Assembly: GCF_000143415.4 (NCBI RefSeq) | Contig: NW_003314268.1 | Location: 1,131,247-1,195,246 of the forward strand | Direction of reading: 5' to 3' | DNA length: 64,000 nucleotides | Source of the DNA: Selaginella moellendorffii | Taxonomy: Eukaryota; Plantae; Lycopodiophyta | Shown: in pieces, positions 1 to 64,000 of the stretch | Layout: each line of letters begins with the position of its first letter | Position numbering within the stretch: position 1 is the first letter of the stretch | Program-made: the position numbers and the translations under genes | The notes under the pieces: generated by a model | What the model was told of the DNA's origin: nothing | The model's input: only the letters and a program-made list of their open reading frames with translations | Databases searched by the model: none

Positions 1-34
1 TAAATGTAAGATAGCGTAACCAAAGTTGACTTAC

Positions 35-82
35 CTGGATATCAGCAATAGTTTTGTCTCGAGACACCAGACTGCGCGCCAT
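35..82 (-). CDS. Possible first coding exon (MARSLVSRDKTIADIQ) of a gene running off the left edge
   Basis: ATG at 82-80, 16 codons, then a canonical CAG|GTAAG donor; product not recognised. Confidence 0.3.
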
Positions 83-217
83 TGCCGAAGCTACAGCAAG
101 AAAGTAAACAAACACGGAATTCGTCGCCCTAAGACTCGAAACTAAAGTATATTCATTTGCCGGTCCAGAATATGCTCCCAGCAAGAGAAAAACGTACCAC
201 TTGCTATAGAGGAACTT

Positions 218-1704
218 TCAGTGTGGCAGAGCCATTTCGAGGATCTGCAAGCTGCAAAACAAAATCTTGAGATGAGTTTTGGAGACTTTTCGAGTAAAAA
301 CACTTCATTCTTACCTTACGGACATGAGAGCCATGCCAATGAAGACGGCAGTGACTGCTCGTCGATGACCAGCGTACTCGAAGGCTAGAGGAAGCATTTC
401 GTGAAGCGTAAGAAAAGCCATGACACCGCCGACTGTAAGATTAAAGGACGAAGAGTAAAGTCCACTACGTTTCTGCATTGCAAAAACAAAACGACACAAA
501 TCTTACCACCTCCCAATAATCCTTCTAAAACGTCCGTAGAGAGACCGGAAGGAAAGAGTGCCGCTGTAAGCAAACACAAAAAGAGTAAGCACGTTTTGCT
601 GTTCTTCCTTTCAAGCAGTGAAAAAAGAATAAAAATTTTCTTACCAACAATTATCACTCCGAGCGGCTCCGCGAAGCCAGACAATGCTGCAAGTTTGAAG
701 CTCTGCCACTTGCTAGGAGCAAAAATCAAAGAGACAATGAGAAATCCTTGTTCTTTCCAGCACTAATGAATACCTGTTGGTTGCAAAATAAATCGGCAAA
801 GCGACGGCAATTCCCTGTTAAACAAACTGTTGAGCAAAAGAAAGAACCATAACTTAAATTACCTCTGGGATGTTGTGCAAAGCAATGGCCAGGGCTAAGC
901 TTATGCCAACTCGAATGCCCTGAAATGTAGCAACGCGTAAGGTTGGAAGTTTTTTCAATAAGCGGTAGTGTTTCATACCTTCATGGACCCAAGGAACACA
1001 GCCATTCCCTCAGGAAAATTGTGCAAGCTTATTCCTGCCCAAAACTTAAGACGAATGTAAACTTCTCTTGTGAGCGCGAGAGAACAGGGAGTACCTATAG
1101 CCGTGATTATGCCACTGAAGAGAACCTGCTTGCGGTGCTTTTTCATCACATCCTTGTCACTGCCATTTCTATCCTACAAATGCCACACAAAGTTTGAAGA
1201 TGAAAAACATAAGAAAAAATAGAACCTCAGAGCTGGAAGTTTTTGTGATGGAAGCCATTGAAGGCTCAGGAACAAACGTAACTATACCAGCAAAGAGCAC
1301 AACCCCTCCAAAGAACTGACCAGGGAGCAAACCAGAGAGAAGATTAGAAAACGAAGAAAGAAAAGAACGACTTACCCAAAGATTTGCTCTAGCAAAGCCA
1401 AGGTTGTTTATAGCGTTATACATGAGGTCTAGAAATGACAATGTGAGCATCAAGCCTGCTGCAAGCCCCTACATTTGAAGGAACAATGGCTCTTCAAGTC
1501 CACAAGGAAAGAATTTAAGGATCTTACTTGCAAGAGGCCGAGGCGATTGAGATTGGGAGCCGGATACAGGATCACGAGCAACGCACCTATCAAAAGGGAG
1601 GAGAGAATGGTAGCTAATCCAGAAGAATGTTACAAACCTAGGGCAGTGCTTGCTCCTCCAACCATGGACAGCGCCAGGGCGACTGGAACCGATCCAGTAG
1701 CCAT
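218..1704 (-). CDS. ZTP29: ZIP/ZupT-family zinc transporter, ZTP29-like (multi-exon)
   Basis: Spliced peptides MATGSVPVALALSMVGGASTALG, GISLHNFPEGMAVFLGS, IALHNIPE, SGFAEPLGV, GVMAFLTLHEMLPLAFEYAG; last exon LQILEMALPH*. Confidence 0.88.
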
Positions 1705-3130
1705 TTTTCTCATAAACCCTAATGTGCCATAAGTTTTAAAATGAAATTAAGGGGCATCAAATCAGAAACATTAAGTTAAAGGTTATTAACCATATCTTGC
1801 TTCAAACTCATTGGCTTTATTACTATTAAATACTATAGAGGCATTAGAAATACTTCCATATATAACTTTTTGGTCAGAATACTTTTATATAAAATGTTAT
1901 ATGATTTTTATATTAAAATTTTAAATATATGACTTTACTATAAAAAATTCTGGAAGATTGGAGCCACTTTCGCAACTAATCCATAGTTTTATTTTATAGA
2001 ACTATTTTGTGTTTTTAATACTATAGTGAACTTGCTAATAATTGCAAAATATTTAAAACTTTAAAGTATATATATTTAATAAATATTTAGTTGTGTGATA
2101 ATAGATAATGCGAAGTGGTAGAAGACTAGACAAGTTGTTTGCACTTTGGGACCAAATACAACTCGAAAAGCAAGAAAAAAAAATTAATTAAAGAAGAATT
2201 AACAAGGAAAACATACATTGCCAACGTTGCCTCGAGTGTGTCTGCCTTCTTTTACCATCCGAAATTCTTCATCTCACACAGCCCAAATGCCTTAAAGTAG
2301 TATTTCAATGGCTACAGTTGCAAAAAAAAAAAAAAAAAGGAAAAAATAAGAAAGTAGTAAAAACACTAACCATATTACAAAGTCATGATAAGTTGAGGTT
2401 TCAAACTTTGACTGACTTGAGATAGCGTCGATAATAGTTGTCTTGGAGTAACTGCTTTTGAATCTTTTTTTAATTAACGCAAGATCAAAAAATAAATCAA
2501 CTAACAAAAAACAAATTTACATAAATTTTTTTTAATGCTTATACATATATAATCCTTAAACATTAAGAAATTAATTTGTATTTAAAAATGTTTAGATAGA
2601 ATTATAAAGATAAATATCTTTTTAATTTTCTCTTATATACAAAATTATTTATATAGTTATATTATTCAATAAAACTTCAAGAATATGGAAATAATAAATT
2701 AAATATATAAATCTTGAAAAGCTTGGTTACCTATTTTCATGCATTGCTTTACCATTTCCATAATACAAACTCAATATGGTATTCTGATATATATAAATAA
2801 TTATCCAACCCAATAATCACTAGTACAATATAAAAGATATGGACCAAAATGCCAGCAATTTAATGGAAATTAAACAGATTTGAATGAAAAAACGCAATGT
2901 GATTTATGAAAAAAAATCCTAGAGATGTGAAGTAATATAAAATTTTAATAACCAACAATAATTCTAGTATGAGATGATGTATTATTGTATACTCATATAT
3001 TTTTTATTTATAAATTTTATTAAACTTTAAAGTTTATTTTATAAATTCATCAAATTATTTTTCCGAGACTCATCTACATATATTAGATGTACTAATTATA
3101 TAAAAGCCTATTCTATAATTTCTTTAATTT

Positions 3131-4903
3131 TTATTCCCACTTTAATCTTCTTTTCCTCGATTCCACAAACCCACCAGTATGGAGTCTAATATAATCTGTA
3201 TGTATGTATTTATATGTCAGATATGATGAAAGAAAAACAAAATCAAGACTCGCCTGTGAAAAATGAGCTGCAATGCATGGTAATACAAGCAGCCCACTGC
3301 CTTCTCCAGCCTTCAAAGTTTCCACCACTGCAACGCTAACAGGCAGTGTTTTCTGCGATAAAAAAACTCAACTTCGGAGAAACCCCAATCTCGTGAATAA
3401 CACTACCTGGCTTGCAACAAGTATGACTGCTCGGGAGGATGCTTCGTCATCTTCCTTTGAGCCTGTTTTTATTAGTGATACGAGGAACATGTTTACTGCC
3501 AGGAACATGAAATGCAAAGCACTGCAACGAGGAAAACTATAAGAAATCATGAAACCATCTTAAAGCGAACTTACATTCCCAGAAAGAGTGCCGCAATCAA
3601 GTTTCTAGCATCCAATTGTAAGAGCAAAGACCTCGAAGAACTTATTTGCATCCAAGGTACCTACAAGCAATGGTAACATGAATGCGAAAAAGAAAGACAA
3701 AAACAGAGATCGACTTAAGAGAATCAATACCGAGCTAAGCAAGAGAGCGCTCGCAAACGAGATCTCCTCGCGGTGTCTGTCAATGGACTTGTGTCACGAC
3801 AAGTTAGAAAAAGCAAACGATTGAGGTTTCGACTTTAGTACCTCCGCGGGATGGTAGAAGCAGAAAACTTCTCTTAGCAGCTTTCCAATCGCGAAAGGCA
3901 GCACCAGCGTCTGGACTAAGCTCCGGAAGAGCTTACTGGCAGGGAATTTGATCCCGAGCTTTCCAATCCACAGAGAAACTGATACTGGCATCTGCATCAG
4001 CTTAAGCAATTACTCGATCAAATGGTTAAAGGGAAAAGCTTGATTACCGTGAAGACTGCTAGCAAGTTGGACGATATCGTGAGCGCCAGTGCAAGTGCCT
4101 TGTTTGCTCCAGCAAGCTGGGAGCACATTTCAGACTTTAGTCTAAAGCTAAAGTCCAAAACAGCACAAGACTTTACCTGAGTGAGCGACACGCCAGTCGA
4201 GAGTGTTGTTGGTGCGCAGCAAAAGATTGCAAGGCCTAGCAATCACATTCGATCGATCCATCAAAGCTTTCAAATCAAATCAAAACTCAAAAGTGATAGA
4301 ACTGTCATTACCAGTGACAAGCTCCTTAGGGTTTAGCTTGATTTGCATGACGAGCAAAGCAGCAGCAGGAGTAATAAACAGAATAGAAATCTAGAAAAAA
4401 GAAAGAAAGAAAGAAAGATCATAGAAAGCAGGAACAATGCATAGACTATGCTTTACCAGTCCTTGCAAGGCAAACGGCCATGCCTCAAGCGCTTTGTTGA
4501 TATCCCCGTCCTGCAAAGTAAATCCTGAAAGTCAAAATAAGTCAAGTCAAGAAAAGTCAATATGGTCAAGTCAAAACGTCAATGCTGACCAGACAGGAGG
4601 AATATGCCCGCGGTGGCCCATCTCGAGAGGCCGAGGTGTTGAGCGAACTGTCCGGGCCTGGGCTCGAGCATTCCAATACTCATCCCACCAATGAGAGCTA
4701 GAGAGAACGAAGAAATCAAAGTGGAGATGATAGATCCAATCAAACTTACCCAGTGACACGAAGTTCTTGCTCACGAATCGCTTGATCTCTTGTCGAGACA
4801 TTGATGCCGCGGCAATGACCCTGCGATTGAGCTTGGATTGCCGCTTGGATTGTGTCCATGGCCGCCCAGTGGCACCCACGAGTGAAACGCAGAGATTCTC
4901 CAT
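3131..4903 (-). CDS. BASS4: Bile acid:sodium symporter family protein, BASS4-like, probably plastid (multi-exon)
   Basis: GLAIFCCAPTTLSTGVSLTQ, AGANKALALALTISSNLL, VILVASQKTLPVSVAVV, LLVLPCIAAH; basic Ser-rich N-terminus. Confidence 0.82.
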
Positions 4904-5495
4904 ACCTAAAAGGTTTTAGAAAAATAGGATGTTTGAAGATTCTTCCAAGAAGACAAATTACACTTTACTCTTTTTTATAAAAGTTTATTTTGAATATTTT
5001 GTCTAAATAGCACGAATAAAAACAGCCTTTCATCAGTAATTGGTCCAGTTCTTCGAGGGTTTTGTTCTTGACACTACGTTCTTCGAGGGTGAAGACAATA
5101 CTAGAGCTTTGTTCTTGCCACTACAAGCACCACAAGCTGTTGAAAGAGCATTGGAAGTAAATATCTCTCACAGCTTGCTCGCGAAGAGCTGCTGTGGTGA
5201 TTGATTTATAAAAAAAAACCAGGGCTCGAGCTTGCCACCAACGAGAAGAGGTCAAAGTCGAAAATAGATTCAACCAAACTTACCCAGTGAAACTAAGATA
5301 TTCTCCAGATCTAAGAGATGTTTGAAAATTCTTCCAAGAACAATGAATGGACAAAACTTATTTCCTTTGGTTTATGTACAAGAATCTCTCTCGACCGAGA
5401 ATCGATCTCTCGGTCGCCAACGCCAAGCTTGCTTGCTTCCCAAAGCTCTGGCCAGCAAGAAAGACGAAGAGAGAAAAAAAGAGTTCCAGATCCTC

Positions 5496-5865
5496 TCACA
5501 CTGCCGCTAGATTGGAGGTGAAAGAGACGCCCTTGTAGCCCTTGTAAGCGTAGTAGGCTGTTCTTGACTGATAGATCCCGGGCATGAAAACGAGGCCGCC
5601 AAGCACCATGAACGCAATCCCTGTGATTTTGGTGAGATCTAGCGGATCTGACGCTGCCTGGCTAGGAATTGGCGAGATGCCTACCGTGAGCTTTGTCGCC
5701 CCCGACTCTGTGATACATCATGACTAGCCCCGCGACCATGGACACGCTGCCCAGCCCCAGGCACGCCGCCGCCAGGGCGATCTCCTTGACTGGCGATCGG
5801 CCATCGATGGGCGTGCCCGCCGGCTCGTCGTCGCCGATGGAGAATGTGTGATCGACGTAGGCCAT
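5496..5865 (-). CDS. TMEM230/DUF872-family small membrane protein (2 exons)
   Basis: MAYVDHTFSIGDD...KEIALAAACLGLG...GGDKAHG | IAFMVLGGLVFMPGIYQSRTAYYAYKGYKGVSFTSNLAAV*. Confidence 0.8.
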
Positions 5866-6430
5866 GAGTGATCCCTGCTTCTCTCTCGTTGCCCTAATTC
5901 CAGGTCCTAGAGCATATTCGAAGGATATACTTTTACGGCACACTGCTTTTGACCAGTCAAATAAATAAGGGCAAAAGCATGCCTTAAAACTGATATTCTT
6001 ATGGTAAAAGTGGTGCAAGGATACAATTTCAAATTTAAGGTTAAGAATATGAGCTGGACGAGGAGTTTGCCAAGGCGCTCGAGGTCGTGGATCACCTCAA
6101 GAACAAGGGCGAGAAGCTGCGATCTCCAGTGAGCATTTCGCCACACAGTCAAGGCTCACAGGAATTGGATCGTGTACACCAACACAAGGAGTTGCTGAAG
6201 AACTTTCACTATTCTGGTGATGAATTTGCTTGCGAGAAGGAGGCATACGAGCTCTTTGCGAGCGCGGCGGAGGAGGAGGGGCGGCCCCTTGGCCTGTATG
6301 CGTGGCGATGGCGCGCTCTTCACCGATGTCAACTACTTGGAGCAGCCGGGATGGCGCCACTGGCCTTTCTCGCATTGCTGCGAGGGGTAAAGCGAGTACT
6401 GGCATCGCGGACAAGGAAGCGAATTTACAC

Positions 6431-7625
6431 GGCTTACGGCATAAACTCCTGAAACTCTATCATTTCAGCATTTGCCCAGTTCTGGGAAATACTCCAGGCC
6501 TACGAGTAGATGAAAGGTATACAGACGACAATCGTGGCATCGACTTCTATGATATTTGCGTACGAGACATCTATCCTGGATCAAGAAGCTTAATTTTTGT
6601 TTGATTCCATGCCGCAGAAAGATGTAATCTCATGGACTGCGCTCCTCGCTGCAAATGCCGGAAGACGGGACCTTGTGGAACTTGCAAGAATGATCTTCGC
6701 GGCCATGCCGCAGTGGAACTTGCTCTGCTGCACGACCATGATCCAGATGCTGGCTCAGGACCGAAGCTTGGATCAAGCACGCGATATCTTTGATCGATTG
6801 CCTGAAATGAACATCGTCGCCTGGACTGCAATGATCCAAGCCTACCTTCAAAGCTGCCAGTTCCACCAAGCGAAGCTCCTCTTCGATCAAATCCCATTCC
6901 TTCCCGATTCCACGCTCTCCACCTTGCTGATCTCTTCCCTCCCGCGAGACGCATCCATCGACGACGCCATCGCTATCTTCAACCGCAGCTCCCCGCGCGA
7001 TGCAAGAACCTGGGAAGCGATTCTCTCGGCCTTTTCGCATCTTACTCTCGTCCAGGAAGCTGACAGCGTCTTCTGGATCATGCCACAGCACTCGACGATC
7101 GAGCCATATTGGTATGGAGAACAAATGGTGCCTAGAGGAGGCGGCATGCTCTCAAGGAGTGCGTCTCGGCGCGTTCCAACAGGCAGCGTCCCTCACCGGG
7201 AGAGTATCGAAGAGCGCTCGAGCTTGATCTAGAGTTCCTCGACTCCGACTATACGCCGAGATCATCGTCGTGGAGCTCACAACGTCGAAGGTGTTCTCTC
7301 GAAGGTGTTCTTGGCGGGCTCGACACTGTCACTGGCAACGTATCCTTGCAGAAGTCCGTTGTAGGAGACGACGTTCCTCTTGGCCATGGCATCGAAGACA
7401 CTGCGTGCTTCGGTGTTATGCGTAGCACTGGAGGATGGTGGTTCAAGAGCAGGCTTCCCAGGCGGGCATTGCGTGAAAGATCTCGCGAGCGGCCTCCGGA
7501 TCGTGGTCCTGAGAGAAGCAGTGGATCATCGTGTTGAAAGAGATGGCATCCCGGTGCTCCATTCGATCGAAGATGAGCTTGGAGCTCGCGGTATCGGTTT
7601 GAGCGAGGAGAATGATCGTGCAAGC
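6431..7625. pseudogene. Rearranged PPR pseudogene, copy A: forward 5' fragment, then inverted middle fragment of the 19438-21999 gene
   Basis: 6597-7100 is near-identical to ~20000-20502; 7168-7625 is the reverse complement of ~20503-20975 with deletions and frameshifts. Confidence 0.85.
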
Positions 7626-7953
7626 AGCGATTCCACCACGCGCCCTCTGCTTGATTCCTCGTGCCCGCTGTAAACCTCTTATAAAGATATGCAGAGTTCG
7701 ATGGAACTTTCACACATGACAACGAATACATTCGGCGGACTCGTCTCTCACAAAGTGGTCGCAGCAGTCCAACTGCGCTCCTCTCGGGCTTCCTCCTCAT
7801 CACACAAAATCATGCAACTAGAAAGGAAATGTAGCAGCCAATGGAAAATAAACCTTTCAGACCAAAGATAGGCAAGATATCTTGATGCCTTTTTTATTTC
7901 ACTTTTTACCTGTATAATTCATTTAATTAAGATTCTAATTTCCATATTAAAAT

Positions 7954-8829
7954 TTAAATATGGCATAATATATGGTTATTTGTACCAGACGCCCATAATA
8001 CGTTATTAGGAAACTTTGATTTATAAATAACTAAATTACAATCATTTTGGACTATAAAATATGTTGGCATAAAACATTCAAGTTTAGGGCTGCAATGTTT
8101 ATTTGAAGACCACAATACTTCCTGCATATGTTTAAATACAAGATTCCCATTATTTTGTAATATTAAATTACAACTAAACAAATTTTTAGAAGAATAATTT
8201 TTTTCCCAAATTATTTTTTCCTTTGAATATAAAGTAAGCACACAATCTACTTTTAAAAACAATATATTTTTACCATTAGGAGAAACTAAAAAGCTATCAC
8301 TATAAAGAATTGTATTAGAGTATAACACACTAAATCTTAGTTGGCAATAAATAATATCATCGACTAAACTTTTTCTATTTAAATATGCAGTTATAGAAAT
8401 AGAATCATCTGTTTTGAGATTATATTTTAATATATATTTATACCCTTCCTTTTCAAAAGAATCTGCACATTCTCTGTTTATAATATCTGTACTTAAAGCT
8501 ATTAAACTTTGGAAACCATTCAATATGTTTAAGCCTGAAATTGATGCATCTGTGTTTTCAACAGAACAATGATCTTTGCATTTAATAAATACTGAAACTA
8601 TTCCTCTTGAAGTATCGACTTCAGCATCATCACCATAAGTTGTTGGATAACTTTCATCATATTTAATTTTTTCTAATAATTGATAAAAAGCTGTAATAAT
8701 TTTACCAATATCATAAGGATTTAAATACCCACTCCTTCCAATAATAGGCTTTTTAGCAATAGATTCATTAAAGTGTAAACTTAACATAGTAGATATAACT
8801 AAAATGTATATTAATCTAACTTTATCCAT
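7954..8829 (-). CDS. Secreted protein with unknown N-terminal domain and C-terminal bulb-type (GNA) mannose-binding lectin domain, copy 1
   Basis: Intronless 291-aa ORF; hydrophobic signal peptide; QNDCNLVIY fits the QxDxNxVxY motif; LQNNGNLVF, VLWSS and VLWAS repeats. Confidence 0.8.
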   Translation of the reverse strand: MDKVRLIYILVISTMLSLHFNESIAKKPIIGRSGYLNPYDIGKIITAFYQLLEKIKYDESYPTTYGDDAEVDTSRGIVSVFIKCKDHCSVENTDASISGLNILNGFQSLIALSTDIINRECADSFEKEGYKYILKYNLKTDDSISITAYLNRKSLVDDIIYCQLRFSVLYSNTILYSDSFLVSPNGKNILFLKVDCVLTLYSKEKIIWEKNYSSKNLFSCNLILQNNGNLVFKHMQEVLWSSNKHCSPKLECFMPTYFIVQNDCNLVIYKSKFPNNVLWASGTNNHILCHI

Positions 8830-9494
8830 TTTAAAAAATACTCATGTTTTAATGTTATATATATGTTATATATATATTGGTGGGACACATGAATTTCTCT
8901 CAATGAAGCTATACCAAACGTGCTTCAATAAAGATTCAGATAAACAAAATGATGATATGCCAATTGTGTCTATCTTTTTAGAAATGATTTTATACTTAGA
9001 TAAATATTATTCTATTAAAACAATTTTATATATTATATTTTTCCTAGTGTATTTGATGTTTCAATAACAAATTAAGAACTTAATTTAACCAATAAATTCT
9101 AACTAAATAGCTAAAAATATTCTAAATTAATATATTTCTAATTTCAAATATTAAAATCCACTACTTGTTTTATAATTAATAATAAATATTTTTATAATGA
9201 ATTTTTAATAAAAATTATATTTTAATTATAAAGGTTCTATTTAAAACAAATTATTAAAGCACAATTAAAATAAAACAAAATATATTAAAATGTTTTGCCT
9301 TTATATGGTAGTCATATGTGCCACTAGATATAACATTTTTTTGTTTGCTATAAGTAAATCTGTTATAGGTGGGATATTTGAGAATACTCTCAGTATATTC
9401 ATTTGATACTTTGGATTATATGTATTAATAGAATCAATGGATTATATTAATTTGAAAGTGTTTAAGAAATTTAAATTTTTATAATTATAACTGT

Positions 9495-11241
9495 TGTGAG
9501 TGCATGGAATATGGAAAGGAAATACAAAAAATGTGCATATCAATTAGCCCAAAAACCCCAACTTATATACAAAAGCAACTGATCCAGTGTGAGATACAAA
9601 ATCCCTAGGCCCCAAAGTGGAGCCAGAAGGGTGCCATGTGGTAATGGTAGAAGCGAAAACTAAACGAGCATAACACGTTTGGATTAAAAGCTCTGACTTG
9701 AAAGGTCGAGAGCGGGAGAAGAACTCCTAACGAAGTGCTCAAAGAACAAGCACAAAGCGAGCAATAAGCGAGGCTCCAAAAAAGGACCCAAAAGGACCAA
9801 CACATGACATGTGAAAGTGTCTGAGATGGAGTCTGAGATGGATCCAAGATGGAGTCCGAGATGGAATTCGAGATGGACCTGAGATGGAGTCCGAGATGGA
9901 CCCGAGTTGGAGTCCGAGATGGAGTCCAAGATGGAGTCTGAGATGGAGTTCGAGATGGACCCAAGTTGGAGTCCGAGATGGAGCTTGAGATGGACCGAGA
10001 TGGAGTCCGAGATGGAGTCCGAGATGGACCCGAGATGGAGTCCGAGATGGACCCAAGATGGAGTCCAAGATGGAGTCCAAGATGGACCCGAGATGGAATC
10101 CGAGATGGAGTTCGAGAAGGACCCAAAATGGAGTCTGAGGTCGAGACCGAGACCGGGACCGAGACCGATACCAAGATCGGGACCGAGGCCGAGGCCGAGA
10201 CCGAGCCTGAGTCCGAGTCCGAGTCCGAGTCCGAGTCTGAGTTTGAGAGGGTGAAAGCCCAAAGCGTTCGTCTCCCAGACCTTATGGGGTTTGGTGAGCT
10301 CCAAAAGTATAGTAAGGGGAGGACTATAGTGGAGCCCGTTTGGCCAGGAAAGGCTAGTTTGGCCCAGGAAAGCTGTACCTAGTGTTGGGTGATGAGCTGC
10401 CCACTGGGAAGTCCAAGACTAGAGTGAACACAGACCGACAAGCGGGGTAACTTGGTGAAGTGTTCAAGAGCCAGCTCTAGTTTCCCTGGGAGATCGACTG
10501 GCCGATGCTCCCAGCCCAAGTGTGGGTGGCACTACCTATTTGGATACCAGGCGTGGCTCAACGGAACCTCACTCTAAGCCCATGGCTAGAGCACCCAAAG
10601 GCAGAAGGCGGGGAGAGTACCCACGAGGCTCGTATAAGGCCACGGTGTTCCGAAATGTTGCCCCAAAGTCCCAGACAGTGAAAAGGAAGAGGAGTCATCC
10701 TATAGTGTAGAGACCAAGGATACGGTCATGTGAGGAGCAAGTCCCAGAGGACCGTGGGACTTAATGGTCAGGCTTGTGGGCCTTGATTTAGTGGCAGTGT
10801 TGGCGAACACGGCCATGGGCAGAAAGGGACTTGGTGGGGACCGGAAAGGGGATATTGGGGAAGGCTATTCCCCATGTCTATGGGCATCCTAAAGATGCTA
10901 AGGAGTGGATCTAGGATGATCACTCATGGACGGATGGCCCAGTTTTTGAGAGACAGGACTGTGATGTAGGTGGTGTCAGACCACCGATGTGACCAAGGTG
11001 AATGGGCACGGCCTTAGTGTAACGGGCCGATATGTCGGTGGTACCTTAGGGTGTCGGTCATGGGATCGGACATGTGGAGCACTTGGACCAAGTGCAAAGG
11101 TTGAGTGGCAGGGATGCCATTCTCGGGGCTAGCAAGCCCAAGTCCAAAATAGGACTTATGCAGGTTGTGAGTGAGATTCCTCTAAGTGGTCGGAAGTGTG
11201 GTTAAGTGACTAAAGTAGAATGGAAAAATTAGTCGCTTACA
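9495..11241 (-). mobile_element. Putative ~1.75-kb LTR of an older Ty3/gypsy element
   Basis: Homology with the duplicate block (...ataactgt|aatc at ~17093) breaks exactly at 9495; termini TGTGAGTG / CGCTTACA are imperfect inverted repeats; integrase remnant adjoins. Confidence 0.5.
9823..10245. repeat. Tandem minisatellite of 12-bp GAGATGGAGTCC units grading into 6-bp GAGACC/GAGTCC units
   Basis: Directly visible; produces spurious MESE/HLGL low-complexity ORFs. Confidence 0.95.
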
Positions 11242-11429
11242 TCCGGATTAAAACCAATCTAACGGCTACCAAAATCCCATTATGGTAATATTAGTATATG
11301 GCATCGTAGTCATACACTTGGATCTCACATCATTCCTTTAGACTATTAGAGTTCTTTTGTAGGTAGGCTGGGATCTGGAGGAACTTTAGGAGGAAGCATT
11401 GGCGAATCTATAGTAGTATCAATTGTTCC

Positions 11430-11876
11430 TAATCCCTTTATGAACCGTTTCAATTGATGCACATGCATAATTTCTGGAGGATTGGCATACTGGATGTCAT
11501 GCCGAACCTCATAAACTTCTGGTCAAACTTGCCGCAACACTTAATACAGTCCTTTCCATTGAGCAAGGAGCCCCTTAGATAAACCACATACTATAAGATG
11601 GGGAAAACAGACTAACACCAAGTCATCCACTTTATACTCCGCGGGTGGACAATGATGAGAATTGTAGCATTGTTATTGTCCTAGTTATACACGGCCTAAT
11701 TGTTTGGTAGACTTTGGTCGGATAAGTGGAAGAATGCTTATCAAATACTGATCCTACGTCTTAGCATCAATAGTTCGTGGCAATCACGAAAGTAAACCCA
11801 GTTCCGTTAGTAATATTGGATCATGACCATATAGGAATTTTTATGGTGAAGCACCAACAGAACTCTGCACCCTTAT
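11430..11876 (-). mobile_element. Degenerate Ty3/gypsy integrase C-terminus (GPY/F module) of the older element
   Basis: Minus-strand reading SSVGASP*KFLYGHDP...EYKVDDLVLV...LLAQWKGLY*VLRQ...VYEV...MHVHQLKRF with stops. Confidence 0.6.
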
Positions 11877-13066
11877 TGTTAAGACCCCGAACAAAATAAA
11901 GACTAAAAAATGCAAAAGACAAAGAGAAAAGCTAGTGGAAACAAAGAAAAGGCATTAGATTAACGTTGATTCAGATTGTGGAGAAATGGAACAAGATTAA
12001 CCTATATATACTATAGGTTGATGAAGCTCCACCACTCTTGGATTGAGGACAGCCTAAATATAGCTGAGGTCGAGGAGGCACCACATCATCATCAGGAATG
12101 TGGCTCGAGAATTAGGAATCGTACAGGAAATCAGAGAGTCAGGAATAGGGAAGTGTCTCGAAAGTTAGGAATGTGGTCTGCAAGTTAGGAATCCGGCAAG
12201 AGTCAGGAATGTGGCAAGAATTGGGGGATTCCTGACAGCACCCCCTCCTCAAGAACAAGTGGAACGAGGATGTGAACAAGAACGAAGAGGAGGATGAGAT
12301 GAGCGGCGAGGGATGGGAAATGGAGAAAAAGAATGAGGACTGGGATGAGAAGGATAGCAACAGTGGAAGTACTGAACAAGGTCAGGAGAATGAATCACGT
12401 TGTTCGCAGGTTCCTAAGTGCATTCCTCAGGTCCATAACCCTTCCAGTCGACCAGATAATAGAGTTTAGACTGTGAAATCTTGGAATTAAGGATGTCATG
12501 AACTTCGTACTCAGACCCATCCTCAAGCTGCACTGGTGGAGGTGGAGGAATGACCCGATTTGGAATAGGATTGGGAATATAAGGCTTAAGGAGAGAGGAG
12601 TGAAAAACAGGGTGAATTTGATATGAGGAAGGAAGTGCAAGGTGATAAGTGACAGGATTAATGATGGCAGTGATAAAGAAAGGACCGAGGCGTTTGAAAT
12701 CAAGTTTTGGACAGGGCCTGGTGGTGGAGATATTTTGCCTGAGGAGCTAGACTTTATCCCCGATATTATAAAGGGGACAATCCTAACGATGGACATTGGC
12801 AAATGTTTTGTGAAATTCTTGAGCACGATGGAGGTGGAAGGAGATGGAGTTGTGGATTTCCTAGAGATTGGAGACAAATGCCTCAGAGCGGGGATTTGAA
12901 TGAGAGGATTTAAATGAAGAAGGAAGTGAGAAATTGAATCGGGGATTTCGGGCAAATAAGGGGGGAAATTTGAAGAAAAGAGTGAACAGAGTTATTATAG
13001 GAAAACTCAGCAAAGGGAAAGATATTGAACCAGTTATCCTGATAATAGTTAATAAAGCATCTCAAA
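11877..13066 (-). mobile_element. 5'-truncated chromovirus (Ty3/gypsy): integrase end, chromodomain, PPT and 3' LTR
   Basis: DNWFNIFPFAEFSYNNSVHS, TRPCPKLDFKRLGPF, IHPVFHSSLLKPY, EYEVHDILNS, YYLVDWKGYGPEECT*EPANNV; PPT GAGGAGGGGG before LTR TGTCAGGA(12237)...TCTTAACA(11877). Confidence 0.85.
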
Positions 13067-15120
13067 ACTCCAAGCCTACAAGTAGATGAAACGTTATACT
13101 GACGACACTATTGTGGCATCGACTGCTATAATAGTTGCGTACGGGAGGTCTAACCTGGCCCACGAAGCTAAAGTTTTGTTTGCTTCCATGCCGCAGAAAG
13201 ATGTAATCTCATGGACTGCACTCCTCGCTGCAAATGCCAGAAGAAGGGACCTTGTGGAACTTGCAAGAATGATCTTCGCGGCCATGCTGCAGTGGAACTT
13301 GGTCTGCTGCACGACCATTATCCAGATGCTGGCTCAGGACCGAAGCTTGGATCAAGCACGCGATATCTTTGATCGATTGCCTGAAAAGAATAAGGCACCT
13401 AGACTGCACTGATCCAAGCCGCCAGTTCCACCAAGCGAACTATCAACTCCCGATTCCACGCTCTCCACCTTGCTGATCTCTTCCCTCCCGCGAGACGCTT
13501 CCATCGATGACGCCATCGCTATCTTCAACCGCAGCTCCCCGCGCAATGCAAGAACCTGGGAAGCGATTCTCTCGGCCTTTTCGCATCTTACTCTCGTCCA
13601 GGAAGCTGACAGCGTCTTCTGGATCATGCCACAGCACTCGACGATCAAGCCATATTGGTGTGGAGAACAAATGGTGCCTAGAGGAGGCGGCATGCTCTCA
13701 AGGAGTGCGCTTGGCGTTTTGGGTCGACTCCATGGCCCCCCGTAATGGTGCCGGCAAATGCAAGACGGGACTGTCCAATCACAACCAGCAACCGAAATAA
13801 ATGGTTGCTAGCAATGAATTTAGTTCTTCAGTACATACCGACACTATCAGTTTGCACAGGATCCCAGCAATGGAGTCACACATCTTGGCTTACGTGCTTT
13901 GTAATGAGCTAGTGAGTATGGCATTTGCAATGGTGGCTAAAGATAAACAGATCAACCGTGTCCTTGAAGAGCTTTTCTCTGAAGAGGTGAGTTTTCTTGA
14001 GTGTTGAAGAAGATCTCGGACCCGTATGATGACGAGCAAGATTTTGCGTTTCCAGACCTTCAAGCTGGAACAACGTGTACAGCCTGACTACTTCTTTGCT
14101 ACAGCCATTCTGAGACAGCGCTGCAATGGTGGCATTCCAGCACTTGGAGTCCCTCACTGGCACAACTCGATCGCTTCAGTCACCAGGCCGTGCTGAGCGC
14201 AAGCAGCGCTCATGGCGATCCAGGAAACACTGGTCGGCCTCGAGATGGTCTCAAACAGTTTCTTTGCTCGCTCCAACTCTCCGTTTTGCTGCAACCATGG
14301 CCGTGCAAGCCACGACGTCCTGCTCTCAGGTAGACTCGTGAAATATATACTCAGCTTCTTCCAGTTTACAGCCCCGGGAGCACACAGAGATCATCGTCGT
14401 GAGCGACACCTCACTCCTCTGGGGCCTCAGGACGAGCAGATAATTCTCGCAGCAGCCACCGAGAGCCGAGTCCCACGGCACAAGATCCCGCCGACGCATG
14501 CAGTAGAAAAGCTCCAGAGAATTTTTCAAGTCCGGCCCGAGAATTACACAGCCATCGTTTCGTTACACAACACGTTGTTGGCGGAGGCAACTTTCGCAAA
14601 GAACCGGCTTGCCTCAACGAGAAGATCATTCCGGGCATAGGCAAACACCATCGCGTTCCAACAGGCAGCGTCCCTCACCGGGAGAGTATCGAAGAGCGCT
14701 CGAGCTTGATCTAGAGTTCCTCGACTCCGACTATAGGCCGAGATCATCGTCGTGGAGCTCACAACGTCGAAGGTGTTCTCTCGAAGGTGTTCTTGGCGGG
14801 CTCGACACTGTCACTGGCAACGTATCCTTGCAGAAGCCCGTTGTAGGAGACGACGTTCCCCTTGGCCATGGCATCGAAGACACTGCGTGCTTCGGTGTTA
14901 TGCCTGGCTTGGGCATAGCACTGGAGGATGGTGGTTCAAGAACAGGCTTCCCAGGCGGGCATTGCGTGAAAGATCTCGCGAGCGGCCTCCGGATCGTGGT
15001 CCTGAGAGAAGCACTGGATCATCGTGTTGAAAGAGATGGCATCCCGGTGCTCCATTCGATCGAAGATGAGCTTGGAGCTCGCGGTATCGTTTAAGCGAGG
15101 AGAATGATCGTGCAAGCAGC
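13067..15120. pseudogene. Rearranged PPR pseudogene, copy B, containing an inverted CASTOR/POLLUX exon fragment
   Basis: 13086-13645 matches ~19910-20502; ~13890-13995 matches the reverse complement of ~22315-22415 (NELVSMAFAMVAKDKQINRVLEELFSEE); 14052-15120 is the reverse complement of ~20503-21616. Confidence 0.85.
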
Positions 15121-15527
15121 GATTCCACCATGCGCCCTTCGCTTGATTCCTCGTGCTCGCTGTAAACCTCCTATAAAGATATGCAGAGCTCAATGGAACT
15201 TTCACACATGACAACAAATACATTCGGCGGACTCGTCTCTCACAAAGTGGTCGCAGCAGTCCAGGTTCCCTCCCCACTGCGCTCCTCTCGGGCTTCCTCC
15301 TCATCGCCAGTGCCCACACAAAATCATGCAACTAGAAAGGAAATGTAGCAGGATGCAAAGGCATCGCCAATGGAAAATAAACATTTCAGCCGCGGGCACC
15401 TCCAAGATAATTAAAGGTCCACTCTTAAACACTGTTCACAACCAAGAAATCTTGATGTCTTTTTTATTTCAAACACTTTTTAACTGTATATTTCATTTAA
15501 TTAAGATTCTAATTTCCATATTAAATT

Positions 15528-16403
15528 TTAGATATGGCATAACATATGGTTATTTGTATCAGACGCCCATAATACGTTATTAGGAAACTTTGATTTATAA
15601 ATAACTAAATTACAATCATTTTGGACTACAAAATATGTTGGCATAAAACATTCAAGTTTAGGGCTGCAATATTTATTTGAAGACCACAATACTTCCTGAA
15701 TATGTTTAAATACAAGACTCCCATTATTTTGTAATATTAAATTACAACTAAACAAATTTTTAGAAGAATAGTTTTTTTCCCAAATTATTTTTTCCTTTGA
15801 ATATAAAGTAAGCACACAATCTACTTTTAAAAATAATATATTTTTACCATTAGGAGAAACTAAAAAGCTATCACTATAAAGAATTGTATTAGAGTATAAC
15901 ACACTAAATCTTAGTTGGCAATAAATAATATGATCGACTAAACTTTTTCTATTTAAATATGCAGTTATAGAAATAGAATCATCTGTTTTGAGATTATATT
16001 TTAATATATATTTATACCCTTCTTTCTCAAAAGAACCTGCACATTCTTTGTTTATAATATCTGTACTTAAAGCTAATAAACTTTGCAAACCATTCAATAT
16101 GTATAGACCTGAAATTGATGCATCTGTGTTTTCAACAGAACAATGATCTTTGCATTTAATAAATACTGAAACTATTCCTCTTGAAGTATTGACTTCAGCA
16201 TCATCACCATAAGTTGTTGGATAACTTTCATCATATTTAATTTTTTCTAATAATTGATAAAAAGCTGTAATAATTTTACCAATATCATAAGGATTTAAAT
16301 ATCCACTTCTTCCAATAATAGGTTTTTTAGCAATAGATTCATTAAAGTGTAAACTTAACATAGTAGATATAACTAAAATGTACTTTAATATAACTTTATC
16401 CAT
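15528..16403 (-). CDS. Secreted bulb-type lectin-domain protein, copy 2
   Basis: Intact 291-aa ORF from MDKV; about 15 aa differences from copy 1 by manual count; QNDCNLVIY retained. Confidence 0.8.
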   Translation of the reverse strand: MDKVILKYILVISTMLSLHFNESIAKKPIIGRSGYLNPYDIGKIITAFYQLLEKIKYDESYPTTYGDDAEVNTSRGIVSVFIKCKDHCSVENTDASISGLYILNGLQSLLALSTDIINKECAGSFEKEGYKYILKYNLKTDDSISITAYLNRKSLVDHIIYCQLRFSVLYSNTILYSDSFLVSPNGKNILFLKVDCVLTLYSKEKIIWEKNYSSKNLFSCNLILQNNGSLVFKHIQEVLWSSNKYCSPKLECFMPTYFVVQNDCNLVIYKSKFPNNVLWASDTNNHMLCHI

Positions 16404-16431
16404 TTTAAAAAACACTCATGTTTTAATGTGT

Positions 16432-16469
<38 letters not shown>

Positions 16470-18042
16470 GGTGGGACACATGAATTTCTCTCTATAAAGC
16501 TATACCAAACGTGCTTCAATAAATATTCGGATAAAGAAAAGGATGATATGCCAATTGTGTCTATCTTATTAGAAATGATTTTATACTTAAATAAATATTA
16601 TTCTATTAAAAAAAAATTTGATATATATTATGTTTTCCCTAGTGTATTTGATCTTTCAATAACAAATTAAGAACTTAGCTTAACCAATAATTAGTAACTA
16701 AATACCTAATAATATTTTATATTGTTTTTTATTAATTTTAGTTAATATATTTTTAATTTTAAATATTAAAATCCACTAATTTTAATTAATAATAGATATT
16801 TATATAATTATTTTTTAATAAAAATGATATTTTAATTATATAGCTTCTATTTTAAAAAATTAATAAAGAAAAATTATATTTAAAAAAAATATATTAAAAT
16901 GTTTGCCTTTATGTTGCAGTCATATGTGCCACCAGACATAACATTTTTTTGTTTCCTATAAGTAAATCTGTTATAGGTGGGATATTTGAGAATACTCTTA
17001 GTATATTCATTTGACGATTTGGATTAAATGTATTAATAGAATCAGTTGATTTGAAAGTGTTTAAGAAATTTAAATTTTTATAATTATAACTGTAATCTTT
17101 TTTATTAATAACATTAAATATAAAGACTTTTGGATATTCTTAAACATCTTGTGTCAAACCAAAAAAATATTTTTGCCATCTTACCCAAGAGAGTGTGTAT
17201 CTTGTTTCCCAATCTTTTCTAATTAAAAATTCAAATTACAACTGAAAAATTAACACAATTTGGGTGCTTTAGAGGTGGCTAATGTGCCTCTATCAGTGCT
17301 ACAAGTGCATTTAGTGTACCTAAAATATATTTGGATATTTTGGGATATTTTATTATTTAACAGTTTTTATTAATTTAGATTAATGTTATGTTTAAATGTT
17401 ATAACAAAATATTTATAAATTATAAATTTTTTCAAGCTCCTCCATGCTCAACAAAAAGAAATCTATAAACACAAAAGTAAAAAGAGAAGCACTAAAATAA
17501 ATTAAATGAGGTCCAGATGAAATAAATTCTCAATAATATAAGATCAAACAAAGGAACGTCCATTTAAAATTTACAAAATTATAAGAATTAAAAGAACAAT
17601 TATAATTAAAATTCATAGAACAAACCAGTGTTGGCATACTAGATTTAAGTTGCTAATGTGTAGAAATCAGTCAATTTGTATCCTTTGGTTCACAAGATCT
17701 AGAGGTGTCGTGCAAGAATTGCTAACGAGTAAATCTAGAGCTGTTGCTTTTAAATCAGCAGTGACACAAAGAGAGATTAGCAGAAGATCTGAAGCAATAG
17801 GAGAAGATCTAACCACTAGAATCTTGACAAGCTCCTCCACAGCACCAACAACACCTTAGATTTCCTTCTTGGCAGTCGGCAGCTAGGTCTTTGGTGAATT
17901 GACTATGGCAATAGCCTCCATACTCCTAACCAAGCCATTGTGTGGCTGCCATGCCAAATCAAAGGTGATGTGAGGAAATATGAGTAAGAAAACTACTGTG
18001 CTAAACAAGAGAAAGAGACCACAAAGCACATTTTTAAGAGTG

Positions 18043-18175
18043 ATGGCAACTGATTGAGCTTGGTCTCATGTTGTGAACCTTTTAACTTATTCTTCTGGCA
18101 AAGGAGTTAGGCATTGGAAATATAACTATTGTGAGAAAACATATGGCAATCCACCAAAAAGAATGAAAGGTAATG
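18043..18175 (+). mobile_element. Possible degenerate BED zinc-finger remnant of a hAT-type DNA transposon
   Basis: MATD*AWSHVVNL...GKGVRHWKYNYCEKTYG resembles the BED consensus W.H...W.C.YC.K.Y. Confidence 0.35.
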
Positions 18176-19437
18176 ATATTGAAACATGACTACCACTAAG
18201 AGCCACATGCTTCTCCAAGCACTCCATCATGCTTGCCATACTAGCATGCTTTTGATTCAGAGCACTATCAGCCTATCTGACCAAACTCTAAACAATTGTA
18301 TTACATTTGCAAACACTCATTTGTTCTTTTTGTAGGAAGAACAAAGCTGAAATTAGTTGTTTGGTCTTTCTCACATTTAGTTCCCACCACCATTAGCACC
18401 ACTATAAACACCATTTCCACCTGGGCTTAACTTTGGGCAACAAACATTATCAATCTAATTAATCAACTAAGATTCTCGTTTTAAATATCAGTCTTACTCG
18501 TACAGATTAAAGGCTTCTCCCTTCTTTACATAATCCACGAAAACAAAAGAGGGGATATTATCTAATCAATCCAACCAATTTTCTAGTTTTGGCTGAGAGA
18601 TTTATATTGAATATTTTCATTATAAATTTTTTGTGAAATGAGGATATTCTAAGGATATACTTTACTGCAAAATTGGAGCTCAAACACTTTTAGGGCTCAC
18701 TTTTGACCAGTCAAATAAATAAGGGCAAAAGTATAGGTTTAACTAAAATATGCATATTCTAAAAATATACTTTCAAGTCTGACAGGTCTCCAGTGAGCAT
18801 TTCGATGCTTGGCGATGTCAACTACTTGGAGCAGCTGGGATGCCTTTCTCGCATTGCTGTGAGGATTTCTGCGAGTGGGTGTTTGAGAGGTTGGAGAGAA
18901 TGTTCCCTCTCCTAATCTCATACACTCGTGCGAACCAGCAGGCTCGTTATGCTGCTGGCACGGTATAAAGCTCTCAGAGTTTTCTTTTCTCCGCTGATCA
19001 TACTGGGTGTTTGATCAGGTGTTCGTGACGGGCAACCGTAAGTTCGTTTGCTGAACGAAAATCACATGGAGCTCCTGGTGGAGACGTTTATGGAGCAGCA
19101 CAGGATCGGGTGTGGTTCGTGAGCAAGGATCAGAAGGTGATCAGGGACGAGGTTTACATCTGTCTGCCCTGCTTCCCCGAGATCAGCCAGCTCCCCGAGC
19201 TATGGAGGCAGCCAAATAGGTGATCTCATTGTCTCTTTATCACTCTTCCAGCTCTCAAATTCTCTCATTTCTTTTGCAGCTCGCGATCGTCTTGCCTCTG
19301 TGATGGCTCTCAAGCTCGCTCCAATTCATCAAGAACTTCAAAACGTCAATGAAATCAACAAAAGACAACAAAGTCAATAAACCTCAAAGACTATTGACTT
19401 TCTTTGCATCCTAAACAATGTTTATAGTTCACATCGT

Positions 19438-21999
19438 ATGAGACAGCCGCACGATTTGGTGGCGCTCTTGCGATCGTGCGGCTTCCATCGCGACCTGGCG
19501 CGCGGGAGGCGAATTCACGCACAGATCCTGTCGTGCGAGCACTGGCCCTCGAATTTCCTTGCGAATCACCTCGTCCTCATGTATGGCAGATGCAAGAGCG
19601 TCGAGGAGGCGTGCGAGGTCTTCAATGGCATCACCCAGCCGGATCTCTTCTCGTGTAACATCATGCTCGACACATTTGCCAAGAACGGGCAATTGTGTCA
19701 GGCAAAACACTTCTTTGATTTCATGCCCGCTCGAGATGCCATTTCGTGGAATGTGATAATCAAAATTTTTGCCTTAAGCGAGAATTTGCAATGCCTAGAC
19801 ACTGTGTGCGATCGGCTGCCTGCTTACGGCATAAACTCCTGGAACTCTATCATTGCAGCGTTTGCCCAGTTTGGAGAAATACTCCAGGCTAAGCTTTTCT
19901 ACGAGAAGATGAAACGTTGTACTGACGACACTATTGTGGCATCGACTGCTATAATAGTTGCGTACGGGAGGTCTAACCTGGCCCAAGAAGCTAAAGTTTT
20001 GTTTGATTCAATGCCGCAGAAAGATGTAATCTCATGGACTGCGCTCCTCGCTGCAAATGCCGGAAGAAGGGACCTTGTGGAACTTGCAAGAATGATCTTC
20101 GCGGCCATGCCGCAGTGGAACTTGGTCTGCTGCACGACTATGATCCAGATGCTGGCTCAGGACCGAAGCTTGGATCAAGCACGCGATATCTTTGATCGAT
20201 TGCCTGAAAGGAACATCGTCGCCTGGACTGCAATGATCCAAGCCTACCTTCAAAGCTGCCAGTTCCACCAAGCGAAGCTTCTCTTCGATCAAATCCCATT
20301 CCCTCCCGATTCCACGCTCTCCACCTTGCTGATCTCTTCCCTCCCGCGAGACGCTTCCATCGACGACACCATCGCTATCTTCAACCGCAGCTCCCCGCGC
20401 GATCCAAGAACCTGGGAGGCGATTCTCTCAGCCTTCTTGCAACTTAGTCTCGTCCAGGAAGCTAACAGCGTCTTCTGGATCATGCCACAGCACTCGACGA
20501 TCGCTTGCACGATCATTCTCCGAGCTCAAACCGATACCGCGAGCTCCAAGCTCATCTTCGATCAAATGGAGCACCGGGATGCCATCTCTTTCAACGCGAT
20601 GGTCCATTCCTTCTCTCAGCACCACGATCTGGAGGCCGCTTGCAAGATCTTTCATGCAATGCCCGCCTGGGAAGCCTGTTCTTGGACCACCATCCTCCAG
20701 TGCTATGCCCAGGCTGGGAATATCACCCAAGCACGCAGTGTTTTCGATGCCATGGCCGAGAGGAACGTTGTCTCCTACAACGGACTTCTCCAAGGATACG
20801 TTTCCAGTGACAATTTTGAGCTCGCCAAGAACACCTTCGAGAAAATGCCCGAGCACGACGTTGTGAGCTCCACGACGATGATCTCGGCGTATAGTCGGAG
20901 TCGAGGAACTCTCGATCAAGCTCGAGCTCTCTTCGATACTCTCCCGGCGAGGGACGCTGCCTGTTGGAACGCGATGGTGTTTGCCTATGCCCGAAATGGT
21001 TTTCTCGCCGAGGCAAGCCGGCTCTTCGCGAAAGTTGGCTCCGCCAACACCGTGCTGTGTAACGAGATGATGGCTGCGTATTCTCGGGCCGGGCTCGTCG
21101 AGAAATCTCTAGAGCTTTTCCACTGCATGCCTCGACGAGATCTTGTGTCGTGGAACTCGGCTCTCGGTGGCTGCTGCGAGAATGATCTGTTCGTCCAGGC
21201 GAGAAAAGTGTTTGACTTGATGCCTCAGAGAAGCGATGTGTCGCTCACGACGATGATTTCTGTGTGCTCCCGGGGCGGTAAACTGGAAGAAGCTGAGTAT
21301 ATATTCACGAGCATACCTACGAACCAGGAGAACGGCGTGGCCTCCACGGCCATGGTTGCAGCGTATGCTCAAAACGGAGAGTTGGAGCGAGCTAAGAAGC
21401 TATTTGAGACCATCTCGAGGCCGACCAGTGTTTCTTGGATCGTCATGATCGCTGCTTGCGCTCAGCACGGCCTGGTGACTGAAGTGATCGAGTTGTTCCA
21501 CAGTATGCCGGTGAGGGACTTCAAGTGTTGGAATGCCACCATTGCAGCGCTGTCTCAGAACGGCTGTAGCAAAAAAGCAGTCGAGTTGTATAAGTTGTTC
21601 CAGCTTGAAGGTCTGGAGCCGAGCGAGATCACTGTGCTGAGCGTGTTATCTGCCTGCAGCCGTGCTGGATTGCTGGCCGAAGGTCACGAGTGTTTCAAGT
21701 CAATACAAGCGGACGACCGGCTGAAAAAACTGATGTCACCGGAACATTACGCTTGCATGGTTGATCTTCTCTCTCGAACTGGAAACTTGTCCGAGGCCCG
21801 GGCTTTCATAGAAAGCATGCCTCTCGCTGCAAGTAGTTCTGTTTGGAATTCACTGCTGGGTGCTTGTGGAACTCAGAGTGAAAAGCTCCTGGGTATAACA
21901 GCTGCGCAACAAGCCATGGAACATCCGAACGCAAGATCCTGCTCGTCACCATACGCGGCACTCGCAAACGTCCACTGCATGGAACTAGATTTTTTATGA
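19438..21999 (+). CDS. PLS-class PPR protein with E domain, no DYW (organellar RNA editing factor type)
   Basis: Intronless 853 aa; many short S/SS-type repeats (DVISWTALL, NVVSYNGLL); L2/S2/E motifs VLSACSRAGL, HYACMVDLLSRTG, WNSLLGAC, SPYAALANV. Confidence 0.92.
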   Translation: MRQPHDLVALLRSCGFHRDLARGRRIHAQILSCEHWPSNFLANHLVLMYGRCKSVEEACEVFNGITQPDLFSCNIMLDTFAKNGQLCQAKHFFDFMPARDAISWNVIIKIFALSENLQCLDTVCDRLPAYGINSWNSIIAAFAQFGEILQAKLFYEKMKRCTDDTIVASTAIIVAYGRSNLAQEAKVLFDSMPQKDVISWTALLAANAGRRDLVELARMIFAAMPQWNLVCCTTMIQMLAQDRSLDQARDIFDRLPERNIVAWTAMIQAYLQSCQFHQAKLLFDQIPFPPDSTLSTLLISSLPRDASIDDTIAIFNRSSPRDPRTWEAILSAFLQLSLVQEANSVFWIMPQHSTIACTIILRAQTDTASSKLIFDQMEHRDAISFNAMVHSFSQHHDLEAACKIFHAMPAWEACSWTTILQCYAQAGNITQARSVFDAMAERNVVSYNGLLQGYVSSDNFELAKNTFEKMPEHDVVSSTTMISAYSRSRGTLDQARALFDTLPARDAACWNAMVFAYARNGFLAEASRLFAKVGSANTVLCNEMMAAYSRAGLVEKSLELFHCMPRRDLVSWNSALGGCCENDLFVQARKVFDLMPQRSDVSLTTMISVCSRGGKLEEAEYIFTSIPTNQENGVASTAMVAAYAQNGELERAKKLFETISRPTSVSWIVMIAACAQHGLVTEVIELFHSMPVRDFKCWNATIAALSQNGCSKKAVELYKLFQLEGLEPSEITVLSVLSACSRAGLLAEGHECFKSIQADDRLKKLMSPEHYACMVDLLSRTGNLSEARAFIESMPLAASSSVWNSLLGACGTQSEKLLGITAAQQAMEHPNARSCSSPYAALANVHCMELDFL

Positions 22000-22045
22000 G
22001 CCGAGCAAGAGAGTAAAAGTGACAAGGGATCACCTTATGGTTTCG

Positions 22046-25000
22046 TTATTCCTCCTCTGCGACCGCCACCATAACATCTTCTATCGACCACGTTCGACGC
22101 TCAGCTTTGTTTGGTGGATTTATGATGGCACGCTCAGCTGCAGCAGGCCGGTAACCGATGATAATCTCGTGTCTTTGCCTTGCACGGATCATCACCTCGT
22201 AAAAATTCAGCTCCTCTTGGTCATACAAGTAGAGTGCTGCAGTTCGTATGTATAATTCATTGCCCTGTAAAAACAAAACAAAGATTCAGAAAGGAAAACA
22301 AAAAACGAAAAAGAACTCACCTCTTCAGAGAAAAGCTCTTCGAGGACACGGTTGATTTGTTTATCTTCAGCCACCATTGCTAATGCCATACTCACTAGCT
22401 CATTAGAAAGCACGTAATCGCCTATCTTAGAGACTGAGACCAGATGCCTTGTTCTAGAGTCAAGGATCTCGCTAATAATGATTGACTTGTTAGAAGCTTG
22501 CTCCATTTCTCGTATCCAAGACGTGTGACTCGAGCCTGCTTGCCGAATTTGTACAGTTTTTGTTTCTTTGTAAGGCAGCCGTTTGGACTGAAAAACAAAG
22601 TTAAGGAATTTTGTATCGCAAAGTAGGATCTGAACGTACCTGAATATCTCGAATCAATAGCAGCGTAGCTAAGGAGCGCGAATCTGCTTTGACAACGGAC
22701 TCTTCCAGAGCCTCGTCTGCCAGGATCAAAATCTATCCGTACAATAGACAGTGAAAACTTTTTTAAAAAATTATCTAGCAATCTGTCCATACCGAATCAA
22801 ACGTTTCCAAAGGAAGACTTTCAAGGTGACGACGAATGACCGCATTTCCCTCACGGTGTACGAGCTTGATATTAAACAAGGACTGCGGATCAAGTCCACC
22901 ATCCAACAGTTTCGTCTCCCTCTCATGCTCGGGGACTTCGCTAAACATCCATAACTCGGAACCTTGGGCAAGGAAAGCTTCCAGTACCTGCAAAAAGAAA
23001 CAAACAAACTTGGTAAGACACTCATCTTTAAAGCACTAGAAAGCATTCAGAGAGAAAAGTAGTGGGAAGTGGGAGGAATATCGGTGTCTGCTTCAGCTGC
23101 GCTCATGGGACCTCCACGAGTAACCTTACCATTATCATGTCATCCATGTCTCGTCTCCAACCACAAAACAAAACCTTCTCAGGATACTTTCGGTGTGACA
23201 TGACTTTCGGCAGAGGTCCCGCTCGCACCTGCAGCCGGGGGAGGGGAAAGGGTGAGCACAGCAGAGATCTTGCCATCTTACCATAATCATATCCTCAACA
23301 TCACGGCGCCAACCACAGAGAAGTATCTTCTTTGGGACCTTTGGCTTTCGACAAACGTCTAGTTCAGGTGAAACATTTTCAACCTGGTCACATGAGACGT
23401 TCTATTTTCAGTCCGCTGCTATGCTTTCTCTCCCCCCAAACTTACCTTTTTTTCTTCCTAGACTATAAGCTTCCTATGACTACTTTGCTAGTAAACTTGA
23501 AAAGCAAAAGATACAGTTCGTACCTTTGGCACAGGAGCTGGTGCGTAAGTGTCGTCGTCTTCTGCAATTACCAGAAGCTCGTCCCCTTCAAGTAGTATGT
23601 AATCGTCTTCCGGGTTGAGAAGAATGCGGCCATTGGAGGCTGCTTTCACTCCACAAGGTACAGCATCCGGGAAGCTGATCAAAACGTCTTTGAAGTTCAG
23701 GCCATCCAGCTGAGGCCACCTTTTGATGTAGAACTCGGCGTTGTCAAACCCGAGTATGTCCTCCCAGATCTGCGAAAGCAAGAAGACTTTTAAGACAAAG
23801 GATGGTTCATGTCGAACCTGAGCAAGTCCCGGTTGTCTTGCACATTGGATCATAAGGCGGCCAATCACGTCATGTGCTACTACTGTCTCTACCATTTCTC
23901 CACCGACGAGCTTCACCAGTGGTTCGTTGTCAATGTCGCTTAGCTCTACTACAACATGTCCCTTGAGCCCTTCCTTGACTCCGGCAAGGCTTAGCACCAC
24001 ACGTAATGCTCGCGCGTCACTCTACAACATTAAAACCATTAGGACGAGGACAGTTGTTTGCAAGGTTTTACCTGATCCGCATTCTCGACTTCTGCAAGAA
24101 CTATAATTGAACGCGCTTTAGAAACTGAAACCTGGTTTCACAAGTTAAGGTGTCATGTAAGAAATAAGTCTCTGGTACCTTCTTGAGGTCGGCCATAATG
24201 AGAGGACTACCACTTCTGCATATTACTGAAGTTCCCATGAAATCAAACTCCAACTTTGCTATGTCAATCTCCATTTGCTCCTTATCTCGCTCTGCCAGTA
24301 CAACGACAATGCTGCCACCTAAACTCTGATTTGCAATTGCTAATTGTTTCAAGAGCGATCCCTGAAAGCATGTATTAGTCTGGAGCCGAAAACTAGAGAA
24401 GCAAGATCCATGCTCACCAATTTATCACTCCATCCAAGAACCAGTGTATGGTTACTCTCTATAACTTCGCTTTTGCCTTTCTTGAGCGAGTCCACCTTCT
24501 CTGAAATGGCGTCCGAAACGAGTCCCAACATGAGAGCAAAAATAAGAAGTCCTCCCAAGCTGATGCAGACCGAAACAAATCTCGGACCAAAACCGATGTT
24601 GTCTGCGTGATTTCCAGAGTCTGCAACATAAGTCCACGCCCTCCAAAAGGCATCCCAAATGCTATCCTGGCTAACAGCATACAGTGCTAATCCCCCTACG
24701 ACTATAAGCACTAGAGTTGCCAGCAACAGTGCTAGCGGCTTCACGTAAGAAAAAGAAGAAAAAACGACGTCTACCCTGTAAGCTAACCTCGTACTCCATG
24801 GGACCTCTTCTTCGTTGCTTCTGTCACTCAACCCAAGCTTAGGAATCTGATCGAGGAACTTATGCAGGAGAAACGGCATGACCAGGAAAAAACTGGAAAG
24901 GAGCAAGGCATAGTTTCTAATTCCTCTCGTACGCAACACTTCTACCTCAGTTTCTACTTCCCGGATAATCTGCGGATCGATTGTTTCAACCTCTCTGCAA

Positions 25001-25808
25001 AACTTGACTCGTACGCTGCATTCTGTCAGCTCTTTCCTGGTTTTAGCCACCTCTTGCTGCAAAAACAAACAGAAAAGGTCAATCGATGGCTCGATGAAAG
25101 TTGTTATACCTCCAGATGAACTGCCTGGTCCCGCATAGCCAAGGCATACAAAAGAACAACTGAGCATGCGATGGATAGCTGGAAACGAGAAACACGTAAA
25201 CCAGAAAATCTTTCTCGAAGAAAAGCCTTGAAGCTTACCAATATAAACGTCGTAGGCCATAGGTAGGATCTCTTTGTTTCCAAACTCACGGCCGGCACTG
25301 TTGCATGCTTCGGAATGTTGATCCTTGTAGCAAGATCACTCGAAAAATTGTGTACTCCCTCAGGACATAGACCACGAAGTTCTTCCGCTGAAAGGACCGG
25401 CTTCTCAAGCTCGGGGTCGTCTTTGTGAAGTAGATCCGCATTCCAGGAAACCACTGTTTTTCCAGACTCTTTTGCTGCTTCCCCCTTCTTCGAAACCTTT
25501 CCAGGCCTGGTAGTGACTGCATCAGGGGAGGAGCTCGTTGCTGTAGAGGCGTTGAACCGTCTGATAGCGGGTAACAGTGGACCTGGAATTCTGCCGGCAT
25601 TAGTCGGAGAGATCGAGCGAGACCGTCGTAGAGGCCGTCTCACTGTCGAAGATCTTAGCAAGCTCGGTGCTGAGTTTGGCGGGCCAAGCTGAGCTAGATC
25701 GTCTTTCCCACGCATCCTTCTAAAAAGAAAGCGCACAAAGTACATGTCTTAGCTTCGAGCTAACAGAGGAAGGAAAGCATTTGTACCTTTCTCATTCGAG
25801 GACGCCAT
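22046..25808 (-). CDS. POLLUX: CASTOR/POLLUX/DMI1-family nuclear cation channel (multi-exon)
   Basis: Filter WTYVADSGNHAD, LIFALMLGLVSDAISEKVDSL, VICRSGSPLIMADLKKV, GHVVVELSDIDNEPLVKLVGG, SNELVSMALAMVAEDKQIN; CASTOR versus POLLUX not resolved. Confidence 0.9.
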
Positions 25809-27359
25809 TGAGCAACATTGTCAGAGCTTTAGAACTGGAAACCAAGAGTTTTGAGGAAAGAAAACAAAATTAGAGAAAACGCTCATACCATTTTTATTCG
25901 AGAAACCATATGATCTTCTCGTCAGTGGCGAGAATGCTTGGAGCTCAAAACGGGGACTCCAAATCTGAGGCACTTGAATACCCTGTGAACAAACAGTGCC
26001 AGTGCCGAATAAACTTCTCGATACTGTAGAGCACGAGAAATCATGTCGCATATGCGCTTCCAGAGTTTTTAAATTCATCCTCCTGTTTCGATCGATTCCG
26101 TCACCTTCATACGAAAACACAAAATCATACCTCGATGGAAGAAACATACTAAAGAATCTAGGCAAGAAGAACTCGTCCAGAAAATCAACCAGGAACAACT
26201 TTCACTCGATCAGCCTCAGCTTCGATCGCGGCCGCTTTGCGATCAATCTAACCCAGGATCCGATGGCCCTTCTCTCCACACTTGTGGCAACTGTTATGCG
26301 GCTTAGTGAGTTAAGGTTTCTTGCCATTGCCTCGTTTGCCCTCCACACAAGACTTCAAGCGAAACAACATCACTAATCTTCTCTTCGGATGGACTCCTCT
26401 CACACTTCTTAATCGTATGCGTCTGGACCTAGGCTCCTTTTTTCTAGGCTCGTTTTCTTGGAAGATTGCACATTCCATTTGTCCCACAATTATTTGTCCA
26501 TCAAATAGTCTTTCTAAACCTCCTTGTGAAGTTGTTTGGCAAATGACTCAGCACCTCGTGCTACTTGAACTCACAACCTGAATGCCTAGGTGAAATAGCA
26601 GTGAAGGAGGACAATCCACCTTCCGAAGCTTGGGTTTGATCCCCTCTTTGCATGGTGGGGATGGTGAAAGATAAATTCATCCAACTGAGTTACTGTAAAG
26701 TTCATGAAATTGTGCTAGAGTTATCAATAGCCATTTAAGTGAAGTCATCCAAGTTTATTAAATTAATTAACACTTACATTTATTTCTAATCATTTTGTTT
26801 TATTTTGAGTTGGATAAAGTTTTGCAAAACGTTGTAAACTTTAAATGGCTTAACTTAAATTTAAAAATATATATTTTAAATATATTTTATTTGTGCAAAT
26901 TTGTCTTTCTTTTTTCACAATTATTAATTTTACTCATCATTAAGATATTCACTACACTTATTTTCAAACAATAAATGTAATAAATATCTTAAAATTCCCT
27001 TAAATAAATACTTAAAATTTAAATAGAAATAAATATGATAATGATAAAAGTTTAAGACATTAGCTATAATATTTAAAAAATAATTATTAAATTAATAAAG
27101 AAACCCCCACCTAAATATTATGTTTATTTTTATCAAGAATAAAGGAAAAATAAATCATAGTAATTCAAATTCAATCGATTGTTCTCATCCTTCATAGGAA
27201 ACATAATACACTGAATTAATTCTAATCTAAATTCTGATTTAGTTCCCTCTAGAGCTCGTTATTTTAGCTAAAGTTTTAGGAATAAAAGTGGGCAATTTTA
27301 TGTGATTACACTATATATATGTAATAAAAAAAAATTTATGATAAATATTATATGGATAT

Positions 27360-29795
27360 GTTAATTTATTATTATATATATATGTATGTATGTATATATA
27401 TATATATGTATATATATATATGTATGTATGTATATATATAAAACCCTACCTAAATAATACATTAGTTATAGTACTAAAGCATATAGACTGTTTATTTGAG
27501 ATTGAATTCGGCCATCCATTCTTGTATATAAATAGGGGTCTAAACCCCACTCAAGCATTCACATTGGTGGAGATGAAGGGCATTGTAATTTGTCTTTGAA
27601 GGGCAAAACTTGTTAATAATGCTTTGCTTTAGTGTTTTGGATTGTGCTTTTTGTTCTTATTTCTTCATTTTCTTTTAGATCTAGATTTATATTAATTTTT
27701 TGCAAGATTTAGAATTTTAACTATTGTTATGTTTAGATTTACTTTTTCTTTGCATTCTCTTCCCTGTTATGCCACATTATTATTGATCAAGTAATATATC
27801 ACTTTAGGCTATAAATGCTACTCCATTGAATTAAACTTTTAATGTTGCAAGGTGTGATAATGTTAGTCCTGGTGTGTTGCCATCTCCAACTTTTATAGGA
27901 TATGATTATATGGCTTATTTTGTTCTTGGTGTTTTGCCATCTTTCCTTAATGTGGAATATGATTGTGACATCATTGACAAGCTATAAATGATGCAATCTA
28001 GTTTTTAGAGAATGTTCAAAAATCAAGTTTATAGGAAGACAATATGTATAAGCTTGAATAGATTCCAAATCATTTTGACGAGGTTCATTATTATAGAAGT
28101 AATTTCGGAGATGAAATGGAAATTTCATGGGGTAGATATCAATCTTTCAATTTGGCATTTAATTTTTTTTCTTTACTTTCTACTCTTTTTTAACATTTTT
28201 TTATTTTTTGGCCTAAACCATATTTCTATCATATTTCTAATATTTCTTCTTCATTTGCAATGTTTTCTTCTCCTAGCATGTCAATCATTTATGACTCTTA
28301 TAATTCTCATTCTCAATATTAAGTTGAGTGTATTTTGTCCTTCTCATACTAATTTGAATGTTGAGTATATACATGAAGTTAAGAAAATTGTTTTTGTTTT
28401 ATTAGTAAAGTCTTTGATCAATTTTAGTATTGAGTATTCCCCTATTCCAAGGGTTAAGTCACTTTAGCTATAATTTTGGGTTGAGTATGAATCCTTATTT
28501 ATGAGTGCTATTGAGAGCCTTTACTTTACCGTTGTTGTTAAAGAATTTATGTATTCTTTTGAACATATGGACATTGTTATTGATTTTTTTGTCTCAAATA
28601 TTGAGTTGTGTGTTGAGGAAGTTGAATGGTGTGAATCTTTTGCTTATAATGTGGTGGTTGAATTATTTTATGATAGGAAGTCCTTTATTTTCCAAGTTTT
28701 GAGCACATGTCTTTCTTTTAATTTCCATATATCTGTATTGTTAATTGCTGTAAATTTCTCTTTTGATGCATTTTTATTCACCTTTTTTTCTTCTATAATT
28801 GTTTTTCCTCAAATTTTCTTATTTTCCCCTTTATGCCCCGACACTTCAAACATTTTTTTCTTCAGAGGAGGGGGTAGAGGGGACAGATGGGAGTTTGGCC
28901 CCAACAATAGAGTGAGGATGAGTGAATATAATAGTGGAGTGAAGATGAACAATATTGATTATGGAGTGAGGATGAATATAGTGAGTTCAAATGAAACATT
29001 CAGCCATGATATAGTGAGTTAAACAAATACAATAATAAAGTGAAGCCAAACATAAATGGTGGAGTGAGGACGAGCATAACAAATTTAAATAAAGCTAGTG
29101 CTTTAGACCTTTTTTCCTTTAAAAAAGAGATAAAAAGGATAACAAAGTGAATCCAACTTCCCATGTGCAGTGTCAGACAAGGATAATGGTAGTGAGTTTA
29201 AGTTAATACAAGTCATGAATGTTGACCAAAGTGAAGACATAAAGGTGGGTTTTGTTTATAGTCATGAGTTTAAATTAATAGTGGTCTTGGAAAATCGTCA
29301 ACAAATAAACTTACAGACAAGATATATTATTTGTTGCAATAATATTTATGGACTATAATGGCTTTTAAAAAAAAAAATTTTGGTTCAAAACTATGACTTC
29401 AATATTAGTTTGAGCATTTAACAGTTACATATGGAATTGCAATTGATTCATCAAGATTTTATAAATGCTTTTGCCATGGCTCTGGGTTTTATTTCACTTA
29501 TAGTTGTTCACAACTTTGTTAGTGATTTTGTGGGAGCTTCGGATTTTTATGGTAGTTTGTAATCATCTAGCAGAAGCTCTAAATATTCCACCTAATTTAT
29601 TTTTATCATTTTTTCATCTTCCGAAGGGGTAGATAGTGTAAGGTTTGTAAATACATATATTACTCTGCCTAGGTAATACATTAATTATAATACTAAAGCA
29701 TATGGATTGTCCATTTATGACTGAATATAGTCCATCCATTATTGTGATTTAAACCTCAATTAATATATTTATTCCTATATCTTGGAGCATTCACA
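27360..29795 (+). mobile_element. Non-autonomous LTR retroelement (~2.4 kb) with tRNA-Ala-type PBS
   Basis: Diverged direct repeats ~27440-27563 and 29637-29795, both ending gcattcaCA; PBS TGGTGGAGATG at 27565; PPT GAAGGGGTAGATAG before TGTAAGG at 29637; left edge obscured by a TA microsatellite. Confidence 0.65.
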
Positions 29796-31747
29796 ACATG
29801 TTAAGTAAAATATAAAAGATAAAAATGATTGATAATTTTAGTTATAGAAGTTTGGAAGGTAATTGTTTAAAAATTTAAAACTATGCTACTCAACTTTGAT
29901 TGTTTATATAAGAAAAAACTAAAAGGTTGATTATGATTTAAAATAACTTTTGATATTGTAACTTTAAAAGTAAATTCATTTTATTTGTATATCAACTTAG
30001 AACATAACCTATTCAACCATTTTAAAACCTTTGATTTACCTAGCAAGTTTGTATTATATTTTTTTATATTCAAACTTTACATAAATATTAATAAAATTTT
30101 TAAAAATTATTTATGTGTCTAAAGTTTTATTTAAATTTCATTTTATGTGCAATTTTTAATGTTAGCAAAATTCACACTTAAAGATTTTTAGGTTAATAAA
30201 TTTAATAACAGAAAAATTAAAATCATAATGTATCTCTACTAAATCTTTAAAAAAATGTTTTTTGTATATTCATATTGTTTTTGAGTTTTTCATGATTGAA
30301 ATATAAAATCTAAAATGTGACTATTCTTTGTTGCACTAAACTACTAAAAATAGTAATTTTATGCTATAAATAAAGTATAAGGTTAATTACACAATATATT
30401 TATATCCATTTAAATATATATTAAAGTATGTGTATTTAGTTTACAAATATTTTCATAAATATAGATATATTTTAGGTCATATTAAGTGAATCTTTAATAT
30501 ACAATAATGGTGAAAACATTTATTTACTAGTAAAAAAATAATTTGAATGTGTCTATAGTCAAAAATATTTTATTAATAAAGTTTTAAAATAATTATTTTA
30601 TAAAAAATAAAATTAATAAATTTTAGTACAATTTCTGTGAGAAGTTTTAATGTATGATATTGTGATTATAACCCTCTTTTAAAATTTACTATTGTAAAAT
30701 TAATCCTAAATAATTAATTTTAGAGCTGAAATATTTTAGTTTATTTGTTTTAAAAATAAATATTTTTAATAATAATCTTTTATTTTTGCAAGTATTTTGA
30801 AGTTAAAAGCAAAACTCTTGCAAAATATGTCAATCGACACTATTGGCTTAATAGGAAGGAAACCTCTCATCAATATCAATTTAATTAAATGAAAATTTTA
30901 AATATGGTAAATAAAAATTTTATTAATTTTTTAAATTTATATTTTAAATTAAATTATTCGGATGGGAATTTGAGCAAAAACTTAAATTCCCTTCTTGGTA
31001 TTGGCAGGTGTTTATTCATAAATGTCTAGAATCGATTTTTTTAGAACTTTTATTATTATAAGTTAAATTTAATGCTGTAAAATCTAAGAATGATGATATA
31101 TTCATTTGTAATAAAATGGCAAAATGATATAGATTTGTTTATATTTCAACTTAGACTCACTTGTTAGCAAAAGTATATGATTTTAATGATTTGAGAAAAT
31201 CTCACTCACCTATATACTTTGGTTTGAGTCTGAGCTTATGTTATAAGAGATTTATTTATTTAATTATTCCACCTTAAATCCATAGTAAAATTGATCTAAA
31301 ACATTAACATTAGTGCATTTTCTGATTCGTCCGAGGACACCATTAAAGATGACGCGCGTCGTAAAAGCTTTGAGCTTTTGAGAGAAGAAAACAAAAAATG
31401 AAAAGAAAAAGCCATTTTTATTCTCGTCAGTGGCAAGAGTCCTCGTAGTAGCTTAGCACTTGTCGACCAATGAAGTTCACAGAATCGTTTCTCTGTTGCC
31501 GGTGGAGCCGATCGCACCTTTCCCAAGGATCTTCCGGATGATGGCTGTGGTGGCGAGCCCAAGCTACGAGTGATTCCAACGTTGCTACACATCCATTTCC
31601 CAGCGATGGCGTAGACATCATGATGCTTCCAGAGATTTTTCTAAGTCGACGTTTTGATCGATTCCATCACTTTCATGTACCCAAACACAAAGAAAGAAGA
31701 AAGAGCAGGAGAAAATAGAAAGACCTTTCCTCCCATGTATGATACTT

Positions 31748-32030
31748 TCAAAACGCCAGCTCCGCGAACAATCGCTCAAGATCATCCGCCTCCGTGGAAG
31801 TCCGGTCCTGGCAGGTGCGCGACGAGATTAGGGCAAAAAGAAACGCGTCCCTCGCTGCTCACCTGGCGTGGGATTTTGAGAAGATCGAGCATTTTGCCCA
31901 GGACCTTGAGACGATGGATCGCATACGCGCTTGATCGCGGCAGCTTTTTCACTCGATCGACCTCAGCTTCGATCGCCGCCTCCCGCGTCTTGTCGTCGCC
32001 GCATTGTGGCTTGACGCGATCAATCTCCAT
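31748..32030 (-). CDS. Small (~75 aa) conserved plant protein of unknown function (2 exons)
   Basis: MEIDRVK...EAEVDRVKKLPRSSAYAIHRLKVLGKMLDLLKIPRQ | DRTSTEADDLERLFAELAF* joined by an in-frame GT-AG intron. Confidence 0.7.
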
Positions 32031-32088
32031 AGCCAAGAACCTAAAGATTTGCCCTCAATAGCAGAAACCCGAGAACTAAAAACAATGT

Positions 32089-32161
32089 GACTCCATGGCC
32101 CAATGGATAAGGCGCTGGTCTACGGAACCAGAGATTCTGGGTTCGATCCCCAGTGGAGTCG
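32089..32161 (+). tRNA. tRNA-Arg (anticodon ACG)
   Basis: Acceptor stem GACTCCA/TGGAGTC; anticodon arm CTGGT-CTACGGA-ACCAG; T-loop GGTTCGATCC; upstream CAA and downstream T-run terminator. Confidence 0.97.
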
Positions 32162-32264
32162 ATTCTTTATATATACTTTTTTTATTTTGCAAATTCAAAT
32201 GCGACAGTACAATTTTTGAGATATTCTGTTAAGCCTTTTATGCGCATTTTTACATGACTTCTTT

Positions 32265-33721
32265 TTACCCAGGAAGGTAAAAATCCATGGTGTCCACTGG
32301 TAAATTCAGCACCGACGTCTCAACCTTCCAAAGAAAATCACAACGATGATCAAAGAAGAAGAATAGAGAGAACCGTATACCTCTTCAAATGGAACAAACA
32401 CGAATGGCGCTAATCCTTTTTTGTGAGTCACGGCAGGCACATTCGGGTTGTGGCTCTCGTCTTCCTCCCAGTTCTCCACGGAGCTCAGGATTTCCTCGTC
32501 GGTGCTAACTTCGATGTCGTCCAGGCCACTGGTGACGAGCAGCAGCAAATCCAGTCGATTGTTTGCACCTGGAGTAGTACTACGAATTCTGCAAAACAAA
32601 ACCATGAAGAAAGATCTTTGACAAACTCAATCTTACTTGAGGCGAATTCTCAGCACTGTAGGCCGTAGCCCCGGATAAACCACGGCCGCATCCACCTACA
32701 AAAGAACTCTGGCGATTCAGATAAAGGAAAAGGGAGCACGTATTTCATTGCCTGGGATTGTGCGAGCGTGTACCGTCCCCCGTAAGTGTTCTCCTTTGTA
32801 GCGCGCCGATTCATTGTCTTTGCGATTTCCTTAAGCCGCAGCGCAGTATTCTAAAGCACAAAAGGATGTAAGCTCCGAGAAAATGTGTAGAGGAACTTCG
32901 CTACCTTGTAGAGGAACCTTCCATTCGGAAAGAAACGAATATATCTGTAGTAGCAGACCTGGAACGACGAGAAAAAAAGCCATAAGTTCATCCAAAACGG
33001 GAATAGATCATCTTACCAGATGAACTGGATTCGTAACCTTCCATTCAGCAACACCGGCGCGAATGTAAGTGTTGCGGCTCACATAAATACCTGGGACAAG
33101 CACGTCAGTCACTCGAAGATCTTAAAGAGTAACTGCAAGGAAACCATCAAACCGAAGCCTGGGACGATGATGCCACATTTTTCGCCAAGAGCCATCGTAG
33201 TTCTGACTCAATATCTTTCTGTTTCCTTCGACACCATGAAGCTGGAAGGTCATCACAGCAAAGTCACGTAAAAACATGGAGAGAGAAAAGAAGTGCTCTT
33301 GCCTGCCATGTCTTTAAGCATGCCAAGCGCCAAAAGACGGGATTGCGAATAGCATATCGCCACTTTCTACACACACACGACGCCTTTCCCAGCGTGTAGG
33401 GAGACAGACGCATAAAAATCTGTGAGCAGCACCCTTAGAACAGCAAACGAAGAAAAATGGCACAAACCTCATGAAGTATATCTTCGGAAAGTTTCCGATG
33501 CAATAGAGAAGGATCGAGTTCGATCTGGTAGCTTTGAGCAACAGGACGTATTCTGGTACCGTAAAGATCTAGCAAAAGAATAAAAAAAGATGAAAATGTA
33601 GAGCTTCAATTCTCGAGCAAAGAATAGTACGCTTACCCAGCCAAGGTCTCGCTGTTACAAAGTACTTCACTGGTCTATACCCTTCTGTGTCGTTAATAAT
33701 CGGATGAAAAACCATAGCCAT
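32265..33721 (-). CDS. F-box protein 7 (FBXO9-like), multi-exon
   Basis: [95 protein letters not shown]; start uncertain. Confidence 0.85.
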
Positions 33722-34015
33722 TGCCCCTGGAAAGAAGAAACCTAGAGCTCAGATCAATTCCTAGAGACTCCTATACCTTTCCACGATCGCGTCTACAAGC
33801 TGCGCCTAGGCTTGGGGAGGATGAGCGCCTTGAATTTCACCTGGAAACACGCGCCCATCGATCAAATCCCTCGAATTCCCACGAGAACTTACGATCAAGC
33901 GCGCCATAGGCCGTGCTGCCGCCTCACAATTGAAAACCCTCGCCAATGATATCGTACGGAAATAATATTCTGCCTACGTGGCTAAGCAAGTTTTATTAAA
34001 GATAAACAATTTATC

Positions 34016-35391
34016 TTAAATAATGGAGGGGTCCTCGTCTTGTTGGATCATCCTCTTCATGTTCTCTTCCTTGAGCACCACCGTGACGACCACGCCGCCA
34101 TCGCTGGATGGGAAGAGATAGATCTTCCCTTCGTGAAGATCATTCGTCCCAAACGTGATCCCGCACGGTTTCCCAAATCCAAACTCCGATTTCTCCACCG
34201 GGTGCTGGTTGGAGCTCACCGCCTGGCCAAACGGCGTCACTCGAACCGGGCGAGGGGCCTGGATCATCCAAAGTATGGTGCTCAAGGCACTCTCCACCCT
34301 GGCGCCATCGAAAGCCTGGATCGCGTCGTGGATGGTCCGAGCTGCGAATGGAAGCCCCCTGTTCTTGAGATCGCCGGCGCTGGCAATGGCTAACAATCCG
34401 CAGATGGCGTTGCCAAAGTAGGAGGTGGGGATGGAAGCGATGCGCCCGCGGCAACTGGCGAGGACGAAGAACCTGACAGTTTGCGAATCCGGGAATCCCT
34501 GAGCGATGACCGTTCTCCGCCAGAACTCCGCACAGAGGGCGACGTAGGTGCTGAATCGAGCGTCGCTGCTGCCAGCCGCCGCCCGGGATTTGAGCTCCGC
34601 GATGGCGGAGCGATCGAATCGGTACTGCCGGGTGGCCATGGGTGACGAATTGGGTACGACGAGGGGCATTTTCTCCACGCTAGGGACGATCTCTGCTCCC
34701 CAATATCCCACCGCGTTTCTCATGTGCTCCTCCTCGCTCAGCTCCAATCCCTTGTAGTTGTAAGAGATCACCGGGGGAGCGGAGATCATTTGGCCCGTTC
34801 TAGCGATTTCTGCCCAGGAGGTCATGAAATGCCAGAAACTCACTCCATCAGCTACCTGGTGGCTGAATCCCACTCCCAGGCTCACTCCTCCACATCCAAA
34901 TCGTGTGATCTAACAGGATTTGTAAGCGATGATGGACGAATCAGTGGCAACTACCATACCTGGACAAAGAGCAGGGGATCCTCGATTTTCCAGGGATATG
35001 CCGGTGGAGGGCTCCCAATCTGGCAAAGCGTGTCGCAGAACTCGCAGGGCTCGAAGAATCCAAGCTGGGCCAGCGACTTCTTGGTCGTGGCAACAGTGAA
35101 TTTGGCGCTGAAATCTACAGAGGAGCAATCGAGCTCGAGAGCAGGGGTCGAGACTCCATCGCCGGCACGCATGCGCGACGCGAATGGATAGAAGGGGACG
35201 AGGGCCTCCGCGAGGCTGCTCTTGAGCAGATCCTCCACATTCTCGGGTGCCGATTTGTAGAAGAGCATTCTTTTCTGGTATCCGGCATACCCCATGAGGC
35301 GATCGAAAGTGGAAAGCTCGAATTTTGGTGGATGATCGAAAGCCTTGGCCGGACCGACGAACTCGCTGGACACTATCGCAACTTCCTCCAT
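34016..35391 (-). CDS. BAHD acyltransferase (2 exons)
   Basis: LKSSLAEALVPFYPFA, PLLFVQ|ITRF (typical intron position), catalytic HQVADG (HxxxD), YFGNAI, EFGFGKP (DFGWG-like). Confidence 0.9.
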
Positions 35392-35609
35392 CTCCTTGTT
35401 GCGAGGTTTTCCAATTAGCTAGCTTCCTCTTCCGTGGATCTGACACGAACGACAAATATGACCATCTTAAATGCTAATGGTAATTAAGACTAAGTCTTGG
35501 GAAAGACTTAGACGTCGTGTTTTGCTCCGTCTCATTTGCATCTTCATCGTTGCTTCGTTGCTGCCGTCTTCTATTCTATCTTATTTGGATCTTATAAGCT
35601 TCGATCGCA

Positions 35610-36310
35610 TGAGAAGGAATACAAATATCTCGGCTATGTGATTCATCGCACTCAGCCTTGGGCAGCAGGAGTGATGGAGCGGAGGAAAGCAGCCCAACAA
35701 GCATACTACATGTTATGCAATCATGGTCATGGAGTCGGGCTTGTTACCATGAGAGATCCTTGCATGGCACAGGGCCATTGTATATGTTCAGAAAAGCAGA
35801 TTCTCCCACTTGGACAAACTGGTAGACGCTCTTGATCAAGAAACTCACAAAAGATGGTGACACGATGTGAAAGGAGTGGACCACAAGATTTGGCTTCGAC
35901 TTGGAGATCCTCACAGCAGTCTACCCGGAAGAATTGGAGTCATGGATGGACACAGATAGCTCTCGTCAAATGGCTGTGCCCGAGGAAAAAGACCAAGTAC
36001 AACATCTACCAAGACTCGGTTAACCGAAATCTTCGGCCCCATGGTGTACAGAACACTGGCACGATACCGCATGGGGAGTCACCACCTACTCATGGAACTT
36101 GGACGCAGAGAACAACCGCCAATTCTGCAGGACCAACGGATTTACCCAGTTTGTTGTGAAGAGGTTGCACACATTTCCAAAGTATGCTCAGCATATCACG
36201 ATCTATGTCACCCCGAGGCTCTCTGGGAGCTGGAGACACATCAAATCCTGCAAGCAACACAGCAGATCAGTGAACTGGTCCAGTATGCCGTCAAACAATC
36301 ATTACACGGA
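35610..36310 (+). mobile_element. Degenerate non-LTR (LINE) reverse-transcriptase C-terminal remnant
   Basis: EYKYLGY (RT thumb region) and LARYRMGSHHLLMELGR...RIYPVC...H...CSAY zinc-binding tail, broken by frameshifts. Confidence 0.6.
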
Positions 36311-37329
36311 GAACGCATGGGCTACTCACCATGGAAGCCACAAATAAAAGGAAACAATATATGCAGAACAGACAACGCAAACGACCCAGGGGCGGAAGCA
36401 TCCAACCGACAGACGCAAACAAAGGAGAGGTGGCTGAAGTGAACACAACAACAACCGAGCGAACATCCGGAGGTGGATATAGAGGCGAGGAAGAAAGAAC
36501 GGCAGCAAATATCATTAAGACAGCATTCTTGCACCCATCAGTCTCCTGCTTCCTCAGAGGCCCCGCGACGCGAGCAAAGTAAAAGAGCAAAAGTGAGGCC
36601 TGCTGCGCCTTGGAGGCTAAAAATATAGCCAGATTGTGAGTGGCAGACACAAAGGGACCCCTCCTGGGACGAGAAAGGGAGGAGGGAGTGCGGCGGGAGT
36701 AAGGACCTCATAGCGGCCGGGCGGGGAAATTTGTTTGCACGGTCTCATGCTTCTTGGTTAGGCACTGTGAGACTGCCAAAACAAAATATGTATGAATAGT
36801 CATGTTAGTTTAGAATACTTTAGCTTAATAACAAGTTTTAAAATGCTTGGCTAGTTGAGAGCTGCTAGATGCCATCAAAACTCTCATGGACGAAGCCATT
36901 GCCAGGCTCAACCAGCTCGGCAAGGTTGCACCCTTCTCTATCATCTTTTTCAGTGTCTCCTAATCCCGCTCTACCATCAGCACTATTTGATACTGCTGGT
37001 GCGGTGGCAACTGGCTTTGATTTTAACTCGTATTGTTCTACAGGCTGAGTACATTTGGTGTAATAAGTCTGTTGGTAATCCTTAGCCTGAGCCAAAGCTA
37101 TAAAGATGGAAGAACGCGATAAAAGTACTCTAACCATGCTCTCCCCTCTGGATAGAGTGGGAGTGAGTGATAGTAAGAGGCAAAATAAGCTCAAACAAGG
37201 CACTAAAAGTCAAGATGCAATGGACTTTGAAAATTCAAGATTGCCAATAAACTTGAAATACAATTGAATTGTGGAAGGCCATCTATTTCAAGATGATCTG
37301 AAAATTGCTTAATGGTGAGCTATTCCATC

Positions 37330-37745
37330 AATACCTTTAAAGCTTCCCCTGGGCCTTATGAATTTAGGACAGTTATAACATAAAACAACCATTTGCATCA
37401 AGAATTGTGCAATTGAGTTGGCTATTCCATCAGGTAAAGCATCCATCTAGTAAGGTAATGATATTATACTGATACTCTATGGAAGATTGTGGAAAATGCC
37501 CCATCAAGTATTATACAACTAATTCAAATGGGAGAATGCCTTTAAAGCTGTCAAAGGTAGATTTCAGACAAAATGAGTTTAGGACAGCTGTAAAAACAAC
37601 CATTTGCATCAAGAATTGTGCAGTTTAGTTGGCTATTCCATCAAGTAAAACATCCACCAAGCAAAGTAATCAAATGTAATAATGATGTACTGATACCCCA
37701 TGGAAGATTGTGGAAAACGCTCTATCAAGTATTATGCAACCAATC
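37330..37745. repeat. Imperfect tandem duplication of a ~210-bp unit
   Basis: Blocks cctttaaagct, tttaggacag, aaaacaaccatttgcatcaagaattgtgca, tggctattccatca and atggaagattgtggaaaa each occur twice. Confidence 0.8.
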
Positions 37746-38617
37746 CAAACAAAGAATGCTGCTTGATCAACCTGACCCCTCTAGCCATTAGTTAATAAGC
37801 CATAAGATAGAACTGATTACTAGAACCGAGCCATTGACCAAAGAGATGATGGACTCAAATAATACAGCATGGAAGCCTACCAAATCTCGTTCTGATCGAT
37901 AGCCAGTGATAGATGTGATTGCTTGGACTTCATTGCTGCAAAAAAATGCTGGGTGAGAGGGTGAGAGGGTGAGAGGATGATGGGTGAGAGGTGGGACATA
38001 GTGGCTTGGGCGACCATACTCCAATAGATGGAGCTCATGCTTCTCGGGCTCTTGTCACTGTCGGCGATGAGAGCTTCGATTGCAATTGCCCACGACACCA
38101 CATCACTCTGAGGCATTCGCTTGAAAGCATGCAAAACTGGGCATATGCTTGAAAAGTTTTCAGTCAAGCTGGTGTGATGGAAAAGGAGCCTGTTGGGATT
38201 AGGGGAGGAGAGTCAAGTGGTCTTTATCAGTTTACCGACTTCTGGTAACTGGGCTCACTCATTACACATTGAACTCTGCCGAAGAGGGACACCCAGGGAG
38301 GCGCGATGCTGCCCAGGGACGGAAACCCTGTCTCACGTCATCTATGACTGTCCAGCCGACATGCGTCTTTTCTTCCCCCAAGCTTTCATAAGCACCACAG
38401 ACGCAGCAGCGATGACAGCTTTATTCCTATGCGCCATGGAAAACTGAAGGACACTAGCAGTGTCAACGACGCAGAAAATCGTTTCTAACACATTTGCAAC
38501 TTGAAACAGTAATATTGTATTAATAGAATGCAAAATGGAGATGAGGTATGTTTCTCTACAAATCGGCACCAGAGAATGTTGTGGAAAAACTATTGACAGG
38601 TAAATCTGTGATCACGA

Positions 38618-40851
38618 TCAGAAATAATCGTTGCATGAGCAGATGCCATTTCTAAAGACGTGCAGTCGGCTAGCATCCCTGCATACAATTTCTCTGCCCT
38701 CAACCTTAGAGATTCTGGCAGTGGCATTGTGACAGTCATCACAGACCCTGAGATTCTTCACGATTCTTATAGTTGTCCCAGGCTTGGAGTTGATTAAGGC
38801 ACATGCAATAGCCAACTTTTCACTGTGCCCACACAAGGCATCTTCCTTGGCAACACCTTCATCACTGGGAAAAACACCATTGATATCGGCCACATAACCT
38901 TCCACCTTGATTTTCCCCATAACCTCGTCAACCTTGCATGCAACGTCTCGATACTGCGGGTGATCTTTGCGACCCACCACAAAACTGTGAACTTTCCCTT
39001 TGTCATCTGTCCACCATGTCTGCCCGGGCTTCTTCCACGCCCTCACATCTTTCCTTGCCCTCAAAACCTCGTCCCTCTCCTTCAGCATTCCAGAGCTCGC
39101 ATAGATCCCCGCCATGAGCACGTAAGCCGCGGACACCTCCTTGTCCAATTTCAGCAGCGATTCAAACGCCAGCCTCCCTACGTCAACTTTCTTCCACTTC
39201 CGGCACGCCCCAAGCAGCGTCCTCCACAGGATAACATCGGGTTCCAGGCCGTGATCGTCTCTCATGCTCTTGATCAGCTCCAGTGCTTCATCAAAGAGAT
39301 TTGCCCGCCCGTAAAAATCCACCATGCACGTAAAGTGCTCCAGAGTCGGAGCCACGCCGTAAACCAGATGCCGGAGTCCATCGAACAGGTCTTTCGCCAG
39401 TCCAATACTTCCGGTGTGACTACAAGCGGTGAGCGCGAAGATGATGGTGATACCATTAACCAGGCCCTTGGCATCCATGGCTTGAAACCGGGATAACACA
39501 CTCTCGTAGTCTCCTTGTTGGCTATACCCTGAAAGAAGCGCGTTCCAAGCGGCCGAGTCTCTCGAGCTCTCAGGAATGGAGTCGAAAGCTTCCTGAGCTT
39601 CCCACATGGCGCCACACTTTGCGTAGAAATCCACAACGCAAGTGCCCGCGACCGGATTGTTCCGCAGCTGATGGTTCATCTTGATCTCCTTGTGGAGTTC
39701 CCTGCCGAGTTCCAGTCCCATGACATTGCCACAAGCTCTGAGAGCCACAGCGTAGCTCGTAGCATTCAGCTCGCACTCGAGACGGCACCGGCTCAAGAGC
39801 TCCAGAGCAGCCTCGCTCCTGCCGTTTTCGACGTATCCCAAGAGCAATGCGTTCCAAGTCACGATGTTCCTCGGTGCGGAGATCTTGTCAAACACCGCGC
39901 GAGCACGGGGCAGGTCACAAGATTTGGCGTACATATCCACCAGCGTTGTCGCCACAAAGATGTCACTCGCAAATCCCCGCTCCTCAGCCTGGGCATGGAT
40001 CTCCACGCCTCTCTCCAAAGCCATCCTCTTCACGGCCCGTCCCTGGACCTGCTTGGGCTCCTCTTTGCTCGCCAAGCCCGCGCAAGCCTTGAGAGCCGCA
40101 ACAAAACTTCTCGCATCCGGCTCGCAGCCCGATCTGTCAGGCATGCACGAAAACAGCTCCAGGGCGAGCTCGTTCTCGTTGTTCTGCGCGTAACCAAGGA
40201 TCATAGCGTTCCATGCAACGACATGACCGTGTAGCATCTTGCGGTTTTCGTCCAGGACCTTCCGAGCGTCCTCCAGCTTACCACACCTCGAGTACATGGT
40301 GATTACCGCTGTTGCTACGTACTTGTTGAGGAGATGCTCGCTCGCAGCTCTGAAGTGAAGCTCCCTTCCTTTCGCTGGATCGTTGCATCGTTTGAGCTCC
40401 GCCAAAACCTGGTTCCTGGCTTCGAAGTGCGCACTTAGCTGCTTTCTCGGTGGAGCTTCGTCTTGTGTAATGGAAAGCGTGGGAGCTTTTTCTCGCTGAA
40501 TGCTGCTTGTGTGCCGGTTCTGGGGGTGCGCTTCATGGGCTGTTTGAGAATTCAACACCTTGACAGCTCCGGTCACTCCTCCAACAAAAGCTGCTCGGAC
40601 ACCGCTAGAACAACTTTTGGGGGGTTTTCCCAAAGATTCAAGCTTGGCCTTCAGAGACTCTGGACAGGAACTTATGTAGAGCCCTTCACCAGAAACTGAG
40701 TGCTTAAATTCTGGATACCCTTTCCACTGCAAGCAGGAGAAAACCAACACTAACTTCTACAAAACAAGATCAAGAAGAGGCTTACATTCTTGCCTCTGTT
40801 GTCCCACCAGAGGGTTGGATCTTCGAAAAAACTGAGCCACCGATCGCACAT
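38618..40851 (-). CDS. PLS-class PPR-DYW cytidine deaminase with N-terminal OSB-like PDF motif (exons 40851-40786 and 40726-38618, ~724 aa)
   Basis: PPR repeats; PG box KKPGQTWWTD, HSEKLAIA, NLRVCDDCH, CSCNDYF; exon 1 MCDRWLSFFEDPTLWWDNRGKN joins in frame through a 59-nt GT-AG intron. Confidence 0.88.
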
Positions 40852-40935
40852 TCTTTGCTTAGAAGAAAAACACCTCGAGTTAAACCCTAAGACCTATACT
40901 TTGTACTAAAAAACGGTAATCAAGGTAAACGTCCA

Positions 40936-42447
40936 CTATGAACTTAAGTTTTGTCCTTCGACATCACCTAATTGTTTGACAATCTCTTCCACTGCATCCT
41001 CGTCCTTCAAAACCGTCGTGTGTGTCTTCCCTTGAAGTTCCACCACCTTTACTTGTTGGTCCCCGACTTTTTTCCACGAATCCACCACCCATCTCAAGCT
41101 GCACAAGTTGATCGTCCCGTCTCCATCTCCATACTCCATCTTGGGCTGGTAATCAAATCCCTGTTTCTCATACACCAGAGTCTCCGGTGTGTCCACTCCA
41201 ACGCCAAAAACCAAGCTCACTGGAACCCCTGGAGCAGCCAGTTCTTCCAAGAGTCCGGGAACTCTCGTCTTGTAGTGCTCGTATCCCCTCGAGTACCCAA
41301 TATCGTGGAAGAAGTCCTCCAGATCCGTCGCCGTGTAATTCCTTGACGATCCCACCACCAGCGTCTTGTTTCCAAAAACTTTGGGCGATGGCAGCAGCCA
41401 AAGGTTGCTCTCGCTGCTCCTTTGCTCGTCTCGCAGCACGAGAGGATCCAGAAAGTTGGCCCCTTCGGTGTATCCAGAGGCAAAGACTCGCATCTCTTGG
41501 ACGGAGCCACCCCATGGAGCTGACACTGCGATGAAGCGATGGATGAATCTCTTCTTCCAGGTGGAGCTCTGTAAGTTGAGAAAGTGGAGCACCCAGAGAC
41601 CACCGAGGCTGTGAGAGATTAGCGTCACTGGCGTGTTCTTGTTTGATCTCGAGGCTTTCTCCACCAAGTTTTTCAAGTCTTGGAGGAACTGGAGTGCCAC
41701 TTCCGCTGCGTTTGGCCCCGGAGCGTAGCGAAAGTCGTATGGAGCTCCAAAGAGAGTTTTCTGGGACTCGTAGCCTTTGGCTTTCAGTGCTGCCACCAAA
41801 GAATTCATGTAGCCAGATAGAAACCTGGAAAGAAAACCAGCTCGTATCAATCAAACTAAATCTATGAAAACACGAACGAAACAAAGACTTCTTGCTTGGG
41901 CGGAAGCTATGGCGAGAGCAAACAAGCAAAAGAAACCTTCAAAAGAACTTTGTGTAAGAAGCAAGAGAGAACTTCTACCAAAGAACTAAGAGAAAAACGC
42001 AAGAATGTAGGAAGACTAACTAAGAGAAAATGATGGAAAAACTTACTTGAAGGTTGGATCGAGGTACTCCATCGTCTCGGTGGAACCAAACCCAGGAACT
42101 CTGGTCGTGATCCCAGGAGGATTGTGAAACTTCTTACTCCCGCCATTGTACTCGAGCCTTATCCTCTCGGCAAAGCATGGTGTGAATGGAGGAATGATGC
42201 CAAGAACATTGAGCCATAGCCGGAACCAATGCGAGAACCCAAAAGTCCTACACACAAAGCGACTACCATGATAATCTCCACCAAGCTTAACTTCCAGCTG
42301 GTTCCCTCCAGCTCCAGGCACCAAGATCACCGGAGAGAGCCTAGGTTTCCTAGAAGAGGAAAGCGAAGAACTTGGAGGAGTTGTAGCGGCCGAGGCAGCG
42401 ATCTGGAAGGAGAGAGCCATTGCCAGACATTCTAAAAGAAAACCCAT
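40936..42447 (-). CDS. LCAT1: Lecithin:cholesterol acyltransferase-like 1 / phospholipase A (2 exons)
   Basis: Signal peptide, PVILVPGAGGNQLE, LFGAPYDFRY, nucleophile SHSLG, YGDGDGTIN, catalytic His region KTHTTVL. Confidence 0.88.
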
Positions 42448-42683
42448 ATCAAAAACTCCGAGACCCAAAGAAGAAAATCAATCTAAGAACACCTGGATCT
42501 CTTTCAAAGTTAAAGTCAAGAGCCCGCCGCGATTGATAGAAACCTTTCCTGAGAACTTAGATCGAAAAAGCTAGAAAACTGTGCCCTGCTGCTGCTCACA
42601 AAATTGCTGCTGCTGTAAAACGAGAGAAAAAAACGAACACTCCGGGAAAACTACGAGAGAACCTGTTGGTGTTGATGCTGTTG

Positions 42684-44958
42684 TTAGTCTCCACCACCCG
42701 AGTCTGCGAGCTCTTTTCTCTTCTGGTGCTCCAAAACCTTGCACGCTACGACGTTCCGGAACTCCTCCGCGGTGAGAACGCTGTCCTTGCTTCCATAGAC
42801 CGCTCCCTGGACGCTGGCTAGCAGCTTGGCAATCTCTCGCCCCGAGAATCCTTCCGTCATCTCCGCGGCCTCTCGAATCACGTCGTCGCTCACGTCCTTC
42901 ATCTCGATCTTGTGCTGCTGTGCCACGTACTGCTTCCAGCCTTTGGCGCCCTCCCCCGCTTGGACGATGTACTTGTCCAGGTAGAGGCGTATGAGCTTCT
43001 CTCGCTCCTCCAGTCCTGGAAGTGGAAACTCGAGTATCTCGTCGATCCTGTCCAGCACCGCCGCGTCAAGGTCTCCCGGACGGTTTGTAGCGAGCACCAG
43101 CACGATGTCCCTGGATTGGTCACCAGTGAGTGATAGAATCGCGTTGAGAGCACTGCGCTGGGCTTCACTCATCCGGGTTTTGTTGCGCCTGCATGAAGCT
43201 CACAATCATCAGCCAAAGAGAAAGCAGAAAAGCTTAAAGGTAAGGAGATCACGTACTCGCATAGGAAAGCATCGGCTTCGTCTATAAACAGCAGCAATCC
43301 TCTCCTTGTCTTCGATGCCCATCCAAACAGCTCGTGGATCTTTGTGACGGCTTGAGGACCAAGTGGAGCGACGTCTCCTCCGGTCATGACAGCATAGTCG
43401 AGACCCTGGATCCAAAACAAATCTCAGCTTAAAAACCACCAGACCATTAAACAACGTACCGAGTGCCTCGCTAGTTGCTTAGCAGCCATGGTTTTCCCCG
43501 TTCCAGGAGGGCCGTAAAAGATGATATTCCGGAACGGAGCCTGATGCTCCTTTGTATTAGCAGTGGCGAACGCGAGCTGCCTAATCCGCTGGTGTAACGT
43601 CGGAGGGAGAATAACTTCTCCAAAGCCATTGCTGCTTTTCGGGTCGGCTGGAGTCTTGGCCCATGGCATTACAGTCTTACGAGAAAATAGTCCCGACCAT
43701 GGATACTTTCCTCGTGAAGACTCGCGAACAAGAGACGGTTGGCCGAGAATTCGATCTACGTAACCCCAAAGAACACGAGCTCCCTCCCTGTTATAAGAAA
43801 CAAAGAAAACTGAATCTAGTCTCTGCTAAGAAGGAGAAAAGCTTTTGCATACCTAGTTGTATAGACACCGCCGGCCACTGCTACTACTCCACCAACAGCA
43901 ACTACAAGCTTATCCTGGTCCGTCAAAAGCGTTTTGATACCACCTACAAAACGAGAGCACGTAAGATCTGACCGTACAATGCCTGGCTAGAAAGAAGCTC
44001 TCACCTCCGATATGAGTGAAGACGGTGTTGATCGAAGCCAGCCACTTCTCCTTCTCGGAGTTGGCTCGCTCGACCAAAAGCCTCTTGTTGACGTCCTCCG
44101 CCAGCCGGGCTTCGTGAGCACGTCCCTCGGCCTCCGCCAAAGCTCTCACGCGAATGGTTTCTCTTTCAATCTCGGCTTTCTCCTTCTCGGTCTGGCGACG
44201 CTGCGCTTGTATGTGCTCCTCCGTCAATCGCCTCGCTTGCTCCTGGCGAACGGCAGACTCTTCCTGCATCTTCACCATCTCCGAGTTCCTCGCTCGTTGG
44301 GCTTCGTGTTCTGCCTGCGACAAAATCCCATAAGAACCGTGGAAGTCAAAAACCGAACGGACACATCACACCTGCATTCTTTTCCTCGCGAGCTCGTCCT
44401 CGTAGCGCGAGATTTGAGCTTTAGTCTGCGCTTGCTGTTGGACAAGCTTCTTTTGCTCCTCGTACATCACCCGTTGTCTATCCTGCAAGAAATCACCGCA
44501 TCAGCACCGGACAAACTTTTGCTTCCAAAAACTTCAGCTTGAAGAAAGAACTTACAGTCTCGTGCTGGGCTTGAACTGCTTGAAATTCGGCTCTCCTCGT
44601 CGCTTCTTCCGCTTGCCGACTATCTTCTTGTTTCCTCATTAGCTCAAACACCTATAAGGAAAAGAGAGTCCGATCGATGAAGATCGAGAGGAGAGGGGAA
44701 AAAATGCCAAACCTTTTTCGAATGCGGGGAGCTATTGATCTCCCGGAGCGCCTTGGCCCCTCGCTCCAGCGCCTCCGGATCGAAGCCAGCAGCAGTGGTC
44801 CTGGGATTATCATTCCGGGGCTTGGAATACTCCTCGCGCTGCTGCACCACGCTCTCATCCTGACTCTTCTCCGCCATCGCCGTGGGCGCGCGGCGGAACA
44901 GGAAGAACATCCCTGCTGTGGCGCCCGCGGACTGATACAAGGCGCTGTATTTCCCCAT
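42684..44958 (-). CDS. ATAD3: ATPase family AAA domain-containing protein 3 (mitochondrial)
   Basis: [17 protein letters not shown], coiled coil, Walker A GPPGTGKT, Walker [32 protein letters not shown]. Confidence 0.93.
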
Positions 44959-45127
44959 CTCTCCCGGCGCGCTCGAGACCTAATGCGATTAGGTCATCAA
45001 GGGTATAGGGTTTTAGAGGTTTAGCCAAGATCTTTCGCAAAACCATCTTTACTACCTTTAAGATAACTCGATAAGATCCTCCGTACGACCTATATGGAAT
45101 TAGGTTTTTCATCTGAGACTTGGGAGT

Positions 45128-47138
<2,011 letters not shown>

Positions 47139-47725
47139 TCATCGCTGGTTCTCATCGCAATTTAAACCAACAACGTAGCAATGGAAATCATGTGGTATAA
47201 CGCCTCTCTTTGGAGATTGAATGAAAAATTACTCACGCCAAGGACGATGGAGCTCTAGAAAATCGCTCAAACGAAAGCTACTTTACAAAACTTTAGTTTG
47301 GTGCTTCTTCTTCTTCCTTCTTCTTCTTCTTCTATCTTTCTATCTTTCTTTTTCCTCGATCGTTGTAGTTCGCTGCGTCTCCACCCAAGCTCTGCCACCA
47401 TTCCAGAAACCAACAATCAAATGGAAAATTCGCCAATGGTACTCTGGCGATGCTGCAAATATTCCCGTGACTGCCTGCTAAAATTCCTTCCCCTTGGCAG
47501 AGACAAGCAGAAGCGAGCTAAGCTCCAAGAATCAAAATGGAAGAGTCTACACAAAAAGGTTTCTACACAAAGAGGTTTTTCAGTGTTTGATAAGTGGTAC
47601 ATAACAGGCATTGATCAATGGCCTCGTCGATAACATTTTGCTGTGATCCATGGGGTCAAATCCATTAGCATTGGCCCCCAAGAATAGTTGTATGGTTCGT
47701 CCAAAAAAACGTAACTTCTGTTTTG

Positions 47726-48895
47726 TTAGTGCGCCAGAGCTCCGTTCACCTGCTTGCCAATCTTCTGGACGTGGTGTGTGCACATTCCATTGAGCTTCTT
47801 GACTCCATTGGCTCCATTGGCACCACCGAGTAGCTTGCGAACTTCGTTTGCGAGCTCAATCAGTTCGTCCTCGGCACATCCTGGATTTTTGGAACGCATT
47901 GTCATTTTCCAGTAGAGAAAAAAGAGATTTTTTTTTTTTCTTGTTTCATTACCAATCTCGCAGAGTGCTTCCTCTAAGCGAAACAGGTACTCGTAGTTTG
48001 GACCGGAGGGTCCGACAGCTCTAGCAATTTGGCTGCAAGACGTTTTCATAGTCAGAAAACTACTATCTGGGAAAAAGAGAGAACGAAAAACACGAAAAGC
48101 ACCTGGCCATGTCCTCAATCGGTGCTGGACCAAGGTAGTATTTATTGTTTTGCTTGTTCTGCGAGCCAATATATCTGGAAGATGAAAGTCCAAGAGAAAA
48201 ATCAGTACTCTTCGAAGAATCCACCAAAAGCTAGATTCTCACACTAAAACTCCACGGAGGGCTGGCTGCGCTGGCGAGTCCACCTGCACGGCACGGAGCA
48301 CGAAAACATCCGATCAGCGAGATGCTCTATAGGAACGATCAAAGCTTTTTTTGTGTGTGATTCATTGGTTCTTACTGTGTAAAAGTCAATGTAGGCTCTT
48401 ACGTCATACTCTTTCTCCCGGAGCTCCAAATACTGAACACGAAAGAGCAGCAAACTGTTACGCACTTGTAATGTCAACGCTTTGCGGAACAAATGGGACT
48501 GGGAAAAAGTTTTCTACCGACAAAACAAGCTCCTCGGAATCTTTGCCAGAAACTCGGTACGCAGCCCCCCACTGTTAAGAAAATTCATCAGTGCTTGCCA
48601 GTTGCGGAAGCAAGGATTTTAGAGTTTCTTACACAAATGGATTCTTCCTTGGGGAGAAGGGTCACACACCTCCCGGGATTCTCAGGAGTTCCTCTATGAT
48701 CAGTGTTACCTGGAAAAAAAAAGAAAGACAAAACTCGTGTAAGTTCTAGAATCACGCCAACAACGATTCACAGCAGTCGAGAGTACCTTGGTAGAACACG
48801 CGCTGGTAGCCTTTGATGTAGCCAACAACACGCTCGTCGTAATTGAATCCAGCCCTCCACACCAGAGATCCATAGCCGAAAACCCATAGTACCAT
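47726..48895 (-). CDS. ChaC-like gamma-glutamylcyclotransferase (GGCT2 family)
   Basis: [51 protein letters not shown]. Confidence 0.9.
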
Positions 48896-49959
48896 TCTCT
48901 TTCCCTTAACTCGGGGGTTTTCTCCTCCAATCGCCTAGAACAAAGGATTTGGAGAGCTGTGAGTAAGAAGCCCGGGCGGCGCACGAGATTTGCGTGAGTC
49001 AGGGCACAATGCGAGCTAGAGAGAGCGCGGCCCTGGCCAAGAACAAGACAATCGGCATGCATAGAATCGAAATCGCGACCATACCGGGCAGATTTGTGGA
49101 GCTCCACTACAGATCTCGCGTCTCGCTTGCTATAGCGCCATCAATCCCTCGCCGGGAAGCCTAGAAAAGAAGAGGAGATCGCCGCCAAAACCCACATTCA
49201 AGGCGCTGGAATCGAATCGCGTTGCGCAGGGAGCCGAGAGGAGGAGTAGCAAATCTCCCTCCCGATCGATTGGACGAATCAATCGACCAAGGGGGCACGC
49301 GTTTTTGCGCTCTCCCTATACCCTGCCTCCTTTTAATACTAAAAGGTCTCCCGGGGTTTCACAAATGACCTACCCGTACCGCGTACGGACTAGCCACCGG
49401 GAACTTCCGTACCGACCGGGTGGCGTGGTTCACGTGTTCTTGGCCGTCCGTACTCCCTGATTGTGGAAAGTGACCAAAGGGGCTTGTGTTTTTTGTGGCT
49501 GGGGCTGCTCTATTGAAGGCCGATGCTTTTGGATCGATTCCATGGACGTATGTTGGATGTTAAAGGATCAAACTAAAATATCGCTGGCATCAAGTTTGTA
49601 ATATAACGATTTCTATGAGTATCTCTTACAGGTAGCAAAACAGTGACAGTGTTCATCCAGACACGCAAGAGCGATGTTTTCCGGATTATGCTTTGAAACT
49701 TTCCAACTTCCAGTGTCCAATTTGCGGCCGATTCGACTCATATTGACTTGTCAAAGTTGGAGTCAAAGGGAGTCAAGTTCAAACGCAGTCGGGTCATGAA
49801 ATCGTTTTTTTACCAGAATCCCATCATTTTGCTTCCAATGAACCTGGACGATATTGAGACCAGGTTCGTGATCCAGGTGTACATTAGGGCCATGTTCATT
49901 GCATCCACTACACCTGGACGGAGGGCACGTCCATGTACATCCCGTACGATTTTTGCCAC

Positions 49960-51014
49960 TTAGTCGTCCAGCACTTCAGCCTCCACGTCCACTATCGCAC
50001 CACTTGAATCTTCCAGGAGAACATCGACTTTGATTAGAGGACCGAATAAAAGCGTAAGAAAACGATACCATCTTCATCAACGTATGAAGTCCGCGTCTCG
50101 TTTCGCTGGCTTGGGTTATAAAAACTCGGCCCGTCTCTGACGAAAACTTTGTTGTCGACTGGAAACGCAATCGGAATTGTCATGATCGAAAGGAGCACGG
50201 AGGATTTTAATACCTTTGAATGGTTGTGTGCAGTATGGGCAGAGCTGGAGCTCGTCCTTGACTGCGAATCTGTTGACACGGTGATTCCCTGGTGCCAGGA
50301 ACTTTAAAGAAAACTTACTCAAAGACTTGGAACTCGTTGCCACAGTTGGGACACTGCGAGGAAAAGGAACTGGGAAAGCGTTAGCTCGCAAGAAAGACAA
50401 TCCAGAGTTTGAAGCGTGCAAAAAGAGAGGCTTACATTACCCGTAATAATCTCCCGCTCCACAAACCAGAAGTACGCAACCAAAGCAACAAGAGGGGCAA
50501 GAATGAAAAAGAGCTGCAAAAAAAAAAAAAAAAAAAAAGTCAAATTGGCTAGAAAAGAAAGAAAGAGAAAGCGAAAGAAATCGAAGGGAATTCGATTCTT
50601 CTCAGTTCTTACCCAGAGAGAGATCACAGCATCAAAAATCCATCCAAGCTTGCCAGTGACGGTGAGATACGCTAGAGCGCCAGTGATTGCAGCATTGAGG
50701 ACCATTCCACCGACATTGGTGCCACCACCATTTCTTTTCCCTCCATTGCCGGAATCATCGAATCTAAACTTCGCTGTCAGCCTTGCTAATCGTACTTGCC
50801 TGCTGCTAGTAGCCAATCCCAGCCCGACTCCACTAGTGCTATTGCCGTGGCGGCGCAGCGATGCCAGGCAGCAAACATTCTTGGCTGATGCTGCCCCGGC
50901 TCTGGATTGAAACCCTAGACCGACCTTGATGGCAAAATCTTCCCGAGGAGGAGAGTCTCTAGCTCCAGCTCGAGCTGCCGCAGCACCTTGCCACAGCCAA
51001 TCCAGCGACGCCAT
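49960..51014 (-). CDS. Conserved, probably plastid-targeted membrane protein with CPNC/CPYC zinc finger
   Basis: Transit-like N-terminus, YLTVTGKLGWIFDAVISLW, second TM helix, CPNCGNEFQ, QLCPYCTQPF, C-terminal DVEAEVLDD*. Confidence 0.75.
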
Positions 51015-53699
51015 GGAAAAGAAACGACGTAGCCCTAGACAGCGATGTATCAAATTCCTCCATGGCGCCAAAGGTTTAACATTATCCACAAGTTCGGTCA
51101 GAAATTTAAGAAAGTTGACTTATTGTGACAATGTATTTATTATAACTCTAATAAGTGTATAATTAACATATCTACATTTGCATCATATAGTAGAGTTAAT
51201 CTTCACTGTCTATAGCAACAACTATATGCATATGTGTAAGATAAGACAAATTTAATTGTGTGATCATGAGCTTGAATTTCAATTGTTACAAATAATGCTA
51301 AGTTAAAAATTTAACCATGTTTTTATATGAACTTGTTACATGATTCTTTGATTTAAATAATGGTTTTGCAACTTTCAAGTGGATAATGGGCAAGTTTCTC
51401 TATAATATGTTAGAAATGACTACTAATTTCATTATTGATGTTTTGATTCACTCAAAGGGGATATAATAAGAGTATATATGTTTGTAATATTCAAAAGTTG
51501 TTAAATCAATTGTGTAAAACTAATTTAAAACTAAAGCAGTCTAATTGTTTGTTTAGATCCCAAGATTTATCTTGGGTATTGCATTTCTTGTTGATCCTAG
51601 TAAACTTATAGTTGTTTTAAAGTTTGATAGTTAGAATCAATTATAATTTCCCCTTTATTTGTGTTAATAGTTTCAATATTTTTTGTCTAGAGTGGATCAA
51701 ACAATGATTCCATGTGTATGCTTGAAGCATTCTATATCTTGGCATCTTAACTAAGGATACACCACATTTTTATGTGTTAATCATTCACAAAATGATGGTT
51801 TAATGAAACAATTCATTATAACCTTTAAAGGGATGATTGCAAAGTATATAAAATTTTAATATTTAAATTAGGATGGTTATTTGTCATCCTTTTAGCTTGC
51901 AAATGTAATAGTGGTGAAAGTTTTGTTAATGTTTCATTATATAAACTCTTATATGGTTATAATTTTATATTGTTAATGGAGTTAATTTATCTTTACAATT
52001 GCCACAAGTTGATAATGCTAGATTTTGGGATTAATATAAAAAAAAGCATTCTTGGAATTGTCCAAGTGCAGTTTATTAAACACTTAAACTATAAGTGGAA
52101 CAATAATAGCATTATAACTCTCACCTACAAAGTATAAAATAAATATTTTAGTGTTATTTCTTCATCCCAATTTTACAGTATATGGTTTTTTTAAAAGGTT
52201 CTTTACTTAATGGAAGGGATCATATCAAGTATTATAATAAGTTGGGTTACATATTTATAATGTTTAACATGACATTTAGTAAACCAATCCTTCAAAAAAA
52301 TATTTATACATATATATAGACACACATACACACATACATATCACTTTACAAAAAAATCATAAATAAATTATATTATCTATGGATGCACTGATGCCTCCTC
52401 TTGATATTATTTTAACATTGATTAAATAATTTTAATTGCCTCTCATCCTTCAAGAAAAAGCTATATTATGGTATATTAATATTAGTGTAGTGAGATTTTA
52501 ATAGCAATTAAATTGGATTCAATTTGAACCAAAGTAATACAAATGACTATATAATTTAATTATATATTTCCCACATAGTTGCAAAACTAAATTTTCAAAT
52601 TTTTATGTTTAGTGTGGTCATACTAAAGTTGCATTAGGTCTTTTTTCTACAATGAAGTGCTAAAGATTAGCTAAATAAAAATTTAAAATATGCCAATATC
52701 TTATGTTAAGTTCATTTTTGAAATGATAGTTGTTTTGGTATGTAATGTTCAATGTAGACATCTATATTGAATCTACTTAAAAGCAAATTTGTGATTTTTG
52801 TACCCCTTTAATTTATGAAATAGATTTTTTATTTTATTCTCCTTACTAACTTTTTAATTTATTTTAGCAACAACAAAAGTTCAAACATTGGGAGTGCATT
52901 TTTCTTCTTTTCTCATCTGGTATAAAATGCTTTATAATGAACATTATGAAATGTTTCTTTTCTATAATATCATAATAGCAACTCACTTTTTAATATGCAA
53001 TTATGTTTTAAACTATATAAACCTTTATTCAAAGAAATTTCATTATAAATTCAATTAAAAATTATAGATTGTTCAAAATGAAATTCATGAAACTTTATTT
53101 GTAGAATTCAAGATTCAAAGAATTCAATTCAGAATTGCATGATGAAAATTTTGTTAAAATTCTTTATAAAAATATTGCATTAATTAATTGAGCTCAATGC
53201 TCTAGGGCACCCTAATCTCAAAGTTGAGCCCCAAACTCGAGTTGGGAAACCTATAATGCATGCTCTTAATGTTCACAATATTGAATGAGGAAATGAATTG
53301 GATCATTAGATTAGCCAATTAAGCACTTGGCTTCGACCACTTAGAGCCTCCTGATCCATATGCAAACTGAGCAACTCAGTAAAAGAGAGGAGAGATCAGA
53401 AAAAAAAAGCCACTACCTAAGTGTTCCATGAGCTCCAAAATGTTTGGATGTTTGGATTGTTGCATATGATCTAAACAAACTAATTAGTCTTCTAAGCATA
53501 AAAAGAAGACAATAAAATAAAGCTCATAGATGGGTTGCTTGTGATCTAAACAAACCAATTAGTCTTACAAAAAAAAAAAAAAGACTAAAAAACTAATCTG
53601 ATCACTATGGACATCTAAACCTCTTTAACATGTCAATCAAACTTGTCACAATAAAGTCATTCTCACTGCTCATTGTCAACCCTGGATCAATTACATTGC

Positions 53700-54360
53700 C
53701 ACACACCTAATTGTAGGGACGAAACTATAGAGCGATCTCCTTTTATCCACATAGCTCGGCATGAAGAAACGACGCTGTGCCAGGGCATGCGATTGATGGA
53801 GGAGGAGGGCGTCTCTCTGTGTGACTAGGGTTTGTGGATGGACCTGGACGAGCTTCACGAATTTGTTTCTATATATCTTGCATGTTGCAAGTGAATCGGC
53901 AAACAAATCGGTGAGCATTTGTGATAGGAGTGGAAATACTGGCTAGCGTACAAGAGGTCTAATACGTGTACTGGTGAAAGGCAGACCACCAAGAAGAACT
54001 TAGAGCAAGAGAGACAATTTCGTCTAATAAAAAGTTTTCTTAAGATTATTTTTTTATTTTCCAATTCATAAACACTAGGAAATCTTAGCCATTGATTACT
54101 TGAGAAGATTTAATTCTCAACCATAACAGAGAACATTCTTAGAATATGCCCAAAACTTGAACAAGAAGTTGAAGAGTCAACATCCTTGCAATATTCGATC
54201 AGATTTATGAGCTTACACGCCTACTGTTTATCTACTATTCAAGTCAATCTACCCTAATACAAATCATAATTGGAGAGCAGGACAGAAAGACATGTATACA
54301 AGACAAGAAGCACGAAGATTTGTGTTACAGCCCACGCATAGATTCCAGTCACAGGTGAAT
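53700..54360 (-). mobile_element. Highly degenerate L1-like RT remnant
   Basis: Ordered faint matches DW...CNTNLR, IEYCKDVDS..NFLFK and VR*PVFPLL to RT motifs; many stops. Confidence 0.3.
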
Positions 54361-55235
54361 GGAAGAATGTTTAGATCCACTTATGCGAAATTCTATTTAT
54401 CTCTCTATTATGCTACTTTGATAGTCTCGAAGTGCCCAAGGTGGAGCAACTTTGCTCTTGTGCACTGGCATCACAAACTAGAACACCAAACAAGCCTTTG
54501 ACACGTTAAAGTTCCACCTGTTAGCTCTTTATACAAGTCAAACTGACCTCCCACAAGACATTTGGGAGATGCTGGTGCCCCTTGATTCAGTTGGGAGCGC
54601 AAACATTTTGTATTGATTTTCAGATTTTGGGGTAGCGCCATTTATTCTTTTGATTGGCTTCACCACCAAACACGAAGAATTGTTGCACAAATCGAATCCA
54701 TCACATTGTTGATCTATGATAAGTAAAGTCCAATCGAAAGAAAATTTCCAAAGATAACATTGATTAGTGGCTAATCGATTTTATTGCCTTTCACTTGACG
54801 GGAGCAAGACGTTCGCGGGGGTAGGTCGGTCGGTCATGAAATTGACGACTTCTTTGCGTGGGGTAAAAACTAAAAGCTCAAAAGTCCTTTTTACAGTAAT
54901 TCTTACGGTCGCCGTACGTCGTGGCAGTCTGCCATTGGTTACCGCTTAATGGCTTGACGGACATATCATGCGTGGCCGCATGCTGTGAGCATGCGGATGC
55001 GTCACTCACATTTTTCACCGCGCTTTTACCCGAGGTGGATTATTTTCATCATGGGAAAATTAGAAAAAAGGGACACTATCTTTCTAGGGTGAAAAAAATA
55101 TTTCGGAGGAATGCGCGAGGCGCCGCAGCTATGGCGCACGGCGCCGGGCAGGGCTGAGGAGGTCGCGCGAGAGGGGAGGATTTGAGGAGCTTGGCGCCGC
55201 GATCGATCGATTCAGGCATTCTATGATCAGGTAGA

Positions 55236-58200
55236 ATGCCAGGGCAGAGGGTCACGATGATGCTCTCTCAGCAAAGCGTCATACGGCAGCAGCAGCCTTT
55301 CGCGAGGGATCCCGTGAGGAGCGATTTTTCGGATCATCAGCTGCTGCCCCGTCACGCTGCTCAATCGGCTGCCGAGGTCTTGGGATCCGTTTGTTTGGAA
55401 GGATTGCAAGGTGAGCTCTTTTTTTTCCTATTTTTTCCCTCGCGTGGGATTTGTTTAGGGTTCTAAGTTCTCGACTGTAGACGGGGATACGCTGTTGGCA
55501 CTGGCTCATCAAGAGTACAAGGCTGGGAACTACAAGCAGGCATTAAAACATTGCAATGTAGTACACGAAAGGAGCTCGAAACGTACTGATGTCTTGCTGC
55601 TACTTGGAGCGATCTATTACCAGGTTCTCGATACTGAATCAGTTCTTCGAAGCAAAACCTCTACTTTTTCAAACAAGTCTTGTCTAACTCGCTACGTTTG
55701 TTTCTACAGCTTCACGATTTTGATATGTGTATAGCTAAGAACGAAGAGGCTTTGAGGATAGATCCACAGTTCGCAGAGTGTTACGGAAATATGGCCAATG
55801 CATTTAAGGTAGATATTGAAGATCCAAGTACGAACTTGACAGATCTTTTTGCAGGAAAAAGGGAATGTGGACCTTGCTATTCAGTATTACCTTGTTGCTA
55901 TAGAGGTATCTTGTATCATCGTTGTAAATTAATCGTTTATTTAATGTTTTATGCAGCTGCGGCCGGGGTTTTGCGATGCATGGTCGAATCTGGCCAGTGC
56001 GTACATGCGGAAAGGGAGGCTTCAGGAAGCTGCAGCATGTTGTCGACACGCCCTGACATTGAATCCCCGTCTTGTACGTTGCAAATCGCTAGTCTTGTCA
56101 AGGGGTGATATTCCTTTTCCCATTCTTCAGGTTGATGCCCACAGCAACCTTGGTAATCTCCTCAAAGCTCAGGGCTTGGCTCCGCATGTAAGTTTGTGAA
56201 GTTTGAAACTCCTTTCTCGACGTTAAACATTTTCTTGCAGGCGTATTATTGTTATGCTGAAGCCATCCGAATACAGCCGACTTTTGCTATTGCGTGGTCA
56301 AATCTTGCTGGCCTGTTGATGGAAGCAGGGGACTACGAAAGAGCTCTTGCTTATTATCAGGTTGGAAAACGCAAAGTTTATGTTTTCTGAATTTTTATCC
56401 ATGCAGGAGGCTATTCGATTAAAGCCAAACTTTGCGGACGCTCATTTGAATCTTGGGAACGCCTTGAAAGTAAGTTGTGTGGCATGTTCCTAGTAAGCGA
56501 TCTAAAGATTCTGGTTTTTTAGAATCTTGGTAAAGCTCAGGAGTCCATAGTCTGCTACTTGCGAGCCATTCAACTCCGGCCAGACTATGCAATTGCGTAC
56601 GGTACGCGCTACTTTCCAAGCTTTCTGAATGCGTTCTGGTCGAGCTTGAGTGTGGAGTCAGACTGTGATCCCTGGCAATAGTGGTCTAACTGGCTGCGTT
56701 TCCTTGTTTTTTGTTTTTTACATGTGTGTTGATCATGAAGATGCGCGGGTTGGAGGCCATCCTGGAAGCATTCAAAGGGCTTCCTTGAAGACATTGTGTC
56801 GCAAGAGTGGTGTTAGTTGTGAAGTTAAGCTGCTTGTCAGGGATCAGCTTGTTTGTGAGCCCCTACTGCCTGTGGCCATTGTATGCCTGCTCCCTGGGTG
56901 TGTGTTTCTTCAGGCAGTTCAAGAAGGTTTGGCCGCATCGCAGCTATGTGTGGAGCATTTGGTAACATTAGTTATAGGAAGAACGGGAAGGTGCATGTAG
57001 GTCTTAGGGGAGCTTGCTGGACCCGGCATGAATGTGTGCAGGAAATCTGGCAAGCGTGTACTATGAACAAGGACAATTGGACCAGGCGATTTTGCACTAC
57101 CACAAAGCCATCATGTTGGATTCATCTTTTATAGAGGCTTATAACAATTTGGTACGATATCTTACTTCTCTTTTAGTTTTTTTCTAAGTGGAGTGGTTTT
57201 TCTCCAGGGAAATGCTCTCAAAGACGCTGGAAGGGTGGACGAAGCGATTGCTTGTTATCAGGTGAGCACTCAATTGTCCATTATAAAACGTAACTTACAT
57301 CTGGATTGGCAGCACTGTCTGACACTTCAAGCTAACCATCCTCAGGCGCTCACAAACCTTGGAAACATTTACATGGAATGGTAATTTTCAAACCTTTGTT
57401 CCTCTCATCCGCTAAGTTGAAGCCTTAGGAACATGATTTCCATGGCGGCGAATTTTTACAAGGCCACTTTGAACGTTACAACGGGTTTGTCAGCCCCGTA
57501 CAGTAACCTTGCGACTATTTACAAGCAGCAGGCAAAAGTTTCCCCTTAATGTTTTGAAGTTTTCTTGAGTGCCAAGTTCTTTACAGGGTCATTATGCTGA
57601 GGCGATAGCATGTTACAATGAAGTTCTACGGATAGATCCTACAGCGGCTGACGGCCTTGTCAATAGAGGAAACACCCTGAAAGAAGCTGGACGTGTTACT
57701 GAAGCTATTCAGGATTATTTGAGAGCAGTAGCAATAAGGCCGAACATGGCTGAAGGCCATGCAAACCTTGCATCTGCTTACAAAGACAGGTTTTGTGTGC
57801 ATACGCATAGAGTGATACTAATTTTGTGTGTTTCTGCAGTGGACATGTGGAATCTGCTATCAAGAGCTATAAGCAAGCATTGCAACTTAGGATCGATTTT
57901 CCGGAAGCCACCTGCAACTTGTTGCACACTTTGCAGGTTTGTCATTTTAAAGCAAATATCTACGGAGGATATGTAATATTTGTGTTACTCTGCAGTGTGT
58001 TTGTGACTGGGATGGAAGAGATAAAAAGTTCGAAGAAGTGCAAGAGATCATCAAGAAACAAATTAAGGTATTTTGTCTTTTTCTCTTCTTTGTCGGTTGA
58101 CCGATATAGTTATTTCAGATGGAAGTTCTTCCTAGTGTGCAACCGTTTCACGCCATCGCGTATCCATTAGATCCTTTGTTGGCGTTGGAAATAAGGTTCT

Positions 58201-60083
58201 CACGTTTTATATTAGTTTCTTTGTTCTTACCCGTACCTTACAGTCGGAAATATGCCGAGCATTGTTCTTTGGTAGCTTCACGATTTTCGCTCCAGCCATT
58301 TGTCCATCCACCTGCCGTACGTGTTAAAGACGAAGGTGGTAGCGGTAGATTGCGTTTGGGGTATGTCATTGTACTGAAAGATGTTGACGTTCCTAATGCT
58401 GTTTCCTTATTACAGTTACGTGAGCAGCGATTTTGGTAATCATCCGCTTTCTCATTTGATGGGTTCCGTTTTTAAAATGCACAATAGAAAGAATGTAGAG
58501 GTACATTTGGAAGCTTCCTTTTTTCTGTTATCTAACTCTCACTTGCAGGTGTTTTGTTATGCTTTGAGTCAAAGTGACGGTAGTGAATGGCGACAGAGAA
58601 TCATGAACGAAGCTGAGCATTTTAAAGATATGTCGGCGATGTCATCAGACATGATCGCAAGAACGATCGCTGATGATCAAATACAAGTTCTAGTTAATCT
58701 GAACGGCTACACGAAGGTCGGTGATAATTGTTAATATCTTGCTATAAAAAATTCGGTGTGTTTCTCAGGGAGCTAAAAATGAGATATTTGCTTTGAAACC
58801 GGCCCCCATTCAAGTTTCGTACATGGGATTTCCCGGGACAACGGGTGCGCAGTATATTGATTATTTGGTCGTTGACGAGGTACGTTTCCTAGATCGTCTC
58901 AAGTTTCTCTGATTGTTAGGATCATTTATATGCAGCTCGTGTGTCCGAATGAATTCGCGCATATTTATTCTGAAAAGCTTGTGCATCTTCCACACTGCTA
59001 CTTTGTCAACGATTATAAGCAGGTTCGGTTCGGCGAGATCTGAATGCCTGAAAACCAATCAACAATCTTTCAGAAAAATCGGGACGTATTGGATAGTACC
59101 AATTTGCCCAAGCGATCGGACTACGGTCTTCCGGAAGATAAGTTTATATTTGCATGTTTCAACCAGCTGTACAAGATGGATCCGGAAATTTTTACAACAT
59201 GGTAAGAGTTTTGTCTTAGAATGTCCGGGCCTGACGTTTGTCTTGATCAGGTGTAACATATTGAAAAGAGTCCCAAACAGTGCGCTCTGGCTTTTACGCT
59301 TTCCCGCAGCTGGTGAAGACCGTCTAAAAGCATGTGAGTACTTCTCATGGCTGTTGTCGATATTTCTTCTAACAGTTGCCCACTTTTCGGTAGTTGCTGT
59401 TGCGCAAGGGGTGGGACCTGGTCAAATTATCTTCACTGATGTAGCAGCCAAAAACGAGCACATTCGACGGAGTGCTTTGGCCGATCTCTTCCTGGATACG
59501 TAAGTACTGTCCGCTTGAAATCCTCTCGACTAAAACGTTTCCTTCTGTCCTTCATCCAGGCCGCTCTGCAACGCACACACAACCGGCACCGATGTGCTGT
59601 GGGCCGGACTTCCGATGATAACGCTGCCCTTGGAGAAAATGGCCACGCGTGTCGCGATGTCACTGTGCTATGCTGCCGGCTTCGGGGACGAGATGGTGGT
59701 GAAAAAGTGAGCAAGATCTTTTCGCTTTCCGTGTTTTGGAATCTAACTCGTGGCGAATCTAATCCAGGATGCAGGAGTACGAAGACAGGGCTGTGATGCT
59801 TGCAGAGAATCCAAAAGCGCTCGAGAGCTTAACCTCGAGGCTGCGATCCGTCCGCTTAACCTGCCCTCTGTTCGACACTGAGCGCTGGGTGAGTAACTTT
59901 CAATCGCTTTGCTCTTCGTACGTCCCCCGCGGCTGTGACTGACAAATCTAGCGAAACTCTCATCCTTTTCAGGTGGTTAACGCGGAGAGGTGCTACTTCA
60001 AGATGTGGAATCTTTATTGCGATGGAAAGCAGCCCCAGGCATTCAAAGTAGCCGAAAGCGAAGACTTCCCGAGTAATAGGTGA
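55236..60083 (+). CDS. SEC: O-GlcNAc transferase SECRET AGENT (TPR array + GT41), many exons
   Basis: TPRs ([28 protein letters not shown]); [74 protein letters not shown]; start could be 55257. Confidence 0.93.
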
Positions 60084-60263
60084 CACCACAAGAAACCATG
60101 AAAAGGATCAGAGATCCTCGAAAGAACGCGAGATTGTCTCACAGGATCGATCGCAAACTTCATCTCACAGAAGTTTAGAGATAACGCGAGAAGAAGCGAG
60201 TCCTCCACAGTGACGCACTCTACAATCCACTGGGTCTACAATTCTCTGGGATTTACAGAATCT

Positions 60264-60352
60264 AGACGTGCCAAGTGTGGTGACACGTGTCAGCAAAGCG
60301 GGTTGCCACGTGGCGGGCAAGGCCGATGCCTACGTGGCGGCCACTTGGCCAG
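60264..60352. promoter_or_regulatory. Cluster of G-box/ABRE (ACGT-core) elements upstream of NAA40
   Basis: GACGTGCC, GACACGTGTC, GCCACGTGGC, TACGTGGC and GCCACTTGGC within ~90 bp; TTTAAA at ~60472. Confidence 0.5.
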
Positions 60353-61358
60353 GGGTGGATATTCGTTGCGTTTGAGTTGTATGTGTGCTTTGGACAGGAC
60401 GTCGTGGACGTTGTGTAGACTGCAGTCATAGGTTCTCTCGTTTAGGCAATTTACCAAACCTGCCACAGGGGTTTAAATGTGGCCGCCGCAAGCCGTCCAC
60501 GTCTGTGCCGTGCGGTACGGGGAGATGGTGCCGTACCACCGCGGGCGCGGTGTACGGAACCCACTCTTCGTGCTTGGAGCCCCCATTTTGTGCTTGGTCT
60601 CCCCCATAATTCTTTTTCTCTGTGGATCTTTGGCGCCGGGGGACGCGATCGAGGAGCCGGCAGCCAGGGCGATGCCCCGGGGCGGACCTCGGCATCTGGA
60701 ATCCGTGCTCAGATTGCCGGTCGCTGCCGCGTCGAATCCAGGCATTGATCAGCTCCAGGGAATTCCGGCGTCATCTGGCGCATCGGATGTGAAAGGGGCC
60801 GATTGCCGCTCCTCCTTTGTTCTTGCTCCACTAGGTATGTGTCGCTCTCTTGCTTTTGATATTTCGATCGGATTCCGCGCGGGGAGCTGGATATTTGCGG
60901 GAATCGGATGTGACCGGTTGCACGATCCGTGAATTTCCTGTTCCTGGCGCCCGGATTTCGGTCTTTCTTGCCGGGATGGATTGTTTTGGGATCTTTTTTG
61001 TCTTGGATGAATGCTGCTTGTGGTATTTTTGATTTGTTCTTGCGTTGGATGAATGGATCGTGGATGGATGGATGTATTAGATTTTTGGTCTCTTGATTTT
61101 TTTTTCTCGCTTGGTTGCGTCTTCCCGAGGATGACCTTTGTTCGTTTTGGCCCTGGTGAAAACGATGCTTGTGCGTGTGAGTGTCTAGTGTGTGTGGGGA
61201 GTGTGTGGCTGTGTAGGCAGGCTTAAAGGTTAGAGATTATTACTGCACGTGTGAATTTTTGCGGGGAATATTTCGTCATATATATACTGGGCTCGGGTAA
61301 ATTCTGGTTTTTTTTTTTCTAGGATGCGGGATCGGATCGTCTGGCGCTTGCAGCTTCT

Positions 61359-62647
61359 ATGGATCGAAGCAGCAGCAAGAAGCTCAGTAGTAAAGAGAAG
61401 AAATTGAAGAGGAAAGAGGTATTAAGTCGCTTCGCTTGTGTGCTTCCGAAGAACACACCCGCGCATCAAATTCACCGTTTCGTGCTGGTGTTGTAGGAAC
61501 TTGATCGGAAGAAGGCGATTGATGAAGTTATCCGGATGGCTTACGCCAAGGAGGATCACTTGAGCGAGTTCCCGGCCTTCTTGACTTACCAGAGGAGCGG
61601 TGCGCGTTTTCTTCTTTTCTTTCCTTGGAAGATAAATCTTGGCTGTGACACTTCGCTGGTTTTGCTCCTCCAGGATTGAACCTGATCATGCAGCCGCAGT
61701 CTGGAGAGACTTTGCCTGCTCCGCTGAAACGTTATATCCAAGCCCTCCTCAAGGTAGAGTTTCGTGATTGTCCAAAACTCCGGGCCTTTTCTTTTCTTTG
61801 TCTTATGTTTGCGATCTTCCCAGGAAAACATGGAAGGACCTTACGGCTCAGAGTGGCCAGCGGAGGAGAAAGTGAAGAAGCGGGAAATGGTTGCTTCCGA
61901 GGCTCGGTACATAATTGTTCGGCAACTGGTGGAGGATCCTGGAAAGCACGATGGACTCTGGAGAGACGGCGGTGACCCCGTGGTGTCTTTTGTGCAGTTT
62001 CGGTTCCTCATCGACGAGGAAATCCCGGTGCTGTATGTGTACGAGCTGCAGCTCGAGAAGTGCGTCCAGAAGAAAGGCCTTGGAAAATTTCTCATGCAAC
62101 TCCTCGAGCTGGTTGCGCGAAAGGTTCAGTTTTCCTTTTATTTTTTTGGTCCTGGTTTTTCTTACAGATTTTTTCTCGTCCTTTTTACAACTTTCAATGC
62201 AGAACAACATGAAGGCAGTGCTTTTAACCGTTCAGAAGAGAAATCTTGCGGCCATGGCCTTCTATTCCAAGCTGAAGTAAGCAAAGAAGTCTCTGGTTCC
62301 TCTCTCTCGAGCTTTTAATATTTTTCCCATCCCCAGGTACGTGGTCTCCAGCATCTCGCCTTCAAGAGTCGATCCACTGGTAGTACTAAAAGTCTTAAAG
62401 ATCATCAAACTTTCACATATAACGTGCTGCTCTGTCCAGATTGGAGCTGAAAAGAACTACGAAATTTTGTGCAAGACGTTCGATCCAGAAGCGAAGGCAA
62501 AGCTGGAGGTACGTAAAATAAAACTCGATCGATCGATCGAAAGCGCAGCGCTTTAGATGATTTGGTTCTCTCTTGGCCTAACGTTTTCTCTCTTTTTTTC
62601 TGGCTCGTTCGTCGTTTGGTTTTGTCATCTTCCAGGATGCAAGCTGA
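61359..62647 (+). CDS. NAA40: N-alpha-acetyltransferase 40 (NatD, GNAT)
   Basis: NMEGPYGSEWPAEEKVKKREMVASEARYI, FVQFRF, VLYVYELQLE, KGLGKFLMQLLE, VLLTVQKRN, SSISPSRVDP, YEILCK. Confidence 0.9.
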
Positions 62648-63014
62648 GATTCTTTTGCAGAGATTTGTAGCTATTCAAATTCAATATTCCATTTATTTTT
62701 CACTTTTTTCAACTTCGGATAAAGCGAGCGCTCGACCGTACATCCAACGGCCCAGAATTGAGCTCATTGTCCGCGCGTCGATGACGTCCATCTAGCCTGC
62801 TCCAATGCTGCCACGTGTCATGTGTGGAAGGTTTTGTGTTGGTGTGAGGTGACCGGGAGGAGCGTGTTGGCGCTCTAGCGCAATGCTGCCCCTCCTCTCT
62901 CTCGCGCGATCGCTCGATCACAGCGGAGAAGCTCCTCCCCGATCGCAGGTAAGTCTCTCGCCGCGACTCTAGGGTTTACAAATGCGCCAAATGCGGCGGC
63001 GTCGGCAGTGATCG

Positions 63015-64000
63015 ATGAGGAAGGACCGCGTGCGCAGGATCGTCGCTCTTGTGATCGTCCTCAATCTCATCCAGCTCGGGTATTTCTTCCTCCACCGATC
63101 GATCGAGCAGCAAAATCCAGACAGGGATGAGCAGCTGCCGCCCAAGGCCAGGGTCCATTCCTACGTCGTCAAGAAATGGTCGCTGGTGGAATCCTACTCT
63201 CCATGGCTGCCGGCTGATCGAAGCTCCTCGCATTCCTGCGAGGCCTTTTTCGGGAATGGATTCTCGGATTTGCGGAGAGTGGTGGATCATTCCGGGAGCT
63301 ATGGAGGCTCGTTTCGCTGCTACCATAGCGACGCTCTCAAGACCTCGGTCTGCGAGGGGACCAAGATGGTGATGCATGCATCGAGAATCTCCATGACCGC
63401 TGGAGGGGAGGAGATCGATGCGGTGATTGGAAGGGAGGAGCAGGAGGAGCTGCCAGTGTTCCAGGTGGGAGCTTTCGAGCTCCAAGTCCCGGACGAGGCG
63501 GATGGAAAGGCTTTGGTGGAGGGTGGTCGGCTGGACGAGGTGATCGCGAGAGGTCACGGTGGCAATCGCCATGGCTTGCGCTCCTTGGTGGAATCCATCC
63601 GGACGGTTTCTTCCAAGAGCTCGCGCTGCTCCGAGGTAAGTTTTTCCATTTGTTCTTCTCTCGTCAACTTGTTGGGCTTTTGTTCTTCGTTTTTCCATTG
63701 TAGGTGATCACCAAGCCAACGCTGTTCGTCACGAGGTTCGAGTACGCCAATCTCTTCCACACCGTCACCGATTGGTATAGCTCCTACGCGAGCTCTCGCG
63801 TCGTTGGGCTGGAGGAGCGGCCGATGGTGGTGTTCTTGGATGGGCACTGCAAGGTAAAACGCGATCAACTCTTTCTGTCGCAGCTATGACAGGTTTTTTT
63901 CCTCTTTTCTTCCACAGTCTCCCATGGACGATGGCTGGGAAGCGTTCTTCAGCGGTGTCAAATACGCCAAGCACTTTGGCGACAACGTTTGCTTCGACCG
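63015..64000 (+). CDS. XYLT: Beta-(1,2)-xylosyltransferase (GT61), 5' part, runs off the window
   Basis: Type II anchor; SCEAFFGNGF, TSVCEG, GGEEIDAVIGREEQEELP, PTLFVTRFEYANLFHTVTDWYS, VFLDGHC. Confidence 0.88.

Follow-up and report, generated by a model that had tools for sequence, protein, structure and literature searches.

Why does a gene for a PLS-class PPR-DYW protein of Selaginella moellendorffii open with a PDF motif, the motif of the plant OSB proteins (for organellar single-stranded DNA binding), and what does its product do? Editing factors of heavily editing plants (lycophytes and ferns, with thousands of sites) have hardly been studied. A conserved, putative single-strand-binding module built into some of them is a testable handle on how such factors find their substrates. 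The gene lies within the window, the whole stretch of S. moellendorffii DNA analysed here (64,000 nt). The likeliest reading of its product is an RNA-editing factor that carries a single-strand-binding module on a tether. The features are the following.

40786..40851, minus strand: exon 1, 66 nt, 22 aa, MCDRWLSFFEDPTLWWDNRGKN; start codon and first half of the PDF motif, RWLSFFEDPTLWWDNRGKN.
40727..40785, minus strand: intron, 59 nt, phase 0, GT-AG; splits the PDF motif three codons past WWDNR.
38618..40726, minus strand: exon 2; from the remaining half of the PDF motif through linker, PPR array, E motif and DYW domain to the TGA.
40628..40842 (intron included), minus strand: PDF motif, residues 4-55; recognised by profile, alignment, AF2 and Foldseek.
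40439..40627, minus strand: linker, residues 56-118, predicted disordered; AF2 pLDDT <50 for residues 60-118.
39191..40438, minus strand: PLS-type PPR array, residues 119-534; Pfam PPR, PPR_1, PPR_2 and PPR_3.
39014..39190, minus strand: E motif, residues 535-593, PF20431 (8.7e-08); ends in PG-box-like KKPGQTW.
38621..38899, minus strand: DYW domain, residues 632-724, PF14432 positions 1-93/93 (1.3e-31).
38819-38827, minus strand: HSE of the DYW domain.
38729-38743, minus strand: CDDCH of the DYW domain.

The spliced product is 724 aa in length. The start codon ATG is located at 40851-40849, the intron is bordered by the donor GTAAG at 40785 and by an acceptor ..TTGCAG ending at 40727, and exon 2 begins at 40726 with WKGYPEFKHSVSGEGLYISSCPESLKAKLE, the frame being open up to the TGA at 38618-38620. 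The exon, start codon, donor, 59-nt intron and frame into 40726 proposed by the first-pass annotation agree with these minus-strand coordinates throughout. An in-frame stop is present 10 codons 5' of the exon-1 ATG, and the unspliced intron carries a stop in the reading frame. In exon 2 no in-frame Met precedes residue 165, which is already within the PPR array; a complete protein therefore requires the ATG of exon 1. The upstream neighbour is an LCAT-like gene, also on the minus strand, with its stop 85 nt from this ATG.

Exon 1 had been taken for a hidden exon; in fact it is already annotated. The S. moellendorffii RefSeq protein P0001 (724 aa, 'putative pentatricopeptide repeat-containing protein At3g23330') opens with the same residues 1-56 as the spliced model, and the exon-2 product shares 97% identity with it (683/702). 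The locus of P0001 (L007, scaffold GL377618.1) has an equal gene length and the same LCAT-like neighbour, and is the other haplotype of the gene. Of 2234 nt, 51 differ between the haplotypes; the intron holds a single one of these differences, exon 1 is free of them, and all 56 PDF codons are identical. With 30 synonymous and 20 non-synonymous changes in the CDS, dN/dS comes to 0.186, a sign of purifying selection on the gene.

The N-terminus is a true PDF motif. The spliced N-terminus was scored against a profile of 297 PDF copies, all from non-PPR (OSB-type) proteins. It reaches 54.0 bits on HMM positions 4-56, a match that crosses the splice junction and lies far beyond chance: none of 2000 shuffles of these residues exceeds 8.9 bits. 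An exhaustive phmmer search with residues 1-56 against 1.84 billion representative proteins yields 130 matches at E<=1e-3. Most of these matches possess 2-13 tandem PDF copies, chiefly near the C-terminus, and several have an SSB/OB-fold Pfam domain upstream of the PDF. Among the matches checked by name are proteins annotated as OSB1 (Populus), OSB2 (Asparagus, Impatiens) and OSB3 (Striga). The exhaustive search was needed to reach these relatives; word-index protein searches with the N-terminal region return only the query's own cluster.

The PDF motif of Arabidopsis OSB1-4 (Zaegel et al. 2006, as represented in PMC6963530 and PMC4166229) has the ~50-residue signature W..FF..P..WWDNR..K...PDFKH...GE.LW...P, to which the present copy conforms with 33-39% identity. 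In alignment A1 (66 PDF copies) the near-invariant positions are W5, P12, W15, D17, R19, K21, P27, D28, F29, L38, W39 and P44. Ten of the 12 are retained. Unlike in the OSB signature, PDF reads PEF (D28E) and LW reads LY (W39Y), both changes being conservative; the usual P-x-W is P-E-S. Modelled by AF2 with alignment A1, the motif is a small alpha/beta module (pLDDT 87.8) with a helix at 2-10, strands at 15-17 and 29-31, and a helix at 45-53. Foldseek against Swiss-Prot models gives significant matches only to the PDF regions of AtOSB1-4 (TM 0.72-0.77, E 2e-4 to 6e-4, both sides being predicted), which have the same predicted fold. The earlier identification as an OSB-type PDF is thus borne out by both profile and fold. 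Solved-structure relatives were not detected by Foldseek against the PDB or by the PDF profile against PDB sequences. ESM Atlas clusters of phage 'gp49' (0.76-0.81) were dropped, as they lie under the trust level of the tool and have no Pfam support. No Pfam model matches the PDF, the two exon products and the 66 PDF copies giving stray weak matches only, and Pfam-based surveys are therefore blind to the motif.

An SSB domain was not detected by Pfam in the protein. OSB proteins possess a central SSB-like OB fold and, after it, one or more C-terminal PDFs; the present protein, unlike them, has a single N-terminal PDF with a PPR-DYW body attached and no OB fold, and is therefore not an OSB protein.

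The body is of the intact PLS-PPR/DYW type, as first described from this DNA: Pfam recognises PPR_2 (1.7e-36), PPR (1.2e-34) and a full-length DYW domain, and both HSE and CDDCH are present. The DYW domain aligns to the solved PPR-DYW structures 9kfx (1.3e-42) and 7o4e, with HSEKLA and CxDCH conserved. Like other PLS-class PPR-E-DYW factors (At3g63370/OTP86, DYW domain 7o4e; synthetic PPR-DYW 9kfx), the protein has PPRs, an E motif, a PG-box-like segment, HSE and CxDCH. Unlike them, it has an added N-terminal PDF on a disordered linker, no recognisable transit peptide ahead of it, and a C-terminal triplet DYF. The full-length AF2 model places in order a folded PDF, disordered residues 60-118, about 11 PPR helix pairs with E1/E2 (116-581; about 13 helix pairs in the model) and the DYW domain; from this layout the PDF is predicted to be a separate module on a flexible tether of ~60 residues. 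The leader before the PDF is 3 residues long here, 8-27 in the paralogues and 27-66 in the Diphasiastrum proteins. Since the PDF begins at residue 4, there is no room for a normal transit peptide, which makes import into organelles no more than putative.

Four S. moellendorffii RNA runs were aligned to positions 38300-41900. The 40786/40726 junction, first predicted from the DNA, is found in RNA in one contig: a 562-nt assembled contig of run X1 covers 40546-40726, omits exactly 59 nt and resumes at 40786. The borders of the gap are CT..AC on the plus strand, equal to GT..AG on the minus strand. The upstream LCAT-like gene is entered by this contig as well, as far as 41177 in its last coding exon. 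The contig proves the junction in RNA and not the PPR gene's own 5' end, since overlapping transcripts are merged in k-mer contigs; for the same reason, and because the locus is compact, a bridge into the LCAT-like gene is expected. In two deep raw-read runs (X8 and X9, ~12% of each sampled) no reads fall on exon 1, and the PPR body is covered 0-1x. Most PPR-body reads have the first mate on the plus strand, as do reads of the adjacent minus-strand gene. The gene is weakly transcribed. Weak transcription is common for PPR genes.

The spliced exon might be part of a read-through or 3'-UTR transcript of the LCAT-like gene and not of a PPR mRNA, as the only junction contig runs on into an LCAT-like coding exon and the two genes stand 85 nt apart. 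Such an origin is very unlikely: the PDF frame crosses the junction and both halves match the profile, the intron site is conserved in paralogues with unrelated upstream neighbours, and no alternative start codon precedes the PPR array.

The protein had also been read as a one-off chimera, which it is not. Among the phmmer matches, all long proteins that have one PDF copy, at the N-terminus, belong to the PLS-type PPR proteins, and at least five further PLS-PPR families of S. moellendorffii have an N-terminal PDF. Members of the subfamily occur in S. moellendorffii, Diphasiastrum, Adiantum and Pteridium.

Selaginella moellendorffii P0019, 947 aa: PDF-PPR, with DYW.
Selaginella moellendorffii P0070, 910 aa: PDF-PPR, ends in E, without DYW.
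Selaginella moellendorffii P0101 family, five members, ~495 aa: PDF-PPR, with DYW.
Selaginella moellendorffii P0120, 917 aa: PDF-PPR, ends in E, without deaminase.
Selaginella moellendorffii P0127, 914 aa: PDF-PPR, ends in E, without deaminase.
Diphasiastrum complanatum (clubmoss) P0106 and P0137: one or two PDF copies and PPR.
Adiantum capillus-veneris (fern) P0071: two PDF copies and PPR.
Pteridium aquilinum (fern) P0121, transcript fragment: PDF-PPR.
P0039, transcript contig of run SRR4210093: three PDF copies and PPR.

Each of the four Selaginella paralogues tested has, as here, a GT-AG intron in phase 0, 54-70 nt long and placed three codons past WWDNR. In the second PDF copy of the Diphasiastrum gene this site likewise holds a phase-0 intron, of 222 nt. 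Two angiosperm OSB genes were checked, Populus OSB1 and Striga OSB3, and their PDF copies are without an intron. The common phase-0 intron argues for a PDF-PPR architecture older than the divergence of Selaginella from the clubmosses. In a tree of 310 PDF copies, seven Selaginella copies cluster (support 0.66) and the others scatter. This tree gives no resolved clade of PPR-linked PDFs, and it is the shared intron that speaks for a single origin. Judged by sequence, the gene is a member of a small, old PLS-PPR subfamily of lycophytes and ferns. A duplicated pair of LCAT and PDF-PPR genes was considered (L004 also follows an LCAT-family gene) and rejected, the two LCAT genes having no detectable similarity.

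With the paralogues at hand, the state of the present motif can be judged. Most Selaginella paralogues score 63-80 bits against the non-PPR profile and P0127 scores 47 bits, so that the present copy, at 54 bits, is the second-lowest full-length motif among them. This low rank would suit a decaying or neutral relic, borne either by an ordinary editing factor or by a protein that is nonfunctional for want of a targeting peptide; so would D28E and W39Y at near-invariant columns, the lost P-x-W, the 3-residue leader, the very low expression and a PDF-less isoform that RefSeq predicts for one paralogue (P0141). The relic is nevertheless improbable. The 56 PDF codons are identical across haplotypes that differ at 51 nt gene-wide, the substitutions are conservative and AF2 gives a confident OSB PDF fold, the architecture and intron are kept from Selaginella to Diphasiastrum, and the whole-gene dN/dS is low (0.186).

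The PDF is present on PLS-PPR proteins both with and without DYW, which speaks against any particular tie between it and the deaminase. This bears on the proposal that the PDF guides the DYW deaminase to ssDNA and that the enzyme deaminates DNA. The only point for this is the joining of an ssDNA-binding motif to a cytidine deaminase, against which stand the full-length alignment with solved RNA-editing DYW domains, with no special features, and the occurrence of the PDF on P0070, P0120 and P0127, which end in E and have no deaminase. DNA deamination is extremely improbable and without support.

The PDF is also found outside PPR and OSB proteins, on green algal proteins. It is located at the C-terminus of the RNase H-like proteins P0113, P0158 and P0159 (Prasinoderma, marine samples) and adjoins the C-terminal domain of an SUV3 helicase in the protein fragment P0129. 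From these partners it behaves as a mobile module on enzymes whose substrates are organellar nucleic acids, and its known range thereby widens beyond OSB to PPR, RNase H-like and SUV3-type proteins.

In AtOSB1 the PDF motif alone suffices for ssDNA binding (review PMC6963530), and both AtOSB1 and AtOSB2 prefer ssDNA over dsDNA or RNA (PMC4166229). OSB1 limits mitochondrial R-loops (PMC8330923). The present protein is, with slightly better than even confidence, a nuclear-encoded PLS-class PPR-E-DYW editing factor in which the PDF would serve as a tethered, unspecific single-strand binder, preferably on nucleoid ssDNA. By analogy with other editing factors, the PPR array would pick an RNA site 5' of the target cytidine, and the DYW domain would deaminate this C to U in organellar RNA. 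The PDF, as a tethered and sequence-unspecific binder of single-stranded nucleic acid, would hold the factor on ssDNA exposed at transcribed nucleoids and so couple editing to transcription. Single-stranded DNA at nucleoids is favoured as the ligand because the OSB PDF prefers ssDNA and because of the company of the PDF (OB-fold SSB, RNase H, SUV3).

The PDF may instead bind RNA and not DNA, lending unspecific affinity or keeping RNA upstream of the cis-element unfolded, as a built-in helper where MORF-type partners lack. Taken in full, this is possible rather than probable. In a PPR-RNA complex the protein N-terminus lies toward the RNA 5' end. In all PDF-PPR proteins encountered the PDF stands at the N-terminus, on a flexible linker. 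It is also found on a fragment containing the C-terminal domain of SUV3, an RNA helicase, and PPR proteins fused to other domains that bind RNA have been described (PMC13386178). Against RNA stands the reported preference of AtOSB1 and AtOSB2 for ssDNA (PMC4166229). Binding to RNA 5' of the PPR-bound element comes a close second to binding of nucleoid ssDNA, and is nearly as likely.

A broader proposal can be put forward tentatively: PDF-PPR proteins may be a class of editing factors that is ancient and so far undescribed, occurring in ferns and no younger than the ancestor that Selaginella shares with the clubmosses. In this class the PDF would recruit the protein to ssDNA or R-loops at transcribed nucleoids and couple editing to transcription. 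The lineages concerned edit thousands of sites without MORF helpers. PDF-PPR proteins offer a handle on a possible link of editing with nucleoid and transcription.

Public gene models already contain the PDF-PPR fusion, but no paper that describes or studies it was found. In a full-text search with subscription journals mostly outside, no paper among the top-ranked matches treats a PDF motif or domain together with DYW, Selaginella or lycophytes. The sole paper among the top-ranked matches with both 'PDF motif' and 'pentatricopeptide' (review PMC6963530) has the PDF in the OSB context only. As no paper linking the PDF with PPR or DYW was found by this search, the first-pass statement that the architecture is not known from a characterised editing factor is supported. 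OSB surveys demand an OB fold together with a PDF (PMC13393729) and would for that reason pass over PDF-PPR proteins. Neither OSB nor single-stranded binding comes up in a 2026 kingdom-wide survey of domain fusions in editing factors (PMC13386178).

The RRM-PPR and MORF-RRM fusions documented in that survey are the nearest likeness, as they too join a specificity repeat protein and a second, unspecific nucleic-acid-binding domain in one chain; they differ in that the added domain is an RRM, a MORF or a RanBP2 zinc finger (PMC13386178). As a small natural add-on, the PDF could be useful in engineering for altering the affinity or localisation of PPR-DYW editors.

The PPR-DYW gene with the N-terminal PDF motif lies close behind another gene in the window, and the distance from the end of this neighbour to the PPR start codon is only 85 nt:

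40936-41850 and further upstream, minus strand: LCAT-family (PF02450) phospholipase-like gene.

A single RNA contig connects the 3' end of the LCAT-family gene with the spliced PPR exons 1 and 2, and carries the small deletions of the other haplotype at 40914-40933. RNA level of the LCAT-family gene is about tenfold above that of the PPR gene. A second such pair is present at locus L004, where an LCAT-family gene stands just ahead of the gene for the PDF-PPR paralogue P0120, at a spacing of 57 nt:

L004, 328-2944 and 3001-5811: LCAT-family gene and PDF-PPR gene (P0120).

Duplication of an LCAT/PDF-PPR pair was considered and rejected: no similarity is detectable between the two LCAT genes, and LCAT adjacency at both PDF-PPR genes therefore looks, on sequence comparison, like coincidence.

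Two S. moellendorffii RefSeq models named 'uncharacterized protein' possess an internal PDF motif followed by PPR repeats, at residue 1017 in P0140 (1917 aa) and at residue 728 in P0142 (1617 aa). In both, the annotation pipeline seems to have merged a PDF-PPR gene with the gene upstream of it. For the gene of another paralogue, P0127, RefSeq predicts an isoform X2 (P0141) without the PDF motif; PDF-less forms, arising via alternative start or splicing, may thus exist.

Other PPR-like coding stretches of the window are as follows:

19846-21975, plus strand
6504-7565
14053-15058

Identity to P0001, the other haplotype's copy of the PPR gene, is 21-27% across most matches. No PDF match is found in these three stretches.

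The PDF motif is C-terminal in RNase H-like (RVT_3/RNase_H) proteins from Prasinoderma and marine samples, and adjoins the SUV3 helicase C-terminal domain in another protein (P0113, P0158, P0159, P0169 and P0129 for both cases together). Neither architecture was found in the OSB literature examined. In the protein model P0023 (Coptis chinensis, 1526 aa), three PDF copies precede a kinesin motor domain, and there are two readings of this arrangement: a merged gene model and a further PDF fusion.
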